From an uncultured Collinsella sp. (lineage in GTDB: Bacteria; Actinomycetota; Coriobacteriia; Coriobacteriales; Coriobacteriaceae): a stretch of DNA of 64,000 nucleotides. Positions 1 to 64,000 of this stretch are shown here, piece by piece. Where the stretch lies: the NCBI GenBank assembly GCA_905211535.1, contig CAJMAZ010000001.1:7089-71088 (forward strand), written 5' to 3'. How positions within the stretch are numbered: position 1 is the stretch's first letter; each line of letters starts with the position of its first letter. The notes below the pieces were generated by a model. That model searched no databases. It had not been told where the DNA came from and saw nothing but the letters and a program-made list of their open reading frames with translations. The translations under genes were made by a program, and so were the position numbers.

Positions 1-599
1 TCTCGTTCGATATTCATCGCGGCGAAGTTGTCGGTTTGGTTGGCACCAATGGCTCCGGCAAGTCTACGATGCTCAAGATTATTGCTGGCGTGCTTGAGCC
101 TAGCGAGGGCAGTGTTAGGGTGCACGGTAACATCGCGCCGCTGATTGAGCTTGGTGCCGGCTTTGACCCTGAGCTGACCGCCCGCGAGAACATCTATCTG
201 AACGGCGCCCTGCTCGGCTATACCAAGGAGTTCATCGACGCCAACTTTGACGGCATTATCGAGTTCGCTGAGCTGCAGAACTTTGTCGATATGCCGCTTA
301 AGAACTTCTCCTCGGGCATGGTGGCGCGTATCGCCTTTGCAATCGCGACGATTACCGAGCCCGATATTCTGATCGTTGACGAGACGCTGTCCGTCGGTGA
401 TGTGTTCTTCCAGCAGAAGTGCGAGGACCGCATCCAGCACTTTATCCAGAGCGGCGACGTGACGGTTCTGTTCGTTTCGCACTCCATGGAGCAGGTTGAG
501 CGCATCTGCCAGCGTGCCGTTTGGATTGAGAAGGGTGACCTTCGCATGGACGGCCCGGTCGATGAGGTCTGCAAGGCGTACCGCGAGCAGTTCAACTAG
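1..599 (+). CDS. ABC transporter ATP-binding protein, polysaccharide/teichoic-acid exporter type (TagH/Wzt/KpsT-like); 5' end cut by window edge
   Basis: Frame open from base 3 with no start in the window. SFDIHRGEVVGLVGTNGSGKST (Walker A), FSSGM signature, ILIVDE Walker B, VSHS H-loop. Stop TAG 597-599. Track ORF 36..599. Confidence 0.85.
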   Translation, partial: SFDIHRGEVVGLVGTNGSGKSTMLKIIAGVLEPSEGSVRVHGNIAPLIELGAGFDPELTARENIYLNGALLGYTKEFIDANFDGIIEFAELQNFVDMPLKNFSSGMVARIAFAIATITEPDILIVDETLSVGDVFFQQKCEDRIQHFIQSGDVTVLFVSHSMEQVERICQRAVWIEKGDLRMDGPVDEVCKAYREQFN

Positions 600-653
600 G
601 TTATAATTATTTGCGCCTGACAGGCTTGCGCTTGCTTGGGCGTGCGGTTATTT

Positions 654-730
654 GCTCCATTAGCTCAGTTGGATAGAGCAGGGGACTTCTAATCCCAAGG
701 TCGACGGTTCGAATCCGCCATGGAGCACCA
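654..730 (+). tRNA. tRNA-Arg (anticodon TCT)
   Basis: 77-nt cloverleaf read by eye: acceptor GCTCCAT/ATGGAGC, D arm GCTC..GAGC, anticodon loop CTTCTAA, T loop TTCGAAT, encoded CCA. One A-C mismatch in the T stem. Confidence 0.85.
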
Positions 731-740
731 TCGTTTATTA

Positions 741-773
741 AGCCCGGACCGCTTGGTGGTCTGGGCTTTTTTC
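741..773 (+). terminator. Rho-independent terminator after tRNA-Arg(TCT)
   Basis: AGCCCGGACC / GGTCTGGGCT 10-bp stem, 7-nt loop, followed by TTTTTT. Confidence 0.75.
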
Positions 774-919
774 GTCTTGCTGATGTGGATTGGCCTTTCA
801 GCGACTCCAATGCATGAGCGTAGCCTTGGTTTTAAACGTTTTGCGTGGCTTACTGCTCTGCCCTCGAACAACTCCGATAAGTCTTTCGCAACCGCATTCA
901 GCGATTACGGCAATAGAAC

Positions 920-1387
920 TTAGTGCGGCATTCTAGTCGCATCTTCAACATCCAGAAAATCATTCGTGGCGCCAACAAACTCCTGCATGTTCCTGACGAT
1001 GCGGCCATCGTTATTGATACGAATCTCGAATCGCTTCCAGGGGAACTTCATGATGTGATAAAGGGTCACCAGCACATCCTGTTCTTTGCCAATTTTGAGC
1101 AGCCAACGGGCGCAGTTATCGCCGCAGGTGGAAGCATTAAAGACCATGTTGGGGAGATTGCGGACAAGCAGGAGCGTCTTTACTCCGCCGGATAACTCGA
1201 GCGGGCTGATCGAGCCCAGCTGCTTGCTTATGATGTTGTGAGAGCCGATGAGCTCCGATCCGTCAACGCCTTTAATAATTTGCGCAGCCATGGGGTCTTC
1301 GAACCATGAATCCAAGTACGAGTTCCTAAAGTAGGTCTTGGTATCGTAGATGGAGCCGGGGTAATCTCCCAGATGAATGCTCAGCAT
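920..1387 (-). CDS. DUF4869-like hypothetical protein (155 aa)
   Basis: Track ORF 920..1486. Start moved to ATG 1385-1387 (MLSIHLGDYPG, GGAGA SD upstream) because the upstream part of the ORF runs through the aro-operon terminator hairpin. Size and N-terminus match my recollection of DUF4869 proteins. Sampled G+C is about 48-58%, lower than neighbours. Confidence 0.6.
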   Translation of the reverse strand: MLSIHLGDYPGSIYDTKTYFRNSYLDSWFEDPMAAQIIKGVDGSELIGSHNIISKQLGSISPLELSGGVKTLLLVRNLPNMVFNASTCGDNCARWLLKIGKEQDVLVTLYHIMKFPWKRFEIRINNDGRIVRNMQEFVGATNDFLDVEDATRMPH

Positions 1388-1430
1388 GCGGGTCTCCAGA
1401 CATTGTGTGACTGCAACGATTATATGCCAG

Positions 1431-1469
1431 TAATAAAATGCCGGCAGCAGCGAGATTGCTGCTGCCGGC
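1431..1469 (-). terminator. Terminator of the aromatic operon (downstream of aroQ)
   Basis: Perfect 12-bp stem GCCGGCAGCAGC / GCTGCTGCCGGC (1440-1451 / 1458-1469). On the minus strand it is followed by ATTTTATTA. Confidence 0.7.
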
Positions 1470-1519
1470 ACTGGCGTTGTAGTCACGCGAATCAGCGTTC
1501 GTGAATTGTCACCGTTTGC

Positions 1520-1957
1520 TTACTTTTCGAGACGCTCCCTCAGCAGCTCCAGGGCATGGGCGTAGCCCTGCAGGCCCTCACCGGTGATGGTGGCGAAGCA
1601 GGCTAGGCGTGCGTAGCTCACCTGGCGGAAGTCCTCGCGCGTCTCTACGGCGCTGATGTGTACCTCGATGGCTGGGATGGCGACGGCCTTGAGGGCGTCG
1701 AGGATCGCCACGCTTGTATGCGTGTAGGCAGCCGGGTTGATGACGATGCCGTCGACCTTGCCGTAGGCCTCCTGGATCTTGTCGACGATGCTGCCCTCGT
1801 GGTTGGACTGGAAAACCTCGATCTCGTCGAAGCCCTGTGCGGCGCCCGCTTCCTGGCAGATCTGCACTAAGCGGTCGTAGTTGTCGCTGCCATAGATGCC
1901 CGGCTCGCGAATGCCGAGCATGTTGAGGTTGGGGCCGTTGATGACGAGTGCTTTCAT
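1520..1957 (-). CDS. aroQ: 3-dehydroquinate dehydratase, type II
   Basis: MKALVINGPNLNMLGIREPGIYG...QSNHEG...INPAAYTHTS motifs. Start moved to ATG 1955-1957 with AAGGAAG SD. 145 aa. Confidence 0.93.
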   Translation of the reverse strand: MKALVINGPNLNMLGIREPGIYGSDNYDRLVQICQEAGAAQGFDEIEVFQSNHEGSIVDKIQEAYGKVDGIVINPAAYTHTSVAILDALKAVAIPAIEVHISAVETREDFRQVSYARLACFATITGEGLQGYAHALELLRERLEK

Positions 1958-1978
1958 GGTTGCTTCCTTTGCGGTTGG

Positions 1979-2019
1979 AAAACCACCACAAAGGCGCCTG
2001 TCTCCTTTGTGGTGGTTTT
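1979..2019 (-). terminator. Strong intercistronic hairpin with flanking U/A tracts between aroE/K and aroQ (internal terminator or processing site)
   Basis: Perfect 16-bp stem AAAACCACCACAAAGG (1979-1994) / CCTTTGTGGTGGTTTT (2004-2019), 9-nt loop. Confidence 0.55.
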
Positions 2020-2021
2020 GG

Positions 2022-3272
2022 TTAGAGAGCGGGTGGGAGGGTGTCGAGGAGGGCACGGGCGGTGTTGGCGGCGCAGTCGCGTGAGTCGATGATGTAGTCG
2101 GCCCAGGCGCGGTAGCGGGGCATGCGCTGTTCGGCTAACTTATCGATGCCGTCGCGCGCGGTGATGGGGCGGCCCTTGTGGGCGAGCTCGTCGAGCTTAC
2201 GGTTGAGCATCACGATCTGGCTATTCTGGTGCAGCAGCGGGTAGTTCTCGTCGCGTGTGACCACGCCGCCGCCGGTGGAGAGCACCAGGCCGCTGCGCTT
2301 GGAGATGTCGGCTAGCGCAGCCGTCTCCTGTTCGCGGAAGGCCGCCTCGCCGCGCTCGACGATAAAGTCGGCACAGGGCATGCCCAGACGCTCCTCGAGC
2401 GCGCGATCCAAGTCGATGTGCTCGCGGCCCGTGAGCTGGGCGATCTGCTCACCCACGCGGGTCTTGCCCGAACCCGGCATGCCGATCAGCGCGATGTTTT
2501 GTTCGCAGCGGGACAGACGCTCCGTTACGTCTAAGATGCGCTTGCGCGGGGTGACTTGGCCGGTATAGCGCTCGACGGCCTGTGCCGCTTGGGCCACGAG
2601 CATCAGTAGGCCGCCGATGCAGGGGATGCCGCGGCGCTCGGCCTCGAGCATCAGGCCCGTGCGGGCGGGGTTGTAAACAATGTCGATAACGCCCTCGAGC
2701 GCATCGAGCCCTTCGAGTGTGCAAGGCGCGTCGGGGCAGTGGGGGGACATGCCGGCAGGCGTGCAGTTGACGAGCAGGGCGGCGTCGGACTGCTGCGCGA
2801 TGTTGCCGTAGTTGACCTCGCTCGTGCGACCCACGGGTACGACGATGGCGCCCAGGTCTCCCAGCACCATACTTGCCGTGGTGCCGGCGCCGCCAGTGGC
2901 TCCGAGCACGAGAGCCTTCTTGCCGGCGACCTCAACCCCCAGCTCCTCGACAAGGCACTGAAAACCGAAGTAGTCAGTATTATCGCCGCGCAGGCGGCCG
3001 TCGGGCAGGCGCGTGATGGTGTTGACGTTGCCCATGCGCTCGGCGAGCGGGCTCAGCTCGTCCAGATACTCCATGACGGCGCGCTTGTAGGGGATGGTCA
3101 CGTTGGTGCCCTCCCACTCGTCGCCCGTCATAAAGGCCGCGAGGTCCTCGGGCTCGCGCTCAAATCGCACGTAATCGAGCCCAGCGAGCTCTTTGTAGAT
3201 GGTTGGGGTGTAGCTGTGGCCCAGCACGCGGCCCAGCACTCCGTAGGGGCGGGTTGCGGCGGTATCGGTCAT
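2022..3272 (-). CDS. aroE/aroK: Bifunctional shikimate 5-dehydrogenase / shikimate kinase fusion
   Basis: N-terminal about 255 aa: shikimate DH (NVTIPYK, GDNTDYFGF, VLGATGGAG). C-terminal about 160 aa: shikimate kinase (IALIGMPGSGKTRVG P-loop, STGGGVV). Confidence 0.9.
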   Translation of the reverse strand: MTDTAATRPYGVLGRVLGHSYTPTIYKELAGLDYVRFEREPEDLAAFMTGDEWEGTNVTIPYKRAVMEYLDELSPLAERMGNVNTITRLPDGRLRGDNTDYFGFQCLVEELGVEVAGKKALVLGATGGAGTTASMVLGDLGAIVVPVGRTSEVNYGNIAQQSDAALLVNCTPAGMSPHCPDAPCTLEGLDALEGVIDIVYNPARTGLMLEAERRGIPCIGGLLMLVAQAAQAVERYTGQVTPRKRILDVTERLSRCEQNIALIGMPGSGKTRVGEQIAQLTGREHIDLDRALEERLGMPCADFIVERGEAAFREQETAALADISKRSGLVLSTGGGVVTRDENYPLLHQNSQIVMLNRKLDELAHKGRPITARDGIDKLAEQRMPRYRAWADYIIDSRDCAANTARALLDTLPPAL

Positions 3273-4418
3273 CTAGAACACCTCCGTGTAGCTGCCAAAG
3301 TAGGTAAAGCTCTCACACACGTCGTCGATCGAATCGAGCAGGTCGTCGAGGGCCTTGCTGCCAAAGGGGCAGTCCAGATCAAAGTAGAACATAAACTCAA
3401 AGTCGCGGCCGGGGATGGGGCGGCTCTCGAGCTTGATGAGGTTGATGTTGAGCGCATAGAAGCGCTCGAGCACGCGGTAGAGCGCGCCCGGCTCGTTGGC
3501 CGTGGTAATCATGAGTGAGGTACGGTTGGCGCCGGGGTAGACGCGCGGCTCGCGGCTGATGACGACAAAGCGCGTGTAGTTATTGTCCGAGTCTTGGATA
3601 TTGGGCTCCAACACCTCGAGGCCATACAGCGTGGCACAGCTGCGCGATGCGATGGCGGCAACATCGGTGCGGTTGGAATTGGCAACCATCTCGGCCGACA
3701 TGGCCGTGTTTGGGTACTTGGTGGCGTGCAGGTCGTGGGACTCGATAAAGCCGGCACACTGGGCAATAGCTTGGCCGTGGCTGTAGACCTCGCGCACGTC
3801 GGCGAGCTTGGTGCCGGGCTTGACGAGCAAGTTGTGGTCGATCTTGAGGCGAAGCGAGCGCACGATGTGGAAGTCGAACTGGGCGAGCAGGTCGTAGACG
3901 GCGTTGACCGAGCCGGCGGTGGAGTTCTCGATGGGCAGCACGCCAAACTCGCAGAAGCCGTCGCGCACAGCGCGCATAACGCCTTCGAAGGTCTCGAAAA
4001 ACGCGATGTCGGGCACGTCGAAGAGTTTGCACGCGGCTATCTGGCTATAGGCACCTTCCACGCCCTGGCAGGCAACGGTGGCCGTTTGAGGGAAGGGCGT
4101 GTCAAAGGCTGCAGCCGTGGCGTGGGCCTTTTGCGAGACGGTGATGCCCTTGAGCTCGTTGATGTAGCGCTGCTGCTCGGCCTTGCTCATGCTCATGAGG
4201 AGACGAAACAGGGCGATGGTCTGGGCCTCGTAGCGCTCGGGCGCGCGGCCGGCGAGGTTGTTGAGTTTGGAGCGCTCACGGGCGGGGTCGAAGACGGCCT
4301 TGCCCATCTCGATTTTTGACTTGGCGACCTCGGTGGCAATATCCATGCGCTCGACAAAGCTGTTGAGGAGCGTGGTATCGATGCCATCGATGGCCTGGCG
4401 GATGTCAGCAAGGTCCAT
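3273..4418 (-). CDS. pheA: Chorismate mutase / prephenate dehydratase (P-protein)
   Basis: CM domain (DLADIRQAIDGIDTTLL), PDT domain (VACQGVEGAYS...TRF), C-terminal ACT (SLMITTANEPGALY). Start moved to ATG 4416-4418 because the longer track ORF (to 4562) reads through the repeat element. Confidence 0.9.
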   Translation of the reverse strand: MDLADIRQAIDGIDTTLLNSFVERMDIATEVAKSKIEMGKAVFDPARERSKLNNLAGRAPERYEAQTIALFRLLMSMSKAEQQRYINELKGITVSQKAHATAAAFDTPFPQTATVACQGVEGAYSQIAACKLFDVPDIAFFETFEGVMRAVRDGFCEFGVLPIENSTAGSVNAVYDLLAQFDFHIVRSLRLKIDHNLLVKPGTKLADVREVYSHGQAIAQCAGFIESHDLHATKYPNTAMSAEMVANSNRTDVAAIASRSCATLYGLEVLEPNIQDSDNNYTRFVVISREPRVYPGANRTSLMITTANEPGALYRVLERFYALNINLIKLESRPIPGRDFEFMFYFDLDCPFGSKALDDLLDSIDDVCESFTYFGSYTEVF

Positions 4419-4445
4419 GGAGGCCCCTTTCGTGAATGGTTGCCT

Positions 4446-4573
4446 GGGGTAGTTAATTTGGGACGGGGCTTTTTTAGCTACCCTTTGACTGTCGTCGAAT
4501 CGATGGGTGCCAGGGCAAATATCAACTGGCATATGGGGGTAGCTAAAATAGCCCCGTCCCAAATTAACTACCC
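4446..4573. repeat. REP/BIME-like inverted pair, copy A
   Basis: Two 38-39 nt GTAG..CTAC units in inverted orientation with a 51-nt spacer. Unit 4446-4483 is GGGGTAGTTAATTTGGGACGGGGCTTTTTTAGCTACCC. The reverse complement of 4535-4573 is GGGTAGTTAATTTGGGACGGGGCTATTTTAGCTACCCCC. Same family as 30166-31315 and 39284-39391. Confidence 0.9.
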
Positions 4574-4587
4574 TTGGGGTGGGTGGA

Positions 4588-5685
4588 CTAAAGCTGTCCG
4601 GCGTCCTCGAGGAGGGCGTCCCAGATGGCGAGGGCGGCGGCTGCTTCGGCTACGGGGACGGCTCGGGGGACGATGCAGGGATCGTGACGGCCGTGGACCG
4701 AGAGCTCGGCATTTTCTATGGCGTCCATGTCTACGGTCTGCTGCTCGCGGCCAATTGAGGGCGTCGGCTTTACGGCCATGCGCCACATGACGGGCGCGCC
4801 GGTCGAAATACCGCCCAGGATGCCGCCGGCGTTGTTGGACTCAACCTCGATCTCGCCGGTCTCGGCGTCGATGCGATACGGATCGTTGTTCTCGCTGCCG
4901 CGCATGGCGGCCACGGCAAAGCCCATGCCAAACTCCACGCCCTTTACGGCGGGAATGCCAAAGGCGATTTGCGCGATGCGGTTCTCGATGCCGTCGAACA
5001 TGGGGTCGCCGATGCCCGCGGGAAGCCCGTAGATGCCGCACTCCACGATGCCGCCGATGCTATCGAGTTCGTCGCGCGCGGCTAGGATCTCCTCGCGCAT
5101 GCGACCGGCAGCGGCGGCGTCAATGCAGGGCAGGTCGTTCGTAAGAATTGCCTTGCGGTCGGCCTCGCGATAGACCATATCGTCCATCGGCAGGTCGGAG
5201 ATGCCGCCGATCTGCGCGACATGCGCCATGACCTGAATGTCGCGTGCCTCGAGTGCCTGCAGCGCAATGCCGCCGGCGATGCATAAGGGTGCCGTTAGGC
5301 GGCCGGAGAAATGCCCGCCACCAGCGACATCGTGCATGTTGTGATACTTCACGCGCGCGGGGAAGTCCGCATGTCCGGGACGGGGCTTGCGGCGCAGCTC
5401 GGAGTAATCCTTGGAGCGCGTGTTGGTGTTCTCGATAATCGCGGCGATGGGCGCACCGGTGGTATGTCCATCGACCACACCGGCGATGATGTGCGCGGCG
5501 TCGGCCTCGCGGCGCTTGGTCGCGGTCTCGTCGCGACCGGGGGCGCGACGGTCGAGGAAGGCCTGCAGCTTCTCCTGGTCCACGGCGATGCCCGCCGGGA
5601 TGCCATCGAGCGAGCAGCCGATAGCGGGGGAGTGCGATTGGCCGAAGATGCTTAAGTGCAAGACGTTGCCAAAGGTCGAGGACAT
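4588..5685 (-). CDS. aroC: Chorismate synthase
   Basis: 365 aa, FGQSHSPAIGCSLDG, GRHDPCIVPRA motifs. Confidence 0.95.
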   Translation of the reverse strand: MSSTFGNVLHLSIFGQSHSPAIGCSLDGIPAGIAVDQEKLQAFLDRRAPGRDETATKRREADAAHIIAGVVDGHTTGAPIAAIIENTNTRSKDYSELRRKPRPGHADFPARVKYHNMHDVAGGGHFSGRLTAPLCIAGGIALQALEARDIQVMAHVAQIGGISDLPMDDMVYREADRKAILTNDLPCIDAAAAGRMREEILAARDELDSIGGIVECGIYGLPAGIGDPMFDGIENRIAQIAFGIPAVKGVEFGMGFAVAAMRGSENNDPYRIDAETGEIEVESNNAGGILGGISTGAPVMWRMAVKPTPSIGREQQTVDMDAIENAELSVHGRHDPCIVPRAVPVAEAAAALAIWDALLEDAGQL

Positions 5686-5686
5686 G

Positions 5687-7006
5687 CTATTCCTCCTCGA
5701 GTGTGACCTTGCCGCCCAGCAGGCGGTAGTGGTCGAAGAAATCGGGATAGGACTTGTTGACGGCCTCGGCGCCGTGGATCACGACCTCGCCGGTGGCGCG
5801 GCTCGCGGCGATGGCGGCCATCATGGCGATGCGGTGGTCGTTGTGCGAATCGACCTCGCCGCCGGTGAAGGCATCGACACCCTTGATGATGAGGTCGTCG
5901 CCGGCAATACGCACCTGTGCGCCCAGCGCGGTGAGCTCGCGGGTGGTGGTAGCCAGGCGGTCGGATTCCTTGATACGCAGACGGGCGCAATCGCGGATAA
6001 AGGTGCGGCCCTGTGCCAGCGAGGCCACGGCCGAGATAACGGGCACCAGGTCGGGAATGTCGTGGGCACTCATCTCAAACCCGGCGAGCTTGTCGGACTG
6101 CACGGTGGCGGCGTTGGTGGAGCGCACGATGCGGGCGCCAAAGCGCGAAAGCGCGGCAAGCACGTTGCGGTCGCCCTGTGCGGAGCTCAGTGACACGCCC
6201 TCGACGGTGATGGGGTCGGTGCCGATGGCGCCGGCGCACAGCCAAAAGGCGGCGTTGGACCAGTCGCCTTCGACAGCAACGCTGCCGGGCGTGCGATACG
6301 AGCCACTGCTCACGCGGAAGTTTGTGACCTCGGGCTGGCCGTCCCTGGCGGGAATACGCTCGACGTTGACCTCGACGCCAAAGGCCTTCATGGCCTGGAT
6401 CGTCAGGTTGATGTAGGGGCGGCTCTCAATGAGGCCGGTCACCTGCACGCAGGAAGGCTGGGCGAGCAGCGGGGCTGCCAGCAGCAGGCCCGAGATGTAC
6501 TGCGAGCTCACGTTGCCCGGCAGCACAAAGGTGCCCGGGCGCATGCGGCCGCTCGTCTTGAGCGGAAAACCGCCCAGACCCTGTAGGTCGCAGCCGGCGG
6601 CGATGATCTCGTCCGAGAGCGGGGACAGCGGACGGGCGCCCAAGCGTCCCTGACCCACGAAGGTGGCATTCGCACCCAGCGCGCAGGCGACGGGCAACAT
6701 AAAGCGGAGCGTGGAGCCGCTTTCGCCACAGTCAAGCGTGCCGCCGGCAAGGGCCTTGAGCAGGCCAAACTCAATACTCTTCATGGTGGGGTGGACCTGG
6801 AAGCCGTCCTCGACGGTCTCGATGCGAGCGCCCAGAGCCGTGAGGCAGCGCACCGTGGCCTCGATGTCGGCGCAGGTGGTGTTGCAGGTGACGTGTGTCT
6901 CGCCGTTGGCAAGCGCAGCGCAGATGATCAGGCGATGCGCCATCGACTTGGACGCGATGGCGGGAACGGTGCCCTTAAGCGGGGACGGGGTGATGCGGGC
7001 TAGCAT
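5687..7006 (-). CDS. aroA: 3-phosphoshikimate 1-carboxyvinyltransferase (EPSP synthase)
   Basis: 439 aa, SKSMAHR, LDCGESGSTLRF, HNDHRIAM motifs. Start overlaps the aroB stop (ATGCTAG). Confidence 0.95.
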   Translation of the reverse strand: MLARITPSPLKGTVPAIASKSMAHRLIICAALANGETHVTCNTTCADIEATVRCLTALGARIETVEDGFQVHPTMKSIEFGLLKALAGGTLDCGESGSTLRFMLPVACALGANATFVGQGRLGARPLSPLSDEIIAAGCDLQGLGGFPLKTSGRMRPGTFVLPGNVSSQYISGLLLAAPLLAQPSCVQVTGLIESRPYINLTIQAMKAFGVEVNVERIPARDGQPEVTNFRVSSGSYRTPGSVAVEGDWSNAAFWLCAGAIGTDPITVEGVSLSSAQGDRNVLAALSRFGARIVRSTNAATVQSDKLAGFEMSAHDIPDLVPVISAVASLAQGRTFIRDCARLRIKESDRLATTTRELTALGAQVRIAGDDLIIKGVDAFTGGEVDSHNDHRIAMMAAIAASRATGEVVIHGAEAVNKSYPDFFDHYRLLGGKVTLEEE

Positions 7007-8106
7007 ACGGATGCGTCTCCCTTCTGGCCGAGGCCCTCGGCAATGAGTTCGTGGAAAGTGGAAAGCGGCGTGCGGTCGATGCTGCAGCGGCCAATGTCGT
7101 GCGGAATCACCAGGTCAATGGTGTCGCCCGCGCGCTTCTTGTCGTGGAGCGCCTCGGCAAAGACGGCATCGACATCGAGGTCGCAGCGGGTCTTGAGACC
7201 GTGACGTGCACAGAGCTCTTCGATGCGCCCCGGCAGTGCAGCATCGCAGACGCCGTGCAGGGCCGCGGCGCGCGTGATGATGCCCATGCCGATCGACACG
7301 CAGTTGCCGTGTCCGAGTTCAAAGTGCTCGCAGGCCTCGACGGCATGTCCGGCGCTGTGTCCAAAGTTGAGGAGCTTGCGTTGGTTGGTTTCGCGCTCGT
7401 CGGCGACGACCACGGCGCGCTTGATGTCGATATTGCGGGCGATGATGAGCGCTACGCGGGCCACATCGCGATTGAGCAGCTCCAGCGTGAGCGGGGTCTT
7501 CTCCAGCTCGGCGAAAAGCTCCGGATCGGCAATCACGGCATGCTTGACGACCTCGCCGCAGCCGTCAGCGAACTGCTCGGGCGTGAGGGTGGCCAGGCAC
7601 CCCACGTCGGCGATTACCACGCTCGGCTGCCAAAAGGCGCCGGCCAAGTTCTTGCCGGCAGCCAGGTCGATGGCCGTCTTGCCGCCCACCGACGAATCCA
7701 CCATGGCGAGCAGACTCGTGGGGATCTGCACAAACTTGCAGCCGCGCATGTAGGTGGCGGCCACAAAGCCCGCCACGTCGCCCACGACGCCGCCGCCGAG
7801 CGCCACGATCACGTCGGAGCGCGAAAGCTCGTGCTCGGCCACAAACTCCAAAATGGCAACATAGGTTTCGGCGCGCTTATGGGCCTCGCCGGCCTCGAAG
7901 GTGCAGATGCTCACTTCGTAGCCTGACGCCTCCAGGCTCTGCTTAACGGGCATCTGGTAGAGCGGGCCCACGTTGGTGTCCGTCACGATGACGGCCTTGG
8001 TGCCGCCGGCAGTGGCGCGCACGAGCGGTCCCGCCTGCTCCAGCAAAAACGTGCCAACATGCACCTGGTAGGGGCGTGCGGTGTCGATATCGATGGTAAT
8101 CGCCAT
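7000..8106 (-). CDS. aroB: 3-dehydroquinate synthase
   Basis: 368 aa, LGGGVVGDVAGFVAATYMRG, NFGHSAGHA motifs. Confidence 0.95.
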   Translation of the reverse strand: MAITIDIDTARPYQVHVGTFLLEQAGPLVRATAGGTKAVIVTDTNVGPLYQMPVKQSLEASGYEVSICTFEAGEAHKRAETYVAILEFVAEHELSRSDVIVALGGGVVGDVAGFVAATYMRGCKFVQIPTSLLAMVDSSVGGKTAIDLAAGKNLAGAFWQPSVVIADVGCLATLTPEQFADGCGEVVKHAVIADPELFAELEKTPLTLELLNRDVARVALIIARNIDIKRAVVVADERETNQRKLLNFGHSAGHAVEACEHFELGHGNCVSIGMGIITRAAALHGVCDAALPGRIEELCARHGLKTRCDLDVDAVFAEALHDKKRAGDTIDLVIPHDIGRCSIDRTPLSTFHELIAEGLGQKGDASVC

Positions 8107-8142
8107 AAGCTTCGGTCCTTTCGACCTGGCGTGATAGGTGGT

Positions 8143-9057
8143 CTAGTGGGAGGCCTCGTCGTCGAGCGCGCGCTTGATGCGGTCGCCCTCGGCAAGGAGA
8201 TTCTCCAGATAGCGCTGGTCGCGGTCCTTAAGGGCGCGGCTGTAGGCGCCGAGCGATTCGATAAGATGGTCGATCTCGAAGGCGAGCGCATCGGCGTCGT
8301 CGATCATAAGCTCGGACCACATCTGAGGATTGAGGTGCGCCACGCGGGTGAGATCGCGGTAGCTTCCGGCCGAAAAGCCGTGGTGGACCTGGGCGGTGGG
8401 GCTCTTGACGTAGGCGTTGGATACCACGTGCGCAAGCTGGCTCGTGAAGGCGATGACGCGGTCGTGTTCGGCGGCGCTGGTCACGCTGAACTTGCCAAAG
8501 CCCAAGGGGCGCACCATCTCGCGCACCTGGCCCAAAAGCTCCAGCTTGAGCGCATCGTCCACCTCGGGTGGCACGAGCACGAGCGGGGCGCCCTGGAACA
8601 GGTCGGCGCGGGAGTGCGCATAGCCCGAGTACTGCGTGCCCGCCATGGGGTGCGCACCCACAAAGTAAAAGCCGTGCTCGCGGGCAAGCTCAAAGGCACG
8701 CTCGCACACGATGCCTTTGACGCCCACGGTGTCGATCACCACGGGACCCATGATGGCGTCGGTGTCGGTGGCGTCGGCGAGCGCCTGGGCGTGCGCCTCG
8801 AGCCACTCGATGCAGGCCTCGGGGTAGCAAGCCAGGACGATGATGTCGCATTCGCCGAGTGTCTTGTCGTTGAGCTCTCCGGCGACAGTGCCCATGCTGG
8901 CGGCCGTCATGACGTCCTCATCGGGGTCCCAGGCCAGCACGCGGACGCCCGCCTGCGCATAGCCGCGGGCAAAACTACCGCCGATGAGGCCAAGGCCGAC
9001 GATGCCGGCGCACTTAGGGCCGCCCTGGTTAACGCGCGCGTTTCTCACCGTACCCAT
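8143..9057 (-). CDS. tyrA: Prephenate dehydrogenase
   Basis: 304 aa, Rossmann IVGLGLIGGSFA, GAHPMAG motif. Confidence 0.9.
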   Translation of the reverse strand: MGTVRNARVNQGGPKCAGIVGLGLIGGSFARGYAQAGVRVLAWDPDEDVMTAASMGTVAGELNDKTLGECDIIVLACYPEACIEWLEAHAQALADATDTDAIMGPVVIDTVGVKGIVCERAFELAREHGFYFVGAHPMAGTQYSGYAHSRADLFQGAPLVLVPPEVDDALKLELLGQVREMVRPLGFGKFSVTSAAEHDRVIAFTSQLAHVVSNAYVKSPTAQVHHGFSAGSYRDLTRVAHLNPQMWSELMIDDADALAFEIDHLIESLGAYSRALKDRDQRYLENLLAEGDRIKRALDDEASH

Positions 9058-9060
9058 GGG

Positions 9061-10083
9061 CTACTCCATGGTCTCTTGGCAGACAACCTCGCGGATGGCT
9101 CGGATGCGGCGCATGGTGTCGTCGAACTGATCGGGGGTGAGGGCCTGGGCGCCGTCGGACCAGGCGCGGCTCGGCTCGTCGTGGACCTCGATCTCCAGGC
9201 CGTTGGCACCGCAGGCGGTCGCGGCGAGCGCCATGGGCTCAACGTAGCGGGTGTAACCGGTGGCGTGGCTGGGGTCGGCGACGACGGGCAGGTGCGACAG
9301 GTGGTGCAGCACCGGCACGGCGTTGAGGTCGAAGGTATTGCGGGTGCGGGTCTCGAAGGTGCGGATACCGCGCTCGCACAGAATGACGTTGTCGTTGCCC
9401 TCGCTCATGATGTACTCGGCGGCCATAAGCAGCTCGTCGATCGTGCCGGACATGCCGCGCTTGAGCAGAATCGGGGTCTGCGTCTTGCCGACCTCCTTGA
9501 GCAGGGGGAAGTTCTGGGCGTTGCGGGCGCCGATCTGCATGACGTCGATCTTCTTGTCCAAGAAGACCTGCACGTCGCGTGGGTCCATGATCTCGGTGAC
9601 GATTGGCATGTCGAGCTCGGCAGACGCCTCGCACAGCAGGTCGAGGCCGGCGGGGCCCATGCCCTGGTAGGCGTAGGGGGAGGTGCGGGGCTTGTAGGCA
9701 CCGCCGCGCAGCATCGTGGCGCCGGCGGCCTTCACGCGGCGTGCGATGCGGATGAGGTTCTCGCCCTCGACGGAGCAGGGACCGGCGATGACCTGGAACT
9801 GGTCGCCGCCGATCTTGACGCCGTGACCGCAGTCGATGACGGAGTCCTCGGGGTGGAACTTGCGGTTGGCGCGCTTGAACGGCTCGGAGACGCGCTGCAC
9901 GCGCTCGACGACATCCATGGACTCGAGCAGGAACGGGTCGATTTTGGTCGTATCGCCCACCAGGCCGATGATCGTCTCGTTCTCGCCGCGCGAGACATCG
10001 GTCTTCAGGCCCTTTTTCTCAATCCAGCTGACGATATGGCTGACGGCCTCGTCGCTGGCGCTCTGCTTTAAAATTGCAATCAT
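9061..10083 (-). CDS. aroF: 3-deoxy-7-phosphoheptulonate (DAHP) synthase, class I-beta with N-terminal ferredoxin-like regulatory domain
   Basis: KDO8P/DAHP-type barrel (AGPCSVE, LRGGAYKPRTSPY, DPSHATG) preceded by an about 65-aa FL domain as in the Thermotoga-type enzyme. Start moved to ATG 10081-10083 (GAGGTGAGAGG SD). Confidence 0.9.
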   Translation of the reverse strand: MIAILKQSASDEAVSHIVSWIEKKGLKTDVSRGENETIIGLVGDTTKIDPFLLESMDVVERVQRVSEPFKRANRKFHPEDSVIDCGHGVKIGGDQFQVIAGPCSVEGENLIRIARRVKAAGATMLRGGAYKPRTSPYAYQGMGPAGLDLLCEASAELDMPIVTEIMDPRDVQVFLDKKIDVMQIGARNAQNFPLLKEVGKTQTPILLKRGMSGTIDELLMAAEYIMSEGNDNVILCERGIRTFETRTRNTFDLNAVPVLHHLSHLPVVADPSHATGYTRYVEPMALAATACGANGLEIEVHDEPSRAWSDGAQALTPDQFDDTMRRIRAIREVVCQETME

Positions 10084-10115
10084 GGTGTGCCTCTCACCTC
10101 GATGGATAACTTTTG

Positions 10116-10140
10116 CAAAAACGGCCCGCATCGCGAGCCG
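10116..10140 (-). promoter_or_regulatory. Terminator-like hairpin in the aro operon leader (candidate attenuator)
   Basis: Minus strand CGGCTCGC-GAT-GCGGGCCG (8-bp stem) followed by TTTTTG, about 35 nt upstream of the aroF ATG. It lies inside a 20-codon uORF (10094..10156). Confidence 0.35.
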
Positions 10141-10246
10141 TGTATATATGGTGCATGAGAGTTTATACTATCTGACTCGCTTTTGCCTTCTAAAGTGGGC
10201 CGTTGCGCCGCGTCTTCCTCGGAATTGCAAAGCTTTTTCTTTTATT

Positions 10247-10276
10247 TTGATAGCCCGTGGTGCACTTGGGTATAAT
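10247..10276 (+). promoter_or_regulatory. Sigma-70-type promoter for tRNA-Arg(CCG)
   Basis: TTGATA (10247-10252), 18-bp spacer, TATAAT (10271-10276). AT-rich UP-like tract upstream. The tRNA starts 12 nt downstream. Confidence 0.55.
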
Positions 10277-10287
10277 GCCAAACGTTG

Positions 10288-10364
10288 GCCCTATTAGCTC
10301 AGGGGATTAGAGCGTCTGCCTCCGGAGCAGAAGGCCGTTGGTTCGAATCCAACATGGGGCACCA
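10288..10364 (+). tRNA. tRNA-Arg (anticodon CCG)
   Basis: 77-nt cloverleaf: acceptor GCCCTAT/ATGGGGC, anticodon stem TCTGC/GCAGA with loop CTCCGGA, T arm GTTGG-TTCGAAT-CCAAC, encoded CCA. Confidence 0.9.
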
Positions 10365-10375
10365 TCGAACGTAAG

Positions 10376-10412
10376 ACCGTCCGAACCTCGCATGGTCCGG
10401 GCGGTTTTTCTT
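10376..10412 (+). terminator. Rho-independent terminator after tRNA-Arg(CCG)
   Basis: ACCGTCCGAACC / GGTCCGGGCGGT stem followed by TTTTTCTT. Confidence 0.7.
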
Positions 10413-10425
10413 ATACCGACGCGAC

Positions 10426-13164
10426 GTGATGGGACGTGGTATGGCAGCAACGGATATCGAGCGCGGACTCTCGACCGCCGAGGTCGAGGAGCGCATCGCC
10501 GCCGGTAAAATCAACCGCAACATGGAGCTCAAGACCAAGTCGGTCAAAGAGCTCATCATCGAGAACCTCTGCACGCTGTTCAATTTGATCAACGTGATCT
10601 TGGCGTTTCTGGTCATTTTGACCGGTTCGTTTAAGAATCTGACGTTCCTGTTCGTGGTGTTTCTCAATACCGCCATTGGCGTCATTCAATCCATGCGCTC
10701 CAAGAAGATGGTCGATAAGCTCACGCTGCTGACCTCCAAGAAGGCCATCGCGGTGCGCGACGGCGCCGAGGTGGAGCTCGACCTGGACCAGATCGTGCTC
10801 GACGACATCATCCGCCTGGGGCGCGGCGACCAGATTCCCGCTGACGCCGTGGTGGTTTCGGGCGAGGCGCTCGTGAACGAGAGCCTGCTGACGGGCGAGA
10901 GCGACCTTATCAAGAAGCAGCCCGGTTCCGAGCTCATGAGCGGCAGCTTTATCGACTCGGGCCTGCTGCGCGCCCGCGTGATCCATGTCGGCGCCGACAA
11001 CTACGTGGCCAAAATTAATAACGAGGCCAAGTACGTCAAAAAGGTCAATTCCGAGATCATGAACGCGCTTAACGCCATCGTGCGCTTTGCGAGCATCATC
11101 ATGATCCCGCTCGGTTTGGCGTTGTTTGCCTCGAGTGTGAGCGAGCTGTGGGATGCCGCGGGAACCCCGGGCGATAGCGCGCTTTCGTGGTGCTTCTCCG
11201 AGCTGTTGGCTGGTCATGTGCCTTCGTCGGCGCTGCTGTCCACGGTGGGTGCCCTGCTGGGCATGATCCCGCAAGGCCTAGTGCTGCTGACCTCGTCGGT
11301 GCTCGCCATCGCCACGGTGCGCCTGGCCCGCCGCAAGGTGCTGGCGCAGCAGCTCTACTGCATCGAGACGCTCGCTCGCGTCGACGTGCTGTGCCTGGAC
11401 AAGACGGGCACCATTACCTCGGGTCGTATGGAGGTCGAGGGCACCTACCCGCTGCCGGTTGAGGGTGTTGGCTTTGGCGTGGACTCGGACGAGGCGGCTG
11501 TTCCCGTCGATACCACAGTGCTCGATTTCGCGCTGGCTAACGTCGCGCGTGCGACTTCGGCCGATGCCAACGAGACCTGCCAGGCGCTGCTCAACTATTA
11601 CGCCGATCGCCCGGTCGAGGTGTCTGAGCCGCTGTCGGTCATTCCGTTTTCGTCCTCCAAAAAGTGGAGCGGCGCGTCGTTTGCGCAGGGCTCCTATGTG
11701 ATGGGTGCAGCGCAGTTTGTGCTCTCTGATCGTGTGTTTGCCCAGGTCGAGAACCGTGTCGCCGAGCTTGCCGATACCTGCCGTGTGCTCGTGGTGGCGC
11801 GCGTGGACGGCTTTACGCCCGATGGCGATATGGTGGGCGAGGCCGAGCCCGTGGGCTTTGTGACCATCCGCGACGAGATTCGTACCTCGGCGGCCGAGAC
11901 CATCGGCTACTTTAACGAGCAGGGCGTGACCCTCAACGTGATCAGCGGCGACGACCCGCGTACGGTGTCGTCGATCGCGCGCGTGGTGGGCGTGCCGGGG
12001 GCGGACGCTTATGTGGACGCCACGACGCTCGATACGCCGGCCAAGCTCGATGCCGCAGTGGACCGCTACCATGTCTTTGGTCGTGTGACCCCGCAGCAGA
12101 AGCGCGAGCTCGTGCAGGCGCTCAAGCGCCGCGAGCACACCGTGGCCATGACGGGCGATGGCGTCAATGACGTGCTGGCGCTCAAGGAGGCCGACTGCTC
12201 CGTCGCCATGGCGGCCGGCTCCGATGCCGCGCGCAACGTGGCCGAGATCGTACTCGTCGACAACGACTTTGCCTCGATGCCCGCCGTGGTGGCCGAGGGC
12301 CGTCGCTCCATCAACAACCTGCAGCGTTCGGCCTCGCTGTTCCTTACCAAGACGCTGTTCTCGATGGGCCTGGCGGCGCTGTGCATTGCGCTGCCGCCGT
12401 ATCCCTTCGAGCCCATCCAGATGACGCTCATCAACTTCTTCTGCATCGGCGCGCCGGGCTTTGTGTTGGGCCTTGAGCCCAACAATGCTCGCGTGAAGGG
12501 TGCGTTTTTGACCAACGTACTCAAGCGTGCACTGCCGGCGTCAATTGCGGTCATTTTGGCTGCGGCGCTCGATATCTTTGTGGCGCGCGTGTTTGGCTTT
12601 AGCCAGCTCACGCTGTCTACGATGTGCCTGCTTACGTCGTGCGCGGCGAGCGTCAGTCTGATCTGGCGCATCTCGCAGCCGCTCACGCCCTTACGTGTTG
12701 TGCTCTTTGTGTTTGTAGTCGCCGGCATCCTGGTGGGCGTTATCGGATTTCCGGAGCTGCTGTCCATTGCCAACCTGTCGATGGGTCAGATGGTTATCTT
12801 GGCTGTCATCGTGGTCTTTACCTGCTCGGTGTTCTTTAAGCTGGCCACGATGATGGATTCGCTCAAGCCGCGTCGTCGTCATGCCGCAACTGGTTTTGGC
12901 CGTGGTGTGCGCGTCCACCTGGGTCGCGGTGGCGGCAAGGTGAGCTCGACGGGTTCGACGGCCGAGCGTTTTGCCAAGCGCGTCGCCGCCGACATGGCGC
13001 AGCGCCGCGAAGATCGCACCGCTCGCGAGGCCGAGGCCCGCGCACTCGAGGGCGTGGCCCAGGCCCAGCCCAAGAAAAAGAAGAGTACCGGAGCCAAGCG
13101 CTCTCGCGTGACCAAGTCCGCCCAAGGCATCAAAGTCTCGATGCCAAGCAAAAAGAAGAAGTAA
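10426..13164 (+). CDS. Cation-transporting P-type ATPase (P2/HAD-IC family), with a basic C-terminal tail
   Basis: 912 aa. TGES actuator motif, DKTGTIT phosphorylation site, MTGDGVNDVLALKEAD hinge, multiple TM segments. Start could be 10426, 10429 or 10441. Confidence 0.9.
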   Translation: MMGRGMAATDIERGLSTAEVEERIAAGKINRNMELKTKSVKELIIENLCTLFNLINVILAFLVILTGSFKNLTFLFVVFLNTAIGVIQSMRSKKMVDKLTLLTSKKAIAVRDGAEVELDLDQIVLDDIIRLGRGDQIPADAVVVSGEALVNESLLTGESDLIKKQPGSELMSGSFIDSGLLRARVIHVGADNYVAKINNEAKYVKKVNSEIMNALNAIVRFASIIMIPLGLALFASSVSELWDAAGTPGDSALSWCFSELLAGHVPSSALLSTVGALLGMIPQGLVLLTSSVLAIATVRLARRKVLAQQLYCIETLARVDVLCLDKTGTITSGRMEVEGTYPLPVEGVGFGVDSDEAAVPVDTTVLDFALANVARATSADANETCQALLNYYADRPVEVSEPLSVIPFSSSKKWSGASFAQGSYVMGAAQFVLSDRVFAQVENRVAELADTCRVLVVARVDGFTPDGDMVGEAEPVGFVTIRDEIRTSAAETIGYFNEQGVTLNVISGDDPRTVSSIARVVGVPGADAYVDATTLDTPAKLDAAVDRYHVFGRVTPQQKRELVQALKRREHTVAMTGDGVNDVLALKEADCSVAMAAGSDAARNVAEIVLVDNDFASMPAVVAEGRRSINNLQRSASLFLTKTLFSMGLAALCIALPPYPFEPIQMTLINFFCIGAPGFVLGLEPNNARVKGAFLTNVLKRALPASIAVILAAALDIFVARVFGFSQLTLSTMCLLTSCAASVSLIWRISQPLTPLRVVLFVFVVAGILVGVIGFPELLSIANLSMGQMVILAVIVVFTCSVFFKLATMMDSLKPRRRHAATGFGRGVRVHLGRGGGKVSSTGSTAERFAKRVAADMAQRREDRTAREAEARALEGVAQAQPKKKKSTGAKRSRVTKSAQGIKVSMPSKKKK

Positions 13165-13246
13165 CTACGCGCCCTGGCGATGTTGAATTGGTGCCTTGCT
13201 CCTGTGGGGCCGTGGCGATGTTATGCTCTAACCTCGATCGTTTGAA

Positions 13247-14410
13247 TTGCTTCGAAAAGAGGATGCCGTGATCTGCCCGCATTGCCTTAAGACTATCGAG
13301 GACGGCGCCTCGTTCTGCCCCTACTGCAACGCCTATGTGGGTCCGGGCGATGGCCCCGAGCACACCGAGTTCGTGTTCTGTGAGGGCTGCGGTGCCCGTC
13401 TTTCTCCGCATGATCGTACGTGCCCCAAATGCGGACGCCCCGCTCCGGGTATCCTCTCCGAGGACGCGGCCGCATCCGACCTGGCAGCGGGCCGCACGGC
13501 GGGTTTTCCGCGCCTAACGCAAGAGCAGATCGATACCGAGGTGCCTCATGCGCCCGCCTCTGCCGCTGCGGTGCTTTCGGACGCCGCCGACCCCAATGAG
13601 ACCTGCGTGCTGCCGGCTTTCGATAAGGATTTCGGTATCCCCAAGGTCGATATTCCCACGCCCGTTTCCCTGCATGACGATGCTCAAAAACCCAAGCGCA
13701 AAGTGCATCCCGACGAGGACGCCTATCACAAGCACAAGCGTCATATCCCCAAGCCGCTCATTATCATCGCGGTCCTTGCCGTCGTTTGCGGCGGTGTCTA
13801 TTGGTTCGTGACAACCGATCCCATGGGCGTCATGCCTGGCTTCTACGACCAGTTTGGCCAAGCTGCACAAACCACCTTCCCCACGCGCCAAAAGGGCGAG
13901 GCGACTGAGGACGATACCAAGCAGGACGATTCTGCCGAGGTAGTCCAGGAAGAAACCGTGCTAACCGATGATCAGCTCTATACCAGGCTCGACGGTCTGT
14001 ATCAGACCATCGTGTCCTACGGTGACGAGGACCAGATCGGTGAGGTCATCGATTCCTTTAACAACGGCTATCTCCGAACGCCGCTGTCCACCCGTCAGGA
14101 GCTGTCGCAGAGTGCCTACGCCCTGCGCGACCAGATCAAAAAGACGCAAGATGAGCTCAACAACCTTAAGTACCAGGACGATACGGTCTATGCGGACGAC
14201 ATCGCCCACTTAAAGCAGCTTGCCGAGTGGATGTATGAGCGCGTCGACGTGATCTGCCAGAGCTGGGACATCTCGCTGGCCATTCCCGATGGCGAGTCGA
14301 TGAGTTCTCACCAAAGCGAGATCCTGGCGCCCATCGCGCAGAGCGGCAACAGTGCGCTGAACCAGTACGACGCCAATGTGGGTTCCTGGAAGCCGCAGCA
14401 GCGTTCCTAA
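13247..14410 (+). CDS. Double zinc-ribbon, single-pass membrane protein of unknown function
   Basis: CPHC..CPYC and CEGC..CPKC ribbons, TM helix IIIAVLAVVCGGVYWFV, about 190-aa extracytoplasmic domain with no motif I recognise. GTG 13268, behind AAGAGGA, is an alternative start. Confidence 0.7.
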   Translation: MLRKEDAVICPHCLKTIEDGASFCPYCNAYVGPGDGPEHTEFVFCEGCGARLSPHDRTCPKCGRPAPGILSEDAAASDLAAGRTAGFPRLTQEQIDTEVPHAPASAAAVLSDAADPNETCVLPAFDKDFGIPKVDIPTPVSLHDDAQKPKRKVHPDEDAYHKHKRHIPKPLIIIAVLAVVCGGVYWFVTTDPMGVMPGFYDQFGQAAQTTFPTRQKGEATEDDTKQDDSAEVVQEETVLTDDQLYTRLDGLYQTIVSYGDEDQIGEVIDSFNNGYLRTPLSTRQELSQSAYALRDQIKKTQDELNNLKYQDDTVYADDIAHLKQLAEWMYERVDVICQSWDISLAIPDGESMSSHQSEILAPIAQSGNSALNQYDANVGSWKPQQRS

Positions 14411-14448
14411 AATTAGTTCGCCATAGTCGGCATAATCTACGTGCGCAA

Positions 14449-14478
14449 TTGATGTAAGCGCATGCTTATTGCTACAAT
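14449..14478 (+). promoter_or_regulatory. Candidate promoter for ppiB
   Basis: TTGATG (14449-14454), 18-bp spacer, TACAAT (14473-14478). Confidence 0.35.
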
Positions 14479-14517
14479 TTGTACAAATATGCTTTAAACG
14501 CACGAGGAAGGAACCAC

Positions 14518-15060
14518 ATGTTTGGTTTTAAGAAAGAGCTCTACACGCCCGAGTATCAGCTTGCCGGCGACGAGTGCGCCGTTATCGAGACGTCGAAGGG
14601 TACCATCAAGGTCAAGTTTGACGGCGAGGGCGCTCCCATTCATGTCGCGAACTTCTGCGAGCTTTCCACGATGGGTTTCTATGATGGCCTTAAGTTCCAT
14701 CGTTATGTGCCCGGCTTTGTCATTCAGGGCGGCGACCCCAATACCCGCGATATGTCCGGCGCCGACGTCGCTGCCGGTCTTGAGGGCCCCGACGGCATGC
14801 CCGGTACCGGTGGCCCCGGCTACTGCATCAAGGGTGAGTTTGCCACCAATCCGCGCAACAGCCATGTCGATGGTGCCCTTGCCATGGCACGCTCCATGGA
14901 CCCCGATTCCGCGGGTTCGCAGTTCTACTTCTGCCTGGGTGCCCAGCATAACCTCGATTCCGGTTACACCGTCTTTGGCACCACGGTCGAGGGTCTCGAT
15001 GTGATTTCGCAGCTGCGTGCCGGCGACGAGATCGTCCATGTCGAGATCGTTCACGAGTAA
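14518..15060 (+). CDS. ppiB: Peptidyl-prolyl cis-trans isomerase, cyclophilin type
   Basis: FHRYVPGFVIQGGDP, GSQFYF motifs. Start moved to ATG 14518 (GAGGAAGG SD). 180 aa. Confidence 0.9.
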   Translation: MFGFKKELYTPEYQLAGDECAVIETSKGTIKVKFDGEGAPIHVANFCELSTMGFYDGLKFHRYVPGFVIQGGDPNTRDMSGADVAAGLEGPDGMPGTGGPGYCIKGEFATNPRNSHVDGALAMARSMDPDSAGSQFYFCLGAQHNLDSGYTVFGTTVEGLDVISQLRAGDEIVHVEIVHE

Positions 15061-15071
15061 AGGGGACTTCC

Positions 15072-16376
15072 TTGAATAGCCAGCTGATCCAACAGGGCCG
15101 CGCCGCTTACCGCGCGGGTGATTTTTCCGCTGCAGCCCAGATGCTTGGGGCGGCAAAGACTCCCGATGAGATTATGGGCGAGGCCGATCACCTTCGTGGC
15201 AACGCCTTGATGCACCTGGGTATGTATGCCGAGGCCGCCGAGGCCTATGCCGCCGCCCTCAACGACGGCACCTATGGCAAGCGCGGCGCGCTGCTCACCA
15301 ACCGCGGTAAGGCACTCGCCGCCGTGGGCGACTACACGACGGCCGCCCAGGCGTTCTCTGCCGCTACGCAGGACGCTTCCTATGCCACGCCGTTCAAGGC
15401 CTATCTGGGCCTGGGCAATGCGCTGTTCCAGTCGGGCGACTATGCCAACGCGGGAACCGCCTTCCGTCAGGCTGCCATCGACGGCGCCAATCCGGCTCCT
15501 GCCGGCGCACTCGGCGAACTTGGTCGTTGCTTCATTAAGCTCGGCCGTCCGGCGGATGCCGTGGAGACCTACCGCACGGCTATCGACTTTGCCGGCCCCC
15601 GCGACGACACGCGTGCGCTCAACGCCGGCATGGGCCAGGCGCTTTCTGCCGCCGGCCGTCCCTCCGACGCACTCGACGCCTTTAACGCCGCTACTGCCGA
15701 TGGCATCTATCAGCTCACCTCCGAGCAGGCCGATGAGCTTGCCCGCGTGCACGATTCGCTTGCCGCGCTGTCTGCCCAGACGGCCATGGCCACGGCTCCG
15801 GCGCCCGCGATGGACGCTCCTGCCGTCGATCCGCTCGATCCTACGGGCGCGACCGGCCAGTTTATGCCCGATCCCTCGGACACCGGTTTCTTTACGCTGT
15901 CCGAGTCCGAGATGGTCCAGCAGGACCGTCAGGATCGTAAGCAGGCCAAGGTCCGTCGTCGCCATCGCCACACGGGTCTCAAAATCTTTATTGTGCTGCT
16001 TCTGCTCCTTTTGATCGCCGCGGGCGGTCTGGGCTTTGCCTACACGCGCGGCTTTGGCTTCCCGTCTCAGGAGTCTGTGGTTACCGATCTGTTCCAGGCT
16101 GCCGGCGACGGTGACACCGCAAAGGCCGAGTCTTGCCTGGCCTCGAGCCTGTCCGAGGACGCTAAGTCGATGATCATCTCTTCGATTCCGCAGGGTGCCA
16201 CCGTGTCCGTCGAGGGCATGGATCAGTCCATGACCGAGACGACCGCCAAGGTTAAGGCGTCGCTGTCCAAGGGCGGCGAGCAGGAGTACACCGTCAAATT
16301 CGTGCGCTCCGACAACCATATCGGCTGGGCCGTTTCCTCGCTCGATATGGATTTCTCGGCTGCTGACAACCAGTAG
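15072..16376 (+). CDS. TPR-repeat membrane-anchored protein of unknown function
   Basis: 434 aa, TTG start. N-terminal about 230 aa of TPR-like A/Y/G-rich repeats, TM helix IFIVLLLLLLIAAGGLGFAY, then an about 110-aa C-terminal domain. Confidence 0.7.
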   Translation: MNSQLIQQGRAAYRAGDFSAAAQMLGAAKTPDEIMGEADHLRGNALMHLGMYAEAAEAYAAALNDGTYGKRGALLTNRGKALAAVGDYTTAAQAFSAATQDASYATPFKAYLGLGNALFQSGDYANAGTAFRQAAIDGANPAPAGALGELGRCFIKLGRPADAVETYRTAIDFAGPRDDTRALNAGMGQALSAAGRPSDALDAFNAATADGIYQLTSEQADELARVHDSLAALSAQTAMATAPAPAMDAPAVDPLDPTGATGQFMPDPSDTGFFTLSESEMVQQDRQDRKQAKVRRRHRHTGLKIFIVLLLLLLIAAGGLGFAYTRGFGFPSQESVVTDLFQAAGDGDTAKAESCLASSLSEDAKSMIISSIPQGATVSVEGMDQSMTETTAKVKASLSKGGEQEYTVKFVRSDNHIGWAVSSLDMDFSAADNQ

Positions 16377-16398
16377 TGACCTTATGGGATTTAGCTTT

Positions 16399-16433
16399 GC
16401 CCGGCGCTTCACCGCAAGTGAGGTGCCGGGCTT
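16399..16433 (+). terminator. Hairpin after the TPR gene (weak U-tract)
   Basis: 14-bp stem GCCCGGCGCTTCAC / GTGAGGTGCCGGGC followed by TTGCGC. Confidence 0.45.
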
Positions 16434-16491
16434 GCGCTAGTATCATGAGCTAGTAGTTTTCCAGCAATCATCCAACACATCAGGAGTTGCG

Positions 16492-17535
16492 TTGTTTTCT
16501 TTGATGGATATGTTCTTCGGTAGCTATGCGGGCGATCTTGCCATCGACCTCGGCACCGCAAATACGCTTGTCTCCGTGCGCGGCAAGGGTATCGTCATTC
16601 GCGAGCCCTCCGTCGTCGCCATCGACAAGAACGACGAGCGCATCCTGGCGGTCGGTATCGAGGCAAAGCGCATGCTCGGCCGTACGCCCGGCAACATCGT
16701 GGCTGTTCGTCCCCTGAAGGACGGCGTCATCGCCGACTTCGATGTTACCGAGGCCATGCTTCGCTACTTTATCGACAAGGCGTCCGAGAAGCGCTATCCG
16801 TGGACCCCGCGTCCGCGCGTTGTCGTCTGCGTTCCCTCCGGCGTCACGTCGGTCGAGAAGCGTGCCGTCTTTGAGGCCACGATCCAGGCTGGCGCTCGCC
16901 AGGCCTACCTGATCGAGGAGCCCATGGCTGCCGCTATCGGCGCCGACCTGCCCGTCGAGGAGCCCACCGGCTCCATGGTCATCGACATCGGTGGCGGTAC
17001 CACCGAGGTCGCTGTTATCGCCATGGGCGGCATCGTCGTCTCGCAGTCTATCCGTATTGCCGGTGACGAGTTCGATCAGGCCATCCTCACGCACGTTCGC
17101 GATGCCTATAACCTGGCCATCGGCGAGCGTACGGCAGAGGACATCAAGATCAAGGTCGGCTCCGCCGTGCCGCTCAAGGACGAGCTCGACGTCGAGGTCA
17201 ACGGCCGCGACGTGATTACCGGTCTGCCCAAGACCGTTCGCATCGAGAGCGAGGAGATCCGTCGCGCACTCAACAAGCCGCTCGACGAGATGGCCAAGGC
17301 CGTCAAGGACGCACTCGACGCTACGCCTCCCGATCTTGCCTCGGACCTTATGTACTACGGTATTTTGCTGACCGGTGGCGGCGCGCTGCTGCGCGGTCTC
17401 GACGTGCGCTTGCGCGATGAGACCGGCGTTTCGGTCAACGTCAGCCCCACGGCGCTCGATAACGTTGTTAACGGCTGTGCCCGTGTGCTCGAGGCCAATG
17501 CGTTTGATGGCGGCTTCGTCCAGACCAATGCTTAA
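16492..17535 (+). CDS. mreB: Rod shape-determining protein MreB
   Basis: Actin-like ATPase motifs DLGTANTLV, DIGGGTTEVAV, LTGGGALLRGLD. ATG 16504 or 16510 are alternative starts. Confidence 0.95.
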   Translation: MFSLMDMFFGSYAGDLAIDLGTANTLVSVRGKGIVIREPSVVAIDKNDERILAVGIEAKRMLGRTPGNIVAVRPLKDGVIADFDVTEAMLRYFIDKASEKRYPWTPRPRVVVCVPSGVTSVEKRAVFEATIQAGARQAYLIEEPMAAAIGADLPVEEPTGSMVIDIGGGTTEVAVIAMGGIVVSQSIRIAGDEFDQAILTHVRDAYNLAIGERTAEDIKIKVGSAVPLKDELDVEVNGRDVITGLPKTVRIESEEIRRALNKPLDEMAKAVKDALDATPPDLASDLMYYGILLTGGGALLRGLDVRLRDETGVSVNVSPTALDNVVNGCARVLEANAFDGGFVQTNA

Positions 17536-17556
17536 TTTCCAAAAGGTGGATTCCAT

Positions 17557-18555
17557 TTGGCACGATCTTCGGGTTTCTCCACAAATCTGAATACCAAGCG
17601 ACAATCAACGGGTATGCGCCCGTTGATTGTTTTCAGCCTGATTTCGGTGTTGCTGCTCACGTTTTACATCCGCGAGGGCGAGGCAGGACCGATTCATGCC
17701 GTACGTTCGGGCGTAACGACGATTACCTCGCCGGTGCGCTTTGTGGGCTCGGCTGTGGCGGCTCCCTTCAATGCGATCGGCAACGTGTTCTCTAACCTTA
17801 CGGCGTCGCAGGACACGCTTGACGAGCTTAAGAAGCAAAACGAGGAACTGACCTCTAAGGTCGCCGAGCTTTCTGAGGCTCAAAAGACCGCTGAGCGTCT
17901 GGAGGGGCTGGTCGGCCTGCAGTCGACCTACAACCTTAAATCGACCGCAGCTCGTATTGTTGGTGCCTCGGGCGATGCCTGGACCTCGACCGTCACGATC
18001 GACAAGGGCTCTGCCGACGGCCTTACCATCAACATGCCCGTGACGAGCTCTGCCGGTGTTATCGGCCAGATTATCGAGGTATCGGCCAAGACCTCTACCG
18101 TGCGCCTGATTGGCGACGAGAACTCGGGCGTGTCCGCTATGGTGCAGGACACGCGCGCCCAGGGCATGCTGCAGGGTCAGGCTGACGGCACGCTGCGTCT
18201 TGAGTACGTGAGCGTCGACTCCGATGTTAAGGTTGGAGACATCATCGTGACCTCGGGTATCGGTGGTGTGTTCCCCAAGGGTTTACCGCTCGGCACCGTC
18301 TCGTCGGTTGAGAAATCGGCAAATGATGTGTACTACACCATTGTGGTGCGCGCCCAGACGACGGCCGAGAACAACGAGGAAGTGCTGGTCATCACCTCTC
18401 TGACCGACGAACAGTCGGCCTCGGATGAGGACGTGGGCACCGCTAATAGCACGCCGCAGGGAACGTCGCGCGATGCTGCGACCAAGACGAAGGACGAGAG
18501 TTCGGATGACAGTTCCGACACGTCCGAGACGACCGATTCCGGCTCGAGTGAATAG
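17557..18555 (+). CDS. mreC: Rod shape-determining protein MreC
   Basis: N-terminal TM, coiled coil (LKKQNEELTSKVAEL), beta-barrel region (VTSSAGVIGQIIEV, GGVFPKGLPLGTV). Position between mreB and mreD. Confidence 0.88.
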   Translation: MARSSGFSTNLNTKRQSTGMRPLIVFSLISVLLLTFYIREGEAGPIHAVRSGVTTITSPVRFVGSAVAAPFNAIGNVFSNLTASQDTLDELKKQNEELTSKVAELSEAQKTAERLEGLVGLQSTYNLKSTAARIVGASGDAWTSTVTIDKGSADGLTINMPVTSSAGVIGQIIEVSAKTSTVRLIGDENSGVSAMVQDTRAQGMLQGQADGTLRLEYVSVDSDVKVGDIIVTSGIGGVFPKGLPLGTVSSVEKSANDVYYTIVVRAQTTAENNEEVLVITSLTDEQSASDEDVGTANSTPQGTSRDAATKTKDESSDDSSDTSETTDSGSSE

Positions 18556-18560
18556 GGGGC

Positions 18561-19133
18561 ATGTCCATGGATCTACACGAGCAGGGGATGAGCTCCCGCA
18601 CGTTTGTGATCGCCGCCATCGTGTGCGTGCTGCTGCAGACAGGCCTGGCACCGCAGATCTCCATTGCGGGCGGTCGCGTCAACTTCATGATTATCCTGGT
18701 GTGCCTAAGCGTGTTCTCGGGCGACCCGACCCGTGCCGTCGTGTGCGGGTTTTGCTGCGGCTTGTTTTATGACCTGTCCGCTGCCGTGCCGGTGGGCGTT
18801 ATGTCGCTCCTGCTGACCGTGGGTTCTTTTGCCCTGGTGCACAGCGCCGTTGGTCAGACGGGCGGTACCCCGAGTGCGCGCGGTGTCACTGTGGGCGCCT
18901 TCGCGCTCGTCATTAATGTGATTTACAGCATCATCTTGCTGTTTATGGGTTTGGAGACGAGCTTTGTCGTGGCGATCTTCGGCCATGCGTTGCCGTCTTC
19001 GATCCTGACGGGCCTGGTTGCCATTCCGTTTTTGATGTCCGGCGTCGTGCCGCAGTCCGGCTATGGATTCTCCGCACGTGGCGGACGCCAGACGGGTATG
19101 CGCTTTAAGCCCAAGACCCGCAAGCTCAAATAG
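18561..19133 (+). CDS. mreD: Rod shape-determining protein MreD
   Basis: Polytopic 190-aa membrane protein directly after mreC. Assignment is mainly by context. Confidence 0.75.
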   Translation: MSMDLHEQGMSSRTFVIAAIVCVLLQTGLAPQISIAGGRVNFMIILVCLSVFSGDPTRAVVCGFCCGLFYDLSAAVPVGVMSLLLTVGSFALVHSAVGQTGGTPSARGVTVGAFALVINVIYSIILLFMGLETSFVVAIFGHALPSSILTGLVAIPFLMSGVVPQSGYGFSARGGRQTGMRFKPKTRKLK

Positions 19134-19146
19134 GGGAGGCCCGTAG

Positions 19147-21216
19147 ATGTCTTCCCAGTTGACGGTTATTATCGCCGGTATCGTGCTGGTTGTGGCCATC
19201 GTGGTCGCGCTGATCATCATGCGTCGTGGCGATTCCCGTTTTACCTACGATACGCAGCATGGAACGGCCCCGCGCGCCACCGAGGGCGAGGGCAATACCG
19301 CGGCGACCGCCTTTAAGGGCCGCTTTTCCATCCTCACCACGGGTGTGGGCGCGATGTTTGCGGCGCTTGCCGTCAAGCTGTGGGGCATGCAGATGGTCTC
19401 GTCGGACTATTACGAGAAGCAGGCCAATAGTAATCAGACTCGCACCGTTACCACACCCGCTGTGCGCGGCCGCATCCTCGACCGCAATGGCGTGGCACTT
19501 GTCCAGAACCGTCCCTCACTTGCTGTCGTGGCCTACCGCGACCTTGCCGAGGATGAGGTTCTGGTTCGCCATCTTGCCAACGTGCTTGGAATGCCTTACG
19601 TGGCGGTCCTTCGCAATATTCAGGACAATACAGAGGGCGCTCAGAGCCTGCATACCATCGCGACGGACGTCCGTCGCTCCACGGTTGCCTATATTCAGGA
19701 GCATGCCGGCGAGTTCCCGGGCGTCAAGATTGCCGAGCGTACCGAGCGCCAGTATCCATATGGTGAGACGGCATGCCATATCTTGGGCTATACCGGCACT
19801 ATTACCTCCGAGCAGCTCGAGGCCCAGAATAAGAAAACCTCTGGCGATGATGATGCTTCTGCTGGCAAGATTACGTACCAGTCGGGCGATATCGTGGGCC
19901 AGGCGGGCGTTGAGAGCTACTACGAAAACCTGCTGCAGGGCATTCGTGGCGAGCAGACCGTCAAGGTCGATGCCTCGGGCAATGTGACCGGTCAGGCCGG
20001 CGCCGTGCCCGCGAAGGCCGGCTCCGACATTAAGCTCACGCTCGACCTTAAGATCCAACAGGCCTGTGAGACGGCACTGGCGAGCGCTATCGAGCTTGCC
20101 AAGACCACTGGCTACAGCAATGCCGGCAACGGCGCTGTGGTGTGTCTCGATCCCAACAATGGCGAGATCCTGGGCATGGCGAGCGAGCCCAAGTTCGATC
20201 CGTCCGTCTTTATCGGCGGCGTCTCTAATGACGTGTGGACCGAGCTCAATGATGACAAGGGTTCGCACCCGCTGATCAACCGCGCCATTAGCGGACAGTA
20301 CATGTCGGCTTCGACCATCAAGCCGCTCTCGGCACTGGCCGGTCTTGAGTTTGGAACCTACACGTCGGGGCAGACGACCAACTGCACGGGCTATTGGACG
20401 GGTCTGGGCAAGTCGTGGGGCAAGTACTGCTGGCTGCATTCCGGTCACGGCACCATGACGCTGCAGTCGGGAATCGCCAACTCGTGCGACCCCGTCTTCT
20501 ACGACATGGGCAAGGCGTTCTTTTATGACGAGCAACATCCCGAGGGCCTGCAGGAGGTCTTTCGTCGCTGGGGTCTAGGCAAGACCTGCGGTATCGATCT
20601 GCCGAGTGAGGGCGCGGGCCGTATTCCCGATGCCGAGTGGAAAGAGTCGTACTTCACCGACGCATCTGCCGAGGACCGCAAGTGGAATGCCGGCGACATG
20701 ACCAACATTGCCATCGGCCAGGGCGACATCCTGGTGACGCCCCTGCAGATGGCGTGCGCCTATATGGGTCTTGCCAACGGCGGCAAACAGTACGTGCCTC
20801 ACGTGTTTTTGTCTGCCGTGTCGCGCGATGGCGACGGCGATGCCTATAAGTACAACGGCAAGGGCATGAAGAAGCGCCTAGAGGCCAAGATCAACAGCGA
20901 TTCGGATTTGGCTCTTGTCCGCAACGGCATGCACGACGTGATTTACACGGCATCGACGTCCTTGGCGGCTCACTTTGGCACCCTGACGCCGCAGGTATAC
21001 GGCAAGTCGGGCACGGGCGAGAAAAGCGGCGAGGACGAATACGCGTGGTTCTGCGCCTATGCACCGGCCGATGACCCCAAGTATGTCATCGCTACTGTCC
21101 TGGAGCAGGGCGGCGGCGGCTCAGATACCGCGATGCATGTCGTGCGCGACGTTCTAGGCGTGATTTATGACGAGCCCGATACCTCTTCGGCCTCGGGCGA
21201 TTCTTCGGTTCGATAG
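19147..21216 (+). CDS. mrdA: Penicillin-binding protein 2 (elongasome transpeptidase)
   Basis: 689 aa, SxxK (ASTIKP), KSGTG motif, N-terminal TM. Lies between mreD and rodA. Confidence 0.92.
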   Translation: MSSQLTVIIAGIVLVVAIVVALIIMRRGDSRFTYDTQHGTAPRATEGEGNTAATAFKGRFSILTTGVGAMFAALAVKLWGMQMVSSDYYEKQANSNQTRTVTTPAVRGRILDRNGVALVQNRPSLAVVAYRDLAEDEVLVRHLANVLGMPYVAVLRNIQDNTEGAQSLHTIATDVRRSTVAYIQEHAGEFPGVKIAERTERQYPYGETACHILGYTGTITSEQLEAQNKKTSGDDDASAGKITYQSGDIVGQAGVESYYENLLQGIRGEQTVKVDASGNVTGQAGAVPAKAGSDIKLTLDLKIQQACETALASAIELAKTTGYSNAGNGAVVCLDPNNGEILGMASEPKFDPSVFIGGVSNDVWTELNDDKGSHPLINRAISGQYMSASTIKPLSALAGLEFGTYTSGQTTNCTGYWTGLGKSWGKYCWLHSGHGTMTLQSGIANSCDPVFYDMGKAFFYDEQHPEGLQEVFRRWGLGKTCGIDLPSEGAGRIPDAEWKESYFTDASAEDRKWNAGDMTNIAIGQGDILVTPLQMACAYMGLANGGKQYVPHVFLSAVSRDGDGDAYKYNGKGMKKRLEAKINSDSDLALVRNGMHDVIYTASTSLAAHFGTLTPQVYGKSGTGEKSGEDEYAWFCAYAPADDPKYVIATVLEQGGGGSDTAMHVVRDVLGVIYDEPDTSSASGDSSVR

Positions 21217-21225
21217 GAGGTTGCG

Positions 21226-22452
21226 ATGGATTTTTCTCCGGCGGATCTGTTCCGTTCAACCAAGACCGGCTCTCGCAGCAGCCTGGACCGCGTCAACAAG
21301 CAACTTTCGGCCTCGCGCGGCACATTTCGCCAAAAGGTGCATATCGGTGTGCTCGTGGCTACTGTGGCACTCGTCGCCTACGGTGCCATCATCATCTGGT
21401 CGGCTTCGCAGTTTAAGGCCGATGCCTCGTTCTCACGCCATCTGCTGGGAATCGGCATCGGGGCGGTGCTGGCGGTGTTGGTCTGGCGTACCGACTTGCG
21501 CGGTATTTCCAATTTCTCGACGGCGTTGCTCGTCATCGACCTGTTCGTGATCTTCTCGCCCAAGATTCCGGGCCTGTCCTATACGGGCGGTCTGGGCATG
21601 ACGGGCTGGATCAAGATTCCCGGTATCGGCTTGACATTCCAGCCGGTTGAGCTTGCCAAGCTCATCACCATCTTCTTTATTGCTACGCTTGGCTCGCAGT
21701 ATAACGGCCGCATCGATACCGTTCGCGACTACGTCAAGCTCTGCGGCATGCTGTCCATTCCGTTTTTGGCCGTCGTTGCCATGGGCGACCTGGGCTCGGG
21801 CCTAGTCGTGCTGGTTTCGGGCGCCATCGTCATTTGTATGAGTGGTGCACGCCGCGAATGGGTGCTGTCGACCCTGGCTCTGCTCGTGGGCCTGGTGGCT
21901 CTCGTCCTGGCGCTCGATTCGGTCTTTGATTCGTTGCTCGGCCACGATGTGCTCATCAAGCAGTATCAGATGAACCGTCTGACGGTCTTTATCGACCCCG
22001 ATAATGCCGATTCGGACGATGCCTACAACCTGCAACAGTCGCTTATCGCCGTTGGCTCGGGCGGCTTCTTTGGTAAGGGCTTGGGCCATGCGACGCAGTC
22101 GGCCGGCGGCTTTCTGCCTGAGTTCCACACCGACTTCGTCTTCGCCTTCCTGTCCGAGACCTTTGGCTTTTGCGGTTCCTTTTTGCTCCTGTGCCTCTAC
22201 GTGCTGCTGATCTTTTCGACGATTCGCGTGGCCTTTAAGTGCGAGTCACTGTTTTTGCGTCTTTCGTGTGTGGGCATCGTTGGCATGTGGGCGTTCCAGA
22301 CCTTCGAAAATATCGGCATGTGCATCGGCATGATGCCGATTACCGGTATTCCGCTCCCATTTATTAGCTTCGGTTCGTCTTCGATGATGATTCAGCTGCT
22401 GACGGTGGGTATCGTACAATCCATATGGCGGCATCGTTCGGGCGCCGCGTAA
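21226..22452 (+). CDS. rodA: SEDS-family peptidoglycan polymerase RodA
   Basis: 408 aa FtsW/RodA/SpoVE family (PVELAKL, TDFVFA, GIPLPFISFGSS). Confidence 0.92.
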   Translation: MDFSPADLFRSTKTGSRSSLDRVNKQLSASRGTFRQKVHIGVLVATVALVAYGAIIIWSASQFKADASFSRHLLGIGIGAVLAVLVWRTDLRGISNFSTALLVIDLFVIFSPKIPGLSYTGGLGMTGWIKIPGIGLTFQPVELAKLITIFFIATLGSQYNGRIDTVRDYVKLCGMLSIPFLAVVAMGDLGSGLVVLVSGAIVICMSGARREWVLSTLALLVGLVALVLALDSVFDSLLGHDVLIKQYQMNRLTVFIDPDNADSDDAYNLQQSLIAVGSGGFFGKGLGHATQSAGGFLPEFHTDFVFAFLSETFGFCGSFLLLCLYVLLIFSTIRVAFKCESLFLRLSCVGIVGMWAFQTFENIGMCIGMMPITGIPLPFISFGSSSMMIQLLTVGIVQSIWRHRSGAA

Positions 22453-22470
22453 CCGCTGGAGGGGTTTGCC

Positions 22471-23400
22471 ATGAAAATTCCCGTAGATAAGCTGACCCGC
22501 GCTTTTAAGATGGGCGCGTCCGTTAAGAAGGAATCCGATACGCCGGTGCGCGTCTCGGTCTATCTGGATTCGTCCGCCTCGCGCTTTCTGGCCGAGACGG
22601 TGCGTGACGCCTTTGTGCCGCAGACGACCTCGGGCATTGTGCGCGTCGAGCGTCTGGGGGAGGAGCGAATTGCTCCAAAGACCGATACCGATGTGGTGTT
22701 GGTGCTCTCGTGTGGTTCCGACCGCTTGGAGAGTGCCGTGCAGGAGCTCGTGATCGCCGGCGCGCCCGTGTGCGTGCTCGCCGAGTCTGCTGTGGAGGTG
22801 CCGTTTATCGAGGAGTCCACGCCCATGCTCGGCGTGGTAGCGGCAACCGATAAGACGTATCTGCTCGAGACGCTTGCCCGCTGGATTCTCGATCGCACCG
22901 ACAAGGAAACGGCTTTTGCGGCGAACTTTGCCTTTATGCGTATCGCCGCGGCCAACCGCATCATCACCTCGTGCGCGCTCACCAATATGGCGACCGGTGC
23001 GCTGGTGTTTTTGCCGGGCGCCGATTATCCCGTTATGGCCCTGGCGCAGGTGGGCATGCTCTTTGAGCTCGCTGCCGTCTTTGGACGCGGCATTAAGCCT
23101 GAGCGTGGCTACGAGGTCGCTGGCGTGCTTGCCGGCGGTCTTGTGATCCGCGCGGTCACCCGCGCGCTCGTCAAGCAGACGCCGCATATTGGGTTTGCCG
23201 TCAAGGCGCTCACTGCTGCCGCGGGCACCTATGGCATGGGCCGTGCGCTCGTTTCGCTCTACGAGCGCGATGTCGACTACAGTCGTGCCAACGAGGTGGT
23301 TACTGCCACGTTCTCCCGCGTTCGCGATCTGGTGACCACGGTCGCGGGCGCTACCCGTCCTATGGCGTCCTATCAGGACGCATCAGATCTCGCTGCTTAG
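22471..23400 (+). CDS. Hypothetical protein; C-terminal half tentatively DUF697/YcjF-like
   Basis: 309 aa. FLPGADYPVMALAQVGMLFELAAVFG resembles the DUF697 signature as I recall it. The N-terminal alpha/beta domain is unrecognised. Confidence 0.6.
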   Translation: MKIPVDKLTRAFKMGASVKKESDTPVRVSVYLDSSASRFLAETVRDAFVPQTTSGIVRVERLGEERIAPKTDTDVVLVLSCGSDRLESAVQELVIAGAPVCVLAESAVEVPFIEESTPMLGVVAATDKTYLLETLARWILDRTDKETAFAANFAFMRIAAANRIITSCALTNMATGALVFLPGADYPVMALAQVGMLFELAAVFGRGIKPERGYEVAGVLAGGLVIRAVTRALVKQTPHIGFAVKALTAAAGTYGMGRALVSLYERDVDYSRANEVVTATFSRVRDLVTTVAGATRPMASYQDASDLAA

Positions 23401-23410
23401 GGGTTTTCCG

Positions 23411-25288
23411 TTGCGCGTTGCATACCAAGACTGTTTTCATCTAATTGAGCCGCTGCTCGCTAAGGTCGAGAAGCCGAGCCGCTATATCGATCACGAGTGG
23501 GGCACGCTTTCCAAGGCCGATGCCGATTACCGTTGTTGTCTGATCTATCCGGACGTATACGAGGTCGGTCTGCCCAACCAGGGTATCGCCATCCTCTACA
23601 ACATCCTTAACCAGGCCGAGGGCATCTCCTGCGAGCGCGGCTATGTGCCGTGGCCCGATATGGGTGACGCCATGCGCGAGGCAGGTATTCCGCTGCTGTC
23701 GCTCGAGGGTGCAGCGCCGGTCGCTTCGTTTGATATCGTCGGTCTGCATGTGCCGCACGAGATGGCGGTGACGAACTTCCTCGAGGCTCTCGACCTCGCT
23801 GGCATTCCGCTGTTAGCGGCCGACCGCACCGAGGACGACCCCATTATCATCGCCGGCGGCCCCTCGGTGTACAACCCCGAGCCGTACGCGGCCTTCTTCG
23901 ATGCCATCCTCATCGGTGAGGGCGAGGAATCGCTGCTCGAGACCTGCCAGCTGCATCGCCGCCTGCGTGACGAAGGGGTCCCGCGCGCGCAGATTGTCGA
24001 GCAGCTTGCATCCATTGCCGGGAACTACGTGCCGTCGCTCTATGAGGTTCGTCACGACGAGCCCTGCTCGCCGCATGGCTACACCGTGCCGCGTGAAGGC
24101 AAGGATGCGCCGACCGTGGTCTACAAGCGCGTCGTCGAGGATTTCGGCGCCACGAATCCGCTGTCGCAGTCGTGCGTGCCCTATGCGCAGCTGGTTCACG
24201 ACCGCCTGTCTATCGAGATCCTGCGCGGCTGCGCCCGCGGCTGTCGTTTTTGTCAGGCCGGCATGACGTATCGCCCGGTGCGCGAGCGCTCGGCCGACCA
24301 GATCGTCTCGTCGGTGATTCAGGGTCTGGAAAAGACCGGCTATGACGAGGTGTCGCTGACCTCGCTCTCCACGACCGACCACTCCTGCATTCGCGACGTG
24401 CTCGGCAGGCTCAACCGTCGCCTGGAGGATACGGGTATTCGCGTGTCTATTCCGTCGCAGCGCCTGGATTCGTTTGGCGTGGATATGGCCGAGTCGGTCG
24501 CCGGCGAAAAGAAGGGCGGCCTGACGTTCGCGCCCGAGGCCGGCAGCCAGCGCATGCGCGACATCATTAACAAGAACGTGACCGAGGAGGACCTGGACCG
24601 TGCGGCCAAGGCGGCCTTCGAGGCCGGCTGGAACCGCATGAAGCTCTACTTTATGATGGGCCTTCCCGGCGAGCGCGACGAGGACATCGTGGCCATCGCC
24701 AATCTGGCCGATCACGTGCTGGAGCTCGGTCGTTCCGTGGTGCCCAAGGCTCGTCGCGGCTCGATCTCGGTGTCCATCTCGGTTTCGGTCTTTATCCCCA
24801 AGGCCGCCACGCCGTTCCAGTGGTGCCCGCAGCTCGACTACGACGACGTCAAGCGTCGCCAGAAGCTGCTTGTCACGAGCGTTCGCAACCGTGCCGTCCG
24901 CGTGCATTACCACGATGCCGAGACCTCGCTCATCGAGGCCGCGCTGTCCCGCGCCGGTCGTGACATGACGCCCGTCATCATCGACGCTTGGCGCTCGGGC
25001 TCTCGCTTTGACGCCTGGGTAGAGCATTTCTCGCTCGATAACTGGAAGGAGGCTGCTGCCAAAAACGGCATCGACCTTAATGAGCTCGTGCACCTGCCCT
25101 ACGAGTTGGACTGGCGCCTGCCGTGGGAGCACGTGAGCCCCGGCTGCACGCGCGGCTTCCTCGAGCGCGAGTACCGTCGCTCGCTCGAGGGCGTCACGAC
25201 TCCCGACTGCACCCGCACGTCGTGCACCGGCTGCGGGATCTGCCCCACGCTCCACGCCAAGAATGTATTGATGGGTGATCGCGCATGA
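23411..25288 (+). CDS. Radical SAM protein, TIGR03960-like (B12-binding-like N-domain), function unknown
   Basis: 625 aa, TTG start, CxxxCxxC cluster motif CARGCRFCQAG. Confidence 0.85.
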   Translation: MRVAYQDCFHLIEPLLAKVEKPSRYIDHEWGTLSKADADYRCCLIYPDVYEVGLPNQGIAILYNILNQAEGISCERGYVPWPDMGDAMREAGIPLLSLEGAAPVASFDIVGLHVPHEMAVTNFLEALDLAGIPLLAADRTEDDPIIIAGGPSVYNPEPYAAFFDAILIGEGEESLLETCQLHRRLRDEGVPRAQIVEQLASIAGNYVPSLYEVRHDEPCSPHGYTVPREGKDAPTVVYKRVVEDFGATNPLSQSCVPYAQLVHDRLSIEILRGCARGCRFCQAGMTYRPVRERSADQIVSSVIQGLEKTGYDEVSLTSLSTTDHSCIRDVLGRLNRRLEDTGIRVSIPSQRLDSFGVDMAESVAGEKKGGLTFAPEAGSQRMRDIINKNVTEEDLDRAAKAAFEAGWNRMKLYFMMGLPGERDEDIVAIANLADHVLELGRSVVPKARRGSISVSISVSVFIPKAATPFQWCPQLDYDDVKRRQKLLVTSVRNRAVRVHYHDAETSLIEAALSRAGRDMTPVIIDAWRSGSRFDAWVEHFSLDNWKEAAAKNGIDLNELVHLPYELDWRLPWEHVSPGCTRGFLEREYRRSLEGVTTPDCTRTSCTGCGICPTLHAKNVLMGDRA

Positions 25289-26097
25289 GTGAGCGCCTGA
25301 CCGACAACCCCTCGCTCTTTAGGCTTCGTGTTCGCTATGGCAAGCGCGATCGCCTTAAGTACCTGGGCCATCTCGAAGTGATCCATACCATTGAGCGCAT
25401 CGTGCGCCGTGCGGGACTTCCCTATGCCGTCACGCAGGGCTTCTCCCCGCACATGCGCGTGGGCTTCTCTTCGGCGCTACCGGTGGGTACGTCGTCGACC
25501 TGCGAGTGGTATGACCTGTTTATGACCGAGTTCGTGGCGCTCGACGAGGCATTTGAGCGCCTGGCTGCGGCGTCTCCGGCCGATCTGGCGCCCATCGAGG
25601 CGGCGTACATCGACGTGCGCACGCCGGCGTTGACGGCGCAGCTCACGCGCCTGTCGTACCGCATCGACCTGCACATGGATCCCGAGGCGCCCGTAAGCGC
25701 CGATGAGGTGCGTCGTGCGATCGACATGCTGCGCGCGGACCATGGCATCGACTACGCGCGCGGAAAAAAGAGCAAGCGCTTGGATTTGGATCACACGCTC
25801 GTGGGCTATGAGCTCACGGCGGGGGAGCGCCCGGACCATTTGGTGCTGATACTCGACACCCATGCCGACAACGAGGGCTCCATGCGTCCGGAAATTTTGC
25901 TTTCCGCTGCTGATGTTTTGTTGCAGGGCTTGACCCCGGGCGTGGATGCACCTATTGTTTCCACCGGTATGCAAGACCTCGTGACCATCTGCTCCTACGA
26001 TGTCGAGCGTCAGAATCAAGCATGCGAGGACGACGAGGGCCGACTCGTCAGCCCCATACCTGTGCGAACTTGTGGATTTGCTCCACATACTCGTTGA
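25285..26097 (+). CDS. Radical-SAM-linked protein, TIGR03936/DUF2344-like
   Basis: 270 aa. ATGA overlap with the preceding radical SAM gene. FRLRVRYGKRDRLKYLGHLEV N-terminus is typical of this family. Confidence 0.8.
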   Translation: MSERLTDNPSLFRLRVRYGKRDRLKYLGHLEVIHTIERIVRRAGLPYAVTQGFSPHMRVGFSSALPVGTSSTCEWYDLFMTEFVALDEAFERLAAASPADLAPIEAAYIDVRTPALTAQLTRLSYRIDLHMDPEAPVSADEVRRAIDMLRADHGIDYARGKKSKRLDLDHTLVGYELTAGERPDHLVLILDTHADNEGSMRPEILLSAADVLLQGLTPGVDAPIVSTGMQDLVTICSYDVERQNQACEDDEGRLVSPIPVRTCGFAPHTR

Positions 26098-26164
26098 CGG
26101 GGGTATTTTCGCCTGCTACTATATTCGGCTGTTGCACTAACTGATGCATGAAGGGCAAGTAAAC

Positions 26165-26539
26165 ATGTACGCAATCGTTAACACGGGCGGCAAGCAGTAC
26201 AAGGTCGCCACCGACGATGTCATCACCGTCGAGAAGATCGAGGGCAATGAGGGCGACAAGGTCACCCTGCCGGTTATCTTCCTCAACGATGGTAAGAAGA
26301 TCGTCACCGATCCCGACAAGCTGGCCAAGGCCAAGGTTACCGCTCAGATCGTTGAGCAGTTCAAGGGCGAGAAGCAGCTGGTCTTCAAGTTCCACAAGCG
26401 CAAGCGCTATCGTCGTCTGAAGGGTCACCGTCAGCAGCTCACTAAGCTGAAGATCGTGAAGGTTCAGGCTACCTCCCGCGCCAAGAAGGCTGTCAAGGCA
26501 GAGGCTGAGGCTGTTGCCGAGGCTCCCGTCGCCGAGTAG
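26165..26539 (+). CDS. rplU: 50S ribosomal protein L21
   Basis: MYAIVNTGGKQYKV. Start moved to ATG 26165. Ala/Lys-rich C-terminal extension. Confidence 0.95.
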   Translation: MYAIVNTGGKQYKVATDDVITVEKIEGNEGDKVTLPVIFLNDGKKIVTDPDKLAKAKVTAQIVEQFKGEKQLVFKFHKRKRYRRLKGHRQQLTKLKIVKVQATSRAKKAVKAEAEAVAEAPVAE

Positions 26540-26572
26540 ATTACACTCGTAACGAAAGAGTAGGTATACACA

Positions 26573-26830
26573 ATGGCACACAAAAAAGGACTCGGTTCCT
26601 CCCGTAATGGCCGTGACTCCCGCGGTCAGCGCCTTGGCACGAAGCGCTATGCCGGCCAGACGGTAACCACGGGCACGATTCTCGTCCGTCAGCACGGCAC
26701 GCACATCCACCCGGGTGAGAACGTTGGCCGTGGTAAGGACGACACGCTGTTCGCGCTGGTCGACGGTACCGTTGAGTTCCACAAGGGTATCAAGCACAGG
26801 GTCAGCGTACGCCCGCTCGCGAACGCGTAA
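26573..26830 (+). CDS. rpmA: 50S ribosomal protein L27
   Basis: [16 protein letters not shown], with no Firmicutes-type N-terminal propeptide. Confidence 0.96.
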
Positions 26831-26902
26831 TTCACCCTTCATAGAGCACATATGTGGGAGGCACTTGAGTTTTAGGATTCAAGGGTCTCCCTCTTTTTGT
26901 AG

Positions 26903-28381
<1,479 letters not shown>

Positions 28382-28384
28382 GCC

Positions 28385-29062
28385 ATGTCGCTGCGCGGTG
28401 GAATCGGTCTGCCCGAGCTTCCTCTAGAGGACGGGCAGGAGTTTAGGCTCGGCATTATGGGTGGCACCTTTGATCCCATCCATTACGGGCACCTGGTGAC
28501 CGCCGAGCAGGCGCGCGAGTCGCTCGACTTGGACGCCGTGCTCTTTATGCCGGCGGGCTCTCCTGCCTTTAAGCTTGACAAGCCGGTGACGCCTGCCGAG
28601 GACCGTTATGCCATGACGGTCCTCGCCACCGCCGCGAACCCGGCCTTTTTGGCGAGCCGGTTCGAGATCGACCGTCCGGGCGTAACCTATACGGCCGATA
28701 CGCTTCATGCCCTTCGCGACTTTTACCCGCCGCAGGTAAAGCTCTACTTTATTACGGGCGCCGACGCGATTATCGATATCGTGACCTGGCATGATGCCGA
28801 ACGAATCGCTGAGCTTGCCACCTTTATTGCGGCGACGCGACCGGGCTTTGATATCGATACGGCGCGTGCCCGAATCAAAGAGTCGGGGCTGCCGTTCGAC
28901 GTGCGCTATATTCAGATTCCGGCGCTGGCGATCAGCTCGACGAACATTCGTAAGCGAGTTGCCCGCGGCATGAGCGTGCGCTATCTTACGAGCGAGTCCG
29001 TGCTCGGCTACATTCGCAAACGCAGGCTATATGCCGATTTGGGCCAAGAAGATTTTGAGTGA
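28385..29062 (+). CDS. nadD: Nicotinate-nucleotide adenylyltransferase
   Basis: GIMGGTFDPIHYGH motif, ISSTNIR motif. Confidence 0.93.
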   Translation: MSLRGGIGLPELPLEDGQEFRLGIMGGTFDPIHYGHLVTAEQARESLDLDAVLFMPAGSPAFKLDKPVTPAEDRYAMTVLATAANPAFLASRFEIDRPGVTYTADTLHALRDFYPPQVKLYFITGADAIIDIVTWHDAERIAELATFIAATRPGFDIDTARARIKESGLPFDVRYIQIPALAISSTNIRKRVARGMSVRYLTSESVLGYIRKRRLYADLGQEDFE

Positions 29063-29074
29063 TGGGGGTCTACG

Positions 29075-29683
29075 TTGTCGGTAGAGGATCAGTTTGAGGG
29101 CGATGAGCGTGCGCTGCTCAAGCGCATTCAAGAGCTGCTCGATGTTCGCATGAAGGATAAGCGCAAGCGCTATGTGCATTCGCTGGGTGTTGCCGAGACC
29201 GCACTTCATCTGGCCGAGGTCTACGGCGTTGACCGCTTTGATGCCGCTGCTGCCGGTCTGATCCACGACTGGGACAAAGTGCTCTCCGACGACGAGCTGG
29301 TTACGCGCGCTCTGCATTACGGCATTAAGATTGCCGGCTCTCCTTCCGCCGCGACGCCGCTTTTGCATGGTCCTGTTGCCGCCTATGAGCTTCCGCAGCT
29401 TTTCCCCGAGTTGTCGCCGGCCGTTTTCCAGGCTGTCGACCGTCACACCGTGGGTGCCTGCGACATGACGCCGCTCGATATGGTGGTCTTTGTGGCCGAT
29501 GCCATCGAACCCAACCGCCACGGTGACTATGCCCATGCGCTGCGCAAGATGGTGGGGAAGTCCTCGCTCGACGAGTTGTTCTTCTCCTGTTTTGCGCAGG
29601 GTCTGGTCTATGTGATCCAGTCCGGGCGCTATCTTTATCCCACGGCTATTACGATTTACAACCATTACGCCCAGCTGCGCTAG
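29075..29683 (+). CDS. yqeK: HD-domain protein YqeK (bis(5'-nucleosyl)-tetraphosphatase type)
   Basis: RYVHSLGV...HDWDK HD motifs. Conserved nadD-yqeK-rsfS order. Confidence 0.85.
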   Translation: MSVEDQFEGDERALLKRIQELLDVRMKDKRKRYVHSLGVAETALHLAEVYGVDRFDAAAAGLIHDWDKVLSDDELVTRALHYGIKIAGSPSAATPLLHGPVAAYELPQLFPELSPAVFQAVDRHTVGACDMTPLDMVVFVADAIEPNRHGDYAHALRKMVGKSSLDELFFSCFAQGLVYVIQSGRYLYPTAITIYNHYAQLR

Positions 29684-29710
29684 CTCGGGCTGTCTAGAAA
29701 GAGGTATTCC

Positions 29711-30166
29711 ATGGCCGACGAGACCATGACCGACGAGCAGATTCTTGAAGGTGTGGAGCACAAGAGCTTCGCCGCCACGTCCGACCGCACTGCCGCCTCG
29801 CTGTCCGCGAGCGGTGTCGCCGCCGAGGATGTCGCCCGCGCCGCCGCGCAGGCCGCCTACGACAAGAAGGGCGAGGACGTTCGGGTGCTCGACCTGACCG
29901 AGCTTTCCGACGTATGCGACTACTTTGTGCTTGCCACCGGTGCCAACAACCGCCAGGCCGATTCGATCGTCGACGAGATCGAGGAGAAGGTCGCCGAGGC
30001 TTGCGGCGAGCATCCGTTCTCCATCGAGGGCCGCGAGCAGAAGACCTGGATGCTCATGGACTACGGTTCGGTTGTCGTCCACGTCTTCACTCCCGAAGCC
30101 CGCGACTTCTACCGCCTCGAGAAACTCTGGGGAGACGCCCCCCAGCTCCCCCTCAACCTCCTCTAG
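29711..30166 (+). CDS. rsfS: Ribosome silencing factor RsfS
   Basis: VLDLTELSDVCDYFVLATGAN...WMLMDYGSVVVHVF...YRLEKLW. Confidence 0.92.
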   Translation: MADETMTDEQILEGVEHKSFAATSDRTAASLSASGVAAEDVARAAAQAAYDKKGEDVRVLDLTELSDVCDYFVLATGANNRQADSIVDEIEEKVAEACGEHPFSIEGREQKTWMLMDYGSVVVHVFTPEARDFYRLEKLWGDAPQLPLNLL

Positions 30167-30196
30167 TAGCTCATTTGAGACGGGGTTTAGCTACCC
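30166..30196 (+). repeat. REP-like unit B1 (degenerate)
   Basis: GTAGCTCATTTGAGACGGGGTTTAGCTACCC. Begins on the last base of the rsfS stop. Confidence 0.75.
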
Positions 30197-30208
30197 TCAC
30201 GCATATCG

Positions 30209-30250
30209 CCGGGCAGTTGCGGTTTTCCGCACCTGCCCGGCTTTCTTTTT
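30209..30250 (+). terminator. Rho-independent terminator of rsfS operon
   Basis: CCGGGCAGTTGCGG-TTTT-CCGCACCTGCCCGG stem (13 bp, 1 mismatch) followed by CTTTCTTTTT. Sandwiched between repeat units B1 and B2. Confidence 0.8.
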
Positions 30251-30258
30251 GCCCAAAA

Positions 30259-30291
30259 GTAGCTAATTTGGGACGGGGCTTTTTTAGCTAC
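30259..30291 (+). repeat. REP-like unit B2
   Basis: GTAGCTAATTTGGGACGGGGCTTTTTTAGCTAC, preceded by AAAA. Identical core to 39284-39316. Confidence 0.9.
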
Positions 30292-30386
30292 TACCTACCG
30301 TTCGCCGATAGAAGCGAGTTGCGGTTCATTGCGTGATATTTAGCTTTCCGACTCGGGTAACGTATTTGTTATCTGTAGAGGAGGAG

Positions 30387-31142
30387 ATGCGTATGACTCG
30401 GACCGCGCGGGAAATCTCTGTTTACGGCTATTACCATGTCGTCCAAAAGGGCTGTGGTGGTCAGCTGATATTTGAGGATGCTGACGATCGACTCTATCTG
30501 ATTCGACTGATAGCTTCGAAATGCCAGAAGTTCAAAGTGGATGTCATCGCATGGTGCCTTATGGATAATCACATTCACTTGTTGCTAGATGACGGGCATG
30601 CTCACCTGAGCGATTGCATGCATTCGATTACGACGGCGTATGCCATGTATTTCAATTCTAAGACAGGCAGGAGAGGTCCTGTTTTCCAGGATCGATTTAA
30701 GAGTGTGCCGATTCTCGATGATGATCAGCTGCTCAACTGCGTTCGTTACATTCACGATAACCCTGCGAAAGCCAGAGTTGGCACTGCTTCGCTCTATCGC
30801 TGGAGCAGCTTTAGCGAGTATATGGGCTATCCGGGAATTTGTAAGACTGATTGCGTGCTCGGGTTGCTCGGGAATTCCCAGAGATTTTTTGCATTTAGCA
30901 CCTCGGGCGAGCCCAATGGCTATTGCTTCCGTTATGGCGCTCATGTGAGTGATACTGACGCGCTTGAGTTTGCGCAGGCGTTGCTCAAACCATACGAGCC
31001 TCACCATCTCAACGCTCTGCCCAAGGGCGTGCGTGATGACTGTATCCGTAAGCTCAAAAGCGAGGGCTTTTCGATCAAGCAGATCGTGCGCCTCACGGGT
31101 ATCGGCCATTGCACGATTCAAAAAGTTAAAGTTGAAAAGTAG
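30387..31142 (+). CDS. IS200-like HUH/Y1 transposase family protein, RAYT-type (REP-associated), with C-terminal HTH-like tail
   Basis: YGYYHVVQKG, HUH motif WCLMDNHIHLLL, catalytic-Tyr helix VRYIHDNPAKA, RWSSF. C-terminal KSEGFSIKQIVRLTGIGHCTIQKV. Start ATG 30387 or 30393 after GAGGAGGAG. Sampled G+C about 47-50%. Flanked by repeat units on both sides. Confidence 0.85.
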   Translation: MRMTRTAREISVYGYYHVVQKGCGGQLIFEDADDRLYLIRLIASKCQKFKVDVIAWCLMDNHIHLLLDDGHAHLSDCMHSITTAYAMYFNSKTGRRGPVFQDRFKSVPILDDDQLLNCVRYIHDNPAKARVGTASLYRWSSFSEYMGYPGICKTDCVLGLLGNSQRFFAFSTSGEPNGYCFRYGAHVSDTDALEFAQALLKPYEPHHLNALPKGVRDDCIRKLKSEGFSIKQIVRLTGIGHCTIQKVKVEK

Positions 31143-31170
31143 CTCATTTTAGGCGGGATAATTTTGCTGC
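31139..31170 (+). repeat. REP-like unit C0 (degenerate)
   Basis: GTAGCTCATTTTAGGCGGGATAATTTTGCTGC, closest to unit B1. Its TAG is the stop codon of the transposase gene. Confidence 0.6.
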
Positions 31171-31190
31171 GGCCGTCAAACCGGACATCC

Positions 31191-31315
31191 GGGGTAGTCA
31201 ATTTGGGACGGGGCTATTTTAGCTACCCTTTGGCTGACGGTGAATGAATTAGGCCGAATGAATCTCAACCGATATATAGGGGTAGCTAAAATAGCCCCGT
31301 CCCAAATTGACTACC
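31191..31315. repeat. REP/BIME-like inverted pair, copy C
   Basis: Two units in inverted orientation with a 50-nt spacer. Unit 31191-31228 is GGGGTAGTCAATTTGGGACGGGGCTATTTTAGCTACCC. 31279-31315 is its inverted partner. The spacer is homologous to the spacer of copy A. Confidence 0.9.
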
Positions 31316-31360
31316 AATGCCGTGTCGGACGGAAGGCAGCAACCCCCCGTCCAAAAAAGA

Positions 31361-32614
31361 CTAGTTATTGAAGCGGGATTGGCGGCCGAAGGAAAGGGCG
31401 GTGTCGCCGAATTTTTCTCGGACGGCGTCGATGGCGACGGAGAGGTCGCGTCGGTCGCTGGACTGGGCCCCGCGGTCGTCGACTTCGCAGAACAGATCGG
31501 TTTGGATACCGCCTTGGTGGTTGAAGTCGCTCATGCCGATGCCAGCCAGGCGCACGTGCATGCCTTTCTGCCAGATGTTGTCGAGCAGTTCGAGTGCAAC
31601 CGCCACGAAGATGTTCTCATCGTCGGTCGGATGAGGCAGCCGGCGCCGTGCCGTACGCCCGCTGCCATACGAATACTTGAGCTTGAGCGTCACCGTGGCG
31701 CCCGTTAGTCCCTGACGGCGCAGGCGGCGTCCCACTGACTCGCCCAGCAGCGCAATCGCCGCCTCAATATCCCCACGCTCAGTCAAATCTTTAGCAAAGG
31801 TGCGTTCATTGCTGACCGACTTGACCTCGCGCTCTTCATCGAGACTCGTGACTTCGGAGATTTCGAGTCCCAGCGCACGCTGGCGCATGCGCTCGCCGTT
31901 GACGCCAAAAATAGAGGCCAAGGTGGATTCCGGTGCACGTGATAGCTCGCCGAGGGTGTGGATGCGCATGCGGCGCAGTCGCTCCCCGGCCGAGCGCCCG
32001 ATGCCGTTCATGGCAGATACCGGCAACGCGGCCAAAAAGCGCTGCTCGGTTCCGGGGCGCACGATGGTCAGCCCAAACGGCTTATCCCGCTCGCTTGCGA
32101 TCTTTGCGACCGTCTTGTTGCAGCCCACGCCAATGGAGCACGTCACTCCCAGCGCTGCCACGCGGTCGCTTATACGCCGCGCAACCAGCAGCGGGTCTTC
32201 GGGCGCAAAGCGACCCGGTGTGATATCGATAAAGGCTTCGTCGATGGATACGCGCTCAACGCGCGGGGTCTCGTCGGCGAGAATCGCCATGACCTGCGCG
32301 CTCACCTCGCGGTAGCGATCAAAGTGCCCATGCGTCCAAATGGCTTGCGGGCATAAGCGCCGCGCCTCGGCCGAGGCCATGGCAGAGTGCACGCCAAAGC
32401 GACGTGCCTCATACGAACACGTGGACACGACGCCACGCGAATCGGCGTCTCCGCCCACGATGAGCGGCTTGCCGCGCCATTCGGGATGATCGAGCATCTC
32501 CACGCTCGCAAAAAACGCATCGAGGTCCATGAGTCCCACCGCCGGACCCGTCCAGGGAGGCGGCGTGACGCCCGTGGCATCCTCATAACCGTATGTATGT
32601 TCGCGTCTTTCCAT
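31361..32614 (-). CDS. dinB: DNA polymerase IV (Y-family)
   Basis: 417 aa, MDLDAFFASVE, SIDEAFIDIT, IGVGCNKTVAKIAS motifs. Confidence 0.93.
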   Translation of the reverse strand: MERREHTYGYEDATGVTPPPWTGPAVGLMDLDAFFASVEMLDHPEWRGKPLIVGGDADSRGVVSTCSYEARRFGVHSAMASAEARRLCPQAIWTHGHFDRYREVSAQVMAILADETPRVERVSIDEAFIDITPGRFAPEDPLLVARRISDRVAALGVTCSIGVGCNKTVAKIASERDKPFGLTIVRPGTEQRFLAALPVSAMNGIGRSAGERLRRMRIHTLGELSRAPESTLASIFGVNGERMRQRALGLEISEVTSLDEEREVKSVSNERTFAKDLTERGDIEAAIALLGESVGRRLRRQGLTGATVTLKLKYSYGSGRTARRRLPHPTDDENIFVAVALELLDNIWQKGMHVRLAGIGMSDFNHQGGIQTDLFCEVDDRGAQSSDRRDLSVAIDAVREKFGDTALSFGRQSRFNN

Positions 32615-32815
32615 GTCATGAGTATACCGCGCAGCTCATGTGGGGTGCGTGTATGTGCTTGCAAATCTCGAATTCTTGTCTAAGATATGGATTTGCCCTC
32701 GACTACACCGAAGAAGTTGGTCTCACGGACTTCACCTGCCCGCGTCGATGGCGTATTATGTTCAACTGTTTGTTTGTAGTTGCAGCCTAAAGCTGCTTGG
32801 TTGGAGGAGTTTCCT

Positions 32816-33157
32816 TTGGCAGTCAAGATTCGCCTTGCTCGTCACGGCGCTAAGAAGCGTCCGTACTACCGTGTCGTCGTCGCCGATTCCCGCGCCCCGC
32901 GTGACGGTCGTATCATCGAGGAGGTTGGCCGCTACAACCCGATGACCGCCCCCAAGACCATCAACCTCGACCTCGAGAAGATCGCCGACTGGCAGTCCAA
33001 GGGCGCTCAGCTCACCGACGCCGTCGCCGCTCTGGTCAAGGCCGCCAACGAGGGCGAGAAGACCGAGACCGTCGTCAAGAAGTCCAAGAAGCAGCTCGCC
33101 AAAGAGGCCGAGGCCGCTAAGGCTGCCGCTGAGGCCGCTGAGGGCGCCGAGGAGTAA
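32816..33157 (+). CDS. rpsP: 30S ribosomal protein S16
   Basis: (M)[28 protein letters not shown] start 32816 behind GGAGGAG. The track ORF start 32780 is rejected. Confidence 0.93.
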
Positions 33158-33199
33158 ATCGTGCCTGAGGTTGACGCTGCACAGCTCGAGGGTGAGGCA

Positions 33200-33445
33200 A
33201 TGCTCTCAGATCGCATCGCCGATCTCGTCGAATATCTCGTTGTTCAGATCGTCGACGACCCGGATTCCGTGAGCCTTGAGGTCATCGATGGTGACGACGC
33301 CTCCACGATTGAGGTTTCGGTCGCCGAGGATGACGTCGCTAAGGTCATCGGCCGTCGTGGCCGTACCATCAAGGCCATTCGCACGCTCGCCCGTGCACTG
33401 GCCGCTCGCCTCGACACTGCTGTCGAGGTAGAGGTTCTGGGCTAG
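33200..33445 (+). CDS. KH-domain RNA-binding protein (YlqC family)
   Basis: VIGRRGRTIKAIRTL GxxG KH motif. Conserved position between rpsP and rimM. ATG 33200 preferred over GTG 33161. Confidence 0.85.
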   Translation: MLSDRIADLVEYLVVQIVDDPDSVSLEVIDGDDASTIEVSVAEDDVAKVIGRRGRTIKAIRTLARALAARLDTAVEVEVLG

Positions 33446-33449
33446 GACC

Positions 33450-33971
33450 TTGAGGTCCCAGTACAAAAACATCGCCCGTGTGGTCAAACCGCACGGAAGG
33501 AAGGGGGAGGTCCTCGCGCAGCCGCTGCGGGGGCTTCCTTCTGTATTAGAGCCTGGTATGCGCGTCGCCCTGACGCCGCCGGCGCTCAAGCGCGACCGCT
33601 TTTGCACGGTCGTGTCCGTCACCGATACGGGCGATGGCGATCTGGTCTCGTTTGAGGGCATTGACGACTTGACGGCCGCCGAGGGCATCACGGGATGCTA
33701 CGTGCTGGCAAATCGTGATGACTTTGAGCTCGATTCGCTCGACGCTGCCTATACCGACCTGATGGGTCGCGAGGTGGTCGACGAGCGCTTCGGTTCGCTC
33801 GGCACGATCGTCGAGATCATGTCGACGCCCGCTAACGATGTTTGGGTTGTCGAGGGTAATCGGTACGGCGAGGTACTGATTCCCGTGATTGAGCAGGTTG
33901 TGCTCGATCTTCCCGACACAGGGACAATTTCCGTCCACGTGATGGACGGCCTGATCGATATGGACAAGTAG
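33450..33971 (+). CDS. rimM: 16S rRNA processing protein RimM
   Basis: IARVVKPHGRKGEV N-terminus, PRC-barrel C-terminus, synteny. Confidence 0.9.
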   Translation: MRSQYKNIARVVKPHGRKGEVLAQPLRGLPSVLEPGMRVALTPPALKRDRFCTVVSVTDTGDGDLVSFEGIDDLTAAEGITGCYVLANRDDFELDSLDAAYTDLMGREVVDERFGSLGTIVEIMSTPANDVWVVEGNRYGEVLIPVIEQVVLDLPDTGTISVHVMDGLIDMDK

Positions 33972-33981
33972 GGAGGACAAC

Positions 33982-34740
33982 ATGCTGATTGAGACCCTTT
34001 CGGTCTTTCCCGAGATGTTTGAGCCCGTCATGTCCACATCGATCTTGGGTCGCGCCCGCAAGGCCGGCCTTTTTGATTTTAAGGCGTATAACCTGCGCGA
34101 CTGGACGCACGACCGTCATCGTACCGTCGATGACGAGCCGTACGGCGGCGGGCAGGGCATGCTCATGAAGGTCGAGCCTATTGCCGAGGCAATCGAGGCC
34201 ATCAGCTCCGAGGGTCCCAAGCCCACTGTGGTGTTCTTTACCCCCTGTGGCGAGCCTTTTACGCAGCGTGTGGCCGAGCGCCTGCTCAAAAGTGAGCGCC
34301 TGCTGTTTGTGTGCAGCCGTTACGAGGGCGTCGACGAGCGCGCGTATGCGTATGCCGACGAGCGTCTGTCGATTGGCGACTATGTGCTTACGGGTGGCGA
34401 GCTACCCGCCATGGTCGTTGCCGATGCCGTCGTACGCCTCATCCCCGGCGCCCTGGGCGACGAGATGAGCAACGTCGACGAGTCGTTCTCGACCGCCGAG
34501 GACGGAGGACTGCTCGAGTACGCGCAGTACACCCGCCCCGCCGAGTTCAACGGCGAGGACGTGCCGCCGGTGCTTGTGAGCGGCGATCACGCAAAAGTTG
34601 ACGCTTGGCGCCGCAAGAACGCCATCGAGCGCACCTGTCGCTGGCGTCCCGACCTGATCGAGACTGCGCGGCTCACGCCCGAGGAGCGCGCTTACGCGCA
34701 GGAGATCCTTGACGCTTCGTATTCGCAGAGCGAGGAGTAA
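33982..34740 (+). CDS. trmD: tRNA (guanine37-N1)-methyltransferase
   Basis: DDEPYGGGQGM, CSRYEGVDER, SIGDYVLTGGELPA motifs. Confidence 0.95.
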   Translation: MLIETLSVFPEMFEPVMSTSILGRARKAGLFDFKAYNLRDWTHDRHRTVDDEPYGGGQGMLMKVEPIAEAIEAISSEGPKPTVVFFTPCGEPFTQRVAERLLKSERLLFVCSRYEGVDERAYAYADERLSIGDYVLTGGELPAMVVADAVVRLIPGALGDEMSNVDESFSTAEDGGLLEYAQYTRPAEFNGEDVPPVLVSGDHAKVDAWRRKNAIERTCRWRPDLIETARLTPEERAYAQEILDASYSQSEE

Positions 34741-34742
34741 GT

Positions 34743-35306
34743 ATGGTTCCTACGCAACATTCCGCGTTGAGGGGCGCTTTTGAGTGGATCGCGGTCATCG
34801 CGATCGCGCTTGTGGCCACCTTCCTGATCCGCACCTTTGTGGTCGAGCCCTTTGTGGTGCCCACCGGCTCTATGGAGGACACAATCGAGATTGGCGACCA
34901 GATCCTGGCGCAAAAGGTGAGCCTCGAGCTCGGTCAGCCCGTCAAGCAGGGCGATATCGTGGTGTTTCACAACCCCGATGGCACCTCCGAACATGATGTT
35001 CTTGTCAAGCGCGTTATTGCCACGGCCGGCCAGACGGTCGACCTGCAGGACGGCAAGGTGGTCGTTGACGGCCAAGCGCTCGACGAGGACTATACGGCGG
35101 GCATGAGCTGGCCGCTTTCGGTCCAAGCGCCCGGCGCCCAGGTGAGCTATCCTTACACCGTCCCCGACGGGTGTATGTGGGTGATGGGCGACAACCGAGA
35201 GAACTCAGCCGACTCCCGCTATTTTGGGCCGGTCGACCGCTCCGATTTAATGGCCGTGGCACTCGTTCGCTACTGGCCGCTCAACCGCATCGGCGCTATC
35301 GACTAA
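34743..35306 (+). CDS. lepB: Signal peptidase I
   Basis: Catalytic Ser box GSMEDT, Lys box KRVIATAGQ, GDNRENSADSRYFG. Confidence 0.92.
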   Translation: MVPTQHSALRGAFEWIAVIAIALVATFLIRTFVVEPFVVPTGSMEDTIEIGDQILAQKVSLELGQPVKQGDIVVFHNPDGTSEHDVLVKRVIATAGQTVDLQDGKVVVDGQALDEDYTAGMSWPLSVQAPGAQVSYPYTVPDGCMWVMGDNRENSADSRYFGPVDRSDLMAVALVRYWPLNRIGAID

Positions 35307-35365
35307 AAACCGCTATAGTACAGTACCTAACCGTGTAATCGTTTCGACGAGGGGATATTAGAGGC

Positions 35366-36277
35366 ATGAACGCTTCATCGCTTTCCTTCCAAGACATCAT
35401 CCTGCGCCTCCAGCAGTACTGGGGCGAGCAGGGCTGCGTCATTATGCAGCCCTATGACTCCGAGGTCGGTGCCGGTACCTTCCATACCGCGACCACGCTG
35501 CGCTCGCTCGGTCCCGCCGAGTGGCGCACCTGCTATGCGCAGCCTTGCCGCCGTCCCGCCGACGGCCGCTACGGCGAGAACCCCAACCGCATGCAGCACT
35601 ACTATCAGTTCCAGGTGCTCATCAAGCCGTCGCCGGTCAACGCTCAGGAGCTCTACCTGGGTTCGCTGGCCGCCATTGGCCTGGATCCCAACGACCATGA
35701 CGTCCGCTTTGTCGAGGACGACTGGGAGAGCCCGACGCTCGGCGCCTGGGGCCTTGGCTGGGAGGTCTGGCTCAACGGCATGGAGGTCACGCAGTTTACG
35801 TACTTCCAGCAGGTGGGCGGCATCGAGGTCGACCCCGTGCCCGTCGAGATCACCTATGGCCTGGAGCGTATCGCCATGTACGCCCAGGGCGTCAACTCCG
35901 TCTACGACCTGGTGTGGAGCTATCTGCCCGACGGAACGCCCATGACCTATGGCGACGTGTTCCTCGAGAACGAGCGCGAGTTCAGTGCCTATAACTTTGA
36001 GGTCGCCAACGTCGAGATGATGCGTCAGAAGTTTGACGACTACGAGGCCGAGTGTCATTCCTGCTTGGAGCGCAAGCTGCCGCTGCCGGCATATGACTGC
36101 GTCATGAAGTGCAGCCACGCTTTCAACCTGCTCGATGCCCGCGGCGCCCTGTCCGCGGTCGAGCGTGCCAACTACATCCTGCGCGTCCGCGCCGTCGCCA
36201 AGGCGTGCTGCGAGGCCTACATGGCCGAGGTCGCCGGAGTCAACGAGAATGCCGACCAGGAAGGCGAGGTGGCGTAA
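35366..36277 (+). CDS. glyQ: Glycine--tRNA ligase alpha subunit
   Basis: [36 protein letters not shown]; 303 aa. Confidence 0.96.
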
Positions 36278-36280
36278 GCC

Positions 36281-38377
36281 ATGGCAGACGCTAAGGATTT
36301 CCTGTTTGAGATCGGTACGGAGGAAATGCCCTCCGCGCCGCTGAACAATGCCGTCAAGCAGCTTGGCACCATGATCGCCAAGGGTCTCGATGAGGCCGGT
36401 CTGGCCCACGGCGAGGTCCGCGTGATCTCGAGCCCGCGTCGTCTGGCTGCACTCGTGACCGACGTCGCCACCGCGACCGATGAGGTTCACGAGGTCAAGC
36501 GTGGCCCCGCGGCCAACATTGCCTTCGACGCTGACGGTAACGCCACCAAGGCCGCCCAGGGCTTTGCCCGCAAGTGCGGTGTGGCTGCCGAGGACCTGGT
36601 CCGTCGCGAGGACACTGACGGTCGCGAGTATGTGTTCGCCGAGAAGAACATTCCCTCCGCACCGGCTACGCCGATCCTGACGGCCCTGTGCGAGAAGACT
36701 ATCGCCGGCCTGCAGTGGCCCAACTACCGCAGCCAGCGCTGGGGTCACGAGCATGCGACCTTTGTTCGTCCGGTCCGCTGGATCTGCTGCCTTTTGGGCG
36801 AGGATGTTGTGCCCGTGTCGTTTGCCGACGTGACGAGCGGCAACACCACGCGCGGTCATCGCGTACTTGGCCCTGGCGACCATGTGGTTGCCAGCCCCGC
36901 TGTTTACGAGCAGGTGCTCGAGGACGCCGGTGTGCTTTCTGCCGAGCGTCGTCGTGAAGCCATCCTCGCCGGTATCGCCGAGGTCGAGGCTGCCCGTCCC
37001 GGCTGCCATGTCGATACGCCCAAGAAGGTCTTTGAGGAGGTCATCAACCTCTGCGAGTGGCCGACGGTGCTCGTCGGTACCTTCGATGAGGAGTTCCTCA
37101 AGGTCCCGCACGAGATCATCTGCGAGTCCATGCTCACCAACCAGCGCTACTTCCCGATCTATGACGGCGAGGGCAAGCTCACGCGTGAATTCGTGGTCGT
37201 TTCCAACAGCAAGCCCGAGAATGCCGAGCGCGTGATCGACGGTAACGAGCGCGTCGTTCGCGCCCGTCTGGACGACGCTAAGTTCTTCTACGAGGAGGAC
37301 CTGAAAATCTCCCTCGACAAGTTCCGTGAGCGTTTGGCCAAGGTTGCCTTCCAGGAGAAGCTCGGTAGCGTACTCGCCAAGTCCGAGCGCATTGAGCAGC
37401 TCGCGCTCGCTATTGCCCGTGAGGCCCATCTTGGTGCCCACCTTGCCGCCGACGCTGCTCGCGCCGCGCACCTGTGCAAGGCAGACCTGGTGTCCAACGC
37501 CGTCGTCGAGTTCACGAGCCAGCAGGGCGTGATGGGCGGTTACTACGCCACCGCGATGGGGGAGAACGACGAGGTCGCCCATGCTATTCGCGATCACTAT
37601 CGTCCTCGCTTTGCCGGTGACGAGCTGCCCGAGGGCACCGCTGGCTGCATCGTCGCCTGCGCCGACAAGCTCGATACCATCGCCGGTATCTTTGCCATCG
37701 GCGAGCCCCCGACCGGCTCCTCCGACCCCTACGCGCTGCGTCGTGCCGCTATCGGCATCATCAACATCCTGCGCGACCGTCTGCCGATCGACCCCACGTC
37801 GCTCATCGACTTCGCTCTCGAGCTCTATAGCGAGCAGGGCATTGAGTTCAATGCCGCCGAGGTCGCCCAGCAGGTCCGTGACTTCTTCCATGGCCGCTTG
37901 GTGAGCATGGCCCGCGACGAGAAGATTCCTGCCGATACCGTCGCCGCCGTCTCCGCGGTTCACATCATCGCCCCGTCCGTCTTCTTCGCCCGCTGCGCTG
38001 CGCTCGACGAGGCCCGCAAGAACGATGCCGAGACCTTCGACAACCTGGCTACCGCCTATGCCCGCGCCGCGCACATCTCCAAGCCCGAGCTGGGTGCGGA
38101 GTACGATCGCAGCCTGATGGGCGAGGCCGAGCTCGCGCTTGCCGATGCGTCCGAGGCTGCCCAGACCGCTGTCGATGCCGCCCTTGCTGCCGAGGATTAC
38201 CCGGCCGCATTTGCCGCCCTCGCCGCCCTGCGTGCCCCCATCGACCGCTTCTTCGATGAGGTTATGGTCATGGACAAGGATGAGCAGCTCCGCGATAATC
38301 GCCTTAAGCTGCTCAACCGCTTCGAGGCCGTTTTCTCCGGCATCGCCAACATCGGTGAGCTTGCCCGCAAAAAGTAA
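36281..38377 (+). CDS. glyS: Glycine--tRNA ligase beta subunit
   Basis: 698 aa, LFEIGTEEMPS N-terminus, immediately after glyQ. Confidence 0.95.
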   Translation: MADAKDFLFEIGTEEMPSAPLNNAVKQLGTMIAKGLDEAGLAHGEVRVISSPRRLAALVTDVATATDEVHEVKRGPAANIAFDADGNATKAAQGFARKCGVAAEDLVRREDTDGREYVFAEKNIPSAPATPILTALCEKTIAGLQWPNYRSQRWGHEHATFVRPVRWICCLLGEDVVPVSFADVTSGNTTRGHRVLGPGDHVVASPAVYEQVLEDAGVLSAERRREAILAGIAEVEAARPGCHVDTPKKVFEEVINLCEWPTVLVGTFDEEFLKVPHEIICESMLTNQRYFPIYDGEGKLTREFVVVSNSKPENAERVIDGNERVVRARLDDAKFFYEEDLKISLDKFRERLAKVAFQEKLGSVLAKSERIEQLALAIAREAHLGAHLAADAARAAHLCKADLVSNAVVEFTSQQGVMGGYYATAMGENDEVAHAIRDHYRPRFAGDELPEGTAGCIVACADKLDTIAGIFAIGEPPTGSSDPYALRRAAIGIINILRDRLPIDPTSLIDFALELYSEQGIEFNAAEVAQQVRDFFHGRLVSMARDEKIPADTVAAVSAVHIIAPSVFFARCAALDEARKNDAETFDNLATAYARAAHISKPELGAEYDRSLMGEAELALADASEAAQTAVDAALAAEDYPAAFAALAALRAPIDRFFDEVMVMDKDEQLRDNRLKLLNRFEAVFSGIANIGELARKK

Positions 38378-38411
38378 GCCAGCTTGCGCATAAGCGCAAA
38401 AGGAGCCCCGC

Positions 38412-39287
38412 ATGGATTGCCCGGTCACCGCTCGTCCCATCGTTATCGTTATCTCCGACTCGCTCGGTGATACCGCTTGTGAGGTGGTGCTTGCGGCGTC
38501 CGGGCAATTTGATGAAGGGGCTTTTCGCGTTTTACGCCTGCCCAAGGTGACCTCCGTGGAGCAGGTTAAGTCATTTGTGGGGCCGCGCGTCGATGCGGAC
38601 CATCGGGATATTGCCGTGTTTCACACCATTGTCGATCCAGCGCTTCGCGCCCGCGTGCTCGATTACCTGGGTATGCTGCATATTCGCTCGGTCGACCTGA
38701 TTGGCCCGACGCTCGCCGTGCTATCGTCGCTTATCGGTGTGCCGCCCAAGGGCGTTGCGGGCGTGATTCACAGGACCGATGACCGCTATTTCCATCGCAT
38801 TGAGGCTATGGAGTATTTCGTTGAGCACGATGACGGGCGCGGTTCCGACGATCTGTCGGGTGCTGATATCGTGCTTTTGGGTGTATCGCGCACGTCCAAG
38901 ACGCCGCTGTCGATGTATTTGGCCTATCAGGGTTACAAGGTTGCTAATGTTCCTTTGGCCCATGGCATGGAGCCGCCGAAGTCAATTTACGACATTGACC
39001 CAATGCGACTGTTTGGCCTGATTTCGACCGTCGACGTTATTTCCGAGATTCGCGATAGCCGGTTGGGCGATGATTACGCCCGTGCCGTTGCCGGCTCCTA
39101 TGCCGAGCCCGAGAGTGTGCGCAGCGAGCTCGAGGAAGCCCGTGCCCTCATGAAGCGCCTAGGCTGCTTTGTGGTGCGTACCGACGGCAAGGCCATCGAG
39201 GAGAGCGCCTCCGAGATCATCAGCCACTTGGAGGAAATCCGAGAAGCCCGTGCCCGCCGCGCCGCCCGTCGAGCCCAACAAAAGTAG
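38412..39287 (+). CDS. Pyruvate, phosphate dikinase regulatory protein (PDRP, DUF299 bifunctional kinase/pyrophosphorylase)
   Basis: P-loop LGVSRTSKTPLS. Adjacent to ppdK. The stop TAG 39285-39287 lies inside repeat unit D1. Confidence 0.88.
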   Translation: MDCPVTARPIVIVISDSLGDTACEVVLAASGQFDEGAFRVLRLPKVTSVEQVKSFVGPRVDADHRDIAVFHTIVDPALRARVLDYLGMLHIRSVDLIGPTLAVLSSLIGVPPKGVAGVIHRTDDRYFHRIEAMEYFVEHDDGRGSDDLSGADIVLLGVSRTSKTPLSMYLAYQGYKVANVPLAHGMEPPKSIYDIDPMRLFGLISTVDVISEIRDSRLGDDYARAVAGSYAEPESVRSELEEARALMKRLGCFVVRTDGKAIEESASEIISHLEEIREARARRAARRAQQK

Positions 39288-39391
39288 CTAATTTGGGACG
39301 GGGCTTTTTTAGCTACCCCGGCTGAGGTCGCGATCTTTTTGGTCGATTGCCTGCGGGGGCAGCTAAAAAAGCCCCGTCCTAAATTAGCTAC
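39284..39391. repeat. REP/BIME-like inverted pair, copy D
   Basis: Two units in inverted orientation with a shortened 35-nt spacer. Unit 39284-39319 is GTAGCTAATTTGGGACGGGGCTTTTTTAGCTACCCC. Unit 39355-39391 is GGGGGCAGCTAAAAAAGCCCCGTCCTAAATTAGCTAC. Confidence 0.9.
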
Positions 39392-39470
39392 TTATGGTAA
39401 AGCGATTTAGCAAGAAACTAGCATTTGACCTGCAAGCTTCTTGCATTGGTATCTTCATAAGGTAACCACC

Positions 39471-39508
39471 TTTACCTACCGTTTACCGCCATATTTACCA
39501 CGTTTACC
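39471..39508 (+). promoter_or_regulatory. Array of four direct TTTACC repeats upstream of ppdK (candidate regulator binding sites)
   Basis: TTTACC at 39471, 39482, 39494 and 39503 (spacing 11, 12, 9). Inverted GGTAA(A/C) at 39396 and 39461. Confidence 0.3.
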
Positions 39509-39630
39509 AACCCCCGCGCCCTCTGCGCAAGCCCGCTCAATGCCCGCCGTATAGTACCCTCACGGCCCGCATCCGGCGGGTCGATTCGTTACCACGGTCG
39601 TGCGCGTAAGCGCATGGAAGGGGAAGTATC

Positions 39631-42381
<2,751 letters not shown>

Positions 42382-42419
42382 CGTTTTGGGTTTAGACGCC
42401 TAGCGTAGCCCCCTTCATG

Positions 42420-42451
42420 CCGCCCGTCTCATTCGTGAGACGGGCGGTTAT
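42420..42451 (+). terminator. Terminator after ppdK
   Basis: 12-bp perfect stem CCGCCCGTCTCA-TTCG-TGAGACGGGCGG followed by TTATC. A U-rich tract follows further downstream. Confidence 0.6.
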
Positions 42452-42493
42452 CATGTGCGGGTTTTGTCTTTTTGTCTGCGTAAAAAATTGTTC

Positions 42494-42521
42494 TTGCAGC
42501 AGAAACCCGCGCGTGTATACT
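42494..42521 (+). promoter_or_regulatory. Candidate promoter for rplS
   Basis: TTGCAG, 16-bp spacer, TATACT. Followed by leader hairpin GTGCCG..CGGCAC (42542-42566). Confidence 0.45.
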
Positions 42522-42590
42522 CGAATACGTTTGTTCAACTACGTGCCGGCCAAGGTGGTACGGCACCTCTAGAAGAGTAAGGAATTGCAC

Positions 42591-42932
42591 ATGGATTACA
42601 TCCGCGCAATCGAGCGTCAGCAGATCCGCGAGGACATTCCTCAGGTTCGCGTCGCCGACAACGTCAAGGTTCACTACCGCATTAAGGAAGGCGACCGCGA
42701 GCGCATCCAGGTCTTCCAGGGCGACGTCATCCGCATGGCCGGCGCCGGTGCCCGCGAGACCTTCACCGTCCGCAAGATGTCCTTCGGTGTCGGTGTTGAG
42801 CGTACCTTCCCGCTTCACAGCCCCAAGATCGCCAAGCTCGAGGTCGTTCGTCATGGTCGCGTCCGTCGCGCCAAGCTGTACTACCTCCGCGACAAGGTGG
42901 GCAAGGCTGCTCGCATCCCCGAGAAGCGCTAA
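42591..42932 (+). CDS. rplS: 50S ribosomal protein L19
   Basis: [11 protein letters not shown]...[31 protein letters not shown] 42591 preferred over track TTG 42585. Confidence 0.95.
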
Positions 42933-42966
42933 GAAGATCGCAGCGTCTGTCCACTCGTTTGGACAC

Positions 42967-42998
42967 AAGGGTCACCTTCGGGTGGCCCTTCTTTTTAT
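42967..42998 (+). terminator. Rho-independent terminator after rplS
   Basis: AAGGGTCACC-TTCG-GGTGGCCCTT followed by CTTTTTAT. Confidence 0.8.
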
Positions 42999-43007
42999 CT
43001 GATTTGC

Positions 43008-43814
43008 ATGCAAGGAGGGCCTGGTATGGCCAATATGACGAGCTCGGTTTCGGCATCGCAGGTTGCCGGCGAGCTGGCGAGCGCCACGTTTGAGGAGATC
43101 CCCGCCCTCGTGGAGCATTATCGCGAGGATCCGCGCCAGCAGGTGATCAAGGCTTGCGAACGTGCCCTTAAGCGCCATGCCAAGGAACTTGCCGAGCGCG
43201 AGCGCGTCGACGGCATGTACGAGCTGATGCACGAGCTCGGTGGGGATGGCGTGGTCGTGGGCGTCGACGAGGTGGGTCGCGGCTCGGTGGCCGGTCCTTT
43301 GACGGTGTGCGCCGTGTGCCTTCCTATGGAGCCGCGCGTCTGGGGCATCAACGATTCCAAAAAGCTCACGCCCGCGCGCCGCGAGTTGCTCTCAGTGAAG
43401 ATTGCCGAGGTGGTGACGGCGATCGGTTTTTGCCATATCGCGCCTAAGGATATCGATGAGATGGGCATGGCCCGTGCTATCCGTACCGCCGTTGCGGGCG
43501 CCGTGGCCGATACGGGACTTGAACCCGACTGCGTCCTCATGGATGGCAACCCCTTGGGCGCCGTTCCTAACGAGCGCGACGTGGTCAAGGGCGACGCCAA
43601 GATCGCCTGCATCGCCGCGGCATCCATCATGGCCAAGGTCACGCGTGACGAGATGATGGTCGAGTACGACGCCGAGTATCCCGAGTACCATCTGGCCGAG
43701 TCGAAGGGCTATGCAAGCCCCGAGCATATCGAGGCCATTCGCAAACATGGACTTTGTCCTCTGCACCGCGTGAGCTTTTGCGGAAACTTTCTGCAGACTG
43801 AGCGCCTTTTCTAG
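43008..43814 (+). CDS. rnhB: Ribonuclease HII (with about 75-aa N-terminal extension)
   Basis: VGVDEVGRGSVAGPL, DSKKL, KGDAKIACIAAASI, GYASPEH motifs. Confidence 0.92.
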   Translation: MQGGPGMANMTSSVSASQVAGELASATFEEIPALVEHYREDPRQQVIKACERALKRHAKELAERERVDGMYELMHELGGDGVVVGVDEVGRGSVAGPLTVCAVCLPMEPRVWGINDSKKLTPARRELLSVKIAEVVTAIGFCHIAPKDIDEMGMARAIRTAVAGAVADTGLEPDCVLMDGNPLGAVPNERDVVKGDAKIACIAAASIMAKVTRDEMMVEYDAEYPEYHLAESKGYASPEHIEAIRKHGLCPLHRVSFCGNFLQTERLF

Positions 43815-43863
43815 GTCAATTGTGGAGACATGGACCTCTGGGGTTTTATAAACCTGCTGGTAG

Positions 43864-43906
43864 CGGGCCGTATGCAACACCATTGTTGCGTACGGCCCGT
43901 TTTTTG
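43864..43906 (+). terminator. Rho-independent terminator after rnhB
   Basis: 16-bp stem CGGGCCGTATGCAACA / TGTTGCGTACGGCCCG followed by TTTTTT. Confidence 0.85.
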
Positions 43907-44003
43907 ACGGCATTTGGTCAGCTTTTGGTTTGCTTCCGGTACTTACCCGCATGAAAGGTGCCCTCATCATCGGGGCAATGCAGTGTGCGGGAAAGGAGAC
44001 CCC

Positions 44004-44489
44004 ATGAGTGCCGCAAGCAAAAAGAGCAAGACGCAGCAGCTCAAGGAGCGTTGGGAAAACGGCGAGCTCGACTCCGGGGCGATGACGCCCGAGTTTATCA
44101 AGGGACTCAGTCCCCGCGAGCTAGGCATGCTGGGCGAGCTGATCACCATCGACTACTTTAACGAGCGCGGCTACACCTTGCTGGAGCAGGGCTATCGTTG
44201 CACCGAGGGCGAGGCCGATCTGGTGCTGCTCGATGAGCTCGACGATGTCGTGGTGATGGCCGAGGTCAAGACCAGACGCGTTTCGCTGGATTGCACCACG
44301 CGGGTCTTTCCCGAGGAGGCCGTGGACGCCCAAAAGCAACGCCGCTACCGCCGCATCGCAAGTTGCTATCTCATGGAGCATTATCCGCTCAAGGCGATTC
44401 GCTTCGATGCTGTGGGTGTCACCATCCGCGGCGGGCATATCGCCGAGATCGAGCATCAGTACAACGCGTTCGATTGGCAGGTGTCGTGA
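44004..44489 (+). CDS. yraN: YraN-family endonuclease-like protein (UPF0102)
   Basis: GELITIDYFNERGYTLLEQGYRCTEGEADLV...EVKTR motifs. Start moved to ATG 44004 (GGAAAGGAG SD). Confidence 0.85.
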   Translation: MSAASKKSKTQQLKERWENGELDSGAMTPEFIKGLSPRELGMLGELITIDYFNERGYTLLEQGYRCTEGEADLVLLDELDDVVVMAEVKTRRVSLDCTTRVFPEEAVDAQKQRRYRRIASCYLMEHYPLKAIRFDAVGVTIRGGHIAEIEHQYNAFDWQVS

Positions 44490-46012
44490 TGGCGTTCGAG
44501 ACGTTTGCCGTTCACGCGGCCTGCATCCGCGGCGTCGAGGCGATTCACGTCACGGTCGAGGTCTCGCTTGCCGGTGGCGTTCCGGGCATCCAGATGCTCG
44601 GCATTCCGAGTATGGAGGTGATGGAGTTACGCGGTCGTATTCGCTGCGCGATGCGCTCCGCCGGGTTCGAGATCCCGCGCTCGGGCATTACCGTTAACCT
44701 GGCACCCGGCGATATCCGCAAGACCGGTAGCGGCTTTGACCTGCCCATCGCCATCGCGGTTCTAGCGGCCGATGAGCAGATTCCCCGTGACAACCTCGAT
44801 CGCTGCCTTATCGCAGGTGAGCTTGGTCTGGACGGTACGGTGCTTCCCGTCAAGGGCGAGGTGGCGTTTCAGCTATTGGCTCGCGACATGGGGCTGTCTT
44901 TTATCGCCGGCAGGTCCGACCAGCATGTGCCACTCGCGGGCGTAGATTGCGGCTTTATCGACCATCTGTCTCAGCTTGCTCACGGCATGGGCGATGCCGC
45001 ACGGCACTACTTGGATTCCGAGGGTGTCGAGGCGACCTTTGAGCCCGAGCTCGACTATGCAGACGTGCTGGGGCAGGAAGTCGCTAAACGCGGCATGGCG
45101 CTTGCGGCGGCAGGAGAACTCGGCTTGCTCATGATCGGGTCTCCGGGATCGGGCAAGACGATGCTCGCACGCCGTATGACCGGCATCCTGCCCGAGCTTT
45201 CCGTTGAGGATCAGCAGGAGGCACTGTGCATCCATTCGGTCTTGGGTGAGAACATTGATGGCTTGTTGGCGGGGCACCGGCCCTTCCGCAGTCCCCACCA
45301 TAGTATTTCGACCGCAGGCCTTATCGGCGGCGGGCGCCCGGTGCATCCGGGTGAGATCAGCCTGGCTCATGGCGGCGTGCTCTTTTTGGACGAGCTTGCC
45401 GAGTTTCCCACTGGCGTGCTGCAGACGCTGCGTCAGCCCATCGAGCGCGGCTACGTGAGGATCGTACGCGTCGACGGGGCTTTTACCTTCCCGTCGCGCT
45501 TTCAGCTGCTGGCTGCGAGCAATCCCTGCCCCTGCGGCTTTTTGGGCGATCGCGAGGTGCCGTGTCGCTGCTCGGCGGCGATGGTCGAGCGCTATCGGTC
45601 TAAACTGCGCGGTCCTTTGGCCGACCGTATCGACATGATGATCGATGTGACCCGTCCCGACCCTCAAGTGATTATCGAGGGTGCGGAGGGCATGTCGTCG
45701 GCCGAGTTACGTGACTACGTTGTGCGCGGTCGCGCCTTTCGCGCTTGGCGCGAATCCCGCATGGACGATGCGGATGCTGAGGCCGAGGATGACGAGAAAC
45801 GGTCCATTGACGGCGTCGTTTCGATCTTTGAGCTCGATGATGCGGCGGAGAAGTGTGTGCTCGGCCTGTCGAAGCGCACGCATCTCACAGGGCGTGGCAT
45901 CGTGCGCCTTGTTCGCATTGCGCGCACGATCGCAGATGTCGCCGAGAGCGAGCAGGTGACGCAGGACCACGTGCTCGAGGCGGCGATGTACCAGGGAAGG
46001 AGGGACCAATGA
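44489..46012 (+). CDS. comM: Mg-chelatase-like ATPase ComM/YifB
   Basis: Lon-protease-like N-domain, Walker A GSPGSGKTMLARR, GGVLFLDELAEF. The track ORF start 44291 overlaps yraN and is rejected. ATG 44489 overlaps the yraN stop (GTGATGG). Confidence 0.92.
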   Translation: MAFETFAVHAACIRGVEAIHVTVEVSLAGGVPGIQMLGIPSMEVMELRGRIRCAMRSAGFEIPRSGITVNLAPGDIRKTGSGFDLPIAIAVLAADEQIPRDNLDRCLIAGELGLDGTVLPVKGEVAFQLLARDMGLSFIAGRSDQHVPLAGVDCGFIDHLSQLAHGMGDAARHYLDSEGVEATFEPELDYADVLGQEVAKRGMALAAAGELGLLMIGSPGSGKTMLARRMTGILPELSVEDQQEALCIHSVLGENIDGLLAGHRPFRSPHHSISTAGLIGGGRPVHPGEISLAHGGVLFLDELAEFPTGVLQTLRQPIERGYVRIVRVDGAFTFPSRFQLLAASNPCPCGFLGDREVPCRCSAAMVERYRSKLRGPLADRIDMMIDVTRPDPQVIIEGAEGMSSAELRDYVVRGRAFRAWRESRMDDADAEAEDDEKRSIDGVVSIFELDDAAEKCVLGLSKRTHLTGRGIVRLVRIARTIADVAESEQVTQDHVLEAAMYQGRRDQ

Positions 46013-46944
46013 TGGCTGAGGGGACCTTCGAGCTGCATCCAGGTGACGCGTTGTATCCCGAGACCGTTTTGGAGCTTTCTGATGTACCTCAGACGCTCTA
46101 TGTGCGCGGCAACCCCGAGGCGCTTTCGACGCCCGCGCTCTCCATCATCGGTGCGCGAAAGGCCTCGCCGTATGGTCTTGCCGTGGCAGAGCTTGCGGCG
46201 AAGGTGGCGGTTGAGGCGGGCGTGACGGTTGTTTCGGGCGGCGCGGTCGGTTGTGACCAGGCCTCGGGTTGGGCTGCGGTCAACGCCGGCGGCAAACACG
46301 TCGTGGTGCTGGGGACGGGCGCCGACGTGGTCTACCCGCGTTCGAGCGCGGGGCTTATTACTCGCACGCTTGATACGGGCGGCGCGGTCGTGTCGATCTC
46401 TCCGTGGGGCATGGGTCCGCGCAAGTTCGCCTTTCCGCGCCGCAATCGCGTGATCGCGGCCTTGTCGCAAGCCCTCTTTGTATCCGAGGCAGGTATGCCT
46501 TCCGGCACGTTTTCTACAGCCGAGGCTGCTATGGATTTGGGGCGCGAACTTCTTGCCGTGCCGGGGTCGATCCTATCGCCCGAGTCGCGTGGCACGAATT
46601 ACCTCATTGCGAACGGTGCCTGCTGCATCATCGACGAGGAATCTATCGAGATGGCTATCTCACGCATCTACGGCACCCTGCGCTACTCGCGCCCCGATGC
46701 TCCCGGCATTGCCGACCTGGATCCAACGCAGCAGACCGTGATGCATGCGCTCATCGCCTCTCCACTCAAGGTCGACGACATCGCGGCGCTCGTCTCGCTC
46801 GATGCTGTCGGCGTACTCAAACTCTTGGGTTCGCTTGAACTCGAGGGCCTTATCGAGCGCATGATGGATGGAAGGTATGCGCCCTCCAAGTTTGCCCTTC
46901 ACGCCCAGACACCCTTCGGTCACAATGGAAAACGTGTCAATTAG
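46009..46944 (+). CDS. dprA: DNA-processing protein DprA
   Basis: IIGARKASPYG, VVSGGAVGCD, RRNRVIAALS motifs, C-terminal winged-helix. ATGATG overlap with the comM stop. Confidence 0.9.
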   Translation: MMAEGTFELHPGDALYPETVLELSDVPQTLYVRGNPEALSTPALSIIGARKASPYGLAVAELAAKVAVEAGVTVVSGGAVGCDQASGWAAVNAGGKHVVVLGTGADVVYPRSSAGLITRTLDTGGAVVSISPWGMGPRKFAFPRRNRVIAALSQALFVSEAGMPSGTFSTAEAAMDLGRELLAVPGSILSPESRGTNYLIANGACCIIDEESIEMAISRIYGTLRYSRPDAPGIADLDPTQQTVMHALIASPLKVDDIAALVSLDAVGVLKLLGSLELEGLIERMMDGRYAPSKFALHAQTPFGHNGKRVN

Positions 46945-46958
46945 AAAGGTGTTTGCAG

Positions 46959-48296
46959 ATGCAGTTCGATCAGGTGACGGTTATCGGTGGCGGTCTGGCG
47001 GGTTCGGAGTGCGCGATCCAGCTTGCAGACCGCGGGTTTGCCGTAAAGCTGTGCGAGATGCGCCCCCAGGTGAGCTCCCCGGCCCACCATACCGATCATC
47101 TGGCAGAGCTCGTCTGCTCCAATTCGTTTAAGTCGACCCGTCCGGATTCCGCGGCTGGTTTGCTGAAAGCTGAGCTTGAGCGCATGGGTTCAGTCCTGCT
47201 CGATTGCGCCCATCGCGCGGCTGTTCCCGCCGGCGGTGCCCTGGCGGTCGACCGCGTCAAGTTTTCCGAGCTTGTCGAGGCCGAGGTTGCCGCCCGTCCC
47301 AATATCGAGGTCGTGCACGGCGAGGTCACGCAGATTCCCGAGGGCCACGTGGTCATTGCCGCGGGCCCCTTGTGCTCGCCGGCGCTGAGCGAAGAGGTCA
47401 TGAAGCTCGTCGGTGGCGACGCCCTTGCGTTTTTCGATGCCGCGGCGCCGATCGTCGATGCCTCCACGCTCGATATGGACGTGCTGTTTTCGCAGTCGCG
47501 CTACGAGGAGCAGGGGAGCGGCGACTATCTCAACGCTCCGCTCAACAAGGAGGAGTACGAGGCCTTTATCGAGGCGCTCACCACGGCCGACCGCGTGGTG
47601 CTCAAGGACTTTGAGGGCGGCGATCTGTTCCAGGCCTGCCAGCCTGCCGAGGAGGTTGCGCGCACCGGCAAGGACGCCATTCGCTTTGGCGCCATGAAGC
47701 CCGTCGGCCTCACCGACCCGCGTACCGGACGTCGCCCTTGGGCGGCGATTCAGCTGCGTGCCGAGAACAAGGAGAAGACCGCCTATAACCTGGTGGGCTT
47801 CCAGACCAACCTGACCTTTGGCGAGCAGAAGCGCGTCTTCCATATGGTGCCGGGCCTGGAGAACGCTGAGTTCTTCCGCTACGGTGTCATGCACCGCAAT
47901 ACCTTTGTCGACGCCCCGCACGTGCTCGATGGCACCTTTGCCGTGCCCGGTACCGGCGTGCGCCTGGCCGGTCAGATCACCGGCACCGAGGGGTACATGG
48001 AAGCCGTGGCGACCGGTCTGCTCGCGGCGCTCAACACCTATGCAGAGGCTATCGGCGCCGATTCCGTCGAGTTGCCCCGCGTGGGCGCCCTGGGTGCGCT
48101 CGTGGGCTATGCGACCGATCCTGCCACCGTGGGCTATCAGCCCATGCATGTCAACTTTGGCCTGGTGCCGCCGCTCGAGGACGGTAAGCGCCGCAGCAAG
48201 CGCGACCGCTATCAGGCCTATGCGGACCGTGCGCTCGAGGCCCTCGATGTCTACTTGGCCACGCGTTCCGACTTGTTTGGAGGCGACCGGTCATAG
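46959..48296 (+). CDS. trmFO: Methylenetetrahydrofolate--tRNA-(uracil54-C5)-methyltransferase
   Basis: VIGGGLAGSECA FAD motif, ELVCSNSFKS, GQITGTEGYMEA. Confidence 0.94.
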   Translation: MQFDQVTVIGGGLAGSECAIQLADRGFAVKLCEMRPQVSSPAHHTDHLAELVCSNSFKSTRPDSAAGLLKAELERMGSVLLDCAHRAAVPAGGALAVDRVKFSELVEAEVAARPNIEVVHGEVTQIPEGHVVIAAGPLCSPALSEEVMKLVGGDALAFFDAAAPIVDASTLDMDVLFSQSRYEEQGSGDYLNAPLNKEEYEAFIEALTTADRVVLKDFEGGDLFQACQPAEEVARTGKDAIRFGAMKPVGLTDPRTGRRPWAAIQLRAENKEKTAYNLVGFQTNLTFGEQKRVFHMVPGLENAEFFRYGVMHRNTFVDAPHVLDGTFAVPGTGVRLAGQITGTEGYMEAVATGLLAALNTYAEAIGADSVELPRVGALGALVGYATDPATVGYQPMHVNFGLVPPLEDGKRRSKRDRYQAYADRALEALDVYLATRSDLFGGDRS

Positions 48297-48370
48297 CCTT
48301 TGACCTGTACGACACCGTCGACTCTTTTATCGCCTATATCGCACGCGTTGAGGGGCTTTCTCCCAACACG

Positions 48371-49213
48371 GTGACGGCCTATGGCTCGAGACTGGAGCGC
48401 TTTGCTGCCTGGTGCGAGCGCGAGGATATTGATGCTTTCGCTGCCGACGTGCGCACCATTCGTCGCTATCTTGCTGAGCTTTCGCGTGAGCAGGTGGCTC
48501 CCCGAACGCTTGCGGCGCACCTGTCGGCTATCCGATCTCTCTATCGCTGGATGGCTGCCGAGGGGATTGTCGAGGGCGATGCGGTCTCGGCGATCGCGTC
48601 GCCCAAGCTGCCGCGTGACCTGCCGGGCGTCCTTACGACCCAGCAGGTCGAGGCGCTGCTCAAGACGCCTGATACCTCAACACCCGCGGGACTGCGCGAT
48701 GCGGCGATGCTCGAGTTGCTCTATGCCTCGGGTGCCCGCATCTCAGAGCTTGCGGCGCTCAATGTGGAATCCATCTCATGGTCCGAGCGCACGCTGCGCC
48801 TGTGGGGCAAGGGGAGCAAGGAGCGTATCGTCCCTCTGTATCGTCGTGCGCTCGATGTGACGCGTCTCTATATTGAAGAGGGGAGGCCGGAGTTGCTCGC
48901 TCGGGCAAAGCGCCGCGACCTCGCTACCGGGCCGCATCCGCTGCTTATATCGGCGCGCGGCAATCGCATGAGCGCCGCGATGCTCCGGCGGCGGTTCCAT
49001 ACGCTGGCGACGCTCGCCGGCATTCCGGCTGACATCGCCCCGCATGCGATGCGCCATACCTTTGCGACCGACTTGCTCGAGGGCGGTGCGGACCTGCGCT
49101 CGGTTCAAGAGCTGCTAGGTCATGCGAGCCTGTCCACGACGCAGATCTACACGCATCTCACACCCGATCGGCTTAAACGTGCCGTGGCTCAAGCCCATCC
49201 CCGCGGCGAATAG
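48371..49213 (+). CDS. xerC: Tyrosine recombinase XerC/XerD family (minimal canonical-start model)
   Basis: ARISELAAL, HAMRHTFATDLL, LLGHASLSTTQIYTH (R-H-R-Y set). Homology clearly continues upstream to about 48293 with no ATG/GTG/TTG in frame (see findings). Confidence 0.85.
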   Translation: MTAYGSRLERFAAWCEREDIDAFAADVRTIRRYLAELSREQVAPRTLAAHLSAIRSLYRWMAAEGIVEGDAVSAIASPKLPRDLPGVLTTQQVEALLKTPDTSTPAGLRDAAMLELLYASGARISELAALNVESISWSERTLRLWGKGSKERIVPLYRRALDVTRLYIEEGRPELLARAKRRDLATGPHPLLISARGNRMSAAMLRRRFHTLATLAGIPADIAPHAMRHTFATDLLEGGADLRSVQELLGHASLSTTQIYTHLTPDRLKRAVAQAHPRGE

Positions 49214-49432
49214 TGGCTGGGACGTCCCGCGCCGCACTCAGGTGTGTGGTTTTGATTGCGGGTTGGCAGGAAGAGGCATTCCTGCTATCATTCATCGGGT
49301 TGCTTCACGGCAACATGTTTTTATCACGCACGCGCGGCTACTTCATACCGTGGTGCCCGGGCTTTGGTAGCACATGTCCGGGTTGGTTTTGGAGGATGAC
49401 CCCGCGCGGAGGCAAACCACAGGAGGTTTAAC

Positions 49433-50161
49433 ATGGCTACCAAGATTAATATCCGCACCCTGCTCGAGGCCGGCTGTCACTTCGGTCACCAGACCCGTCG
49501 CTGGAACCCCAAGATGAAGCCGTTCATCTTCGGTGAGCGCAACGGCATCTACATCCTCGACCTCAAGCAGACCATCCTCGACGCCGACCAGGCCTATACC
49601 TTCGTCAAGAACGTCGCCAAGGGTGGCAACGTGCTGTTCGTCGGCACCAAGAAGCAGGCTCAGGAGGCCGTCAAGAACGCTGCTGAGCGCGCCAACATGC
49701 CTTACATCAACCAGCGTTGGCTCGGCGGTATGCTGACCAACTTCGTCACCATCCGCTCCCGCATCAACCGCATGGAGGAGCTCGAGGCCATGGTCGAGGA
49801 CGGCCGCATGGCTGTTCTGCCCAAGAAGGAGCAGGCTGTTCTCGGCAAGGAGCTCACCAAGCTCCAGACCAACCTCGGTGGCGCCCGCGACATGAAGGGT
49901 CTGCCCCAGGCTCTCTTCGTCATCGACACCAAGCGCGAGGAGAACGCCATCAAGGAGGCTCAGCGCCTGAACATCCCCGTCGTCGCCCTGATCGACACCA
50001 ACTCCGATCCCGACGAGGTCGAGTACGGCATCCCCTGCAACGATGACGCTATCTCCGCTGTCACCCTTATGTGCGAGCTCATGGCTGACGCCTGCCTCGC
50101 TGGCTCTGGTAAGGAGCAGGTCTCCGAGGCCGAGATGGCCGCTGAGCCCAAGGCCGAGTAA
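49433..50161 (+). CDS. rpsB: 30S ribosomal protein S2
   Basis: [28 protein letters not shown]. Confidence 0.96.
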
Positions 50162-50206
50162 GTCAGTCTTAGTTAATTCTTTTTCATCTCTTTGAAAGGA
50201 ACCACA

Positions 50207-51076
50207 ATGGCCCAGATTACCGCCGCTATGGTCAAGCAGCTCCGCGAGATGACCGACTCCCCGATGATGGAGTGCAAGAAGGCTCTCGTCGAGGCTGACG
50301 GCGACATGGACGCCGCTGTCGACGTTCTGCGTAAGAACGGCCTTGCCAAGGCTGCCAAGAAGGCTGGCCGTGAGACCAACGAGGGCGCTGTCGCCGCGTT
50401 CGTCTCCGAGGATGGCAAGACCGGCGCTCTGCTCGAGCTCTCCTGCGAGACCGACTTCGTTGGCTCTAACGCCAAGTTCACCGGCTTTGCTTCCAAGGTC
50501 GCTGAGGTTGTCGCTACCACCGAGCCTGCTGACGTCGACGCTCTGCTCGAGAAGCCGATGGGCGAGGAGACCGTTTCCTCCGAGCTCACCGAGATGATTC
50601 ACATCATGGGCGAGAACATGAAGATCTCCCGCTTCGCTGCCCGCAAGGCTGAGAACGGCGCGCTCGCTTCTTACATCCACATGGGTGGTAAGATCGGCGT
50701 CCTCGTCGAGTTCGCCTTCGAGAAGGCTGAGACCGCTCAGGCTGAATCCTTCAAGACCTTCGCTCACGACGTTGCCCTTCAGGTTGCCGCCGTCGCCCCG
50801 ATCTGCGCTACCCGCGATCAGGTTCCGGCCGAGACCGTCGAGCACGAGAAGCAGATCTACATGGCTCAGGCTGCCGAGTCCGGTAAGCCCGAGGCTATCC
50901 AGGAGAAGATGGCTGTCGGCCGTCTGGAGAAGTTCTACAAGCAGTCCGTGCTCACCGAGCAGGAGTTCATCAAGGACAGCTCCCTCACCATCAAGAAGTA
51001 CGCTGAGCAGGTCTCCAAGGAGCTCGGCGACACCATTACCGTCGTTGCCTTTGACCGTCTGGTCCGTGGCGAGTAA
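50207..51076 (+). CDS. tsf: Elongation factor Ts
   Basis: MAQITAAMVKQLREMTDSPMMECKKAL. Start moved to ATG 50207. Confidence 0.96.
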   Translation: MAQITAAMVKQLREMTDSPMMECKKALVEADGDMDAAVDVLRKNGLAKAAKKAGRETNEGAVAAFVSEDGKTGALLELSCETDFVGSNAKFTGFASKVAEVVATTEPADVDALLEKPMGEETVSSELTEMIHIMGENMKISRFAARKAENGALASYIHMGGKIGVLVEFAFEKAETAQAESFKTFAHDVALQVAAVAPICATRDQVPAETVEHEKQIYMAQAAESGKPEAIQEKMAVGRLEKFYKQSVLTEQEFIKDSSLTIKKYAEQVSKELGDTITVVAFDRLVRGE

Positions 51077-51099
51077 ATAAGCTCTTGTAGCTGGTAATG

Positions 51100-51135
51100 A
51101 GCAGGCTGTGGGTTTTACTCACAGCCTGCTTTTTC
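51100..51135 (+). terminator. Rho-independent terminator after tsf
   Basis: AGCAGGCTGTG / CACAGCCTGCT 11-bp stem followed by TTTTC. Confidence 0.8.
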
Positions 51136-51194
51136 ATGGCTCTTCTTAGAGCCTTTGATAGAATGTTGAGAGTTCAATCTAAAGGAGGATCGCT

Positions 51195-51917
51195 TTGTCC
51201 GACATCCGATATAAACGCGTGCTTCTTAAGCTTTCCGGCGAAGCGCTGATGGGCGACGGCCAATATGGCATCGACCCCAAGGTTACCGATCATCTTGCTA
51301 AGCAGGTCAAGGAGCTGCTCGCCGTTGGCCATGAGGTCGGCGTCGTTGTTGGCGGCGGCAATATTTTCCGCGGCATGGCCGGCGCTGCCGGTGGCATGGA
51401 GCGTGCTCAGGCCGATTATATGGGCATGCTGGCAACCGTTATGAACGCGCTCGCCCTGCAGGATGCCTTCGAGCACAACGATGTTCCCTGCCGCGTGATG
51501 AGCGCTATCCAGATGAACGAGATCTGCGAGCCCTATATTCGCCTTCGCGCCATCAACCACCTTTCCAAGGGCAACGTCGTTATTTTTGCCGCCGGTTCGG
51601 GCAATCCGTACTTTACGACCGACACCGCCGCGGCTCTTCGTGCGTGCGAGATCGGCGCCGAGATTCTGATTAAAGCCACCAAGGTTGACGGCATCTACGA
51701 CAAGGATCCCGTCAAGTGCGCCGATGCCGTCCGTTTTGACAAGATTACCTATCACGAGGTGCTCGTCCGCGGCCTGCAGGTTATGGATTCCACGGCTACG
51801 TCTCTGTGCCAGGATAACCGTATGCCGATTTTGGTCCTCAACATCGATGGCGAGGACACCGTCAAGCGCGCGCTTTCGGGTGAGCCCGTCGGCACGCTCG
51901 TCTATCAGGAGGATTAA
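51195..51917 (+). CDS. pyrH: UMP kinase
   Basis: [37 protein letters not shown] start. Confidence 0.95.
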
Positions 51918-51919
51918 GC

Positions 51920-52456
51920 ATGGCAGAGAACATCACCGCCCATATGGACAAGTCGCTCGAGTCCCTCAAGCATAACTTCTCCAAGGTTCGTACCGGCCGC
52001 GCCAACGCTAACATTCTGTCCGACATCACCGTCGATTATTACGGTGTTCCCACGCCGGTCACGCAGGTTGCCGCCGTCAAGACCCCCGAGGCCCACATGC
52101 TGCTCATCGAGCCGTGGGACAAGGCACTCATCAACGCTATCGTCAAGGCCATCGGCGCTTCCGATCTGGGTATTACCCCCAACTCCGATGGCACCGTCGT
52201 TCGTCTTCCGTTCCCGGCTCCCACTGAGGAGCGCCGTCGCGAGCTCGTCAAGGAGTGCCGCGAGTACGCCGAGCAGGCCAAGGTGTCTATCCGTAACATC
52301 CGTCGCGACTTCAACAACAAGCTCGAGCGCGATGAGGAGCTCACCGAGGATGATGTCCGTCGCGAGCAGGCCAAGGTCCAGAAGCACACCGATGAGTATG
52401 TCGCCAAGGTCGAGGAGCTTCTGAAGGAAAAAGAAGCCGAGGTCATGGAGATCTAA
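51920..52456 (+). CDS. frr: Ribosome recycling factor
   Basis: VRTGRANANIL, IRNIRRD motifs; 178 aa. Confidence 0.95.
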   Translation: MAENITAHMDKSLESLKHNFSKVRTGRANANILSDITVDYYGVPTPVTQVAAVKTPEAHMLLIEPWDKALINAIVKAIGASDLGITPNSDGTVVRLPFPAPTEERRRELVKECREYAEQAKVSIRNIRRDFNNKLERDEELTEDDVRREQAKVQKHTDEYVAKVEELLKEKEAEVMEI

Positions 52457-52457
52457 G

Positions 52458-53252
52458 GTGCAATACGACGAGCATAAACTGGTCGAGTACTTTGCCGACG
52501 CCCCTGCGGGCGTCGGTTTTTCCGACCTTGACCTCAATAACATTCCGCACCATATCTCGTGCATCATGGACGGCAACGGTCGTTGGGCCACGTCGCGCGG
52601 TCTTGCGCGCACTGAGGGCCACAAGGCGGGTATCGTCTCCCTTCGCGAGATTATTACCGCCTGCGTGCGTCTGGGCGTCGACGTGCTTTCGGCCTATGCG
52701 TTTTCTACCGAAAACTGGAACCGTCCGCAGCATGAGGTCAACGTCTTGATGCATCTGTTTGCCAAGACGTTTATCGACGAGCTGCCGCTTCTGAAGCGCG
52801 AAAATGTGCGCGTTGTCTTTTTGGGTGACATTTCCGCGCTGCCCAAGAAGACTCGCGACGTTTTTGAACGCGGTCTTGCCGAGTGTGCCAATCACACCGG
52901 CATGACGCTGGCGCTTGCCGTCAACTACGGCGCGCGTGCCGAGATTACCCGCGCTGTCCGTCAGATCGCACTCGACGCTGCCGCCGGTAAGATCGATCCT
53001 GGTGCAATTGATGACGACATGGTGGCTTCCCGCCTCTATACCGCCGGCCTTCCCGATCCTGAGCTTGTGATTCGCACTTCTGGTGAGCTGCGCCTTTCGA
53101 ACTATCTGCTGTGGCAGGTGGCTTATTCCGAATTCTACGTCACCGATACCTATTGGCCCGACTTTGATCGTTGGGGCCTTGTCGACGCCATTTTGGCCTA
53201 TCAGGGCCGTGACCGTAGGTTTGGTGGTCTGAGCAAGACCGAGGAGGCTTAA
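52458..53252 (+). CDS. uppS: Isoprenyl transferase (undecaprenyl diphosphate synthase)
   Basis: HISCIMDGNGRWA, FSTENWNRP, RTSGELRLSNYLLWQ. Confidence 0.95.
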   Translation: MQYDEHKLVEYFADAPAGVGFSDLDLNNIPHHISCIMDGNGRWATSRGLARTEGHKAGIVSLREIITACVRLGVDVLSAYAFSTENWNRPQHEVNVLMHLFAKTFIDELPLLKRENVRVVFLGDISALPKKTRDVFERGLAECANHTGMTLALAVNYGARAEITRAVRQIALDAAAGKIDPGAIDDDMVASRLYTAGLPDPELVIRTSGELRLSNYLLWQVAYSEFYVTDTYWPDFDRWGLVDAILAYQGRDRRFGGLSKTEEA

Positions 53253-53254
53253 TC

Positions 53255-54154
53255 GTGTCCGATCGTCCCAAGGCAACTGCTCCCAAGACATCTGAGCGCA
53301 AGGCTGTCGCTGCGGGAGCGCCCGCAGCGAAGAATGGCACCGGTTCGTGGCTTGCGGGCTTTATTACCCGTGCCGCCGCTGGTATCGTTTACGCCGTTGT
53401 CTTTATCCTGTGCCTGGTTTTGGGTATCGTGCCCACGGCCATCTTTGTTTCTGTCATGAGCGGTCTGTGCTGCTATGAGTTTTTCCGTATGACGAGGCTC
53501 GATGGCAAGATGGCTAACGAGCACATGGGTATCGCTGCCGCCGTACTCTTTCCGCTGTCGGCGTTGGGCGATTCGATGTTGCTGAATGCCCTGCTTTTTG
53601 CCCTGATGCTCGCTGTGGGCATTTGGTATGTCTGGTCGCCGCGTACCCGCATCTCTGATGTGGCCGTGACGCTCATGGGTCCCATCTACACTGGCTTTAT
53701 GCTGTCGGCTATCGTGCTGCTGCGCGATGCCGTGCCCGGTTTTGCCGGCGCCCTGCTTTCAGTGGGCGTTTGCGCGTCCCTTTGGGTCTCCGATTCGTTT
53801 GCCTACATCGTGGGCAGCCGTATCGGCAAGCACAAGATGGTTCCCAAGATCTCTCCTAAAAAGAGCTGGGAGGGGTTTGTCGGCGGCATTCTGGGCTCGG
53901 TTTTGATTTGGCTCATCCTGTGGGCGACGCACTTCTACAAACTCAGCCTGCCCTATGCGCTGCTGTGCGGCTTGGTCGTGTCCATCCTGGGCGTTATCGG
54001 CGACCTCATTGAGTCGCGCATCAAGCGTGGCGTGGGCGTCAAGGATTCCGGCAACCTTATCCCGGGCCATGGCGGCATGCTCGACCGTAGCGACTCGCTT
54101 ATCTTTGGCTGCATTACCGCGCAGCTGCTTTTGATGATCGGGGGCGTGCTGTAA
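53255..54154 (+). CDS. cdsA: Phosphatidate cytidylyltransferase
   Basis: SRIKRGVGVKDSGNLIPGHGGMLDRSDS signature. Polytopic membrane protein. Confidence 0.92.
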   Translation: MSDRPKATAPKTSERKAVAAGAPAAKNGTGSWLAGFITRAAAGIVYAVVFILCLVLGIVPTAIFVSVMSGLCCYEFFRMTRLDGKMANEHMGIAAAVLFPLSALGDSMLLNALLFALMLAVGIWYVWSPRTRISDVAVTLMGPIYTGFMLSAIVLLRDAVPGFAGALLSVGVCASLWVSDSFAYIVGSRIGKHKMVPKISPKKSWEGFVGGILGSVLIWLILWATHFYKLSLPYALLCGLVVSILGVIGDLIESRIKRGVGVKDSGNLIPGHGGMLDRSDSLIFGCITAQLLLMIGGVL

Positions 54155-55341
54155 TGTCATTCCAGACGACGTATGGCTCCGATGGACGCCTTCGTGTTGC
54201 CATCCTGGGTTGTACGGGCTCTATCGGCACGCAGGCACTCGACGTGTGCCGTCAGCATGCCGATCGACTGCAGGTAACGGCGCTGTCCGTCAATTCTAGC
54301 ACCTCGGAGCTCGTTGCCGCCGCCCGCGAGTTCTCGGTTCCGGCCGTTGCCGTGGCCGACTCTGCCCACGGTGCGGACGCCGTGCTGCAGGAGCTGCCCG
54401 AGGGCACGGAGCTCGGTGTTGGTGCGCAGGCGGTTTGTGAGCTCGCACGTCGCGATGATGTCGACTGTGTGCTTGTTGCCATTGTGGGCGCTGCCGGGCT
54501 CGAAGCGAGCCATGCGGCCCTGACCTCGAACAAGCGTCTTGCACTTGCCAACAAGGAGTCCCTCGTTGTCGGTGGCGACCTGCTGATGCCGCTGGCGCAA
54601 CCGGGCCAGCTTATTCCGGTCGACTCTGAGCACTCCGCCATCTACCAGTGCTATCTGGGGGAGAACCCGCGCGAGGCTCATTGTATTTGGCTCACCTGCT
54701 CGGGCGGTCCGTTTTTTGGCCGCACGCGCGACGAGCTCAATCGCGTGACGCGTGCCGATGCCCTCGCACATCCCACGTGGGCCATGGGCGCCAAGATCAC
54801 CATCGACTCCGCCACCCTCATGAACAAGGGCCTGGAGCGCATTGAGGCCATGCATCTGTTTAACTGCGACCTCGATTTCATTAACGTGGTCGTGCAGCGT
54901 CAGTCCAAGATTCACTCTATGGTCGAGTTCGCCGACGGCTCTGTGATGGCGCATCTCGGTGCTTCCGACATGCGTATTCCCATCCAGTTCGCGTTCTCGT
55001 ATCCCGAGCGTTGGGATACCCCGGCGCCTCGTATCGATTTTCGCGAGCTGGGGCAGCTCACGTTTGATGCTGCCGACATGGATACCTTCCGCTGTCTGGC
55101 ACTGGCCGAGCGTGCCGGCAAGACGGGTGGCACCATGCCGTGCGTGCTCAATGCCGCCAACGAGGTCGCCGTTGATGCCTTCCTGCACGATGGCTGCAGC
55201 TTTACCGATATCGATCGCATTGTGGAATCTTGCATGGATGCCCACGATATGCAGACGGTCGATTCGTTTGAGCAGCTTCGCGACATCGATGCGTGGGCGC
55301 GTGAAAAGGCTGCGCAGGTGCTCACCGCAACCCGTTCCTAA
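54154..55341 (+). CDS. dxr: 1-deoxy-D-xylulose 5-phosphate reductoisomerase
   Basis: ILGCTGSIGTQAL, LANKESLV, DSEHSAI motifs. Confidence 0.95.
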   Translation: MSFQTTYGSDGRLRVAILGCTGSIGTQALDVCRQHADRLQVTALSVNSSTSELVAAAREFSVPAVAVADSAHGADAVLQELPEGTELGVGAQAVCELARRDDVDCVLVAIVGAAGLEASHAALTSNKRLALANKESLVVGGDLLMPLAQPGQLIPVDSEHSAIYQCYLGENPREAHCIWLTCSGGPFFGRTRDELNRVTRADALAHPTWAMGAKITIDSATLMNKGLERIEAMHLFNCDLDFINVVVQRQSKIHSMVEFADGSVMAHLGASDMRIPIQFAFSYPERWDTPAPRIDFRELGQLTFDAADMDTFRCLALAERAGKTGGTMPCVLNAANEVAVDAFLHDGCSFTDIDRIVESCMDAHDMQTVDSFEQLRDIDAWAREKAAQVLTATRS

Positions 55342-55351
55342 CCCATAAGGA

Positions 55352-56728
55352 TTGCTTTTTCGTTTTATGGATACTGTTCTGAGCGTTCTCTCATCGGTCT
55401 TTTGGGGCCTGCTGATGCTTTCCGTCCTCGTGTTTTTGCACGAGGGCGGCCACTTTTTGGCGGCGCGTGCCTGCGGCGTCCGCGTGACCGAGTTCTTTTT
55501 GGGCTTGCCGTGTCGCTTTGACATCCATTGCACGTCGCGTCGCATTGGAACCAAGTTTGGCGTGACCCCGCTTCTGCTGGGTGGCTACGCTGCCATCTGC
55601 GGTATGGATCCGATCGACGTCTCGTGTGCCGATCGCGTGCTCGCGGCTATCTATCGTCATGGTCGCGTGACCGTGGCCGACCTTGCTGTCGAGCTTGAGC
55701 TTTCCGAGGAGGATGTGCTCGAGGCATGCGCCTTGTTGCTGGGCTGGGGTTCCATCGCACCCTGGTATGAGGAAGGGGAGAAGCCCTCGCCGAGCTACTA
55801 TCCCACCAAGTATCAGACGCTGCCGCGAGATGCGGCGGGTTACACCACCTTTGACGGCCGCCGTTTCGATCGCGAACATTCAACTGCCGAGGGCGATGTG
55901 TGGGAGCTGCCGTGCGGCGAGGCCGAGTTCCTTGCACAAGAGCGTTCGCACACCTATCTTGGCCAGGGCTTTCTCAAGCGCGCCTTTATGCTCCTCGCGG
56001 GCATTATTGTCAATATCTTGACGGGCTTTTTGCTCCTTATGAGTATCTATTCCATTGCGGGTGTCACCGTGCCGATGGATACCAACGTGATCGGTCAGGT
56101 TGACGAGGGGTCTATTGCCGCCAAGGCAGGTATTGAGGGCGGCGACGCGATCCTTTCGGTTGACGGAGTATCGTGCTCCACCTGGATGGACGTTTACGAT
56201 GCCATCGGCAAGGCTGCCGGTAAGGACGATATCGCCATCGAGTACGAGCGTGACGGCAAGCAGCATTCGACCACGGTTGCGCTCAAAGAGGACGAGCGCC
56301 TAGGTGTGTATGCCTCTACGCAGGTGGTCCGTTTAGACCCCATCACGTCGGCTCGACTGTCGTTCTCCTATGTCGTGCAGACAGCGGAGGGCGTGATGCG
56401 CCTGCTCCAGCCGCAGCATACGATGGAGATTCTTGATCAGTCTTCTTCGATCGTGGGTATTAGCGTTATGTCCTCACAGGCTGCTGCTGCCGGCCCTGCC
56501 ACGTTCCTTTCGTTTGCCGCCCTCATTTCGTTCTCGCTTGGCTTTATGAACCTGCTGCCCATCCCACCACTCGATGGCGGCAAGCTGGTCATCGAGATCA
56601 TTCAAAAGATTGCGGGCCGCGAGCTTCCGCTCAAGGTCCAGACGATTGTGAGCTATGTGGGCATCGCGCTCTTTGCGCTGCTGTTTGTCTATATGCTTCG
56701 TTCCGACATCCTTCGATTTATTCTGTAG
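55352..56728 (+). CDS. rseP: Site-2 (RIP) zinc metalloprotease RseP/RasP family (M50)
   Basis: HEGGH, PDZ region (GSIAAKAGIEGGDAILSVDG), NLLPIPPLDGG. The start is uncertain (TTG 55352 or ATG 55367). Confidence 0.88.
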   Translation: MLFRFMDTVLSVLSSVFWGLLMLSVLVFLHEGGHFLAARACGVRVTEFFLGLPCRFDIHCTSRRIGTKFGVTPLLLGGYAAICGMDPIDVSCADRVLAAIYRHGRVTVADLAVELELSEEDVLEACALLLGWGSIAPWYEEGEKPSPSYYPTKYQTLPRDAAGYTTFDGRRFDREHSTAEGDVWELPCGEAEFLAQERSHTYLGQGFLKRAFMLLAGIIVNILTGFLLLMSIYSIAGVTVPMDTNVIGQVDEGSIAAKAGIEGGDAILSVDGVSCSTWMDVYDAIGKAAGKDDIAIEYERDGKQHSTTVALKEDERLGVYASTQVVRLDPITSARLSFSYVVQTAEGVMRLLQPQHTMEILDQSSSIVGISVMSSQAAAAGPATFLSFAALISFSLGFMNLLPIPPLDGGKLVIEIIQKIAGRELPLKVQTIVSYVGIALFALLFVYMLRSDILRFIL

Positions 56729-56741
56729 GGGAGTGTTTGGA

Positions 56742-57824
56742 TTGTCTTTATCCCATCCTTTGCCTCGCGAGTTGACGCGCCCCGTGCATGTGGGCGGCGT
56801 GCAGATCGGTGGCGGCGCGCCGGTGGTGGTCCAATCCATGACCTGCACCGATACCGCTGATGCCCAGGCAACGCTTGCGCAAGTATGTGCGTTGGCGCAG
56901 GCTGGCTGCGATATCGTGCGCGTGAGCGTGCCCACGGAGGCCGCGCTTGAGGGTTTCCGCACCATCTGTGACGAGTCTCCGGTGCCGATTGTCGCCGATA
57001 TCCACTTTAACCATAAGCTCGCCATTGGTGCCGTTGAGGCTGGTGCTGCCAAGCTGCGCATCAATCCCGGCAATATCGGCGATTGGGCCAAGGTTGACGC
57101 GGTGATCGATGCTGCGGGTGCTGCTGGCTGTGCGATTCGTATCGGAGTCAATGCCGGTTCGCTTGAGCAGGATATCGCCGAGCGCGACGACCTCACGCAG
57201 CCCGAAAAGCTCGTGATGTCGAGCGAGCGTTTCGTCAAGCATTTTGAGGACCGCGGGTTTACGAACATTGTGCTTTCGGCTAAGGCCCATAGCGTGCAAA
57301 CGACGCTCGATACCTATCGAGCCCTGTCGCGTGAGATTCCCCACGTTCCGCTTCACCTGGGCGTGACGGAGGCGGGGACCAAGCTCCAGGGCACCATCAA
57401 GAGCTCTGTAGGCTTGGGTATCTTGCTTTCCGAAGGCATTGGCGACACCATGCGTGTGTCGCTCACGGCTGATCCGGTTGAGGAGCCGCCGGTTGCCTGG
57501 GGTATTCTGCAGTCGCTGGGCCTGCGTCGCCGTGGCCCCGAGATTGTCTCGTGCCCCACGTGCGCCCGCTGCCAGGTTAACCTCATTCCCATCGCCGAGG
57601 AGGTCACTGAGCGGCTTAAGAACTATTCCGCGCCGCTTTCGATCGCCGTTATGGGATGCGCGGTCAATGGCCCCGGCGAGGCCTCTGACGCCGACTTGGG
57701 CGTTGCCTGCGGACGAGGTCAGGGCCTGCTCTTTTCGCATGGCCAGATCATTGGTAAAGTAGCTGAGGATCAAATTGTCGACGTGCTTATGGCAGAGGTC
57801 GACAAACTTATTGAGGAGAAGTAA
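56742..57824 (+). CDS. ispG: 4-hydroxy-3-methylbut-2-en-1-yl diphosphate synthase
   Basis: VQSMTCTDT, RINPGNIG, SCPTCARC, GCAVNGPGE. TTG 56742 preferred over the track start 56655, which overlaps rseP. Confidence 0.93.
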   Translation: MSLSHPLPRELTRPVHVGGVQIGGGAPVVVQSMTCTDTADAQATLAQVCALAQAGCDIVRVSVPTEAALEGFRTICDESPVPIVADIHFNHKLAIGAVEAGAAKLRINPGNIGDWAKVDAVIDAAGAAGCAIRIGVNAGSLEQDIAERDDLTQPEKLVMSSERFVKHFEDRGFTNIVLSAKAHSVQTTLDTYRALSREIPHVPLHLGVTEAGTKLQGTIKSSVGLGILLSEGIGDTMRVSLTADPVEEPPVAWGILQSLGLRRRGPEIVSCPTCARCQVNLIPIAEEVTERLKNYSAPLSIAVMGCAVNGPGEASDADLGVACGRGQGLLFSHGQIIGKVAEDQIVDVLMAEVDKLIEEK

Positions 57825-59546
57825 ATGACTCGAGCAATGTATATGTCTAAGCTCTATGCGCCGACGCTTAAAGAGGATCCGGCGGACGCTGAGCTCGCCA
57901 GCCACCGCCTGCTGCTCCGTGCCGGCATGATTCGCAAGGAGGCCGCCGGCCTGTATTCCTACCTGCCGCTTGCTTGGCGCTCGATCCACAAGATCGAGAA
58001 CATCGTGCGCGACGAGATGGACGCTGCCGGCGCCCAGGAGCTTATGATGCCTATCATGGTCGACGCCGAGTTGTGGCGCGAGTCCGGCCGCATCGACGCC
58101 TATGGCAAGGAACTCGTGCGCTTTGATGACCGCCACGGCCGCGAGTTCGTGCTGGGCCCCACGCACGAGGAGACCGTGACCGCCCTGGTTCGCAATGAGC
58201 TGCGTTCCTATAAGCAGCTGCCCGTCAACCTTTACCACATTCAGGACAAGTTCCGCGACGAGTTCCGTCCCCGCTTTGGCTTGATGCGCGGCCGCGAGTT
58301 CATCATGAAGGACGCCTACAGCTTCTCCGCCACGCAGGAGAGCCTGCAGGAGGAGTACGACAAGATGAAGCAGGCCTATGCCAACATTTGCGAGCGCTGC
58401 TACATCAAGGCCCTGCCCGTTGTCGCTGACTCCGGCGAGATCGGTGGCGACACTTCCGTCGAGTACATGGCTTTGGCCGACGCCGGCGAGGCTTCGCTCG
58501 TCTACTGCGACGATTGCGGCTTCGCTGCCGACGATGAGGCCGCAAGCACCAAGGTCGTTGTGACCGAGGGTCCTGGCGACGGTACACTCACCAAGGTCGA
58601 GACTCCGGGCATGGGCACCATCGAGGCCGTTGCAAAGTTCTTCGGCTTCCCCGAGAACGGCACGCGCAAGTCCTTGGCTCTCATCGATGCCGAGGGCAAG
58701 CCAGTCGTGGCCATTGTTCCGGGCGATCATGAGCTCAATGACTGCAAGGCCGAGCATGTCTTTGGCAAGGGTTATCGCATGATGACCGATGAGGAGCTCC
58801 AGACCTACGGTCTGCATAAGGGCTTTATCGGACCGGTTAACTTGCCCGAGGGCATTCGTCTGGTCTGCGACGAGAGTCTGCGCGAGTCCAAGCAGTGGGC
58901 CTGCGGTGCCAACGAGGTCGATTATCACTTTACCGGTGCCTGCCCCGAGCGCGACTTTACCGTCGACGAGTGGGCCGACCTGGTAACCGTCGTTGCCGGC
59001 GATCCCTGCCCGCACTGCGGCAAGCCGCTCTCTGCTGCTCGCGGCATCGAGGTCTCCCAGGTCTTCCAGCTGGGCACTAAGTATTCCGAGGCCATGGGTG
59101 CCACCTTTATGGATGAGGACGGCAAGGAGAAGCCGCTCATCATGGGTTGCTACGGCGTCGGTGTGTCCCGCTCGCTCGCTGCCGTCGTGGAGCAGCACAA
59201 CGACGAGCACGGTATCGTCTGGCCGGTCCCCGTTGCCCCGTACGAGGTCGCGGTGATTCCGCTCGATCCCAAGAAGGAGGAGTGCGCTACCGTCTGCGAG
59301 CAGATCGTCGAGGGCCTGTGCGCTGAGGGTATCGAGGTTGTCGTCGATGACCGCGACGAGCGCCCCGGCTTTAAGTTTGCCGACAACGACCTTATGGGCT
59401 TCCCGTATCAGGTTGTTCTGGGTAAGCGTGGCCTTAAGAATGGCACGGTGGAGCTCAAGGATCGTGCCACGGGCGAGCGCGAGGACGTGGCGATCGATGA
59501 GGTTGTCGCCAAGGTTGCCGAGCTTGTTAAGGCGGCCCGCCGTTAA
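57825..59546 (+). CDS. proS: Proline--tRNA ligase (bacterial type with INS editing domain)
   Basis: 573 aa, SHRLLLRAGMIRK, FRDEFRPRFGLMRGREF, GCYGVGVSR. Confidence 0.95.
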   Translation: MTRAMYMSKLYAPTLKEDPADAELASHRLLLRAGMIRKEAAGLYSYLPLAWRSIHKIENIVRDEMDAAGAQELMMPIMVDAELWRESGRIDAYGKELVRFDDRHGREFVLGPTHEETVTALVRNELRSYKQLPVNLYHIQDKFRDEFRPRFGLMRGREFIMKDAYSFSATQESLQEEYDKMKQAYANICERCYIKALPVVADSGEIGGDTSVEYMALADAGEASLVYCDDCGFAADDEAASTKVVVTEGPGDGTLTKVETPGMGTIEAVAKFFGFPENGTRKSLALIDAEGKPVVAIVPGDHELNDCKAEHVFGKGYRMMTDEELQTYGLHKGFIGPVNLPEGIRLVCDESLRESKQWACGANEVDYHFTGACPERDFTVDEWADLVTVVAGDPCPHCGKPLSAARGIEVSQVFQLGTKYSEAMGATFMDEDGKEKPLIMGCYGVGVSRSLAAVVEQHNDEHGIVWPVPVAPYEVAVIPLDPKKEECATVCEQIVEGLCAEGIEVVVDDRDERPGFKFADNDLMGFPYQVVLGKRGLKNGTVELKDRATGEREDVAIDEVVAKVAELVKAARR

Positions 59547-59576
59547 TCGACGATTTCGCTTGTAGTTCGATATACG

Positions 59577-59627
59577 GGACGGCCCCGCATTTCTCCAGAT
59601 CGGGGAGATGTGGGGCCGTCCTTTTAT
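59577..59627 (+). terminator. Rho-independent terminator after proS
   Basis: 20-bp stem GGACGGCCCCGCATTTCTCC / GGGGAGATGTGGGGCCGTCC followed by TTTTAT. Confidence 0.85.
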
Positions 59628-59646
59628 CTTGTAGCATCCTCGATAT

Positions 59647-59690
59647 CTAAAAGGAAAACCCCACAGCCCATGCGAACTGCGGGGTTTTCC
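59647..59690 (-). terminator. Terminator of the minus-strand adhE/APH-like unit
   Basis: GGAAAACCCCACAG / CTGCGGGGTTTTCC stem. On the minus strand it is followed by TTTTAG. Confidence 0.7.
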
Positions 59691-59725
59691 ATTGTGCCTC
59701 CGATGCGAAATAAATCGCTCAGATA

Positions 59726-60490
59726 TTACTGATAATCGACGACGTCGATCCAGTTCTTCAGGAACTCATCGTTCACGTTGCGCTTACGAGCGAGCTCGGA
59801 AGCGGCGACGATGCTCGTCCACTGACGCACGACCTGCATGGGCATGTCGGCGCGGTCGCAGTAGAGCTCCAGGTAGGCCTCGGCCTGGTCCTTGCTGTTG
59901 AGGGCGAAGAGCAGGTAGGTGGTGGCAACGTCGGCAGCAGGGGAGCCCTGGGTGGCGTGTGCCCAGTCGCACACATAGAGCTGGCCGTCGTCGCCGACGA
60001 TGACGTTGGAGGGGTTGAAGTCGCCGTGGCAGACCTTGAACTCCTTGGTCATGCCGTCCAGACGCTCCTGAAGGTTGTAGCGCGTGGTGGCATTGAGCTG
60101 ATCAAGGCTGTCGATCATGCGGGCGAACTTGTCGCGCTGACGGTTGAGCAGCGGGGAGGTGTAGGCGTGGATCTCGATCTGGAGGTCGACGAACATCTCG
60201 AGGTACTCACCAAAGCGCTGGGGCTCGGCAGTCATCTTCTCGGCAAGGGTGGTGCCCGGAACCTTCTCGGTCACGAGCGCCCAGCCGTTGGCGTTCTCGA
60301 GCTGAGAAACCTCGAGAGCCTTGGGGCTGCGGATGCCGCACTCATTGATGCGGGCAAGATTCAAAGCCTCGTTGAACACGTCGGAGACAGGCTTGGTCTC
60401 GTTAAAGACCTTGACGATCTTGTCGCCCAGGTCGTAAACGACCTTGTTGCCACGGCGGACGAGCTCGGTCTTGGAATCGGGTAGCAGCAT
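59726..60490 (-). CDS. Phosphotransferase-family protein (APH/choline-kinase-like small-molecule kinase)
   Basis: 254 aa, Brenner motif VCHGDFNPSNVIV, then LYVCDWAHA (DxD-type). Confidence 0.8.
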   Translation of the reverse strand: MLLPDSKTELVRRGNKVVYDLGDKIVKVFNETKPVSDVFNEALNLARINECGIRSPKALEVSQLENANGWALVTEKVPGTTLAEKMTAEPQRFGEYLEMFVDLQIEIHAYTSPLLNRQRDKFARMIDSLDQLNATTRYNLQERLDGMTKEFKVCHGDFNPSNVIVGDDGQLYVCDWAHATQGSPAADVATTYLLFALNSKDQAEAYLELYCDRADMPMQVVRQWTSIVAASELARKRNVNDEFLKNWIDVVDYQ

Positions 60491-60521
60491 GGTTGCATCC
60501 TTTCAACGATGCGATAGAAGC

Positions 60522-60561
60522 GACGGCGGGGGTGTGTGAAACACCCGTGCACCCCCGCCGT
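60522..60561 (-). other. Hairpin between adhE and the APH-like gene (no downstream U-tract on the sense strand)
   Basis: ACGGCGGGGGTG ... CACCCCCGCCGT 12-bp stem. Confidence 0.4.
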
Positions 60562-60578
60562 TAAAAACCGTGCTAAAA

Positions 60579-63227
60579 CTAGCAGACGGCGTAATCCTGG
60601 GGCTCGCGGCCGTAGTAGGCGTCCAGGTAGAGCTCCTTGATCTCGCTCATGAGCGGGTAGCGCGGGTTGGCGCCGGTGCACTGGTCGTTGAATGCCTGCT
60701 CGGTCATCTCGTCGAGGGTGTCGAGGAAGTACTGCTCGTCAACACCGTAGTCGGCGATGGTCTTCTTGACGCCGATGAAGTCCTTGAGCTCCTCGAGCTT
60801 CGTGATGAAGTTCTCGAAGACCTCCTTGTCGTCCTTGCCCTCGATGCCGCAGTACTTGGCCATCTCGGCGTAGTTGTGCAGCGCGTTGGGGTAAGGATAC
60901 TGGGAGAAAGTACCCATCTTGACGGGAGCCTCGGCGGCGTTGTAGCGCATGACGCGGGTCAGGATGACAGCGTTTGCGAGGCCGTGGGGCAGGTGATGGA
61001 AAGCGCCGAGCTTGTGGGCCATGGAGTGGTTGAGGCCCAGGAAGGCGTTGGCGAAGGCCATACCGGCCATGCAGGAGGCGTTGTGCATCTCCTCGCGGGC
61101 GTGCGGGTCCTTGGCGCCGTTCGTGAAGCTGGAGGGCAGGTTCTCGAAGACGAGCTTGGCAGCGCGCTCGGAGAGGCCCTTGGTGTAGTCGGAAGCCATG
61201 ATGGAGACGTAGGACTCGATGGCGTGGGTCATGACGTCGATGCCGGATGCAGCGGTCAGGCCGCGCGGGGCGGTCATGCAGTTGTCGGCGTCGACGATAG
61301 CCATGTTGGGGAGCAGCGCGTAGTCGGCGAGCGGCCACTTGATGCCGGTCTCCTTGTCGGTGATGATGGCGAACGGCGTGCACTCGGAGCCGGTACCCGA
61401 AGAGGTCGGGACGGCGACGAAGTAGGCCTTCTTGCCCATCTCGGGGAAGGTGAAGATACGCTTGCGGATGTCCATGAAGTCCATGGCCATGTCCTCAAAC
61501 TTGCACTCGGGGTGCTCGTACATCATCCACATGATCTTGCCGGCGTCCATAGCGGAGCCACCGCCGACGGCGATGATGACGTCCGGCTCAAAGAGAGCCA
61601 TCTGCTTGGCGCCGCGACGTGCGCACTGCAGCGACGGATCGGGCTCGACGTCGTAGAAGCAGTCGTGGGCGATGCCCATCTCGTCGAGCTTGGCCTCGAT
61701 GGCGCGGGTGTTGCCATTCTTGAAGAGGAACTGGTCGGTGACGATGAAGGCGCGCTTCTTGCCCATGACGTTGCCCAGCTCGTCGAGGGCGACGGGCGTG
61801 GAACCCTTCTTGAAGTAGACCTTCTCGGGAGCGCGGAACCACAGCATGTTCTCACGGCGCTCGGCCACAGTCTTAACGTTGATCAAGTGCTTCACCCCAA
61901 CGTTCTCGGAGACGGAGTTGCCGCCCCAGGAGCCGCAGCCCAGGGTCAGAGACGGCTTCATGCCAAAGTTGTACAGGTCACCGATGCCACCGTGCGAGGA
62001 CGGGGTGTTGATGACGATACGGCAGGCCTTCATGACGTGCTCGAACAGGCTGATCTTCTCGGCCTGGGCGGGGTGCACGTACAGAGAGGCGGTGTGGCCC
62101 GGGCCACCGGCGAGCACCAGGTGCTCGGCCTTGTCGACGGCCTCCTGGAAGTCCTTGGCGTGGTACATGGCCAGGACCGGGGAGAGCTTCTCGTGGGAGA
62201 ACTCCTCCTTGGCGGGGTCGGTGGAGGTGACCTCGGCGATCAGGATCTTGGTCTTGGCGGGAACCTCGATGCCGGCGAGCTCGGCGATCTTGGCGGCGGC
62301 CATGCCGGGGATGCGGTGATCGAGAGCGCCGTTCTTGAACATGGCGGCACGCAGGGCCTCCATCTCGGCACCCTGCTTGACGAAGTAGCAGCCGCGCTTC
62401 TGGAACTCGGCCTTGACCTGGTCATAGATGGTGTCGATGACGGTCACGGACTGCTCGGAAGCGCAGATCATGCCGTTGTCGAAGGTCTTGGAGTGGATGA
62501 TGGAGTTGACGGCGAGCAGCACGTCGGCGGTGTCGTCGATGACGACCGGGGTGTTACCGGCGCCAACGCCCAGGGCGGGCTTGCCCGAGGAGTAAGCGGC
62601 CTTGACCATGCCCGGGCCACCGGTGGCGAGGATGATGTCGACGTCGCGCATGACCATGTTGGTCAGCTCGATGGAGGGGACATCGACCCAGCCGATGATG
62701 CCCTCGGGGGCGCCGGCCTTGACGGCAGCGTCAAGCACGAGCTTGGCGGCGGCGATGGTGCACTTGGCGGCTGCCGGGTGCGGGGAGATGATGATGGCGT
62801 TGCGGGTCTTCAGGCAGATCAGCGTCTTGAAGATCGCGGTGGAGGTGGGGTTGGTCGTCGGGATGACGGCGCCCACGATGCCGATGGGCTCGGCGATCTT
62901 GGTGATGCCGTAAGCCTCGTCGCGCTCCAGGACACCACAGGTCTTGGTGTTCTTGTAAGCGTTGTAGATGTACTCTGCGGCGTAGTGGTTCTTGATGACC
63001 TTGTCCTCAAGAACGCCGCGGCCGGTCTCCTCGATGGCCAACTTCGCCAACGGGATACGAGCCTTGTTGGCGGCCATGGCGGCCTCATAGAAGATCTTGT
63101 CGACCTGCTCCTGCGTGTACGTAGCAAAAAGCGCCTGGGCCTCTCGCATCTGAGCGAGCTTAGCCTCAAGCGCCTCTACGTTGTCCACAATTGCGGGAGT
63201 AGTGTTTTCCGGTGACTTTTTCACCAT
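60579..63227 (-). CDS. adhE: Bifunctional acetaldehyde-CoA / alcohol dehydrogenase
   Basis: 882 aa. N-terminal ALDH domain (ASEQSV catalytic Cys region), C-terminal Fe-ADH domain (GGGSAMDAGK, HSMAHKLG). Confidence 0.96.
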   Translation of the reverse strand: MVKKSPENTTPAIVDNVEALEAKLAQMREAQALFATYTQEQVDKIFYEAAMAANKARIPLAKLAIEETGRGVLEDKVIKNHYAAEYIYNAYKNTKTCGVLERDEAYGITKIAEPIGIVGAVIPTTNPTSTAIFKTLICLKTRNAIIISPHPAAAKCTIAAAKLVLDAAVKAGAPEGIIGWVDVPSIELTNMVMRDVDIILATGGPGMVKAAYSSGKPALGVGAGNTPVVIDDTADVLLAVNSIIHSKTFDNGMICASEQSVTVIDTIYDQVKAEFQKRGCYFVKQGAEMEALRAAMFKNGALDHRIPGMAAAKIAELAGIEVPAKTKILIAEVTSTDPAKEEFSHEKLSPVLAMYHAKDFQEAVDKAEHLVLAGGPGHTASLYVHPAQAEKISLFEHVMKACRIVINTPSSHGGIGDLYNFGMKPSLTLGCGSWGGNSVSENVGVKHLINVKTVAERRENMLWFRAPEKVYFKKGSTPVALDELGNVMGKKRAFIVTDQFLFKNGNTRAIEAKLDEMGIAHDCFYDVEPDPSLQCARRGAKQMALFEPDVIIAVGGGSAMDAGKIMWMMYEHPECKFEDMAMDFMDIRKRIFTFPEMGKKAYFVAVPTSSGTGSECTPFAIITDKETGIKWPLADYALLPNMAIVDADNCMTAPRGLTAASGIDVMTHAIESYVSIMASDYTKGLSERAAKLVFENLPSSFTNGAKDPHAREEMHNASCMAGMAFANAFLGLNHSMAHKLGAFHHLPHGLANAVILTRVMRYNAAEAPVKMGTFSQYPYPNALHNYAEMAKYCGIEGKDDKEVFENFITKLEELKDFIGVKKTIADYGVDEQYFLDTLDEMTEQAFNDQCTGANPRYPLMSEIKELYLDAYYGREPQDYAVC

Positions 63228-63320
63228 TTGTGTCTCCTTGCGATCGGAGATTTACCCTACGCCTTGCATGATAGCAAGAAATTATTCGGCGAACGGCAAG
63301 ATTCCCGTAAAAGGCACACT

Positions 63321-63348
63321 AAAACGCTTCAACATAATGAAGCGTTTT
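63321..63348. other. Perfect 11-bp inverted repeat upstream of adhE
   Basis: AAAACGCTTCA-ACATAA-TGAAGCGTTTT in a region with about 35-40% G+C. Confidence 0.5.
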
Positions 63349-63380
63349 AACTAAAACTAGCTGCCTGCTGCATCGCCCCG

Positions 63381-63429
63381 CTCATTGGGGACAGACTTAC
63401 ATGAGTGCTTTCACTCATTTGGGACAGAC
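63381..63429 (+). repeat. Two direct CTCATT(T/G)GGGACAGAC repeats bracketing a small hairpin; related to the REP-unit core
   Basis: CTCATTGGGGACAGAC (63381-63396) and CTCATTTGGGACAGAC (63414-63429). Hairpin ATGAGTG-CTTT-CACTCAT at 63401-63418. Compare unit B1, GCTCATTTGAGACGGGG. Confidence 0.6.
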
Positions 63430-63560
63430 ATCGTTTTGCCATTTTGCCGTTCTGGGCCTGTTTTTGCCGTTCATTGGATATATATAGATCACAGGCTCAG
63501 CATTTCGCGTTCCTTCTCTCCTTTTAGGTGTTGCCTGTTCAGTTTTTGAAAGGAGAGATT

Positions 63561-64000
63561 ATGCCTCGATGTGCCCGCGCCGTTTCGCTCACCGGTTATT
63601 ACCACGTCTTTGACCGTGGTAACTCTAAACAGATTATTTTTGAAGATGACTCTGACCGATATCGTTTCTTATCGGACATCTCGGACAAGTTCGCGCGCCA
63701 TAAAGTGGCGGTGTTGGCTTGGTGCCTTATGGACAACCACTTCCATTTGATGGTTGATGACCCATTTGACAATCTTTCAAAGGCGATGCATTGTGCGCTG
63801 ACGGCGTATGCCAAGTATTTCAATGGGAAAACGGGGAGAACAGGCCATCTGTTTGACAATCGCTATTCACGGGTCGCGGTTGAGTCGGACACGCAGGCGG
63901 TACAGCTGCTCGATTATATCCATCTCAATCCCGTGAAAGGTGCGCTCGACTCGCTCGAGGCGTACCGCTGGTCAAGCTACAAGGCATATCAGCTGGGCTA
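63561..64000 (+). CDS. Second IS200-like HUH/Y1 (RAYT-type) transposase paralogue, 3' end beyond window
   Basis: Hand translation from ATG 63561 (AGGAGAG SD) is open to the window end: MPRCARAVSLTGYYHVFDRGNSKQIIFEDDSDRYRFLS...LAWCLMDNHFHLMVDD...LLDYIHLNPVKG...YRWSSYKAY. Not in the ORF track because no stop is reached. Confidence 0.85.
   Translation, partial: MPRCARAVSLTGYYHVFDRGNSKQIIFEDDSDRYRFLSDISDKFARHKVAVLAWCLMDNHFHLMVDDPFDNLSKAMHCALTAYAKYFNGKTGRTGHLFDNRYSRVAVESDTQAVQLLDYIHLNPVKGALDSLEAYRWSSYKAYQLG

Follow-up and report, generated by a model that had tools for sequence, protein, structure and literature searches.

The 64,000-nt stretch of DNA analysed here (the window), whose host belongs to the Collinsella aerofaciens group, contains a gene for a Y1-type HUH nuclease surrounded by copies of a short repeat. 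Such a locus raises the question whether the gene is a mobile insertion sequence ending in these repeats, a resident of the chromosome with a repeat family of its own, or an unrelated neighbour of the repeats. We consider the best explanation, with a probability of roughly 75%, to be a domesticated Y1 HUH nuclease that resembles TnpAREP, is fixed in the chromosome and belongs to the HTH-bearing TIRYT type, accompanied by a cognate family of ~37-nt repeats. In its core this agrees with the initial annotation, which had recognized a RAYT-like gene amid repeats: the gene occupies one fixed locus and the repeat is dispersed intergenically. The gene is as follows.

30393..31142, + strand: candidate TnpAREP-like (TIRYT-type) Y1 HUH gene, 249 aa, assigned by Pfam, NCBIfam, profile, fold and dN/dS

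The reading frame previously given as 30387..31142 is retained as a gene but probably not its start, since database gene calls agree on the second ATG, 6 nt downstream at 30393, and the spacing to the RBS is better there. A database look-up for the 251-aa product starting at 30387 came back empty, the 249-aa product being the one on record. The low G+C content described earlier was also found, at 49.6% for the gene against 61.1% in the remaining window.

The 249-aa protein matches the Pfam family Y1_Tnp (PF01797; E 1.9e-11) and is made up of a catalytic domain in the N-terminal ~150 aa and a helical C-terminal portion of ~100 aa that ends in an HTH. The HUH motif and catalytic Tyr reported in the initial annotation (H60/H62 in NHIHLL and Y119 in RYIHDNP) are invariant in 37 homologues, and in a family profile they align with the corresponding motifs of TnpAREP 4ER8, placing these residues in the catalytic positions. 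Past the catalytic Tyr lies a serine motif (WSS137-139, with W137 and S139 invariant and S138 conserved in at least 90% of the 37 homologues), a motif described in PMC6006769. The homologues are 37-57% identical at the protein level, and the invariance of HUH, Tyr and WSS at such identities argues that catalysis has probably been retained. The HTH-like tail noticed earlier is supported by the homologues, which contain HTH_23 in 8/37 and HTH_7 in 7/37 cases (best E 1.7e-7), and by the AF2 model, in which residues 187-244 are helical; in the 249-aa protein itself the HTH_7 match is weak.

Profiles and the predicted fold place the protein nearest to TnpAREP (RAYT), not to IS200/IS608 TnpA. The HMM comparison favoured REP_Tyr_transpos (60.4 bits) over IS200 (16 bits) in NCBIfam; the former model matches 37/37 homologues (best 7e-24) and the latter 7/37, weakly. 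The 60.4 bits lie below the 80-bit equivalog cut-off of NF047646, and the protein is therefore a relative of the modelled RAYTs rather than an equivalog. A search of the PDB with the single sequence returned nothing relevant, and 4ER8 surfaced only with the family profile (E 1e-4, against 0.19 for ISDra2). For the AF2 model of the whole protein (pLDDT 92.6), the top Foldseek match was again 4ER8 (E 2e-6, TM 0.69, 151 columns, ~19% identity); matches to IS200/IS605 TnpA were weaker (E about 1e-4 over 100-150 columns, mostly ~100-120, the longer ones with rmsd >12 Å). A separate model of the C-terminal domain (pLDDT 83.7) had no significant structural match in a Foldseek search of the PDB.

We found the gene between rsfS and dinB in all 16 loci examined (10 contigs from metagenomes and 6 genome blocks). 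The order rsfS-gene-dinB is kept even in a lineage (L136) whose orthologue is just 53% identical, the neighbours there being 79-97% identical. Across these 16 contigs and blocks and the 53%-identical lineage, the gene has a fixed site, is vertically inherited and appears to be single-copy. Its dN/dS of 0.05-0.19 indicates purifying selection, and it appears to have been stationary between rsfS and dinB since before the Collinsella lineages reached dS ~1. One allele (L114) has a dS of 1.09, against 0.05-0.29 for the flanking genes, and the L136 orthologue has a dN of 0.45, against 0.05-0.15 in comparison genes.

Nine copies of one ~37-nt unit are present in the window, where zero are expected by chance, and five of the nine are at most 230 bp away from the gene. 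They are arranged as follows.

30166..30196, + strand: degenerate unit GTAGCTCATTTGAGACGGGGTTTAGCTAC, the rsfS stop codon ending on its first G
30256..30293, + strand: well-conserved single unit, ~100 bp upstream of the gene
31139..31170, + strand: degenerate unit, with the gene's TAG stop codon inside its GTAG
31191..31317, both strands: 127-bp head-to-head doublet (+ unit at 31191-31228, 51-bp spacer, - unit at 31280-31317)
4446..4574, both strands: 129-bp doublet of the long subfamily, with a conserved 53-bp spacer, between two minus-strand genes
39281..39394, both strands: 114-bp doublet of the 'mid' subfamily, with a 38-bp spacer

A search with GTAGCTAATTTGGGACGGGGC allowing up to three mismatches found eight sites (4449+, 4551-, 30166+, 30259+, 31194+, 31294-, 39284+ and 39371-) and produced no match in 100 shuffles. 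The ninth, degenerate copy, at the stop codon of the gene (31136-31170 in this search), scores higher than 2000/2000 shuffles, a level attained nowhere in the window but at the nine known positions. The five flanking units and two inverted pairs of the initial annotation are thus confirmed. The doublet beside the gene (31191..31317) has 100% complementary arms and a folding energy of -46.8 kcal/mol (z -13). The site of the 4446..4574 doublet is also occupied in 13 other Collinsella genomes, and the 39.3-kb site is occupied even in a lineage at dS ~1, with its core conserved. At the latter, the upstream kinase/phosphorylase gene (38412..39287) ends in a TAG that is part of the doublet's 5' GTAG; altogether, the unit supplies the TAG stop codon of three genes. 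A Rfam scan at gathering thresholds returned two tRNAs only, the repeats matching no Rfam family, and in a consensus scan near the gene terminators were not found, the repeats having no canonical terminator signal.

When related genomes were searched, the motif proved not to be confined to the window. A genome scan in 8-kb blocks revealed more than 119 Collinsella genome stretches carrying the unit, and 119 blocks together with the window and ten RAYT contigs (L001-L010) contain at least 178 elements (doublets or single units), corresponding to at least about 30 distinct sites. Gene-free copies of the repeat are therefore present at at least about 30 intergenic sites across Collinsella, while the gene was seen at one site, and repeats and gene moving together as the ends of an insertion sequence were not observed. 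Most elements are head-to-head doublets of 81, 111 or 127 bp. Among the 119 blocks listed, adjacent units are oriented +/- in 66/70 pairs and never -/+, and their spacers come in three length classes (7-9, 37-40 and 51-54 bp), of which the long one is conserved in sequence and the mid one comprises no fewer than two or three distinct sequences. The elements lie between convergent (61), tandem (58) or divergent (2) genes, mostly 0-17 bp past stop codons. Copy number is low, ~15-25 loci per genome, as estimated indirectly from the 8-kb blocks by capture-recapture-style reasoning. Most sites are common to many genomes, suggesting that recent transposition is rare. In one block (L040), two units 1.6 kb apart might have been taken for the ends of a larger element, which was ruled out as they are two single units with only host genes between them.

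Further evidence on how the repeats relate to the gene, and on how they change, comes from three other features of the window.

63561..64000, + strand: a further member of the gene family, a divergent second paralogue with 47.6% identity across 143 aa, truncated at the window end
63378..63430, + strand: upstream half of the terminal inverted repeat of the second paralogue, with two CTCATT(T/G)GGGACAGAC motifs
13159..13176, no strand: empty site, at which another Collinsella genome (L046 688-799) has a doublet

The second paralogue is found at a fixed adhE-rpmB locus, and the inverted partner of its upstream repeat lies beyond the window, as seen in L146/L148. It is one of seven gene lineages with flanking inverted repeats of their own, the others being L136, Enorma (L130), L139, L141, L143 and Slackia (L145), and the repeats of all seven share a GGAC(G/A)G core. 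The relatives' repeat cores are GGGGACGG, GGGGACAG and AGGACGG; GGGGACAG, which the repeat of the second paralogue also contains, is an exact match to GGGGWSAS, and the TGGGACGG of the main Collinsella unit matches 6/8 of its positions. In L136, L139 and L143 the cognate repeats are also dispersed, with doublets in L143.

As to changes at individual sites, the one at 13159..13176 has a doublet in L046 but none in the window, its junctions being diverged rather than clean; among the loci examined it is the one filled/empty pair, found in addition to doublet/singlet variants. Another site occurs as a doublet, as the left unit only or as the right unit only, depending on the genome, and in Enorma a 514-bp aroQ segment has been inverted between inverted units. 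These presence/absence, doublet/singlet and inversion polymorphisms indicate dynamics at the DNA level.

The unit had been described as a small hairpin, a view that our folding data do not bear out. The single-unit hairpin (9-bp stem, 17-nt loop) is weak, at -5.5 kcal/mol and z about -2, and no compensatory changes were found in the intra-unit stems, the left stem varying without compensation. Doublets, on the other hand, fold at -46 to -48 kcal/mol (z -11 to -13), and as a single strand each would form a hairpin with a 37-bp stem. Pairing from arm to arm involves compensatory changes at 5 pairs and 22 cells; this number of cells and the covariation score were reached by 0/500 shuffles and the number of pairs by 1/500. 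Covariation in the aligned elements thus supports the long head-to-head doublet, which is REPIN-like, and not the small single-unit hairpin, although the complementarity of the arms could come from a copying mechanism or gene conversion rather than from selection. The substrate expected of a Y1 enzyme is a single-unit hairpin, which in Collinsella is the weak structure that lacks covariation.

The initial annotation had also relied on the GTAG at the 5' end of the unit as a tie to enterobacterial RAYTs, and this argument is not supported. Canonical REPs carry GTAG unpaired, as a 5' tag (PMC3733652), whereas in the Collinsella unit it base-pairs with CTAC, and the cognate repeats of the 53%-identical L136 orthologue and of the Enorma homologue lack it. 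What is common to the repeats across lineages is instead the GGAC(G/A)G core, which is near the GGGGWSAS core of TIRYT repeats.

The nearest class is probably not that of the enterobacterial RAYTs. By architecture, compared with published descriptions, the best literature match is probably the HTH-bearing TIRYT or "TIRtron" class, defined by a C-terminal HTH, flanking inverted repeats and GGGGWSAS (Di Nocera, De Gregorio & Rocco 2013, PMC3733652) and equated with TnpAREP subclass 2.1 (Quentin et al. 2018, PMC6006769). Like the Collinsella gene, TIRYT genes encode RAYT-like Y1 proteins with a C-terminal HTH (HTH_23/HTH_28-type, Bac_DnaA_C also occurring in the class) and a serine motif after the catalytic Tyr. 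They lie between inverted repeats with a GGGGWSAS-like core, several divergent genes occur per genome, each with its own repeats, and in some species moderately abundant repeats form dimers, some of them self-complementary. The published class descriptions contain no biochemical evidence on TIRYT-type proteins (PMC3733652, PMC6006769). The host differs, being here one of the Coriobacteriia: Actinobacteria are unmentioned in the 2013 paper (PMC3733652), and the genes that the 2018 survey reports from Actinobacteridae are all of the IS200 type (PMC6006769). Moreover, Quentin et al. found no REP-like sequences beside subclass 2.1 genes (PMC6006769), whereas here a hairpin-capable unit has been amplified as REPIN-like doublets with arm covariation.

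E. coli TnpAREP (RAYT, YafM; 4ER8), which is the best structural and profile match, is likewise single-copy, chromosomally fixed and flanked by cognate repeats, and E. coli REPs/BIMEs are found downstream of genes too, in many cases as inverted pairs. However, the E. coli protein has 165 aa and lacks the HTH, and its REPs carry the unpaired 5' GTAG beside a short imperfect palindrome and number hundreds of copies, against tens here. In the Pseudomonas REPIN-RAYT system (Bertels & Rainey 2011; Bertels et al. 2017, PMC5581495), as in Collinsella, the replicating unit is apparently an inverted doublet forming a long hairpin, the gene is vertical and single-copy, paralogues each have their own repeat family, and persistence is long. 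The Collinsella doublets have REPIN geometry, with two inverted units in fixed spacing classes forming one hairpin. Unlike in Pseudomonas, an extra HTH is present and the population is an order of magnitude (tenfold) lower, nearer to the level of RAYT Groups 1 and 4, in which flanking 16-mers occur 12-14 times (PMC5581495).

Three other explanations have to be weighed. That the gene is an ordinary IS200/IS605 insertion sequence, with the repeats as left and right ends, is suggested by its Pfam label ('Transposase IS200 like') and by a G+C content 11 points under that of the host. IS608 and ISDra2 TnpA do share the HUH/Tyr fold and the presumed chemistry of ssDNA hairpin recognition, but belong to multi-copy mobile elements with distinct ends and often a tnpB. 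Here tnpB is missing, a single copy sits at one syntenic site in 16/16 genomes or contigs with its 53%-identical orthologue at the same site, the repeats occupy at least about 30 sites without the gene, and HMM, profile and fold are all nearer to TnpAREP, which leaves this explanation refuted and exceedingly improbable. A second view, that the repeats are a MITE family moved by an unrelated DDE-type transposase and the Y1 gene just sits in an AT-rich gap that collects insertions, is better founded though quite unlikely. The doublets resemble MITEs in their 37-bp terminal inverted repeats, three spacer-length classes, conserved long-class sequence and position just after genes, and our view of the genomes is limited to 64 kb and scattered 8-kb blocks. 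Nevertheless, the repeats of the seven other gene lineages differ and yet always accompany the gene and share GGAC(G/A)G, and more than half of the window units cluster around the gene. No consistent target-site duplication was seen, direct repeats of at least 4 nt occurring at 6 sites against 3.1 +/- 1.6 expected, a non-significant difference given with uncertain element boundaries. In the blocks examined, L040 included, the DNA between units contained no other transposase.

The repeats could instead be primarily host elements (3'-end RNA hairpins, bidirectional terminators or protein-binding sites) that selection maintains at orthologous positions, with the protein now serving as their DNA-binding regulator or maintenance factor and not as an enzyme that moves them. 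We regard this as unlikely, although much of what was described above fits it: the sites are old and shared, as at 39.3 kb; the elements follow stop codons closely and provide three of them; compensatory changes preserve the long hairpin; and the protein has an HTH domain. The conservation of the catalytic motifs and the polymorphisms that indicate DNA-level dynamics argue against it, as does the lack of a Rfam family or canonical terminator signal. A role of the repeats as host elements is compatible with, not exclusive of, a domesticated TnpAREP-like nuclease.

Cleavage and rejoining of DNA through a 5'-phosphotyrosine link has been shown for E. coli TnpAREP and IS608 TnpA. If the domesticated nuclease of Collinsella worked in the same way, its HUH/Tyr119 site would cleave and rejoin DNA by such a link, acting in trans on the repeats in their single-stranded state, as may arise at the replication fork. 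The C-terminal HTH may read the invariant ATTTGGGACGGGGCT core. The protein of the rsfS-dinB locus, rather than another, would then mobilize the repeats, and copies of the units flanking it would have spread to a few dozen positions between genes, most of them immediately past stop codons.

These data extend gene-repeat partnerships of the RAYT/TIRYT type to Coriobacteriia, abundant Actinomycetota of the human gut in which the 2013 and 2018 surveys had not reported them. They add a new host group and no new mechanism or category, the kind of system being known from other bacteria, and they show that an HTH-bearing (subclass 2.1-like) enzyme can go with REPIN-like doublets. Because the repeats break short-read assemblies near the gene and sit at the 3' ends of genes, they matter for the annotation and assembly of Collinsella genomes. 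A broader and rather doubtful possibility is that ancient enzyme-repeat partnerships exist throughout Coriobacteriia, in which the HTH would read GGGAC(G/A)G, a compensatorily maintained long-hairpin doublet would be what replicates, the locus would undergo allele replacement or faster divergence, and the repeats would rearrange host genes (as with aroQ in Enorma) and supply stop codons. If so, Collinsella and its relatives would offer a tractable Gram-positive gut model for the co-evolution of REPIN-like populations with their enzyme, and a first functional handle on the uncharacterized TIRYT class.

The gene at 30393..31142 (forward strand) encodes a Y1 HUH protein of 249 aa. The initial annotation had opened it at 30387 (251 aa), but the second ATG is preferred; the assembly collection has the 249-aa product in 37 blocks, and a look-up of the 251-aa product there returned no record. 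The protein matched Pfam Y1_Tnp (1.9e-11) and scored 60.4 bits with the NCBIfam REP-associated tyrosine transposase model, under its 80-bit equivalog cut-off, versus 16 bits with IS200, a pattern repeated in 37/37 aligned homologues. The HUH motif and catalytic tyrosine recognized at the outset were confirmed, H60, H62 (NHIHLL) and Y119 (RYIHDNP) being invariant in the 37-homologue alignment, as are W137 and S139. The best PDB sequence match of the family profile was E. coli TnpAREP (4ER8, E 1e-4), with the HUH motif and the Tyr helix aligned, compared with 0.19 for ISDra2 TnpA. An AlphaFold model built from the alignment (pLDDT 92.6, pTM 0.88) also had 4ER8 as its best Foldseek match (E 2e-6, TM 0.69 over 151 columns), with the IS608, ISDra2 and IS200 transposases ranking below it. 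The C-terminal HTH-like tail was likewise supported: the last ~100 residues are helical, and Pfam HTH_23 or HTH_7 was detected in several family members. Modelled alone, the C-terminal domain gave no significant structural neighbour. One homologue carries the JGI label 'REP element-mobilizing transposase RayT', so a family-level annotation already exists.

An insertion sequence was considered and ruled out by the genomic position of the gene and by the selection upon it. Ten independent metagenome contigs and six Collinsella genome blocks have exactly this protein between rsfS and dinB, and the rsfS-dinB gap of a more distant lineage (L136), whose neighbour genes are 79-97% identical, contains a 53%-identical protein. 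Among close relatives the dN/dS of the gene is 0.05-0.19, comparable to that of the flanking housekeeping genes. Because of the constant site and these ratios, we regard the gene as fixed, vertically inherited and functional. Two comparisons suggest an unusual evolution of the rsfS-dinB locus: the allele of one compared locus (L114, 5676-6422) differs from the window gene by a dS of 1.09 versus 0.05-0.29 for the flanking genes, and the L136 orthologue has a dN of 0.45 versus 0.05-0.15 for its neighbours. The former suggests that the allele was replaced through recombination or that the polymorphism here is old. The low G+C content of the gene, remarked on initially, was borne out (49.6% versus 61.1% for the remainder of the window, which has 60.9% overall), and the family genes of the window, L130, L136, L139, L141, L143 and L145 are 5-12 G+C points below their host loci despite vertical inheritance.

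The repeat motif of the initial annotation matched eight sites of the window with three mismatches or fewer, where none was expected. A degenerate ninth unit (31136-31170) scored above all 2000 shuffles, and within the window this score was attained only at the nine known unit positions. The well-conserved unit form is GGGTAG(C/T)(T/C)AATTTGGGACGGGGCT(A/T)TTTTAGCTACCC, and doublets consist of two head-to-head units around a spacer.

Repeat units and doublets in the window
30166, degenerate unit, upstream of gene 30393..31142
30259, unit, upstream of gene 30393..31142
31139, degenerate unit, overlapping the stop codon of gene 30393..31142
31191-31317, head-to-head doublet, directly downstream of gene 30393..31142
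4446-4574, doublet
39281-39394, doublet

The TAG stops of gene 30393..31142 and of gene 38412..39287 lie inside the GTAG that opens a unit (31139-31142 and 39284-39287, respectively), and the rsfS stop (30164-30166) abuts the GTAG at 30166-30169, with only the last G of the stop in common. Between the two units upstream of gene 30393..31142, GCCGGGCAG...CTGCCCGGC followed by a T-run (30208-30250) looks like the rsfS terminator, a candidate missed by the consensus scan because of its long loop. Rfam tRNA genes at 654-727 and 10288-10361 are unrelated to the repeat/gene system.

A scan for the 25-nt core in one genome per species returned more than 119 stretches. Among the matches listed, all but a few carry a Collinsella label, largely of the C. 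aerofaciens group; two are labelled just 'uncultured bacterium', and the sole other-genus label is Alloprevotella sp. (L081, CAVGCW010000010.1). This last block has 63% G+C and a typical unit; its contig probably belongs to Collinsella and was mis-binned into an Alloprevotella MAG. A profile search found 207 units in 119 blocks, with adjacent units oriented +/- in 66 of 70 pairs and -/+ in none. By length, the spacers form three classes (7-9, 37-40 and 51-54 bp), the long class being conserved in sequence and the mid class comprising at least two to three different sequences. Given this pairing bias and these classes, the elements are therefore composites of ~81, 111 and 127 bp. Pooling the 119 blocks, the window and the ten contigs with the gene (L001-L010) gave 178 elements, counting doublets and single units alike, which flank clustering reduced to ~30 distinct genomic sites among the matches listed, many of them common to 5-16 genomes. 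Since 23 of the 119 blocks correspond to the three occupied sites of the window, a genome may contain ~15-25 occupied loci if sites are sampled evenly, a figure that is not a count. Neighbouring genes are convergent around 61 elements, tandem around 58 and divergent around 2, and many elements lie 0-17 bp past a stop codon. The repeat is dispersed without the gene, at intergenic sites across Collinsella genome records.

The small single-unit hairpin originally put forward (9-bp stem, 17-nt loop) proved weak, with -5.5 kcal/mol and z about -2. For the doublets the folding energy is -46 to -48 kcal/mol (z -11 to -13). In an alignment of 29 long-class doublets, arm-to-arm pairing was intact in 98.6% of cells and five pairs had both-side changes, in 22 cells. 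The observed cells and covariation score were reached by 0/500 shuffles and the number of pairs by 1/500, and slid registers of the alignment gave 0-1. Independent compensatory events number ~5 rather than 22, because many rows come from orthologous sites. Intra-unit stems had no compensatory change and were indistinguishable from shuffles; the left stem of single units takes several forms (CT, TT, TC, CC, CA) against one constant right stem, and ATTTGGGACGGGGCT and TTTTAGCT are almost invariant. Judging by the arm covariation, the lack of intra-unit compensation and the near-invariant core, what is conserved is the core sequence together with the long hairpin of the doublets, and not the small one. 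E. coli TnpAREP is said, from 2012 work by Ton-Hoang and by Messing, to need GTAG. In canonical REPs this tetranucleotide is an unpaired tag (PMC3733652); here it is base-paired and not kept in sister lineages, and the initial GTAG argument therefore does not hold.

Some comparisons hint at activity. At the position of 18 unrelated bases in the window (13159-13176), one Collinsella genome carries a doublet, a unit between glyS and the following gene in L136 has no counterpart in the window, and one orthologous site was found in three states (doublet, left unit only, right unit only). In one Enorma sample, a 514-bp segment that carries aroQ (type II dehydroquinase) is in reverse orientation, bounded exactly by two inverted units of that lineage's repeat (L133 10744-11306 versus L130 10744-11261), with a 45-bp tandem duplication at one junction. 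Around the doublets, whose boundaries are uncertain, no consistent target-site duplication was found, a result more in keeping with Y1-type chemistry than with a DDE MITE.

A second paralogue and its own repeats occupy the end of the window.

Second paralogue
63561 to window end, gene, product 47.6% identical to that of gene 30393..31142, fixed between adhE and rpmB
63378-64000 in the window, 9855-10900 in L146, and L148, paralogue region with repeats

A GGGGACAG or TGGGACAG motif occurs twice in each of its ~50-bp terminal inverted repeats. In other strains, close relatives (matches with at least 90% identity) have many different lengths between 84 and 247 aa, which suggests decay of the coding region across much of the population.

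Other lineages have repeats of their own. In L136, TTTTTAGGACGGGGTC flanks the orthologue, upstream as two direct copies and downstream as a single inverted one, and related units occupy two further intergenic gaps of the same 20 kb, one being the orthologue of the window's 39.3-kb site. A separate 36-nt near-perfect palindrome (ACCTGGTCCCTTCGCCCCTGGCACTTTGGGACCACC and complement; L136 12037-12116), which contains GGGAC, lies upstream of dinB. In six Enorma samples a homologue occupies a fixed position between recN and aroQ, and the hairpin units on its flanks (GTGAGAAT-17 nt-ATTCTCAC) include GGACGG. Inverted repeats with GGGAC-type cores also flank the homologues of L139, L141, L143 and Slackia (L145), each with a repeat of its own. 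The repeats of L139 and L143 are dispersed too; within 20 kb, L143, the lineage of a distant homologue, carries its repeat (GGACAACGGGGACGTAGC) as inverted doublets at two more places (2512-2606 and 4836-4931, ~77 bp start to start), so that Collinsella is not alone in showing REPIN-like amplification. The pairing of each gene with a particular repeat argues for recognition of the repeats by the proteins.

RAYT-like genes flanked by longer inverted repeats instead of GTAG REPs were described by Di Nocera et al. (PMC3733652), in whose terms the proteins are TIRYTs and the units are TIRtrons. Many TIRtron repeats have GGGGWSAS in common, some are self-complementary, and some are moderately abundant families arranged as dimers (PMC3733652). 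Their GTAG and TIR families come from Proteobacteria, Cyanobacteria, Chloroflexi, PVC and a few others, with no mention of Actinobacteria (PMC3733652). Quentin et al. (PMC6006769) assigned most TIRYTs to TnpAREP subclass 2.1, whose defining features are a C-terminal HTH (Bac_DnaA_C, HTH_23 or HTH_28) and, following the Tyr, a serine motif. They found no REP-like sequences beside subclass 2.1 genes and only IS200-type genes in Actinobacteridae. Our literature search found no link between Collinsella or Coriobacteriia and RAYTs or REPs.

The REP/RAYT-like module of the initial annotation thus stands as an observation and in part as an interpretation, shorn of the GTAG argument and the small hairpin. 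With a probability of about three in four, we read the system as a domesticated TIRYT-type TnpAREP-like nuclease with a cognate, low-copy, REPIN-like repeat family. Its catalysis would take place on single-stranded repeats, with the repeat core possibly recognised by the HTH. In architecture the Collinsella system matches the TIRYT description, which it extends to a new host class while also providing a clear case of REPIN-like doublets.
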